From assembly GCA_003170325.1 (NCBI GenBank), contig PMZP01000031.1:1-30632 (forward strand): DNA of 30,632 nt, read 5' to 3'. Of this stretch, positions 1 to 30,632 are shown piece after piece (the stretch's first letter is position 1; each line of letters starts with the position of its first letter). The position numbers and the translations under genes are program-made. Under the pieces are notes generated by a model that saw only the letters and a program-made list of their open reading frames with translations, made no database searches and was not told the DNA's origin. The DNA is from Candidatus Tayloriibacteriota bacterium. Its GTDB lineage: Bacteria > Patescibacteriota > Minisyncoccia > Phycocordibacterales > PALSA-1337.

Positions 1-62
1 CAGTATATCTTACATCTTTCGTATGTAATCAGCCATCAAGAACATCAAGAACATTTCTTAAG

Positions 63-101
63 TTTATCTAGTTTAGCCTCGATTGTACTAAACTAGATAA
101 A
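63..101. repeat. Perfect 14-bp inverted repeat with 11-bp spacer, candidate operator
   Basis: TTTATCTAGTTTAG (63-76) is the exact reverse complement of CTAAACTAGATAAA (88-101); it ends 17 nt before the ATG at 119. Confidence 0.8.
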
Positions 102-118
102 GTGCTATTAATTTAGGT

Positions 119-1306
119 ATGAAACACACACTGAATCCTTTTGCTCCTGGTGCTGGGACACAACCCCCTGAGCTAACAGGTCGCAAAGAGAATCTTGAAC
201 GAGCCGACGTTATTTTAGAGCGTATAAAAGCTGGCCGACCAGATAGAAGCGCGATTCTAATTGGCCTACGTGGCGTAGGTAAAACTGTTCTCCTCAATCG
301 AATACAGAAGATATCTCAAGAAAAAGGATACCATGCTGTGTTAATCGAATCTCCGGAAGAGAAAAGCCTTGCCCATCTACTGGTTCCGTATCTTAGACAA
401 ATTCTCCTACAACTCGATCTAATTCAGGGAGCCAAAGAAAAACTTCGTAACGCGATTGCAATACTTAGATCATTTGCATCAGCTTTTAAAATCGAGATAG
501 GAGATATCGGTCTTGGCATAAATCCCTCAACTGGAACAGCCGACAGTGGGTCTCTAGACAAAGATCTGACAGACCTTCTCGTGTCCGCAGGGGAGGCGGC
601 GAAAGAATCATCAACTTCGGTAGCTCTTTTTATAGACGAACTACAATATGTTGACGTAAAAGAACTTGGTGCTTTGCTTGCGGCACTCCATAGAGTTGGC
701 CAGCTGGGACTACCTTTAATCATATTTGGCGCCGGTTTACCTCAACTCGCCGGATTAACAGGTAAAGCAAAATCGTACGCCGAACGTTTATTTGAATTCC
801 AGCATATCGGACCTTTGACTGGACCAGATGCCAAATCTGCTATAAAGGAACCTATCGAGCGCGCCGGAGCGACCATTGATGAAGATGCTTTAAACGAAAT
901 AGTGAAAGCAACTGAAGGGTATCCGTACTTTCTTCAAGAATGGGGACTTCACACTTGGAACGAAGCACCCGGACCAAACATCTCCTTATCAGATGTTAAG
1001 AGAGCAAACAGATCAGCAACTAAGGCATTAGATGCAAGTTTTTTCAGAGTCCGGTTTGATCGTCTCACAAAAGGAGAAAAGGAATACTTGCGAGCTATGG
1101 CAGATCTTGGCCCTGGACCACACAAGTCAGGCGACATTGCAAGTAGATTGAATAGAACGGTTGCACAGGTAGCACCCGTAAGAGCAAACATCATTGCAAA
1201 AGGAATGATATATTCTCCATCATATGGAGATAATGTTTTTACCGTACCCAAGTTTGATGAATATATGCGAAGAGTAATACCAGACTTTTCGCCTCGAAAT
1301 AAATAG
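119..1306 (+). CDS. AAA/STAND-like P-loop ATPase with probable C-terminal winged-helix domain
   Basis: 395 aa; Walker A GLRGVGKT, Walker B ALFIDELQ, GYPYFLQ (GxP-like) motif; helical HTH-like C-terminus (LTKGEKEYLRAMA...SGDIASRL...NIIAKGMIY). Confidence 0.8.
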   Translation: MKHTLNPFAPGAGTQPPELTGRKENLERADVILERIKAGRPDRSAILIGLRGVGKTVLLNRIQKISQEKGYHAVLIESPEEKSLAHLLVPYLRQILLQLDLIQGAKEKLRNAIAILRSFASAFKIEIGDIGLGINPSTGTADSGSLDKDLTDLLVSAGEAAKESSTSVALFIDELQYVDVKELGALLAALHRVGQLGLPLIIFGAGLPQLAGLTGKAKSYAERLFEFQHIGPLTGPDAKSAIKEPIERAGATIDEDALNEIVKATEGYPYFLQEWGLHTWNEAPGPNISLSDVKRANRSATKALDASFFRVRFDRLTKGEKEYLRAMADLGPGPHKSGDIASRLNRTVAQVAPVRANIIAKGMIYSPSYGDNVFTVPKFDEYMRRVIPDFSPRNK

Positions 1307-1308
1307 CA

Positions 1309-3474
1309 TTACTTCCTCTTTTCCTTGATCGCTTCCGCCACATTGGCCGGCACGACTTCGTAGTGGTCGAATTCCATCATGGCCGAGCCTTGGCCGGAGG
1401 TCATGGAACGCAGTTGAGTGGTATAACCGAACATCTCGGCCAGAGGAACCTTGGCGATGATGGAAACATTGACGCCTTTGGGATTCTGACCTTCGATGAG
1501 GCCGCGCTTTGAGGCGATAGAACCGTTGATATCTCCGATGTATTTCTCCGGACAGACCACTTCCAATTTCATAATGGGCTCCAAAATCACAGGTTTAGCT
1601 CGCTTGCAGGCGTCTTGGAATGCTTGTGAAGCGGCGATCTTGTAGGCGATCTCGGATGAGTCGACGTCGTGGTATGAACCGAATGTGAGTTCGCAGGAGA
1701 TATTGACCATCTTGTAGCCGGCCACGATGCCGCGATCCATTGCTTCATGGACGCCTTTTTCCACAGCCGGAATGAATTCATTGGGAATGACGCCACCTTT
1801 GATGGAGTTGACGAATTCGAAGTCATCGTAACGATGCACCGTCTTGGGGATCTTCTCCCCTTCCGGCCAGGGTTCGAGTGGCTTTAGATTGAGACGGACG
1901 TGACCGTACTGACCCTTGCCACCAGTCTGCTTGATATATTTGTGTTCGGCTTCGGCCGCGCCCCGGATCGTCTCGCGATAGGCCACTTGCGGCTCGCCAA
2001 CGTTGGCTTCCACGCCGAATTCGCGCTTCATGCGGTCAACCATGATCTCCAGGTGCAGTTCGCCCATACCGGAAATGATCGTTTCGCCGGTTTCCTGATT
2101 GCTCGTGACCTTGAATGTCGGGTCTTCATTGCCGAGTTTGCGGAGTGCCATGCCCATCTTCTCCTGGTCAGCCTTGGTCTTGGGTTCGATGCGGAGCGAA
2201 ACCACCGGATCCATGAATTTGATGACCTCCAAGACGATCGGGTTCTCTTCATCGCAGAAAGTATGAGACGTGAGCGCGTCTTTGAGGCCCACGGCCGCGG
2301 CGATCTCGCCGGAATAGACTTTCTTGACTTCCTCGCGCTTGTCGGCTTGCAATCTGACGATACGGCCCAGGCGTTCCCTCTTTCCAGTGCTCGAATTGTA
2401 TATATAAGTGCCGGCTTCGATAGTCCCCGAATAGACTCTGAAGAAAGTCAAAGCTCCGACGAACGGATCGTTCTGCAATTTGAAGGCTAGAGCACAGAAA
2501 GGCTCGGAATCATCGGCGTGGCGGATAGCTTCATCGCCAGTTCGCGGGTCAATTCCCTTTATCGGCGGGATGTCCAAGGGCGATGGCAGATAATCGACGA
2601 CGGCGTCGAGAACCAGCTGGACGCCGATGTTCTTCAAGGCCGAGCCGGTGAAGACCGGGAACATATCGTTGTTGATGACGGCCTTACGGGTGATCTTTTT
2701 CAGCTCTGCCAATGAAGGCTCCTTGCCATCGAGGTATTGCTGCATAGCTACATCATCATGTTCGACGATCTTCTCGATGAGTTCAGCGTGATGCTTCTTG
2801 GCTTCTTCCAGCAAATCGGCTGGGATCTCCTTTTCCATGATCTTGTCTCCCATTTCACCTTCGAAGAAATAGGCCTTCATGGTCAAAAGGTCGATGACAC
2901 CATTATGCTCGCCTTCCAAGCCGATCGGCATCTGGAATCTAACGGCTTTCTTGTTCAAACGTTCCAAAATAGACTTGAATGAATACTCAAACGACGCGCC
3001 CATGCGGTCCATTTTGTTGATGAAGCAGAGACGAGGCACCTTTCCGTCATCAGCATAGCGCCAATTGGTCTCTGATTGGGGCTCTACACCGGCCACACCG
3101 TCAAAAACGACGACTGCTCCGTCTAGGACTCTCAACGACCTCTTTACTTCGACAGTAAAATCAATGTGACCTGGCGTGTCGATGATGTTGAATCGGACTT
3201 TCTTGGAGATATCAGGTTTTCCATCGGCTCCGACAACGCCCTTCATGTACGTCGGGCTCCAGAAGCAGGTGATGGCGGCGGCCGTGATAGTGATGCCTCG
3301 CTCGCGCTCCTGTTCCATCCAGTCCGTAACTGTATCCCCTTCGTGCACTTCCCCGATCTTGTGCGTCATGCCCGTGTAGTACAAAATACGCTCGCTGGTG
3401 GTCGTCTTGCCAGCATCGATATGGGCGATGATCCCGAAGTTACGTACTGATTGGAGTGGGTAGTCGCGGTTCAT
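1309..3474 (-). CDS. fusA: Elongation factor G
   Basis: 721 aa; GIIAHIDAGKTT, QERERGITI, DTPGHIDF, NKMD, GMGELHLE, YRETI; lies downstream of rpsL-rpsG. Confidence 0.99.
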   Translation of the reverse strand: MNRDYPLQSVRNFGIIAHIDAGKTTTSERILYYTGMTHKIGEVHEGDTVTDWMEQERERGITITAAAITCFWSPTYMKGVVGADGKPDISKKVRFNIIDTPGHIDFTVEVKRSLRVLDGAVVVFDGVAGVEPQSETNWRYADDGKVPRLCFINKMDRMGASFEYSFKSILERLNKKAVRFQMPIGLEGEHNGVIDLLTMKAYFFEGEMGDKIMEKEIPADLLEEAKKHHAELIEKIVEHDDVAMQQYLDGKEPSLAELKKITRKAVINNDMFPVFTGSALKNIGVQLVLDAVVDYLPSPLDIPPIKGIDPRTGDEAIRHADDSEPFCALAFKLQNDPFVGALTFFRVYSGTIEAGTYIYNSSTGKRERLGRIVRLQADKREEVKKVYSGEIAAAVGLKDALTSHTFCDEENPIVLEVIKFMDPVVSLRIEPKTKADQEKMGMALRKLGNEDPTFKVTSNQETGETIISGMGELHLEIMVDRMKREFGVEANVGEPQVAYRETIRGAAEAEHKYIKQTGGKGQYGHVRLNLKPLEPWPEGEKIPKTVHRYDDFEFVNSIKGGVIPNEFIPAVEKGVHEAMDRGIVAGYKMVNISCELTFGSYHDVDSSEIAYKIAASQAFQDACKRAKPVILEPIMKLEVVCPEKYIGDINGSIASKRGLIEGQNPKGVNVSIIAKVPLAEMFGYTTQLRSMTSGQGSAMMEFDHYEVVPANVAEAIKEKRK

Positions 3475-3479
3475 TGTAA

Positions 3480-3514
3480 TCTTAAAAATTAAATATTAAA
3501 TCTCAAATCTTGAT
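3480..3514. repeat. 7-bp-periodic array at the 3' end of the four-helix-bundle gene
   Basis: TCTTAAA AATTAAA TATTAAA TCTCAAA TCTTGAT read directly from the sequence. Confidence 0.7.
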
Positions 3515-3870
3515 TCTTTCGCGTTCTTCTTCATGGTTATGATGCTTGCACCTATAATTTTTGATATCTCTACCGTCTCTTTAAGAAGTGGTTCCGCCTT
3601 AACTTTAGAAAGCTTGCCTGTATCTCGTGCAAGACCGATCCACAGTTTTGATTCGTTTGCGGACTTCAAACTGTGAGTATAGAAGTTCACATAGTCTTTC
3701 CTTGAGCTTGCACCTTTTGCTTCTACTATGTTTGCAACCACTGAAGTTCCACTTCTGACCAGTTGCCGGGCTATCACTTGCGATGAAATACCATTCGAAA
3801 AACTATCCACGCATTTTACTACATTCAAAGCATAAGTGTACAATCTTCTATCAAATTCTTTTTTCTCCAT
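3496..3870 (-). CDS. Four-helix-bundle protein (23S rRNA intervening-sequence protein-like family)
   Basis: 124 aa; family-typical motifs QLVRSGTSVVANIVEA, SRKDYVNFYTHSLKSANES, EISKIIGASI. Confidence 0.9.
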   Translation of the reverse strand: MEKKEFDRRLYTYALNVVKCVDSFSNGISSQVIARQLVRSGTSVVANIVEAKGASSRKDYVNFYTHSLKSANESKLWIGLARDTGKLSKVKAEPLLKETVEISKIIGASIITMKKNAKESRFEI

Positions 3871-3900
3871 CTTTGAGATTCCGATATTTAAGATTGATAC

Positions 3901-4371
3901 TTACCACGCGAAGTGAGCAAAGGCCTTGTTGGCTTCGGCCATCTTGTGGACATTTTCGCGCTTCTTGACGGCTTCGCCTTCGTTCTTGGAAGCGGCGATG
4001 ATCTCGTCAGCTAGCTTTTCATGGATGGGCTTGCCTTTCTTGGAACGGGCGGCATCGATGATCCACTTCATGGACAATGCTTGTTTGCGCTCCGGTCGAA
4101 CTTCGCGCGGGACTTGGTAGTTGGCGCCACCGACGCGTCGGGAGCGGACTTCCATAGCCGGTGTGGCATTTTTCAGGGCTGTTTCGAAGAGTTCCAATGG
4201 GTTCTCGACCTTGGCTTTCTCCTTGATTACAGCCATACAATCAGCCACGATGCCGCGAGCGATGTTCTTCTTGCCAGATTCCATGATGTAGTTCGTGAAT
4301 TTGGCCAGCTTCAAAGACTGATAGTTGATATCTGGCTTGAGGTCTCGCTTGATTTTGATTTTGCGTCGCAT
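3901..4371 (-). CDS. rpsG: 30S ribosomal protein S7
   Basis: 156 aa; EVRSRRVGGANYQVP and HKMAEANKAFAHF motifs. Confidence 0.99.
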   Translation of the reverse strand: MRRKIKIKRDLKPDINYQSLKLAKFTNYIMESGKKNIARGIVADCMAVIKEKAKVENPLELFETALKNATPAMEVRSRRVGGANYQVPREVRPERKQALSMKWIIDAARSKKGKPIHEKLADEIIAASKNEGEAVKKRENVHKMAEANKAFAHFAW

Positions 4372-4385
4372 GATTGTTTAGAGAT

Positions 4386-4805
4386 TTACACCTTTGCCGC
4401 CTTCGGCCTCTTATTCCCGTACTGACTACGGCCTTTCCTACGGGCTTCCACTCCGGCACAGTCCAAAACACCGCGAACGACTGAATATCGCAGACCGACA
4501 TCCTTGACGCGGCCTCCGCGCAGGAGGACTACTGCGTGTTCCTGGAGATTGTGCCCCATTCCCGGGATATAAGCGGTCACTTCCATACCGTTCGAAAGGC
4601 GGACGCGGGCGATCTTGCGGATAGCCGAGTTAGGCTTCTTCGGAGTCTTGGTTGTTACCTTGACGCAAACGCCGCGCTTGAATGGCGCCGGGAAGAAGAT
4701 CGGGCGGTTCTTGATGCTGTTGAAAGTGCGCGTCAAGGCCACGGACTTAGACTTCCGCTTGAAACGCGCGCGATTGGTTTTCGTAAGTTGATTGATCGTT
4801 GGCAT
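4386..4805 (-). CDS. rpsL: 30S ribosomal protein S12
   Basis: 139 aa; [41 protein letters not shown]. Confidence 0.99.
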
Positions 4806-4935
4806 AGAAAGTTGGAAAGTCGCTAACTTTTCTAGATTCCGCCTGATTTTTTCACCATCTTCGGCCCGAGCGGACCTCGACGATTACTCATGCGGATCGG
4901 TAATTGCTTTGTTGCCCCCTTTGGGCAGTGGGATT

Positions 4936-4964
4936 ACCTTAACATGAAGACAAAATTGGTGCAA
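4936..4964 (-). promoter_or_regulatory. Candidate sigma70 promoter of the str operon
   Basis: Minus strand TTGCAC (4964-4959), 17 nt, TAAGGT (4941-4936) preceded by an extended -10 TG; about 130 nt upstream of rpsL. Confidence 0.55.
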
Positions 4965-4992
4965 ATTCTGCATCATTATCGGTACGCCTACA

Positions 4993-5802
4993 TCATCTGG
5001 AAAATTCAGGAAGTTCCGAGGAATTATAGAAGCCAGCGGCCAACCCACCGAAACTGTATATCGTAGAGCCGAGCTTGATCTCAGCGCCGCCGACTTGTGG
5101 ATCATAATGCGGTATTGAATGTGAGAAACCGATGTTGAAGAGAGTAAAGAGGATTTCCGGACGGCTGGAAATGTCGAATCCGGCATTCTGCCATTGTCGC
5201 ATCAATTCCTTCTCATATAGCGCGGTGTATAGATATGAATAGTATCGATCATTGGAGTCGGTCAGCCGGTTGAAACGAGCGATATTGGAATCGGTCGAGG
5301 TCGAATCAAGCAGATGTTCATATTGTGATCCGAGATAGAAGGTAGAAGTGCTCGACTTCAAGTTGTCTTCGATCTGCTTAGCCGTGTCTTCCTTTATGCC
5401 CATGACTCCCCAAGAAAACTGATTCTGCACGCCTAGAATTTTCAAAGGTTCAAAAACGCTCTTGAAGAGATCACGGTTGTCCGTGAATAAACGCAACTGT
5501 TCGACGATGAGAGGTGCCACGATGAGACGTGGTGAGATTTGAGCGACCGTTGCCGCCCTATCGATGTCGCCTCGGTCTTTCAGGATCGCGATCTTCAATG
5601 ACTGCCACTCCGGACTACTGATCCAAGCAGAATTAACGCTGACACTGCTGACGACGATCTGATCCTTGAAGTAATCGTGCTGACTATCGACGATTCCTGT
5701 CACATTTGTCCAGTGCAACTTGATGGCAATAAAACCAACGAGCATGATGAGGCCGAAAATAGCCAAAATGTAAACGATCATGTGGAATAGCTTTTTCATC
5801 AT
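4993..5802 (-). CDS. Membrane-anchored protein with putative lysozyme/lytic-transglycosylase-like fold
   Basis: ORF track starts at 5853; MMKK at 5802 is preferred because a hydrophobic segment (IVYILAIFGLIMLVGFIAI) follows. IDRAATVAQISPRLIVAPLIVEQ, SWGVMGI and TLFNIG resemble the three SLT/lysozyme motifs. Confidence 0.55.
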   Translation of the reverse strand: MMKKLFHMIVYILAIFGLIMLVGFIAIKLHWTNVTGIVDSQHDYFKDQIVVSSVSVNSAWISSPEWQSLKIAILKDRGDIDRAATVAQISPRLIVAPLIVEQLRLFTDNRDLFKSVFEPLKILGVQNQFSWGVMGIKEDTAKQIEDNLKSSTSTFYLGSQYEHLLDSTSTDSNIARFNRLTDSNDRYYSYLYTALYEKELMRQWQNAGFDISSRPEILFTLFNIGFSHSIPHYDPQVGGAEIKLGSTIYSFGGLAAGFYNSSELPEFSR

Positions 5803-5901
5803 GATTCTGACGTTTGGATGCGTCTTAGTATACATTATTCGCGGCTTCGACATTAAGGTTATCCACTATCTGGACCACGATTATGGCGGTATTATTAGGA
5901 C

Positions 5902-8900
5902 ATGAATAAAAAACTCCTTCCGCTTATTATCGCCGCCATAATAAGCGGCACTTTCGCGTTTTTCGTCGTCGGGTATGCCGTGACTATGCCGGTACAGTCG
6001 CAGACTCAAACGGCGGCGGTGGGGAGTTTAACAGCAGGTAAGTCGTATCAGCCGACCGCGGAATACAGTTCTGCTTCCGCACGATACATTACCAGTGCCA
6101 CAACCAGGGCAGTTTCGGGCGATAATTCAGTAACAGTGAACCCAATGGGCCAGCCATCATTAAACACGGTCATTTCGAGCGCACCACTGGCCAAAGCCCA
6201 AACATCTTTAGGTTCTGCGATTCAATCGTCTCTCGTAAAAGACCAATACATTGTTGAACTTACGCAATCTCCTCTTTCCGTTAAATATGCTCAACTGAAG
6301 AATCAGAACGGTGCCAAGGTGTCATCTGCGGATTTAAATTCCGCTTTATCCGCTCAAAAAAAGCTGATATCAAACCAACAAAGCTCATTCCTACAGAATC
6401 TGCCCTCAGCTGTCAAAGCAAAAAATGCGGCCATAATCAGCAATATTTCCGGTTCGAAGAGCGCTTCACAAAAATCTTTCAGCGTCGTACTCAATGCTGT
6501 CGTTCTTAACATGAATGCCGACGAAGTGAAGAGCGTCAGCAACCTTTCTCAAGTGAAGAAGATCGAACAGGTTCGGACAGTCCATGTCGATCTCATGGAT
6601 TCCGTGCCGCTCATAAAAGCTCCAGAAGTCTGGGCGGATAACTTTCCAGGAGCACCAACAAGTACTCCAATTACCGGGAAAGGGGTAAAGATTGCCATCA
6701 TTGACACTGGCGTAGATTATTTGCATCCTGATTTAGGCGGTTGTTTCGGTCCCAAAGTCGTGAACGGTCAAGTCACCTCTTGTAAAGTGGCTGGCGGTTT
6801 TGATTTCGTCAACAGCGATCCCGATCCAATGGATGATATGGGTCACGGCACGCATGTGGCGGATATCGCCGCAGGTAACGGTATGCCTAAAGGCGTGGCT
6901 CCGGATGCCACAATATACGCGTATAAAGTTTGCAATAGCGGCGGTTCATGCGATAACAGCAATATCATCGCTGGATTGGAGGCCGCCACAGATCCGAATT
7001 ATGATGGAAATCTTTCCGATCACCTGGACATAGCCAGTCTTAGCTTGGGTGGTCCGGGAAATCCGGATGATGAAATGTCTACAGCTGTTGATAATGCCGT
7101 AAATGCTGGAGTAGTTGTCACGGTTGCCGCAGGTAACAACGGACCGGCTTCAAATACCATAGGTTCACCAGGTACGGCTAGAAACGCCATCACAGTTGGA
7201 GCAACGGATAAACAAGATAACATCGCATCATTCAGTTCGCGTGGCCCTGTCACTTGGACAGCATCGGACGGAAACACATACAATTTGGTCAAACCTGATG
7301 TAGTTGCTCCTGGCGTGAATATTTGTGCCGCGCGATGGAGCACTGCGTTTTCTGACGGCGATACTAATTGCTATCACGACAGCACCCACGTTGCTATTTC
7401 GGGGACTTCTATGGCCACTCCACACGTTGCCGGAGAAGCTGCTTTGCTTTTGCAGCTTCACCACGATTGGACGCCGGCGGAAATCAAAGCGGCGATAAGA
7501 GACAGCTCTAAACATCTTTCAGGTAATTGTCCCGTCGGATATTCATGCGGCATTTCGGTTGATGACCAAGGGCAAGGCAGGATCGACGCGCTGCAGGAAG
7601 TTCGATCACCGCGTCCACCGATCGCTTTGCTTGTGCCGATAACTGTCGGTAATGGCACTATTAGTATAAGAGGAACTGCTACTGCCCAAAACTTTAAGCA
7701 GTACAAAATTTCCTATGGACAAGGACAAGACCCTAGTTCTTTCACAGATTTATACACGTCAAATCAGCCTGTTTCAAACGGAGTTTTGTATTCCGGTTTG
7801 GATACTACCTCTCTCAACGAAGGAGCATACGCTATTAGATTGATGGTCACCGATTCTGCGGGAAACACTAGCAGTGATGCCGGACTTCTGGAAGTTAATA
7901 ATATGGAGATCACGTCAGTGGGAAATAATCTCAATTATATCAATGGTGGAGTACAACAAATCCTAGGCAGTATCCATTTGCCATCAGCCACAAGTTATCG
8001 AGTATTATTGGCGCCAATTCCCGGCAATACGACGACTATATGTTCGGGTAATTCGATTCCTACAGGAAACACTATTTGTTCCGCTGATTTCAGTAATGTG
8101 GCGGATGGAAAATATTACTTATACTTGGAGGTCTATCAAAATGGCGTCTGGAATATCGATGAGCCGTTTACTATGGCAGTCGTCAAAGAATTATTAAATA
8201 ATTGGCCACAGAAATTAATTGGTTTTCCTAGAGGTAATCTAGTGGTCTTACATCAACCGAACTCCCCGACTAAATTGGTCGTTCCTTATTACACAAGTTG
8301 CTCTAATGCTGGTTCATGTAGTTATCCGCCAACACTATTATTCTACGGTTTGGATGGGACATACTCTAGGTTGCAGAATCTCGCGGACGGCTCTACTATA
8401 CCGGATGATTCAATGCCATCAGTACTTTACAGTCCGACTCGACAACAGAATGTTCTTGGCCTAGCAGAGTCATTCGGTGACAATTCCAAAAAAATCATCG
8501 ATACGAACGGTTCAGTCATTAAATCGTGGGACCAGAATTCCTCAATGACACAAAATTCAAGTATAACCGCATTTAATCGAGATGGTGCTGGTATAGGTTT
8601 ATATACAGGAAGTGTTCAATACAACGGTAGTCAAACAGTAAACCAGATAAATGGGTACGATGTTAATGGTAACAAACTCAAAAATTTTCCTGTAATTATA
8701 CCACCAGGTTCACAATCTGGATCGCTAACCTTTGTTCATCCAGTGTTTTTATCTGATGGTATATCGCAAAATTTAGCTGTCATAACGGGGGAATTTACTA
8801 ATGACGCTGGATATATGAGGGATCTAAAGTTGTACGCAAATGTATTTTCAGCAACTAATCAATTGATCAAGAAACAGCTAGTGTTTGATGGTACTGGAAA

Positions 8901-11058
8901 GTCATATATTCTATTTGGAGTCAATCCAATTGCGGCAGATTTGAACAATGATGGCAAGACGGAAATGATATTTTCATTCAGTCTTTTCGATTCATCTCTC
9001 GCTTCACAGATACTAACCAATCCAGACGCTTATAAGACCTACATCAAAGAGATCGATAGTGGTGGAAATCTTGTTGCTTCAGTCAGTGCTATGCCTGGAC
9101 GCATAGTCGCACAACTAGCTGTCGGTAATTTAGGCCATGGAAAGCCTAGTATCGTAGCAGTGTTTCAAGATAATTGGGCGGTGACAAGCGACCAGATCGT
9201 GGCATATGACGGCTCCCTAAATACTATATTTGCTAACACCGAGCAGCATAGGATAAATGGAGTTACTATAGGCGATGTAGACGGTGATGGTCAGTCGGAA
9301 ATTGTGGCACCATTTCGTAATATCTTCATCGATGGGACGCCCTCTGGTATCGGGGTATTTGACGGAAATGGAAATTTGAAAAGAGAAATAGATGTGCCAA
9401 CTCTCGGGTCGGCTGACGACTTTATGATACCGATCCTTGACTCAGTAAACGGTGACGGACACGTAAACGCCATAATCCAATCTTCAGTGTGGCCTAGTAA
9501 CGTTCATGCTGGTACGGGTAATTATAACACGGTCAACTTGTACATCCTTGATCTAGGCGGCACGACAAACAGTTCTTCTAGTCCAAGGACACCTAATTTC
9601 GACTGGCCAACAGTCCTTCGTGATAATCAAAACACCGGATGCTTCAACTGTCTCGCTTCTAGTACTGTATCGACCTCGACTCCCCCCACAGTCACCCTCA
9701 CAGCCACGCCAAATCCTATAGCGCTTGGTCAGTCAACAACTATCAATTGGTCAAGTACCAATGCAACTACCTGCTCAAGTTTACCTCCGGACAAAATATA
9801 TCCTGTTAAATTACCAATGGTATGGCAGACTCCAGCAACGAGTGGCTCATTCCCTCTAACCGCGTCGCTTTTCATGACTGTGGGTCTAAAGAATCTTACG
9901 CTATATCTCTCATGCACTGGTCCGGGAGGCACAGCTACAACCAGCGTCACTGTCCAAACAGTTTCGCAACCAACGGCGACGATTACAGGCACTTCAACAC
10001 TGTCTATGATTTATGACCCTTATGGCGGAGAGAATTCATTGAGAAGTACATTTAATGTAACCATCAGCGCCGGTAGTCAGGATCAGAAGATCACGAAAAA
10101 CAATGCTTTTTGGTCTTACGTATCTCTCCCGGATGGCGGTAACAGCGCGACAGGTGTCCAACAATACGCCCAACCTTCAGGGACTACTGACGATGGCAAC
10201 GGCTATTATGTCATCCATGCAAACACAACGGCGACGTTCACAGTTCAGAATACGTTGAATCCGAAGACCATGTTCGCCGGGGCTTATCATGGAACTATGG
10301 CCATGGTATCGCTTGGCGACTTATCCAATCAAACAAGACTGACGATACCGGCACCGAATACGACGAACACAGTGGTGATCGTCGGTGAAGTTTCGCCGTA
10401 CTTGAATTCGATCGTGCCCAATCTGGTTCCGGCCAATCAGGGAGTCACCGTGAACGGCGTGCGATTCTCGATGACGACCCCCAACATAGTCACATTACAG
10501 AGTAAGACCATGTCCAAGACATATTCCGTGGTCTCTCCCAAAGGTCTGACGCTATATTTTGTTCCGAATGTTCCAGCTGATTCCTACAGCGTACAAGTCA
10601 CTCATCCGGTGACGGGGGCTAGTAATGGTCTCGGATTAACAGTTATTGCCCCACTGGCGACGTCGACATCATCTGACTCACTTAGGGCATTGCCTTCGGC
10701 TACACCATCAGCGACGCCTTCACCTTCACTTTCACCTTCGGCGACGCCCTCATCTGTATCCACGCAGAAATCATTGACATCTCCTACGCCATCTCCAAGT
10801 CCGACTAGTTCACCGACACCGACGCCTACGCCGACCTCGACCGTTTCTCCGGCGGTTTCAAGCTCTCCGTCCCGATCGCCTTCCCCTTCAAAGTCACCAT
10901 ATTCAAGCCCATCACCATCGACTAGTCCCAAAGCTTCTCCATCAGCCAGTCCATCAGCCAGCCCGGCGGCATTCAATGGAAGTGAGACACGGTATGGTTA
11001 CTCGGCTAATATTTTCGGTTCTTTCAACGAATTTCTACAAGCGATATTCGGTAAGTAA
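5902..11058 (+). CDS. Large secreted S8 subtilisin-family serine protease with I9-like propeptide, FG-GAP/VCBS-like repeats and Ser/Pro/Thr-rich tail
   Basis: 1718 aa; N-terminal signal/anchor; triad IDTG (D268), HGTHVA (H315), GTSMATPHVAG (S503); repeats ADLNNDGKTEMI, VGNLGHGKPSIV, IGDVDGDGQSEIV, LDSVNGDGHVNAI. Confidence 0.93.
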   Translation: MNKKLLPLIIAAIISGTFAFFVVGYAVTMPVQSQTQTAAVGSLTAGKSYQPTAEYSSASARYITSATTRAVSGDNSVTVNPMGQPSLNTVISSAPLAKAQTSLGSAIQSSLVKDQYIVELTQSPLSVKYAQLKNQNGAKVSSADLNSALSAQKKLISNQQSSFLQNLPSAVKAKNAAIISNISGSKSASQKSFSVVLNAVVLNMNADEVKSVSNLSQVKKIEQVRTVHVDLMDSVPLIKAPEVWADNFPGAPTSTPITGKGVKIAIIDTGVDYLHPDLGGCFGPKVVNGQVTSCKVAGGFDFVNSDPDPMDDMGHGTHVADIAAGNGMPKGVAPDATIYAYKVCNSGGSCDNSNIIAGLEAATDPNYDGNLSDHLDIASLSLGGPGNPDDEMSTAVDNAVNAGVVVTVAAGNNGPASNTIGSPGTARNAITVGATDKQDNIASFSSRGPVTWTASDGNTYNLVKPDVVAPGVNICAARWSTAFSDGDTNCYHDSTHVAISGTSMATPHVAGEAALLLQLHHDWTPAEIKAAIRDSSKHLSGNCPVGYSCGISVDDQGQGRIDALQEVRSPRPPIALLVPITVGNGTISIRGTATAQNFKQYKISYGQGQDPSSFTDLYTSNQPVSNGVLYSGLDTTSLNEGAYAIRLMVTDSAGNTSSDAGLLEVNNMEITSVGNNLNYINGGVQQILGSIHLPSATSYRVLLAPIPGNTTTICSGNSIPTGNTICSADFSNVADGKYYLYLEVYQNGVWNIDEPFTMAVVKELLNNWPQKLIGFPRGNLVVLHQPNSPTKLVVPYYTSCSNAGSCSYPPTLLFYGLDGTYSRLQNLADGSTIPDDSMPSVLYSPTRQQNVLGLAESFGDNSKKIIDTNGSVIKSWDQNSSMTQNSSITAFNRDGAGIGLYTGSVQYNGSQTVNQINGYDVNGNKLKNFPVIIPPGSQSGSLTFVHPVFLSDGISQNLAVITGEFTNDAGYMRDLKLYANVFSATNQLIKKQLVFDGTGKSYILFGVNPIAADLNNDGKTEMIFSFSLFDSSLASQILTNPDAYKTYIKEIDSGGNLVASVSAMPGRIVAQLAVGNLGHGKPSIVAVFQDNWAVTSDQIVAYDGSLNTIFANTEQHRINGVTIGDVDGDGQSEIVAPFRNIFIDGTPSGIGVFDGNGNLKREIDVPTLGSADDFMIPILDSVNGDGHVNAIIQSSVWPSNVHAGTGNYNTVNLYILDLGGTTNSSSSPRTPNFDWPTVLRDNQNTGCFNCLASSTVSTSTPPTVTLTATPNPIALGQSTTINWSSTNATTCSSLPPDKIYPVKLPMVWQTPATSGSFPLTASLFMTVGLKNLTLYLSCTGPGGTATTSVTVQTVSQPTATITGTSTLSMIYDPYGGENSLRSTFNVTISAGSQDQKITKNNAFWSYVSLPDGGNSATGVQQYAQPSGTTDDGNGYYVIHANTTATFTVQNTLNPKTMFAGAYHGTMAMVSLGDLSNQTRLTIPAPNTTNTVVIVGEVSPYLNSIVPNLVPANQGVTVNGVRFSMTTPNIVTLQSKTMSKTYSVVSPKGLTLYFVPNVPADSYSVQVTHPVTGASNGLGLTVIAPLATSTSSDSLRALPSATPSATPSPSLSPSATPSSVSTQKSLTSPTPSPSPTSSPTPTPTPTSTVSPAVSSSPSRSPSPSKSPYSSPSPSTSPKASPSASPSASPAAFNGSETRYGYSANIFGSFNEFLQAIFGK
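10690..10970 (+). repeat. Low-complexity Ser/Pro/Thr linker-coding region
   Basis: Encodes PSATPSATPSPSLSPSATPS...SPSASPSASPA; includes near-tandem 12-mer CCATCAGCCAG(T/C). Confidence 0.85.
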
Positions 11059-11074
11059 TAGTTTGCTTAGTTAC

Positions 11075-11686
11075 TTAGAACAAATTAACCCCCGTAAATA
11101 TTTGAAACACCCACGGCACTACCGGCGACACGATCTGCCAGAGGAAGAATACCGCCAGAAGCACGAATATCGGGCCGAAGCGTTCCAGAGTGAAGCGTAA
11201 TCGACCGTATTGCGTCGGCAGAAAGGCCAGGAATAATTTCGAGCCATCCAAAGGCGGCAAAGGGATGAGATTGAAGACCGCCAAGACGATGTTGATGAGC
11301 ACTATATATGAAGCAACCTCCAAAAATGGCGTCATGATCGCGGCTCCGGAGGCAGTCAGCCGGATGACCAGACTGAATATGATCGCTATGGCCAGATTGG
11401 CGGCTGGACCGGCGGCGGCGATGAGGAATTCGCCTTGACGCCGGTTCTTCAGGTTGTAGGGATTGTAAATGACCGGTTTGGCCCAGCCGAACGTGAATCC
11501 AGCCAATGACGTTATAATGGGTACGATGATAGAACCGATGGGGTCGATATGCTTTATGGGATTCAAGGTCAGCCTGCCCTGCAATCGCGGCGTCGGGTCG
11601 CCCAGTAAATCAGCCATGAATCCGTGCGAGACTTCATGGAATATGACCGAGAATATGAGGATGACGATGGGTAGGATGGTAAGCAT
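11075..11686 (-). CDS. Site-2 protease family (M50) intramembrane metalloprotease
   Basis: HEVSH zinc motif, GWAKPV, NLIPLPPLDG. ORF track starts at 11725; MLTILP at 11686 preferred. Confidence 0.95.
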   Translation of the reverse strand: MLTILPIVILIFSVIFHEVSHGFMADLLGDPTPRLQGRLTLNPIKHIDPIGSIIVPIITSLAGFTFGWAKPVIYNPYNLKNRRQGEFLIAAAGPAANLAIAIIFSLVIRLTASGAAIMTPFLEVASYIVLINIVLAVFNLIPLPPLDGSKLFLAFLPTQYGRLRFTLERFGPIFVLLAVFFLWQIVSPVVPWVFQIFTGVNLF

Positions 11687-11733
11687 TTTGCAATCTGCTT
11701 GACTTATGATACCATACGATCTCACTTACATTC

Positions 11734-11976
11734 ATGTCCAACATCTGCCAAATCACCAAAAGAGGCTCGGTCGTCGGCGGCCGCTATTCCAATCGGACTC
11801 GCGCCACTCAGTTCAACCCTTCCGGTGCCGTTCGTCGCTACCCCAACCTGCAGAAAAAGCGCATCTACGTGCCAGAACTCAAGAAGTCGGTGGTTTTGAA
11901 GATCTCCACTCGCGCTCTCCGCACCATCCAAAAGAACGGCGCGTACCGCACCATGAAGAAGGCTGGGCTGATTTAA
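11734..11976 (+). CDS. rpmB: 50S ribosomal protein L28
   Basis: 80 aa basic protein; MSNICQIT...RRYPNLQKKRIYVPE...LKISTRALRTIQKNG. Confidence 0.93.
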   Translation: MSNICQITKRGSVVGGRYSNRTRATQFNPSGAVRRYPNLQKKRIYVPELKKSVVLKISTRALRTIQKNGAYRTMKKAGLI

Positions 11977-12027
11977 GCTCCGATTTATTCATGGCCATGA
12001 GTTCCCCGCTCGCCCTTGTGGGCGATT

Positions 12028-12960
12028 TCACTTGATCGTCAGGCTCGTACCATCCGACACCACATGTATGGTGCCGATTTCTTTTATATTCAAGCGGTGG
12101 TCGATTGAAATAGAAGCCAAAGGATCGGGAGGGATTTTGGCTGATTTCTTCTTTAAGGTCGCAGCTGGTTTGGAAGCTGTTCCGGAATTATTCGCCGACG
12201 CCAACTGTTTCGAATAGACCAAGAATTTCGGCTTCAATTCATTCATCAACCGCACCGACATATTCGCTGGCAGAGCGCTGTGCGAAACGATCACGGCATC
12301 AGTCGCAGTCACGTGCGAGGATGTGGCTGCTAGAAATTCTTGTACCTTATGCGAAGCGTTGCCTAAGAAAGTCACTGATGTGGCCGCGAATTTTAAAGTG
12401 AACAACACTTCAGGAGCGCTGGCGCGCGAATACACAAAATCAGCCGGTTCGACCGGAAAATGTATCTTGGCGCTGACAGCTTTGCCGAACAAGATAGTGT
12501 TCCCCGCCGCGATCTCGTGAACCGGGACTTTGGTATCAGCGATCCTTTGTAATAACGCCTGGTAAATGGGGTCGGTGTCGCTCGCAAGCCCCAGATTATG
12601 AAGCGTCACGGCCGGAAGATAAATCTCGTCAACGCGATATCTATTGAGCAAGTCAATAAGTCCGCTCACGTTTTTGCCGTCGGTATTCGTAGCGATCAGA
12701 GTGTCGATGCGCCGCGAATAGAACGGGATGATCTTCGTGAGCTCGCGTATGACGTCGGAATTCGAGCCGCCATCGATGAGCACACGGTAATCATCCGGCG
12801 TGCGGATGAACATCGAACGCCCGCTAGACAGATTGAAAACGTATATATCGAGCATTTGGGGACGATGATCCTCGTTCCAAATGTATCCACCTACTCCGAA
12901 GACCACCGCGCTGGCTGTGGCGGCGATGATGATCGGCTTCGAAGATAGCTTGAGGGCCAT
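12028..12960 (-). CDS. ComEC C-terminal-like metallo-beta-lactamase-fold protein with degenerate metal motifs
   Basis: 310 aa; N-terminal anchor; IRTPDDYRVLIDGG and IPFYSRRIDTLIAT match stand-alone ComEC MBL domains; HxHxDH position reads TNTDGKNVSG. Confidence 0.8.
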   Translation of the reverse strand: MALKLSSKPIIIAATASAVVFGVGGYIWNEDHRPQMLDIYVFNLSSGRSMFIRTPDDYRVLIDGGSNSDVIRELTKIIPFYSRRIDTLIATNTDGKNVSGLIDLLNRYRVDEIYLPAVTLHNLGLASDTDPIYQALLQRIADTKVPVHEIAAGNTILFGKAVSAKIHFPVEPADFVYSRASAPEVLFTLKFAATSVTFLGNASHKVQEFLAATSSHVTATDAVIVSHSALPANMSVRLMNELKPKFLVYSKQLASANNSGTASKPAATLKKKSAKIPPDPLASISIDHRLNIKEIGTIHVVSDGTSLTIK

Positions 12961-12966
12961 GCCATG

Positions 12967-12972
12967 ATCGTA
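12967..12972 (-). promoter_or_regulatory. Candidate -10 box of the MBL-fold gene
   Basis: Minus strand TACGAT, 6 nt before the ATG at 12960 and 10 nt from the 85-bp repeat. Confidence 0.6.
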
Positions 12973-12982
12973 CTCTCTCGAG

Positions 12983-13067
12983 ATGAAGACCTGATGAAGA
13001 AAGGCTCAAGAAAGGATAAAGAAAGTCTCAAAATTCGATAAAAAAAGGTTAAAGAAACGATAAAGAT
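12983..13067. repeat. 85-bp phased-repeat element, copy 1
   Basis: 79/85 identical to 16416-16500; 11-bp units GAAGACCTGAT GAAGAAAGGCT CAAGAAAGGAT AAAGAAAGTCT CAAAATTCGAT AAAAAAAGGTT AAAGAAACGAT. Confidence 0.95.
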
Positions 13068-13169
13068 TGGCCATTGAACCGATTGACGGCTATAATTCGT
13101 AAGGTAATTACTTATTAACCTGGATAATTTGCTATGATTAGCCACCGCCTAATCAACACCCATATAAAT

Positions 13170-13778
13170 ATGAATAAATTCACTGCCAAAACCTTCAAAA
13201 TCCCCAAACTCAAGGGTATCTCCGAGAAAACTATCGAGGAACATCTCAAGCTCTACCAGGGATATGTTAAGAATGCCAATTCCATCTTGGAGAAAATCCC
13301 AGAATACAACGGGTACGTTGCAACCGATGCCTTCGCGCCGTATGTAGTCGGAGAGCTCGCTCGCCGATTTAGCTTCGAATACAACGGCATCCGCAATCAC
13401 GAAGTCTATTTCTCCGCATTTGAAGGCGGCCCGAATGATCTCGCCGGTGGAAGCACCCTCAAAAAGAAGATCGCCGACACTTGGGGGTCGTTCGACGGCT
13501 GGTTCAATGGATTCAAGCACCTGGCCACCACCACCCGCGGCATCGGCTGGGCTACGCTCTGGTGCGATCCTCGAACCGGAGACCTGCAAACCACCTGGAT
13601 CGACGAACAGCACCTTGGCTTGCTTAACGGTTGCGTGATGATCCTCGGCCTCGACATGTGGGAACACTCCTACGTCGCCGACTATCATCCTTCCGGCAAG
13701 AAGAACTACATCGAAGATTTCTTTGCGAACCTGAATTGGGAGGTGGTTGAGGGGAATTATAAGGGGGCGGTGAAATAG
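13170..13778 (+). CDS. sod: Fe/Mn superoxide dismutase
   Basis: All four metal ligands present: EEHLKLYQGYV, NHEVYF, LDMWEHSY. ORF track starts at 13134; MNKF at 13170 preferred because an extended -10 TGcTATGAT sits at 13130-13138. Confidence 0.93.
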   Translation: MNKFTAKTFKIPKLKGISEKTIEEHLKLYQGYVKNANSILEKIPEYNGYVATDAFAPYVVGELARRFSFEYNGIRNHEVYFSAFEGGPNDLAGGSTLKKKIADTWGSFDGWFNGFKHLATTTRGIGWATLWCDPRTGDLQTTWIDEQHLGLLNGCVMILGLDMWEHSYVADYHPSGKKNYIEDFFANLNWEVVEGNYKGAVK

Positions 13779-13931
13779 GGTTATTGGATTTGAATCCTGA
13801 TAGGGACCCAAAAAGAATATGAGTCGAGAAGGCTGGCGTTTTGGTTGCTATTCTTTCGAGACATAAAAAATGTTGACTGATATTCTCTATTATTATAGTG
13901 TGTTTGCAGGTCAAGAAAGGAAACAGAACAC

Positions 13932-14249
13932 ATGAACATTATGAATGAAGAAAGAGCCCATACGCTCGCAGAGTTCGTTGATGCGAGTATGAAGCACGCC
14001 ATCGTCCCGACGAATTTACCTGATGGTGTGTCACCGGACGAGGCCGCAGCGAAACTTCGAAGGCCAGACGTGATCCTGAAAGGTCTTGGTGTAAATGGTC
14101 ACTATTTCTCAGGATGGTTTGATCCCTGTGGTCGGAGAGTCCGAACAGCCGAAGGTGAAGTTCTCTTCACGTTGGTGCCCAAGTTAAACGGAAACGGGAT
14201 CGTGTACAGGCTTACACTTTCCGATGTGGCCCTCAGAATGCTTCATTGA
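13932..14249 (+). CDS. Hypothetical protein (orphan)
   Basis: 105 aa; preceded by TTGACT-17-TAGTGT (13873-13901) and AAGGA; followed by a terminator. No family recognised. Confidence 0.65.
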   Translation: MNIMNEERAHTLAEFVDASMKHAIVPTNLPDGVSPDEAAAKLRRPDVILKGLGVNGHYFSGWFDPCGRRVRTAEGEVLFTLVPKLNGNGIVYRLTLSDVALRMLH

Positions 14250-14276
14250 CAGTCTGCTTTCGGGGGATAGCCATTC

Positions 14277-14302
14277 AAGCCCGGCATACGCTGGGCTTTT
14301 TT
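14277..14302 (+). terminator. Intrinsic terminator
   Basis: AAGCCCGGC-ATAC-GCTGGGCTT stem (one G-U) running into a T tract. Confidence 0.75.
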
Positions 14303-14528
14303 ATCTTTGTTAAAAGACCCGCCACTTTTCCGAGACTCTCCATAAAGTCGTCAAACGGTAGAGGAATATCGGATGAGAAGACACCCTTGACTTTCTCGTC
14401 ATTTCGCCTAAACTTAAATCAGTAAATACCTTGAGAGTTTCGAGATTCTCTAAGAGCGGAAAATTCGGCTCGGCCGCCAGCGTTCGCTTCACGGCGAATA
14501 TGCAGTATGGAGGGATCGTTTCGTGGTT

Positions 14529-14963
14529 TCACGAAGCTGCCGTCCTCCAGAGAATCTCAAAGTTCTTGAGGTATTTTTCTTTGGCGATAAACGAAGTGAT
14601 GATAATGATAGCTTGAGAACTAGTTCTTTCGATTACAACAACGTAGAACTCGCCTTCTTTTTCGACTCCTGACAATTTTGCAATAAGGATACGAACATTA
14701 TTTCCTCTATAGACAATGTCAGGATAAGTCAGTACATGCGGAATACTTGAAAACAAGATTGTACCCTCCGATCCTTTCTCCGCGAGATGTTTCAGTGTTC
14801 TCCGTGTAAAAAATACACCAGCACCTGCTTCATGGATAGCATGCCAAATGGTCTCGTTCATCGAAAATCCAGTTTCAACCAACTCATCCGGACGATCAAT
14901 AAGAACTCCCTTGGGGATCTTCTGAAACTCCTCAAATAAGAATAGTAATACTGAAGACATCAT
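14529..14963 (-). CDS. Hypothetical protein, possible PBECR (Barnase/EndoU/colicin/RelE-like) nuclease fold
   Basis: ATG at 14963 overlaps the comEC TGA (ATGA); RRTLKHLAEK, HVLTYPDIVY and YVVVIE...IIITSF resemble PBECR-type domains. ORF track starts at 15047. Confidence 0.55.
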   Translation of the reverse strand: MMSSVLLFLFEEFQKIPKGVLIDRPDELVETGFSMNETIWHAIHEAGAGVFFTRRTLKHLAEKGSEGTILFSSIPHVLTYPDIVYRGNNVRILIAKLSGVEKEGEFYVVVIERTSSQAIIIITSFIAKEKYLKNFEILWRTAAS

Positions 14964-16393
14964 AGCTTTTTCGATTTGTTTGAAGACTTCATCTTTTTCA
15001 CCACCACAAACCCCCCTAGAAACACCGCGTAAAATCCGATCACCCACCAGATGGAAAACGGCGGCACGTGGGCGGCGGCGAAAGGCAGGCGGGCGAAGTT
15101 CTGGACCATGAAGAGCTCATACGAGAGCAGCAAGTGCGAGATCCAGCCGAAGAATTGGGCCACCGGCATGAAGACGAAGCCGCCAGCGCCGGTCAGGAAG
15201 ACGAAAAGCATGGTCGGCGGAATGCTCGGAAGAACCAAAATATTGACTACGACGCCAATGATAGAGATCTGGCCCATTATGTATAGGATGAACGGCGTGA
15301 CAAAGATCTGTGTGGAGATAGTGGCGGCGATGATGCCGCGTAGACCAAATGTGTCGGGAATAAAACCCAGGCGCTCTTCGACCGGACCAGCTAGCAAGAT
15401 CAACCCCAAAGTCGCCAGGAATGATAGCTGAAAAGAGACGTCGTGGAGAAGGATCATCGGATTCTCTATGAGCATGATGAGCGCCGCCAAAGCCAGCGCT
15501 CGCGTCACATTGTAATCGCGCCGCAGAAGATCGGCCGAAAGAGCGATCCCGGCCATGACGCATGAGCGCACCACCGTGGCTCCCCCGCCGACCAAGACAC
15601 CGAATAGCGCGATGCCGATTCCGCCGATCCCGATCCCCCAGATGCGCGGCAAGAATGAGAGCAGACGACGCATAGCGTAGGCAACGATGGTTATGTTGTA
15701 TCCGGAAAGCACGACGATGTGGATGAGTCCGACTGTACGAAAATCAACCAGCAGATCGTTTCCCAGAGCCGCTTTTTCACCGACCACCAAGCCAGAAGCC
15801 AGAGCCGCTTGCGGTTCGCCCAAGGTCCGCTCAAGGTTCATGACAAATCCGGCTTTGAGGGAGTATAGGAGTAAGGTTACTCTATTTATGGCAGATGAGA
15901 TAAGATTGCTCGCGGTGATTTTTTCGGAAGATTCTTCGCCGGTCCTTTCGTCGATCTTCGCGACCGTCGCGCTTTTCATCTCATAGAAAACGTCATCTTT
16001 CGCCAAATAGCCTTTGTAATCGAACTCCCTACCGCTGTCCCCGCTCCCAAAATTCATCGGCTCTAGCAATTTGCCTTGGAATGAGACGTGATCGCCGAAG
16101 GCAAATTCCGGGTAAAGTTTGGTTTTGACTCGCAGAAGAAAATCGGCCGAGCATTCCTTCTGGCTGACCGGAGAAGCAGTACCAGAACCAGTGATTGAAG
16201 CTTCTCCGACAGAAATGACCAGTATCTGGCCAGATTCCGCCCTTTGCGGCTCATCGTCAATCGTGCCTGTTCCACTGACGTTCTCTTTTAAACATAATCC
16301 GATATCCGGCGCGACGGTTTGAAACGATTGCCAGACGCGGAAAATGGCGGCCGCTAGAAAAATGCTCCAAAAGATGACAACTCCTTTTTTCAC
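14960..16393 (-). CDS. comEC: ComEC/Rec2 competence protein, membrane (channel) portion with N-terminal OB/DUF4131-like region, no fused MBL domain
   Basis: 477 aa, GTG start; GLIHIVVLSGYNI, VRSCVMA, DVSFQLSFLAT and multiple TM segments. Confidence 0.93.
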   Translation of the reverse strand: MKKGVVIFWSIFLAAAIFRVWQSFQTVAPDIGLCLKENVSGTGTIDDEPQRAESGQILVISVGEASITGSGTASPVSQKECSADFLLRVKTKLYPEFAFGDHVSFQGKLLEPMNFGSGDSGREFDYKGYLAKDDVFYEMKSATVAKIDERTGEESSEKITASNLISSAINRVTLLLYSLKAGFVMNLERTLGEPQAALASGLVVGEKAALGNDLLVDFRTVGLIHIVVLSGYNITIVAYAMRRLLSFLPRIWGIGIGGIGIALFGVLVGGGATVVRSCVMAGIALSADLLRRDYNVTRALALAALIMLIENPMILLHDVSFQLSFLATLGLILLAGPVEERLGFIPDTFGLRGIIAATISTQIFVTPFILYIMGQISIIGVVVNILVLPSIPPTMLFVFLTGAGGFVFMPVAQFFGWISHLLLSYELFMVQNFARLPFAAAHVPPFSIWWVIGFYAVFLGGFVVVKKMKSSNKSKKL

Positions 16394-16399
16394 TCACCG

Positions 16400-16405
16400 A
16401 TTATA
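16400..16405 (-). promoter_or_regulatory. -10 box of comEC
   Basis: Minus strand perfect TATAAT, 6 nt before the GTG at 16393 and 10 nt from the 85-bp repeat. Confidence 0.75.
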
Positions 16406-16415
16406 GGCGCGGTAA

Positions 16416-16500
16416 ATGAAGACCTGATGAAGAAAGGTTCAAGAAAGGATAAAAAAAGGTTCAAAATCCGATAAAAAAAGGTTAAAGAAAGGATAAAGAT
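16416..16500. repeat. 85-bp phased-repeat element, copy 2
   Basis: 11-bp units GAAGACCTGAT GAAGAAAGGTT CAAGAAAGGAT AAAAAAAGGTT CAAAATCCGAT AAAAAAAGGTT AAAGAAAGGAT. Confidence 0.95.
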
Positions 16501-16508
16501 GTCCCGGG

Positions 16509-16565
16509 AGGTGAAACCTAACGCGGTTGAGCCACCAAACCAAATGCCTAGGTGAAACCTCGGCA
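16509..16565. repeat. Two copies of quasi-palindrome AGGTGAAACCT; second is inside a larger hairpin
   Basis: AGGTGAAACCT at 16509-16519 and 16550-16560; TGCC-T-AGGT-GAA-ACCT-C-GGCA at 16545-16565 abuts the rnhA stop. Confidence 0.75.
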
Positions 16566-17294
16566 TCACAACGCCTCGAATTCAGCGATTATCCCCTGTT
16601 CATCCACAGCGCTTATGGCTTTTTTAAACTTCGCACCTCTGACACCTTTTACCCGTTTCTCGCATTCTGCCCAGGAATGATGCGTCTCGATCACTCCATT
16701 CAAGGAACTGACGTATGAAAAAGCCTTGGCGCGCGAATGAGCAGAATCCGATTTCTTCGCTGACGCCTTGGTTGCATCAATCGAAACCTCGAGGATATCT
16801 TGCAGATCGTATTCGGACAGGAGACCATTATACAATTTGACTTGTCGCCCATCGGCAAAGGCCGTGGCTATATGATCGCACCTCTCATTGCCGAGAATCC
16901 CAACATGGCCTCCGACATATTCCCACTTCACCTTTCTCGTTTCAACCTCGTCCGCTAGCCTCATCCAAAGGTCTTTATTGAGCACGTCCTCTTTGGTTTT
17001 GGTCTGCCAGCCGTTCCGCTTCCAACCATGGATCCATTTGGTGATGCCGTTGATCACGTATGACGAATCTGTATAGACCGTCGCCTCCGAATCTTTGGCC
17101 ACCCGTGCCAGTCCTTCAACCGCCGCTGTCAGTTCCATCCGATTATTCGTCGTCATCTTCTCCCCGCCACCGGATTCGACGACTCTTGCGTCTAAATTTT
17201 TAATCTTCAATTTTGAATCTTCAACTACGACAGCGCCCCATCCTCCCGGTCCGGGATTGCCTCGCGAAGAGCCGTCGGTGAAGATAGCTATCAT
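16566..17294 (-). CDS. rnhA: Ribonuclease HI with C-terminal hybrid-binding (viroplasmin-like) domain
   Basis: 242 aa; FTDGSSRGNPGPGGWG, TTNNRMEL, YTDSSYV, GHVGILGNERCD; C-terminal YVSS...HHSWAECEKRVKGVRGAKFKK. Confidence 0.95.
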   Translation of the reverse strand: MIAIFTDGSSRGNPGPGGWGAVVVEDSKLKIKNLDARVVESGGGEKMTTNNRMELTAAVEGLARVAKDSEATVYTDSSYVINGITKWIHGWKRNGWQTKTKEDVLNKDLWMRLADEVETRKVKWEYVGGHVGILGNERCDHIATAFADGRQVKLYNGLLSEYDLQDILEVSIDATKASAKKSDSAHSRAKAFSYVSSLNGVIETHHSWAECEKRVKGVRGAKFKKAISAVDEQGIIAEFEAL

Positions 17295-17345
17295 AGACCA
17301 TACATATTATCATGATTATGCTAAAATGCCGTAAGAGAAAGACGT

Positions 17346-17525
17346 ATGAAGATAAATGCCAAAGCCATAAACGAGGTGCGGAAAGCTCTCAACTCAATCG
17401 ATGTGGTGCGTGTTGTTTTCCGAGTTGAGACAAGCTCACGTCGTCGGTCGGGAATCCACGGAACTTCTTGGATTCTCATGAATCATCTTGCTCCTAATTG
17501 CCCTAAGCCTGTAGGAATCTACTAG
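17346..17525 (+). CDS. Small hypothetical protein (59 aa, below ORF-track cutoff)
   Basis: Translated by hand: MKINAKAINEVRKALNSIDVVRVVFRVETSSRRRSGIHGTSWILMNHLAPNCPKPVGIY; extended -10 TGcTAAAAT at 17319-17327; terminator downstream. Confidence 0.45.
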   Translation: MKINAKAINEVRKALNSIDVVRVVFRVETSSRRRSGIHGTSWILMNHLAPNCPKPVGIY

Positions 17526-17541
17526 CCTAAACGGACCGTCG

Positions 17542-17563
17542 GTCTCCATGCGGAGACTTTTTT
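17542..17563 (+). terminator. Intrinsic terminator (possibly bidirectional with recJ)
   Basis: GTCTCC-ATGC-GGAGAC followed by TTTTTT. Confidence 0.7.
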
Positions 17564-19358
17564 ACTTGCAAACCACCTCCACCACCCTCATCCGGAGTTC
17601 CGGCGTCCCCTTGAACATCGACTTCTCGAGCGAAGCGATAAGATCGATCTTCAAACCGGCCTTGACCTCTTTCGCCCATTGATTCTCTGCGCCAAAGAAG
17701 GAGATAGCTGAAATCTTCTCGCCATTTGGCCTCTTGAAGACCAGATCAAGATGCTCACTGCCTTTGCCGAAACGACGGATCGAAGTCGGCGCGACATTAT
17801 TAAATAAAAAAACGGGCTTGGGATTACCGACTCCGAAGGGCGCCAGCTTGGCGACGTCGTTATAGAGATTCCAATTGACGTCTTCGAGCTTCAATTCGGC
17901 GTCAACGAAGTCCGAACCGGAATCCACAATTTCAACATTTGTTGAATTATTATTTGAATTTTCGGATTTGTTTCGAATTTCGCTATTCGCATTTCGTATT
18001 TGATCCGCCGCCTCATTCAATCTTTGCTCCAGATAATGCACGGCATCTTCCGCCACGGCGAATCCGCCGGAATGTTTATGACCTCCGAATTGCGAGAATA
18101 CTCCGGTCGGGACGGCTCTCATAAGTTCGAAGACATGCGTCCGGCCTTCCGAACGACAGGATCCTTTGATGACGTTATCCCCGTCACGGCCCCAGAGAAA
18201 GACTGGGCGGTCGAATTCTTCGGCGCAAGAATTGGCGGCCAGACCGAGCAAAGATGGCCGCCAAGCCGGATTGCCGAGCACGATCACGCTAGGAATCGAG
18301 CTACTGTGTCGCTCATGCACCTTCTTCTTGACTTCCTTGACCAGTGCCGCCACTACGCCTTTCCGCTCATTGTTGATCGCATCCAAATGATTGGCATATG
18401 TATAGGCATCGGTATCATTATCAGCCGTGAGCAACTTGAAAGCATCCATAGGTACGCCCATGCGTGAAGCGGCATTGATCCGCGGCGTGATCATAAAGGC
18501 GATGTCGTCTTCGGTCAGGTGTCTCTGGACTATCTTCAATTTATGGAGAAGCTGCATCAGCCCTTTGCGTGGGCTTTTTCGTAGAACGGCCAATCCGTAA
18601 TATGCTAGCGCCCGATTTTCTCCGATGAGCGGCACCATGTCGGAGAGCGTGGCTAGGCCGACCATGTCCAGGAACCATTTCTCATGACCAGTCTTGAAGT
18701 TTTGCAGGCCTTCATATCCGGCTTCAATCTTCGCTTTCTTCAGAACTGCCTGGATCAGTTTGAAAGCCACTGCAGATCCGCAGAGATTTTTATCCGGATA
18801 TGCGCATCCGATCTGCTTGTGATCGACTATGGCGAAAGCTTCCGGCAATTCCGGCGGCGCTTCGTGGTGATCGGTGATGATGACTTCCAAGCCCAATTCA
18901 TTGGCGCGCATGACCGGCGCAACATCGGAGATACCGCAATCGACAGTTACCAAAAGCTTGACTCCTTCGCTCGCCAACTGCTCTACAGCTCCGATATTCA
19001 GGCCGAAACCCTCGTCATGACGATGTGGGATATATATGGAATAGTCCGTGAAGCCGATGCGTTTGAAAAAATCGTTCCAGATGACCGCGCCCGGAATGCC
19101 GTCAGCATCATAGTCGGCATAGATGGCTATCTTTTCCTTGGAAATGAGCGCCCGAATGATCCGTTCTGCCGCCTTTTCAGCGTCTTTCAAGAGGAATGGG
19201 TCGTGACTATTGGATTCATAATCTGGTGAAATGAAGTCGCGCGCATCGGAGGCGTCGACTATGCCGCGGTGAAAAAGCAAGTGCGCCATGAACAGCGAAA
19301 AACTACCGAGCTTCTCCTGCTCGTCAACAGAAAGCGGACGTCTGATCTGGTATGGCAT
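17562..19358 (-). CDS. recJ: Single-stranded-DNA-specific exonuclease RecJ
   Basis: 598 aa; YADYDADG, VTVDCG, ITDHH, LATLSDMVPL, PRINAASRM, GSCRS, GGHKHSGG, LAPFGVGNPKP. Confidence 0.97.
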   Translation of the reverse strand: MPYQIRRPLSVDEQEKLGSFSLFMAHLLFHRGIVDASDARDFISPDYESNSHDPFLLKDAEKAAERIIRALISKEKIAIYADYDADGIPGAVIWNDFFKRIGFTDYSIYIPHRHDEGFGLNIGAVEQLASEGVKLLVTVDCGISDVAPVMRANELGLEVIITDHHEAPPELPEAFAIVDHKQIGCAYPDKNLCGSAVAFKLIQAVLKKAKIEAGYEGLQNFKTGHEKWFLDMVGLATLSDMVPLIGENRALAYYGLAVLRKSPRKGLMQLLHKLKIVQRHLTEDDIAFMITPRINAASRMGVPMDAFKLLTADNDTDAYTYANHLDAINNERKGVVAALVKEVKKKVHERHSSSIPSVIVLGNPAWRPSLLGLAANSCAEEFDRPVFLWGRDGDNVIKGSCRSEGRTHVFELMRAVPTGVFSQFGGHKHSGGFAVAEDAVHYLEQRLNEAADQIRNANSEIRNKSENSNNNSTNVEIVDSGSDFVDAELKLEDVNWNLYNDVAKLAPFGVGNPKPVFLFNNVAPTSIRRFGKGSEHLDLVFKRPNGEKISAISFFGAENQWAKEVKAGLKIDLIASLEKSMFKGTPELRMRVVEVVCK

Positions 19359-19367
19359 AGCGAATAG

Positions 19368-19376
19368 AGTATATCA
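19368..19376 (-). promoter_or_regulatory. Extended -10 promoter of recJ
   Basis: Minus strand TGaTATACT, 9 nt before the ATG. Confidence 0.6.
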
Positions 19377-19433
19377 GATAGGTCTGACAAGCATATTGAC
19401 ATATAGAATGACAAAGGTAAGCTCTGCCTTAGA

Positions 19434-20003
19434 ATGAACATTAAAATTATTCTGACCGGAGGCGGAAGCGCTGTGGCAAATAGATTGATGACGCAGGCGA
19501 TCGCCAAGATACCACCTACGATCGATTGCATATTTCCGGCCATAGAAGCGTATATCGTGACTCCGGAAGAGCTGAATACCCGCCTCGTGAGAAACCTCTG
19601 CGGCGGCATCCACTTCATGCATGGTCCCAAGAAAAGTTGGTACCTGGCCGCCATGCCTAGGAAGATCGAGAGAAATGGTGACGCCTGCACGATCCTGCTG
19701 ACCGCATCTACTATACAGAGCCAAGAGGAGCATCCGTTCAGGAAAAACTTCCTGTCATCTTGCCTCCGTTGCGCTTGGGCACAACAACCGGTATCCGATG
19801 CTGTACAGCGTGCGGCAGACGCGGCAAAGATATTCAAGCAAAGGCCGGAAACGCTCCTGGTAGAGGAACTGCCGTCGTTCATATTAGCCAACGGCAACTG
19901 GATCAGAGGTAACGAACAAGAAATGCACAGATTCTATTCGTATCTGCTGACGGAGCTTGCTCTCACGCAAAGATCATCCGATATAGTCCAGACCGGACAA
20001 TAG
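19434..20003 (+). CDS. Hypothetical protein (orphan)
   Basis: 189 aa; TTGACA-16-TAAGCT (19396-19423) upstream; terminator downstream. No family recognised. Confidence 0.65.
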   Translation: MNIKIILTGGGSAVANRLMTQAIAKIPPTIDCIFPAIEAYIVTPEELNTRLVRNLCGGIHFMHGPKKSWYLAAMPRKIERNGDACTILLTASTIQSQEEHPFRKNFLSSCLRCAWAQQPVSDAVQRAADAAKIFKQRPETLLVEELPSFILANGNWIRGNEQEMHRFYSYLLTELALTQRSSDIVQTGQ

Positions 20004-20024
20004 CTCCCTGCCTCGGCTTCGTCG

Positions 20025-20048
20025 ACCCCGCCAACCCGGGGTTTTTTT
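20025..20048 (+). terminator. Intrinsic terminator
   Basis: ACCCCG-CCAACC-CGGGGT followed by a T tract. Confidence 0.75.
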
Positions 20049-20121
20049 ATTGACTCAATCATCAGTCATGTCATTGACATCGAACTGTAAAGGCGTAATG
20101 TTACGGCAGAAAGAAAAGCAT

Positions 20122-20838
20122 ATGAAAAATCAAACATGTTTTATGCAAGCCGTAAATGAATTCAAACAGGCCAAGACACGCGAGCAGCAGCGGAAAAGCC
20201 AGTTGGAACAGAGGGCTAATGCATCTCTATCCCTGAAGCAGAAATCGATGAAGAAAATGCTCGATTCTCTTCTGCCGAGAGCTGTTGCCAACATTCAAAA
20301 AATACTCTCGCAAGAAAAAGGTTTCGGCAACTACCTAGTCTGGCTATTTGAGAACCGTGCCAATAGTTTTGACGACAGCACGAGTTCCTGCGGATTCCAA
20401 CCACGCCCTTTGCAATTCAAAGTTTGCAACGACGCCTCGACTATCACCAACATGAAAGCAGAAGTCAAAGATATTATCGGCTCGAGGGAGGAATATGAGG
20501 TTCATGTTTCAGTTCTGGTCCTCTATCGGGAATACGAGTTGGAGCGAAATCGTAACTCCTTGCAAGCTCGTCTGGACGGTGGAAGTCCCCGAAATGGCCA
20601 AGTCCTGGCACTCACTGCGTTGCGCAGTCATCAATTTGGCAAACCCGAAATCTGCCAAATCAAAGACTTCCGGCTGGTCATGGTTTACGAAAGTGTCGAT
20701 CTCCGCCTTGACACAGCTCATTACTCGGCAACATCATTAGTCTCACTTGATCCGGGCTTCGCCGATACTCTGCGCAAGTTGTCATCGACGGCATCGACCT
20801 TCAAGTTCCTGCTTAACAGGTTTGGTCCTATGCCTTGA
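20122..20838 (+). CDS. Hypothetical protein (orphan), N-terminal helical/coiled-coil-like
   Basis: ORF track starts at 20050; ATG at 20122 preferred because TTGACA-16-TAATGT (20074-20101) lies inside the longer ORF. Confidence 0.7.
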
Positions 20839-20871
20839 AACTCATAGGCATTCGGGGACTTGTCAGCGGCA

Positions 20872-20897
20872 CCCGCCATTCATTTGGCGGGATTTTT
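20872..20897 (+). terminator. Intrinsic terminator
   Basis: CCCGCCA-TTCATT-TGGCGGG followed by ATTTTT. Confidence 0.75.
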
Positions 20898-20933
20898 GTT
20901 CCATATCGACCCGTAATGTATTACAATACACTC

Positions 20934-21299
20934 ATGAAAGACTGTATCTTCTGCAAGATCGTCAACAAGGAGATTCCCGCACATATCATCTATGAAGACG
21001 ACGACTTCATTGCATTCCTCGACATCCATCCGCACACGCCTGGCCACGTCCAAGTGATCCCAAAACAACATGTACGCTGGGTCTGGGACCTTCCCGATGT
21101 CGGCACTTATTTCGAAGTAGTTAGGAAAATTGCACTGGCCGAGAGAAAAGCTTTCAACACCGAGTGGATATTGAGCAAGATCGTCGGCGATGAGATACCC
21201 CACGCACATATTTGGGTATTCCCAAATTCAGAAGTGAAAGGCGATAAGAACGACTTCGAAGGCAACCGCCGTAAACTTATCGAAGCGCTGGGAAAATAG
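20934..21299 (+). CDS. HIT family protein
   Basis: [37 protein letters not shown] track starts at 20835; ATG at 20934 follows TACAAT by 6 nt. Confidence 0.92.
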
Positions 21300-21314
21300 T
21301 CGTCTGACTCTTCG

Positions 21315-21345
21315 AAATAAAAGCCGCTGTCTTCGCGACAGCGGC
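21315..21345 (-). terminator. Intrinsic terminator for the minus-strand orphan gene
   Basis: Perfect 9-bp stem GCCGCTGTC/GACAGCGGC followed on the minus strand by TTTTATTT. Confidence 0.8.
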
Positions 21346-21369
21346 AAACTAGATAGCGGCCAACATCGG

Positions 21370-22095
21370 TCAGCCGATAACAGTATTCATACTTTTTTCC
21401 CAGGCCCGAAGTCTCACTTCGCGAGAAGCTTCCTCAAAACCTGTCAAAGCTTCGATCATGAAGCTGATGTCCTCTGGCTCTCCTTCCAAATCAGCGATGA
21501 GCCGTGTAGGACCGACAGAGAAGACAGGCATCTTCAAAATACATCCATGCATCTTTACGCCACGGATAGAGACCGTCCGTTCGACTGTCTGATTACGATC
21601 CTCTTCCAAGCCGGCCTTGCTGATCTTCTTCAGGTCGTAGTTCCTTAGAAACATCCCAAATCCCTGGAGAATCGAAAAAGAGATTTCCTTGACGACATCG
21701 AGATGGAGCAATACAGCTCCACGCAGGATCTCGTCCAGTCCTCTACGAGGTCCTTTGCTCAAGTGGCAAGTGAAGTTCGTGGGACGTGACCGTACCAGAA
21801 CCTTCCGCGTGGCTTCTCTCACACGAGCAGTCTGCCCATTGAGCAAGGGGATGAAGTTCAGACCCGTTGACGCATGAAGGCTTTCTTCTTGGTCGATAAA
21901 AGGTGCGTGGATCCCAGTATCGTAATGCATGCCCAACATATACTCATCCCCAAAACCTCTGGTCGAACCCATTCTGACCAATGCCCACATGGGTAGTGTC
22001 TCATATTGGAGTTTTCCGTTCCTCCCACTGATCGGCGCATCGGCGTATGCAAATACAAAGAGACGCACTTCCGAGGTGTAATCACGTAATCTCAC
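21370..22095 (-). CDS. Hypothetical protein (orphan)
   Basis: 241 aa, GTG start; GAAAGGA 6 nt upstream; TTGACA-17-TAGTAT promoter. No family recognised. Confidence 0.7.
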   Translation of the reverse strand: MRLRDYTSEVRLFVFAYADAPISGRNGKLQYETLPMWALVRMGSTRGFGDEYMLGMHYDTGIHAPFIDQEESLHASTGLNFIPLLNGQTARVREATRKVLVRSRPTNFTCHLSKGPRRGLDEILRGAVLLHLDVVKEISFSILQGFGMFLRNYDLKKISKAGLEEDRNQTVERTVSIRGVKMHGCILKMPVFSVGPTRLIADLEGEPEDISFMIEALTGFEEASREVRLRAWEKSMNTVIG

Positions 22096-22130
22096 AATTA
22101 TTCCTTTCGTTAATGTTCTTGTTTATGCCC

Positions 22131-22159
22131 ATACTAGGTCGGCTGACAGTCAATGTCAA
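22131..22159 (-). promoter_or_regulatory. Near-consensus sigma70 promoter
   Basis: Minus strand TTGACA (22159-22154), 17 nt, TAGTAT (22136-22131). Confidence 0.75.
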
Positions 22160-22162
22160 ACT

Positions 22163-23311
22163 CTAATCACCCGACTCTTCCAACGCCTCTATCCCCGGCA
22201 AAGTCCCCTTGGCTAGGAAATCTAGCATGGCACCGCCGCCGGTGGAAACGAAAGTGAACTTGTCTTGATTCTGGAGCTCTTCGATAGCCGCCAAGGTGTC
22301 TCCCCCGCCAACAATCGAAACCACCCCACTCGTGCCTGCTGTCGCTTCGCCGATTATCTTCGCCAACTCCAATGTCGGCTGTTTGTAACCGCCCTCATAC
22401 ATGCCGAGCGGCCCGTTCCAAAGGATGAATTTCGCCGCGCTGATCTTTTCCTTGAGCATTTGAAGCGTCTTTGGTCCGTCATCCATTATCTTATCCGTCA
22501 ATGACAGCGAATCAGCCGCTTTTGAGACGCCTTCCTGATTGATGATATCGACAGGCAATAATAGTTTTGGACTTTTAATGAATGCCGACAAGTCGATCCC
22601 CGTCTTGGAGATGAGCGACTGTCCAATTTCAAAGCCTTTAGCCTTGAACAGGTCATTCGCCAGCGCTCCGCCGACAAATATCTGGTCGGCGATATCCAGG
22701 AATTTGGCCAGCAACGGCAATTTTGTCTCGAATTTGGCTCCGCCGAGAATGAAAAGGAATGGATGTGCGGGATTAAAAGCGCGCGAGAGGTTGGCCACTT
22801 CTTTTTCTAATTGGAATCCGACGTAGCTCGGCAATAATTTCGGTACGCCTACGATCGAGGCGTGCTCGCGATGGCAGACAGGAAACGCGTCATTTACGTA
22901 GATGTCTGCCAATGAAGCCAGCTCCTTGGCAAACTTCGGATCATTCTTTTTCTCGCCCTCGAAGAACCGCAGGTTTTCCATTAAAAAAACTCTCCTAGCT
23001 CCTAGCTCCAAGCTCCCAGCTTCGATGATCTCGTAAGCCTTCTTATAATCCTTGATGAACGTCACCGGCTGTCCCAGTTTCTTCAACTGATCGGCGATCG
23101 GCTGTAAGGTCAGATTTCCGCCGTCATTATCCTCCAAGTGGCTGACCAAAATGACCGTCGCCCCTTTCCCGCGCAAAAAATCGACTGTTGGCAGTGCCGC
23201 TCTGATCCGAAAATCATCAACCACAGCGCCGTTCTTCACCGGCACATTGAAATCAGCACGCAGAAGCACTTTGACGCCATCGAGATGCGGGATATCGCGG
23301 AGGGTTTTCAT
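22163..23311 (-). CDS. pgk: Phosphoglycerate kinase
   Basis: 382 aa; RADFNVP, ENLRF, YVNDAF, ILGGAKFETK, WNGPLG, GGGDT, STGGGA. Confidence 0.98.
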   Translation of the reverse strand: MKTLRDIPHLDGVKVLLRADFNVPVKNGAVVDDFRIRAALPTVDFLRGKGATVILVSHLEDNDGGNLTLQPIADQLKKLGQPVTFIKDYKKAYEIIEAGSLELGARRVFLMENLRFFEGEKKNDPKFAKELASLADIYVNDAFPVCHREHASIVGVPKLLPSYVGFQLEKEVANLSRAFNPAHPFLFILGGAKFETKLPLLAKFLDIADQIFVGGALANDLFKAKGFEIGQSLISKTGIDLSAFIKSPKLLLPVDIINQEGVSKAADSLSLTDKIMDDGPKTLQMLKEKISAAKFILWNGPLGMYEGGYKQPTLELAKIIGEATAGTSGVVSIVGGGDTLAAIEELQNQDKFTFVSTGGGAMLDFLAKGTLPGIEALEESGD

Positions 23312-23365
23312 TTATTAGTTGTTTTAAATGCTAATTTGCTCTCACGTCGCACCCATACCTCATAA

Positions 23366-24145
23366 TTAATACTTCACCTCATCCACCGCCTTCAAAAGCT
23401 CCACGAAGCCGACAGCATTCAAACTCTCGCGGCCGACTAGCAGGCCGTCGACTTGGCCGATCTTCATGATATCGGCGGCATTGTGGAAATTGACCGAGCC
23501 GCCATAGAGGACCTGGACTTTTTGGGCGGAATCATTGCCGAAGATATCGGAAAAGATCTTCTTTACGAATATAGCCATCTCGCAGATGTCTTCCGGCTTC
23601 ATAGACTCCTTGGCACCGATAGCCCAGACCGGCTCATAAGCCAGGATGACGTCCTGGCTACGCAACTTGGGAACATCAGCCAGAGACTTTCGCATCTGAT
23701 CCTTGACGAAGTCGAAATGCGCTCCGCTTTCATCGCGGTTCTTTTCGCCGACACAGAGGATCGCTTTCATTCCGGCTTCAAGGACTGCTATTACACGATT
23801 CGATACGGTCTCATCCGTATCACCGATATTTGCTCCTTCCCTTCTCGTCTCCGAATGACCGACGATCACGTATTCAACGCCGATATCACGGAGCACATTG
23901 GCACTAACTTCTCCCGTATGCGCCCCGCCGGTTTCGAAAGACGCCGATTGCGCGCCGAGGTGATAGTGCAGGTATTTCTTCCTCGAGGCGGCTGCCAGGA
24001 TGAAAGGAAAGGGTGGACAGACCACTGCGTCCGTATGCTCCAGCTTGGAAGCCGCCCGGCGCGTCTTTCGGGCGATGCGTTTGGCCTCATCCACTGTTCC
24101 CGGATTCATCTTCCAATTTCCCACTACGATTTTCTTGTTGCTCAT
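23366..24145 (-). CDS. tpiA: Triosephosphate isomerase
   Basis: GNWKMN, GHSE, AYEPVWAIG, LYGGSV, LLVG. ORF track starts at 24235; MSNKK at 24145 preferred. Confidence 0.98.
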   Translation of the reverse strand: MSNKKIVVGNWKMNPGTVDEAKRIARKTRRAASKLEHTDAVVCPPFPFILAAASRKKYLHYHLGAQSASFETGGAHTGEVSANVLRDIGVEYVIVGHSETRREGANIGDTDETVSNRVIAVLEAGMKAILCVGEKNRDESGAHFDFVKDQMRKSLADVPKLRSQDVILAYEPVWAIGAKESMKPEDICEMAIFVKKIFSDIFGNDSAQKVQVLYGGSVNFHNAADIMKIGQVDGLLVGRESLNAVGFVELLKAVDEVKY

Positions 24146-24311
24146 ATAAGCAGTATTGTACCGAAAATCCTGATAAAATGCGATTCGGCCGATTAATTCA
24201 AGCTCGGTGAACAATGTCTTCGAGCGATAACGCAACTATCAGTCGCTGTTGAGCGTTCTCTAATCGGCACTCCATTGCGTTAGAGCGAGAAAACATTGTT
24301 CACCGAGCTCA

Positions 24312-25883
24312 CTAATTCAGCTGCTGCCACGATATCACCTGATATTGCGTGGTCGCTTGCGGGAATGACGGCGGCGGCGCATAGAGCAGATTGGCGTCAT
24401 AGTTGATGTTCCGAATATCATAACCAGTACCGTCGCTATAGGCAAATCCGTATCTAATGGCTGTGGCTATCATGCCGAGCAGAGTCAGTGAGTTGCGTTG
24501 CGAATAGTCATTGCTTCCGACCGTGCAATTGCCATTGTAATAATATCTGCCGACACGCCCATTTTCGGCGACTAGGGCCGCGTCGATCTCGTAGGTATCG
24601 TCGCTGACCATCCCGGAATTGATGTTCCCTTGGGCGATGAGACCGATGACATCATTGCCGTTGGTGTTGGTGTATCTCAAATTGGTGTTGATGGTGATGT
24701 TCGAATAGTTGTCCGGATTGCTAGATCCGATGATACCGGCGGCGATAGTGATCCGCGCATTGCTCACCGTGCCGTCGACCCAGATGTCATCATCGACGAA
24801 GATGACGCCGTTTCCAGGAATTGGCCAGGAATGATCCGGATTCGGTCCGTTGACCGTAGTCTCATTGGAATTACCGGAATTATTGCTACCCGTCAGACCC
24901 TTGATTGACCAGGTGCCCCATTGCGTCTGGCTTTGAGCCGTGCCATCCTTGCCGCAATTGTTGGGAGTCGCCTGTAAAGCCGTCACCTTGTACATGAAAT
25001 AACTCGTGGCGTTGCCGTTTTGAGAATTCGGGGTTTCAAAGACTATGTGGTACCCCTGTGAATTGGAAGTCGTCCATTCCTTGCCGCCGTTCTCTGCCAA
25101 TAATTGCAACTGATTCAAGTTGGCCGCCAAGCCACCGAAAGGAAAAGATGGCACTGGAAATTGCCGGCCAGAAGTAAAGATACCTGGGCGGCTCGGCGCC
25201 GGCAATGACGTTTGGTTCCTCTCTGACGGACTGGCCGTGGTATACACGCCATAATCCGTCGACCCGTCATCCGGATCGGTATATGTTGACATCGCGCTGG
25301 ATACCAGATTATTTGCCAGGCCGTCGAAATGGATGCCGCCATTGGACTGGATCGGCCCGAAGACTGTCGTGCCCGCGCCAAAATTCATATTGTCGTTAGC
25401 AACCACGGCGAAACGCGCCAGAGAAGGTATGGCCAAAGTCTCCTGAACCGTCCGGCTCACCGTTCCCGAGGCTAGGGCACCGACGGAAACGATCTTCACT
25501 ATGGTTGAACCGACCGGTGGTGGCGTGATCGTCAGTGAATAGGTGCCGAGCAGATTGCCATCCCTATCGAAGAACTTGTGTACGTACGGTTGCGGCGTGG
25601 TCGTGCCGTCTTTGTAGTCGTTGGGACTTTGGGCCAGGTGCCATTGATAGTAGTCGACGCCGGCTTCAGCGATCTGGAAAGCCTGTTCGCGAGCCGCCAC
25701 ATTCCGGATGCTTCGGAGGAGCACGGCTCCCCAATTGACCAGACCGATGATCATAGTGATGGCGATAGCCGCGAAGACGAGGACGCTCACCAAGATATCG
25801 CCGGACGATCGCGCCGACTTTGATCGTACCGACCCAGACGATCTTGATTCAACCACGCCGATTTTGGGATGATTGGTTTTCAT
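24312..25883 (-). CDS. PilX-like minor pilin / pilus assembly protein with large C-terminal domain
   Basis: 523 aa; SSG|DILVSVLVF hydrophobic helix without Glu5, then AREQAFQIAEAGVDYY (PilX N-terminal pattern); ATGA overlap with the upstream gene. Confidence 0.8.
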   Translation of the reverse strand: MKTNHPKIGVVESRSSGSVRSKSARSSGDILVSVLVFAAIAITMIIGLVNWGAVLLRSIRNVAAREQAFQIAEAGVDYYQWHLAQSPNDYKDGTTTPQPYVHKFFDRDGNLLGTYSLTITPPPVGSTIVKIVSVGALASGTVSRTVQETLAIPSLARFAVVANDNMNFGAGTTVFGPIQSNGGIHFDGLANNLVSSAMSTYTDPDDGSTDYGVYTTASPSERNQTSLPAPSRPGIFTSGRQFPVPSFPFGGLAANLNQLQLLAENGGKEWTTSNSQGYHIVFETPNSQNGNATSYFMYKVTALQATPNNCGKDGTAQSQTQWGTWSIKGLTGSNNSGNSNETTVNGPNPDHSWPIPGNGVIFVDDDIWVDGTVSNARITIAAGIIGSSNPDNYSNITINTNLRYTNTNGNDVIGLIAQGNINSGMVSDDTYEIDAALVAENGRVGRYYYNGNCTVGSNDYSQRNSLTLLGMIATAIRYGFAYSDGTGYDIRNINYDANLLYAPPPSFPQATTQYQVISWQQLN

Positions 25884-26539
25884 AGGTTCGTCTTTAGATT
25901 GCGGAAGCTGGCTTGGATCGTGTAAGTGGTGGGAGCTGGAGAGTGAGTCGGGTCGAAGTCCAGAGTCACGTTAACTCTGACCAATCTGACCGCCGTGGTC
26001 GTGACCGGCTGGACTAGCGGCGTGGATGTCCCATTATAATTTGTATCGAAATACTGAAAAACCGGAGTACTCGTGCCGTTCACCACATTGGTGAATATGG
26101 TCGTAGTCGACTGGTTGGCCGAATTGTAGACGGCTGGCGATCCCGAAGGTTGTATGACGACCTGGTATATCGTCTTGCCGATGAGCGTGTAGCTCAACTC
26201 TTCGGCGGTGCCGTCATTATCCGGATCGCAAAAGAAAGTAATGGTCGTACTGCCGGCCAAAACCAGAGGATAAGCGCCGTTCGCCGCCGGCTCGACCTCC
26301 CGGAGCTCTTGGAGCATGGTCTTCAGGATGATTTGGGCGCTCTGGGCAGTCTGATAAGAACCGGAAACAGTACTCTGATAATTCAGGATATTCACGTAGA
26401 ATGTCGTCACCGCCACCATGACGACCACGAAGATCGCCATGGCTACCAGCAGTTCCGCGAACGTCATGCCTCGGCAGCTCGAATGATCACCGTTTGCTTT
26501 TATGCGCGAATATATTTGCGTGGGTCTGTACGTGATCAT
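25880..26539 (-). CDS. Prepilin-type (class III signal) minor pilin, PilW-like
   Basis: 219 aa; RG|MTFAELLVAMAIF with Glu at +5. Confidence 0.88.
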   Translation of the reverse strand: MITYRPTQIYSRIKANGDHSSCRGMTFAELLVAMAIFVVVMVAVTTFYVNILNYQSTVSGSYQTAQSAQIILKTMLQELREVEPAANGAYPLVLAGSTTITFFCDPDNDGTAEELSYTLIGKTIYQVVIQPSGSPAVYNSANQSTTTIFTNVVNGTSTPVFQYFDTNYNGTSTPLVQPVTTTAVRLVRVNVTLDFDPTHSPAPTTYTIQASFRNLKTNL

Positions 26540-26543
26540 TTGA

Positions 26544-28322
26544 TTATGGTCCCAGACTGATCGTCTGTTGTTGCCAACCGTTTACGATCGTCACCGAACC
26601 GGAGTACGAAGTATAGCCCATCTTGGAAACAGTCAAGGTGTAGCTTCCCGCAGATAGTCCCTGGAATATGGCTTGCCCGGGCGGAATGCAGTTGGAAGTA
26701 TAGGCGAAGGAGACATTGGAGACCATCGGGGTGACCGTGGCCGTATTGGTCGTCAGGTACGCCAAGTACCGGGCGAATTCATTGCCGTTGCTCAAAGAAT
26801 TTATGGCCGATCCCGGCACCGTAAAATAGGAGTTAGGCGTGCCATCTGGTCCGAGATATGTCCAAGTAGTCGAAGTGGAGGTCGGATTGGTGGCGAACTG
26901 GAATTTCACACTGCTCAAACCTGTGAGGACCGGTTGGCTCAAGGGCGTCCAGGAAAAAGTATAAAAATTGCTGGTCGTACCTGTATCGAAAGTCGAGGAC
27001 TCCAAGGTAGCCGTGGCCGCGGTATTATAAAGTCCGAAAGCTTGCTTCATCACGATGTTCCCCGTCGATGTGGACGTATCGACCAGTCCGTTGCTAGTAG
27101 AATATTGGTTAGCATTCCCGAACATCGCTTGTCCGCTTCCGCCCGACCAGTCTGTCTGTGCCAGATATCCCTGTCCGGTCACATAGCTCTGACTGTATCC
27201 TCCCCCGTTAGACAGAGTGATAGTCGCTCCGGAGATCGGTAGCTTGCTACCCCTGTCGGCCACCGATACCATCAGGCTGTTCGAACTTTTCGGGACGACC
27301 ACTAGTTGGACGTTCTGTGAATTGTTGGGATTCAGAGTAAAAGGACTATAAGGGTTTATGCCTTCCACATCGTATGCGCTGTCCGTCGGAGTCAAGGAGT
27401 ACGTATCCCATTCCATATTATTGAGATCGAGCTGCGCTCCAGCTCCGGTCGTGAAATTGGTCATCGGGTACTTGGTCACGCTAGGGCTGGTGCCGATGAG
27501 TTTGGCCCCGACCAAAGAGAAATGAACATTCGGCACCGCCGCGCATAGCGGCGTGACGCTCGTTACATGGAGGGAGCTCAACTGGTCGATGGCGAAACTA
27601 GTCGTCGTCACCTGCTGGCTCAGTACCGTGGCGTCGGTATTGACCGGCGTGGAAAGCCCCATACTGCCTTGACGCGAGGAGCTGGCCGTCGAGTATCCGG
27701 CCTTAGTCACCGTTATGCGATACATGTTCGTGCCGACTGGAACGCCGATGACATTCAGGATGCCCGTAACGTTGGTCACATCGGAGTCTCGAACGCTCGA
27801 GGTCGCCAAGCTCTGGATGGTCACACTGGCGTCTTCTACGGGCTGACCACTCCCGTTCAAGGCTTGCACGACCAAGGCACCGCCCAGAGAGGCCGATTGG
27901 AGGTTGGCCGGGGAGACTTGGCCGGTCAGCGTGACCGGCTGGAAATCCTTACAGTTCGGACAAGTGACATTGATCTCCACTAGCTTATCGCTGGCCTGTA
28001 ACGACGAACTGGCCAAATTGATGTTCCGGACAGTCAAACCGACCGTGAAGGTAACGCCGCCACGAGTCAATGTTTGCGTCTGCGGCAAGATCCCCAAGGG
28101 AATGCCATTGGAAAGCCCGACCGAAACATAGGGCATATTGCGGATGATCTCGAACTGCTCGTCGGCCAACTCGACCGCCAGAGTCCGCGACTGGGCGCCA
28201 TTCGCCAATTGCAGGAGGCTAGTAAAGGCGCTGTAAGCGGCGATGGCCACGATCAAAAAGATGGCCGTGCCGACTAGCACCTCTATGAGACTAAAACCTC
28301 TTTTTTCCGATTTACGATTCAT
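26544..28322 (-). CDS. Large prepilin-type minor pilin, PilV-like, with carboxypeptidase-regulatory-like beta-sandwich repeats
   Basis: 592 aa; KRG|FSLIEVLV with Glu at +5; repeated G.PV..ASVTI / YRITVTKAGY / YTLTVSKMGY patterns. Confidence 0.88.
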   Translation of the reverse strand: MNRKSEKRGFSLIEVLVGTAIFLIVAIAAYSAFTSLLQLANGAQSRTLAVELADEQFEIIRNMPYVSVGLSNGIPLGILPQTQTLTRGGVTFTVGLTVRNINLASSSLQASDKLVEINVTCPNCKDFQPVTLTGQVSPANLQSASLGGALVVQALNGSGQPVEDASVTIQSLATSSVRDSDVTNVTGILNVIGVPVGTNMYRITVTKAGYSTASSSRQGSMGLSTPVNTDATVLSQQVTTTSFAIDQLSSLHVTSVTPLCAAVPNVHFSLVGAKLIGTSPSVTKYPMTNFTTGAGAQLDLNNMEWDTYSLTPTDSAYDVEGINPYSPFTLNPNNSQNVQLVVVPKSSNSLMVSVADRGSKLPISGATITLSNGGGYSQSYVTGQGYLAQTDWSGGSGQAMFGNANQYSTSNGLVDTSTSTGNIVMKQAFGLYNTAATATLESSTFDTGTTSNFYTFSWTPLSQPVLTGLSSVKFQFATNPTSTSTTWTYLGPDGTPNSYFTVPGSAINSLSNGNEFARYLAYLTTNTATVTPMVSNVSFAYTSNCIPPGQAIFQGLSAGSYTLTVSKMGYTSYSGSVTIVNGWQQQTISLGP

Positions 28323-28379
28323 GATTCATGATTCAAGAAACGCGCCATTCTTAAATCTTAAATTGGGTTAAACTCTTGC

Positions 28380-29603
28380 CTAGATCGCATTGACCAGCGA
28401 ATACATCGGCTGGATCATGGAAACGGCGAAGAAGCCGACGGCCGCTCCGATCACGATGATGAGAACCGGTTCGATGATGGTGGACATGTCCTTGGTCCTC
28501 TGGTCGACATCCTCCTCGTAGTATTTGGCCACGCCCAGGAGCATCTCTCCCGTCTTCCCCGTCTCTTCGCCGACGCTCATCATTTCCGCGAAGAAGACCG
28601 GGTAGAGCTTGCTGCCCTCTTCGGCGAAGATCTTGGACATGAGATCGCCTTTCTTGATGGCTTCAGCTGCCCGATTGAGCACGGCCCGAAAATGGACGTT
28701 TTGTACGACCATAGCGGTGATGGAGACGGACTCGACCACGTCAACTCCGGAGCCGAGGAGCGACGAAAGCGTGCGGGCGGTGCGAGCGGTATTGACCTCT
28801 TGGACCAATCCACCGATCAGAGGGATCTTCATGATAGTCGCGTGGAAAAAGCTCTTGCCGGAAGGCTTGCGCGACCACCAGAAGAGCGAGCCACCGACCA
28901 ATATGATCGCTATCGCCAAAAGAAGCCCGTCATTCCTTATAAGATCGCTCACACCGAGTACGACTCTGGTTGCGAATGGCAACTCGACCTTGAGATCGGT
29001 GAAAGTCTTCATCAATGTCGGAACGACGAATATGAACATGAGGATGGCGATGAGGATCATGGCCGTGAAGATGACCGCCGGATACATCATGGCCCCGCGG
29101 ATACGCCGTTCCAAGGCGAAGCTCGAGTCCATCTGCGTAGCCACGACCTTGAGCGATTCGGCCAGAGTTCCGGATTGCTCGCCGGCATGGACCATGGAGA
29201 CAAATATCGGTGGAAATACTTTCGGATGCTTGCCCAGGGCATCGGCGAAGGTCGTCCCTTTGTCGATCTCGCTCATGACCTCACCGACGATCTGTTTCAT
29301 CTTTTTGTTGCGCGATTGGCGCTCTAGCACGGAAAGAGCCCGAGACAGAGCCAGTCCGGCCTCTAGCATCGAGCCGAGGTTTCGCGCAAAATTGATCTTC
29401 TCGACGGCTTTGACATGGTCCGTCAGAAAACCGAGCGAGACATTCATATGGATGCCACTCAAGCCGGATCGTTCTTTGAATTCCACGATCTCATCCCCGC
29501 TCTCCCGGAGCATGCGGTATAGCTCGTAGCGATCACCGGCTTCCTTTTCGCCGGAATATATCTCGCCATTGGGTTTCTTTGCTTTGAAGGTAAAATGAGA
29601 CAT
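28380..29603 (-). CDS. pilC: Type IV pilus platform protein PilC / GspF family
   Basis: 407 aa; AGEQSGTL, GAMMYP, MSVGEETG, IEPVLI, MIQPMY. Confidence 0.95.
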   Translation of the reverse strand: MSHFTFKAKKPNGEIYSGEKEAGDRYELYRMLRESGDEIVEFKERSGLSGIHMNVSLGFLTDHVKAVEKINFARNLGSMLEAGLALSRALSVLERQSRNKKMKQIVGEVMSEIDKGTTFADALGKHPKVFPPIFVSMVHAGEQSGTLAESLKVVATQMDSSFALERRIRGAMMYPAVIFTAMILIAILMFIFVVPTLMKTFTDLKVELPFATRVVLGVSDLIRNDGLLLAIAIILVGGSLFWWSRKPSGKSFFHATIMKIPLIGGLVQEVNTARTARTLSSLLGSGVDVVESVSITAMVVQNVHFRAVLNRAAEAIKKGDLMSKIFAEEGSKLYPVFFAEMMSVGEETGKTGEMLLGVAKYYEEDVDQRTKDMSTIIEPVLIIVIGAAVGFFAVSMIQPMYSLVNAI

Positions 29604-29633
29604 GTTTTATAAATTTTTCATATAAATTACCAA

Positions 29634-30632
29634 CTACTCCGAAACCACCCTTAGCACTTCTTCGATCGTGGTCAATCCTTGCACACACTTGAATATACCG
29701 TCTTCGATCATGGTCAGCATACCCTCTTTCTTGGCCTGCGCCTCGATCTCGGACGTGGTCGATGTCTTCATGATGAGATCCTTGAGCGAAGGCGTCATCT
29801 TCAGCACTTCATGGATGCCGACGCGGCTCTTGAAACCGTCGTCGTCGACGCCTTTGACCGGCTTCCAGAACGAGATCTTGTCCCAGTTATCGGTCGGTTT
29901 GACGACCTTTTCGTTCTTCAGGGCCTGGAGCACGTGATCGAGGTCCACCAGTTTTTGAAGTTCGCTGAATTCGCTGCGAGATAATTTATATTGTTCCTTG
30001 GAATCGGTCAGACGCCGGACCAGGCGCTGGCCGATGACGATATCCAGAGTGGAAACCAAGAGAAATGACTCGATCTTCATGTCGAGAAGCCTAGGCATGG
30101 CACCGGCAGCCGAATTGGTGTGCAGAGTCGAGAGGACCAAGTGTCCGGTCAAGGCGGCATTGACCGCCAAAGCAGCCGTTTCATCATCGCGGATCTCACC
30201 GACCATGATTATGTCAGGGTCCTGGCGCACCAGAGTGCGTATGCCTTGGGCGAATGAGAAGCCGATGTCCGGCCGGACTTGGGTCTGATTGATGCGAGCC
30301 ATCTGATATTCGATGGGGTCTTCGATGGTGGAAATATTCACATCCGGCTGATTGAGAATGTCGAGCATGGTATAGAGCGTAGTGGTCTTTCCCGAACCGG
30401 TCGGACCGGTGGTCAAGATCATGCCGGTAGTCTGCTTCAAGGCTTGGTGAATGAGTTCCAAGCTCTCGCCATGGAAGCACAGATATTCTAGCGTGAATCC
30501 GGTAATACCCTCGCGGAGTAGGCGCATGACGGTCTTTTCGCCGTAATACGTAGGCAAAATGGAGACGCGGAACGAGACCTTTTCGCTGTTCATGTCCACT
30601 TTAAAACGGCCATCCTGCGGCAGGCGCTTCTC
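29634..30632 (-). CDS. pilB: Type IV pilus assembly ATPase PilB / GspE family (partial, runs off the window edge)
   Basis: Frame stays open to the edge (EKRLPQDGRF...); GPTGSGKTTTLY, TIEDPIEY, RQDPDIIMVGEIRD, LSTLHTNSA. Confidence 0.95.
   Translation of the reverse strand, partial: EKRLPQDGRFKVDMNSEKVSFRVSILPTYYGEKTVMRLLREGITGFTLEYLCFHGESLELIHQALKQTTGMILTTGPTGSGKTTTLYTMLDILNQPDVNISTIEDPIEYQMARINQTQVRPDIGFSFAQGIRTLVRQDPDIIMVGEIRDDETAALAVNAALTGHLVLSTLHTNSAAGAMPRLLDMKIESFLLVSTLDIVIGQRLVRRLTDSKEQYKLSRSEFSELQKLVDLDHVLQALKNEKVVKPTDNWDKISFWKPVKGVDDDGFKSRVGIHEVLKMTPSLKDLIMKTSTTSEIEAQAKKEGMLTMIEDGIFKCVQGLTTIEEVLRVVSE

Follow-up and report, generated by a model that had tools for sequence, protein, structure and literature searches.

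The stretch of DNA analysed here (the window, 30,632 nucleotides of a Candidatus Tayloriibacteriota contig, from a tiny, uncultured peat organism of the candidate phyla radiation) carries comEC as two halves, each headed by a nearly identical array of 11-bp repeats, which raises the question of what these arrays do and what reads them. The first half, comEC-C (12028..12960, minus strand), encodes a stand-alone, diverged metallo-beta-lactamase-like domain of ComEC of 310 aa, assigned by its family profile, which matches the beta-lactamase-like domain of the solved ComEC (30bt_A residues 531-746, E 3.5e-13). The second, comEC-N (14960..16393, minus strand), encodes a 477-aa product with the Pfam domains DUF4131 and Competence, the channel domain of ComEC.

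The segments 12983-13067 and 16416-16500 are identical at 79 of 85 positions (93%), and outside either end of both copies identity drops at once to chance level, in agreement with the first-pass annotation, which had described a duplicated array of 11-bp periodicity with conservation confined to the array. Tandem Repeats Finder recovered this periodicity at 12993-13066 and 16426-16499, both as period 11 (6.7 copies) and as period 22 (3.3-3.4 copies). Array A, the proposed operator of the comEC-C promoter (12983..13070, minus strand), consists of seven to eight 11-bp direct repeats and reads ..CCTTTYTTnAn.. on the minus (gene) strand, terminating in CTTCAT-CAGG-TCTTCAT; array B, the proposed operator of the comEC-N promoter (16416..16500, minus strand), consists of seven. 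The common geometry claimed for both copies can be read from the sequence, each array being followed by 10 nt, a -10 hexamer, 6 nt and the start codon. At comEC-C the hexamer is TACGAT (12967..12972, minus strand; ATCGTA as read on the forward strand) and the start codon ATG (CAT at 12958-12960), and at comEC-N they are TATAAT (16400..16405, minus strand; ATTATA on the forward strand) and GTG (CAC at 16391-16393). As had also been noted, the -35 position falls inside the array in both copies and is not TTGACA-like. The locus is covered near-completely by at least eight independent peat-metagenome DNA runs, and is therefore not an assembly artefact of one sample; three metatranscriptomes of the same study gave no contigs on the tested locus. 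A second dispersed repeat, a GGAGGTTTCACCTCC-like hairpin (16504..16535, minus strand), separates array B from the stop codon of rnhA and recurs ahead of several further arrays, perhaps as a terminator or insulator.

An array does stand at each comEC half, as first annotated, but it is not unique to comEC: both copies are members of a set of 16 promoter-attached 11-bp arrays in the genome containing the window (G000, 89% complete). The DNA-uptake and processing units behind these arrays are comEC-N, comEC-C, dprA-topA, comM, a pilin gene, rpsF-ssb-rpsR and a ComGA/GB-like pilus operon (short T2SSE plus T2SSF). The scan for arrays ahead of competence genes that had been proposed earlier was thus positive for dprA, pilin, the T2SSE/T2SSF operon, the ssb operon and comM and negative for recA in this genome, in which comF was not identified. 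About half of the array-driven units are no classical competence genes and include dnaG-rpoD, toxin-like genes, a DUF3800 gene, a secreted lipase-like protein and small RNAs; none of the array-headed units of this genome is a phosphate gene. The proposed tie to DNA-uptake genes is therefore upheld by the annotated set, whereas a set exclusive to them is not. One upstream element is common to several unlinked DNA-uptake genes and is kept between species, as in a competence regulon.

The modules share a common anatomy. Each comprises 4-9 head-to-tail 11-bp direct repeats arranged as 22-bp pairs, with a T-rich core ending in TTTATC, TTGAAC or TTCAT, and the final repeat stops 10 nt upstream of an extended -10 element (TGnTAnnnT). 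At the array promoters of G000 there is no -35 element and no TTGACA-like hexamer. The genome contains 11 copies of the promoter-proximal pattern CTTCAT N5 YTTCAT N8-12 TANNNT, where 0.05 would be expected from shuffled sequences. Since the start codon usually follows the -10 element by 6 nt, with exactly 22 nt from array end to start codon in at least eight cases in G000, the mRNAs are predicted to be leaderless. Extended -10 elements of the same type occur at array-less promoters, such as those of a small membrane-protein gene and of the response regulator gene discussed below, whose -35 is of the normal TTGCA type and which lacks an array. Taken as a whole, the locus suggests that this lineage normally uses leaderless, extended -10 promoters. 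Tandem repeats of about 11 bp in pairs of about 22 bp, the proximal one replacing the -35, are the hallmarks of an OmpR/PhoB-type operator.

The distribution of the arrays was followed across the genus (Candidatus Taylorbacteria) and its sister families, scoring runs of at least three phased units as an array. Within the genus, phased arrays were found upstream of comEC-N in 21 of 28 genomes and upstream of comM in 23 of 29, against 0 of 53 control promoters (upstream of the response regulator gene) and 2 of 173 random windows, so that comEC promoters do keep the 11-bp periodicity that had been predicted of them. Most relatives also have an array of their own at comEC-C, and the arrays at comM, comEC-N, comEC-C and the regulator-adjacent RNA occupy orthologous positions across the whole genus, in which protein identity is 57-81%. 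The complete relative G017 carries about 18 arrays, which head comEC-N, comEC-C, comM, dprA, the short T2SSE, pilin and rpsF among DNA-uptake genes, and genes for LCAT-like and LPD3-like proteins and the regulator-adjacent RNA among others. The dprA array is present only in some species, and membership also varies for toxin-antitoxin genes. Beyond the genus, an array precedes comM in 1 of 14 genomes from other families of the order. No arrays were seen at the sister-family comM loci read, save in G040, with two 11-bp repeats upstream of comM, and possibly in G030, whose contig is truncated; both genomes retain the module of regulator, array and RNA. Of the 16 sister families, 11 have no homologue of the regulator, and at their comM there is no array.

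Arrays are far more alike within one genome (median local score 31) than orthologous arrays are between genomes (13). Concerted evolution keeps arrays within a genome alike, which accounts for the close resemblance of the two comEC copies, and the set illustrates cleanly how dispersed operators evolve in concert inside a genome.

A concrete candidate for the reader of the arrays is encoded beside one of them. G000 has exactly one Trans_reg_C (OmpR/PhoB-type) protein, a winged-helix response regulator whose gene lies directly upstream of an array that drives a conserved small RNA, so that regulator and arrays co-occur in the same genome. Orthologues of this regulator were found in 58 of 61 genomes of the genus, with a phased array downstream in 47 of 56 and in nearly all loci read, although such co-occurrence counts overstate the support, as relatives are not independent. 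The regulator is not a PhoB equivalog (TIGR02154, 159 bits against a cut-off of 296), and a Pho regulon was likewise rejected, since a search of the 89%-complete genome found neither PstS nor PhoU and no array lies ahead of a phosphate gene. No other obvious signal pathway and no cognate kinase were identified in G000.

Taken together, we consider that the arrays are most likely docking sites of this single PhoB/OmpR-type response regulator, governing a regulon with DNA uptake and processing at its core (probability about 0.6). In such a circuit, phosphorylated dimers would occupy the 22-bp pairs in head-to-tail orientation; the dimer nearest the promoter would stand in for the -35 and recruit sigma-70 region 4, in the way that PhoB acts at pho boxes, and the upstream dimers would add cooperativity, by analogy with OmpR at the F1-F2-F3 sites of ompF. 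The outcome would be a switch-like co-activation of comEC-N, comEC-C, comM, dprA, the ComGA/GB-like pilus operon, pilin, ssb and the accessory genes, together with the conserved small RNA whose gene directly follows that of the regulator. In this scheme we infer the physical contact, the sign of the regulation, the kinase and the signal. Activation is favoured over repression at about 70:30; since an extended -10 can function on its own, the arrays could repress instead. The array-headed gene set and its genus-wide conservation support the earlier suggestion of a multi-site platform for a cooperative activator that would co-regulate DNA-uptake genes.

Known promoters of this family provide close parallels. 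Pho boxes take the place of the -35 and end about 10 bp before the -10, and OmpR at F1-F2-F3 of ompF, TorR at the tor boxes and PhoB at pstS occupy contiguous head-to-tail sites of about 60-90 bp cooperatively. The present arrays resemble such multi-box promoters in placing several head-to-tail sites upstream of the core promoter, and differ in that one long array, homogenised per genome, recurs at about 16 promoters with another motif and another regulon. PhoB-type sites are built of 7-bp direct repeats set 4 bp apart, so that the period is 11 bp and one dimer covers 22 bp (PMC4447250), and the arrays share with Escherichia coli pho boxes both this period and the 22-bp dimer site. In contrast to pho boxes, they are longer (4-9 units), their usual unit is T-rich (TTTATC, TTCAT), the regulator has Asn at position 201, the transcripts are predicted to be leaderless, and the targets are DNA-uptake and recombination genes rather than phosphate-assimilation genes.

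A further link between regulator and repeat is suggested by the recognition helix, which aligns with that of PhoB without gaps (TVEAHIRNLRKK in the regulator, TVDVHIRRLRKA in PhoB). In PhoB, a hydrogen bond joins Arg201 to the G of TGTCA (PMC3973317). At the aligned position, 50 of the 51 regulators with a readable helix have Asn; Arg stands there only in G046, whose arrays at comM, at comEC-N and downstream of the regulator consist of G-containing units (TTGTCAT, TGTTATC, CGTAATC), TTGTCAT being almost the pho-box CTGTCAT. The regulator-adjacent array of G046 contains five GTNA motifs against one TTNA, where the 50 other genomes have 0-1 GTNA. All other genomes combine Asn with T units, and the Arg/G pairing, being limited to one lineage, represents one evolutionary event.

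The same regulon could in principle be served by another reader, either a small sigma factor assisted by a partner that recognises upstream DNA or a DNA-binding protein not recognised as such; the response regulator would then be linked to the arrays by neighbourhood only. Three small sigma factors (Sigma70_r2 proteins) are encoded in G000, another DNA-binding protein could have been missed in a genome that is 89% complete, and the regulon evidence is independent of the identity of a binder whose contact with the arrays we infer. However, the -10 boxes are ordinary extended -10 elements shared with array-less promoters, so a special sigma factor is not indicated; head-to-tail 11-bp repeats ending 10 nt before the -10 are an OmpR/PhoB family signature, and the Arg/G covariation in G046 points to the recognition helix of the regulator, which together make a different reader unlikely. 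Nor is it probable that the arrays are protein-independent enhancers, that is, phased T-tracts acting as curved, UP-element-like DNA to boost the -35-less promoters of constitutive DNA-uptake genes. Such a role would suit units rich in T-tracts at an 11-bp phase, the constant DNA uptake that Patescibacteria may need, and the lack of an obvious signal pathway among the proteins searched for in G000. Yet conservation extends to positions other than T (the ends in ATC, GAAC or CAT, the alternating 22-bp pattern, the defined first and last units), G046 swaps T-tracts for GT-containing units while retaining phase and position, and the arrays keep to a particular set of genes and occur together with the regulator. 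Having a concrete candidate binder in a single OmpR/PhoB-family protein also puts pure A-tract bending behind the other option raised in the first-pass annotation. A mobile or recombining promoter-bearing repeat (MITE-like, a 'mobile promoter') with a secondary association with competence would explain the within-genome likeness of arrays, their variable membership at dprA and toxin-antitoxin genes and the hairpin repeat often found beside them, but is very improbable given the arrays at orthologous positions across so diverged a genus, their always fixed register with the -10 and start codon, the absence of terminal inverted repeats or target duplications at the arrays, and a concerted evolution that fits gene conversion among functional operators.

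The proposed system also differs from described competence circuits. As in the ComX/SigX cin-box, ComK K-box, Sxy/TfoX-CRP-S and ComE (LytTR) systems, comEC, dprA, comM, a com-pilus and ssb stand under a common element. The ComX cin-box system was rejected, as the -10 boxes are of the generic extended TAnnnT type and not TACGAATA; LytTR, ComK and TfoX (TfoX_N) proteins were sought in the 89%-complete G000 and not found, and the ComK, TfoX-CRP-S and ComE systems were rejected accordingly. Unlike K-box and CRP-S sites, the operator is an 11-bp direct-repeat array and not a pair of AT-boxes or a CRP palindrome. CiaR is an OmpR-family regulator that is not known to control genes for the DNA-uptake machinery directly. 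In Streptococcus pneumoniae, its TTTAAG-N5-TTTAAG site is reported to replace the -35 and to drive competence-modulating csRNAs (PMC4507080, PMC4295557). The two systems are alike in a direct-repeat site that replaces the -35, and here an array-driven small RNA adjoins the regulator gene; the RNAs, in contrast, are unrelated in sequence and orthology is unsupported.

The arrays offer a concrete, testable circuit with a regulator gene, an operator of exact geometry, a conserved regulon of about 16 promoters, a linked small RNA and a predicted specificity residue (Asn or Arg at the PhoB-201 position); the regulator would be the first candidate for competence control in the candidate phyla radiation. 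We give even odds to the fuller reading, in which a family-level lineage of Patescibacteria, Candidatus Taylorbacteria, would have placed its whole DNA-uptake apparatus (split ComEC, ComM, DprA, the ComG-like pilus, pilin and SSB) under one PhoB-like two-component regulator, acting on leaderless promoters through unusually long head-to-tail arrays that are homogenised per genome and co-evolve with the recognition helix, with control extending to the lipase-like protein, toxin modules, dnaG-rpoD and the small RNA. As a speculation, the accessory members (the lipase-like protein and toxins) hint that lysis of neighbours or the host could be coupled to DNA uptake, as in pneumococcal fratricide. 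Patescibacteria are unable to make nucleotides and are believed to subsist on DNA that they scavenge, and to our knowledge natural competence is so far the only route of genetic manipulation in these organisms; a full-text literature search on the control of their DNA uptake found nothing. Should the fuller reading hold, the candidate phyla radiation would gain its first described competence regulator, operator and regulon, and its reduced symbionts would scavenge DNA under the control of a signal rather than constitutively.

The two arrays of 11-bp repeats at the promoters of the separately encoded halves of ComEC (array A, 12983-13067, at comEC-C; array B, 16416-16500, at comEC-N) both lie 5' of minus-strand genes. 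Sequence comparison within the window confirmed the first-pass annotation in that the arrays are identical at 79 of 85 positions, with similarity ending sharply on either side. Tandem Repeats Finder likewise recovered the 11-bp period in both (6.7 copies), a period of 22 (3.3-3.4 copies) scoring better. Read along the minus strand, both arrays finish with CTTCAT-CAGG-TCTTCAT. The spacing had been described correctly: 10 nt that are unrelated between the two copies separate the array from the -10 hexamer, and 6 nt separate the latter from the start codon (TACGAT and ATG at 12960 for A; TATAAT and GTG at 16393 for B). The assignment of the two genes as both comEC halves also proved correct, since the 477-aa product contains the ComEC domains DUF4131 and Competence, and the family profile of the 310-aa product, whose Pfam matches to metallo-beta-lactamase families are weak, matches the beta-lactamase-like domain of solved ComEC structures (E 3.5e-13). 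The comEC locus is present in at least 8 independent peat-metagenome DNA runs, and Rfam at gathering score recovered no known RNA family in the whole window.

Sixteen arrays occur in the genome (864 kb, 89% complete), of which the window is contig C27, the same set being recovered by a PWM scan and by a more generic scan for phased units. Read in the direction of the gene that each faces, the 16 are all built alike, with ATCTTCAT as the first unit, inner units alternating between the nnnTTTYTTGAR and ACYTTTTTTAT types and, in most, two last TTCAT units, followed 3' by 7 nt and an extended -10 element (TGnTAnnnT). At 8 or more of the arrays, an ATG or GTG follows the array end by exactly 22 nt and the -10 by 6 nt, so that leaderless mRNAs are predicted. 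The promoter-proximal pattern occurs 11 times in the genome versus 0.05 expected. At the 13 other array loci Rfam recovered only tRNAs and two DUF3800 RNAs. Array-less genes at many loci (among them L007:5086-5110, the promoter of the response regulator discussed below, and L007:~4045-4075) also show TGnTAnnnT, 6-7 nt and ATG, suggesting that extended -10 promoters may give rise to leaderless mRNAs throughout this lineage. A second dispersed repeat, the hairpin GGGAGGTTTCACCTCCC, which lacks a T-run, is found at 16504-16565 of the window and on contigs C12, C14, C67, C77, C46, C54 and C79 of the same genome, often just 5' of arrays and 3' of the preceding gene; it could serve as a terminator or insulator, or represent a REP-like element.

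Gene identities behind the arrays were assigned with Pfam and NCBIfam. The array-driven units for DNA uptake and processing are comEC-N and comEC-C, each with its own array, dprA followed by topA, comM (YifB), a ComGA/GB-like set (a 390-aa T2SSE ATPase together with T2SSF and pilin-like membrane proteins), a pilin, and rpsF-ssb-rpsR. The remainder are a tRNA-like leader RNA followed by dnaG-rpoD, with a paralogous RNA on C2, a MazF-like protein, a DUF3800 protein, a secreted LCAT-like alpha/beta hydrolase of 954 aa (C84:6779-3915, minus strand; L013:1116-3980), two small unknown proteins, an ORF truncated where its contig ends, and a non-coding transcript directly 3' of the response regulator gene. 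Two long PilB-like ATPases and a PilT-like ATPase of the genome are without an array. Among the genes that the first-pass annotation had suggested inspecting, arrays precede dprA, the pilin, the T2SSE/T2SSF operon and the ssb operon, and recA has none. DNA-uptake and processing genes thus make up 7 of the 16 array-driven units, which by a rough estimate would exceed chance by orders of magnitude.

Two of the remaining members merit description. Membership of the LCAT-like hydrolase in the array regulon is conserved, the gene being present also in the complete relative G017 (L305), and a ATTATCAGC motif lies near the predicted transcription start in its leader, in that of the pilin and in those of two G017 genes (L296, L305); speculatively, the enzyme might help to free DNA from neighbouring or host cells. 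The two Rfam DUF3800 RNAs (DUF3800-IX and DUF3800-V; L010:8311-8379 and 8501-8596, minus strand, on C67) are antisense to the DUF3800 gene that the array drives, and lie just 3' of it.

When related Candidatus Taylorbacteria ("the genus") were searched with a strict pattern, few matches were returned because array units differ between species, and orthologue-anchored footprinting was used instead. Upstream regions were taken from up to 30 other species per gene (proteins 57-81% identical), with gene starts inferred from alignments, and were scored for runs of at least three phased units. The 11-bp periodicity extends to orthologous comEC promoters, as the earlier proposal of a competence-regulon operator implied, with phased runs upstream of comEC-N in 21 of 28 cases; they were also found upstream of comM (23/29) and downstream of the response regulator gene (47/56), versus 0/53 upstream of the latter and 2/173 random windows, counts that are not independent given that the compared genomes are mutually related. 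Most relatives have a separate comEC-C array, and the dprA array is restricted to a subset of species. In other families of the order, only 1 of 14 regions upstream of comM scored. In sister families (L111-L126), comM lies immediately 3' of a DksA/TraR-type zinc-finger gene with almost no spacer; an insertion of the array promoter separates the two in the genus. The regulon was defined genome-wide in two genomes, the second being G017, where a species-specific pattern recovered about 18 arrays. These precede comEC-N, comEC-C, comM, dprA, a short T2SSE, a pilin, rpsF, an LCAT-like secreted protein and the RNA adjoining the response regulator, indicating that the core regulon replicates; others precede an LPD3-like small protein, two Gp49/HTH toxin-antitoxin pairs, an NYN protein and unknowns. 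A 15-codon plus-strand peptide within the array (ATG AAG AAA GG...) was rejected, the register being fixed to the minus-strand promoters and the units varying freely among species.

Only one protein of the genome carries an OmpR/PhoB-type winged-helix output domain, and searches of this 89%-complete assembly for LytTR, ComK and TfoX found none. The gene of this response regulator (RR; contig C41, L007:4396-5085, minus strand) is followed by an array within about 10 nt of its stop codon. An orthologue occurs in 58 of 61 genomes of the genus, including all 39 of high quality, and in nearly every locus read the order is RR gene, array, extended -10 and a conserved hairpin. The homologue is absent from 11 of 16 sister families; in G030 and G040, from sister families that have it, the module of RR, array and hairpin is present. 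No array lies at the promoter of the RR gene itself, where a normal -35 of the TTGCA type is paired with a TATACT -10, indicating that arrays take the place of the -35 only at regulated promoters. The repeat architecture is that of PhoB-type sites, in which a 7-bp core plus a 4-bp spacer recurs every 11 bp and each dimer takes up 22 bp (PMC4447250). Alignment of the recognition helix with that of Escherichia coli PhoB is gap-free, and in the receiver, as read from sequence, the usual acidic pocket is retained, as are the Asp in IVLDYSLP and the Lys in TKPF. The cognate kinase gene does not adjoin that of the RR; 8-9 HATPase_c proteins are encoded elsewhere in the genome.

In the mechanism proposed, phosphorylated RR dimers would bind the 22-bp pairs head to tail, the proximal dimer replacing the -35 and touching sigma region 4. 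Two to three further dimers, possibly together with T-tract bending, would give a cooperative response, and transcription would start at or next to the start codon. It is possible that the RR instead represses, by occluding an extended -10 promoter that is itself autonomous.

The transcript predicted 3' of the RR gene (about 220 nt; C41, L007:~4050-4290, minus strand) is non-coding, with a 5' hairpin GGTTAT-GnGTCGAC-ATAACC (loop GUCGA) and a terminator-like hairpin at its end. The 5' hairpin follows the RR gene in about 50 genomes, and among 50 sequences, 49-50 retain 5-7 of its stem pairs, with two-sided changes such as TA to CG. A 38-codon ORF starting in the hairpin was discarded, as its frame is not kept between species and the stem pairs co-vary. 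The transcript, which has no match in Rfam, is a candidate for a new small RNA within the regulon; alternatively, the hairpin might act at the DNA level as a palindromic operator. None of the RNA runs was listed with the pilin locus, and three metatranscriptomes of the same study yielded no contigs covering the RR gene and the adjoining small RNA. Two further array-driven RNAs, paralogous to one another, measure about 260-290 nt and have a terminator each; they lie at C31:54-340 (L005), as the leader of dnaG-rpoD, and at C2:~5400-5664 (L001, minus strand). Both contain a tRNA-like element with differing "anticodon" loops; ARAGORN called tRNA-Gly(acc) on C2, and the Rfam tRNA score on C31 (23.7 bits) is below threshold.

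In PhoB, Arg201 forms a hydrogen bond with the guanine of TGTCA; the PmrA residue at this position is Asn (PMC3973317). All RRs of the genus that were read have Asn here except that of G046, which has Arg, and only in G046 do the arrays (at comM, comEC-N and the RR-adjacent site) contain G-bearing units (TTGTCAT, TGTTATC, CGTAATC). The RR-adjacent array of G046 has 5 GTNA versus 1 TTNA, and those of 50 other genomes have 0-1 GTNA and 1-9 TTNA. This covariation, a single event in one lineage, appears to link operator sequence to the DNA-reading residue of the RR, and argues against the arrays acting purely through curvature. Covariation of the preceding residue (Thr, Ser, Ala, Val or Met for Arg) with TTAAT-type units was not clean and is not claimed.

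Within a genome, arrays of different genes resemble one another far more closely than orthologous arrays do across genomes (local alignment scores with medians of 31 and 13, respectively; loci L051-L219), and those of comM, comEC-N and comEC-C in G001 are nearly identical. The 93% identity of A and B is, on this comparison, one instance of concerted evolution of dispersed operators, probably through gene conversion, with tracking of RR specificity perhaps contributing. Between the comEC halves (13068-14959) lie an Fe/Mn superoxide dismutase (13134-13778, plus strand), a 105-aa ORF (13932-14249, plus), a PBECR2-like nuclease ORF with a weak match (14529-15047, minus) and a 28-nt inverted repeat (14424-14451/14549-14576). 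A recent insertion of about 2 kb carrying these three genes, splitting comEC and copying its promoter, was rejected because the split and the separate comEC-C array are genus-wide and the inserts differ in length among relatives; judging from these loci, the split into N and C halves, with inserts that vary, goes back to the ancestor of the genus.

A Pho regulon was rejected: searches of the 89%-complete genome returned neither PstS (PBP_like_2) nor PhoU, phosphate genes are absent from the array-driven units, and the score of the RR falls short of the cut-off for a PhoB equivalog. The proposed action of the arrays resembles that of PhoB, OmpR and CiaR, of class II-type activation, and differs from the ComX, ComK, TfoX/CRP-S and ComE competence systems; in the literature on Patescibacteria, no paper was found on competence regulation, promoters or leaderless transcription. 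On these grounds the system is classed, with a probability of roughly 0.6, as an OmpR/PhoB-type regulon that would govern DNA uptake through unusually long, genome-homogenised operator arrays in a lineage of the candidate phyla radiation.
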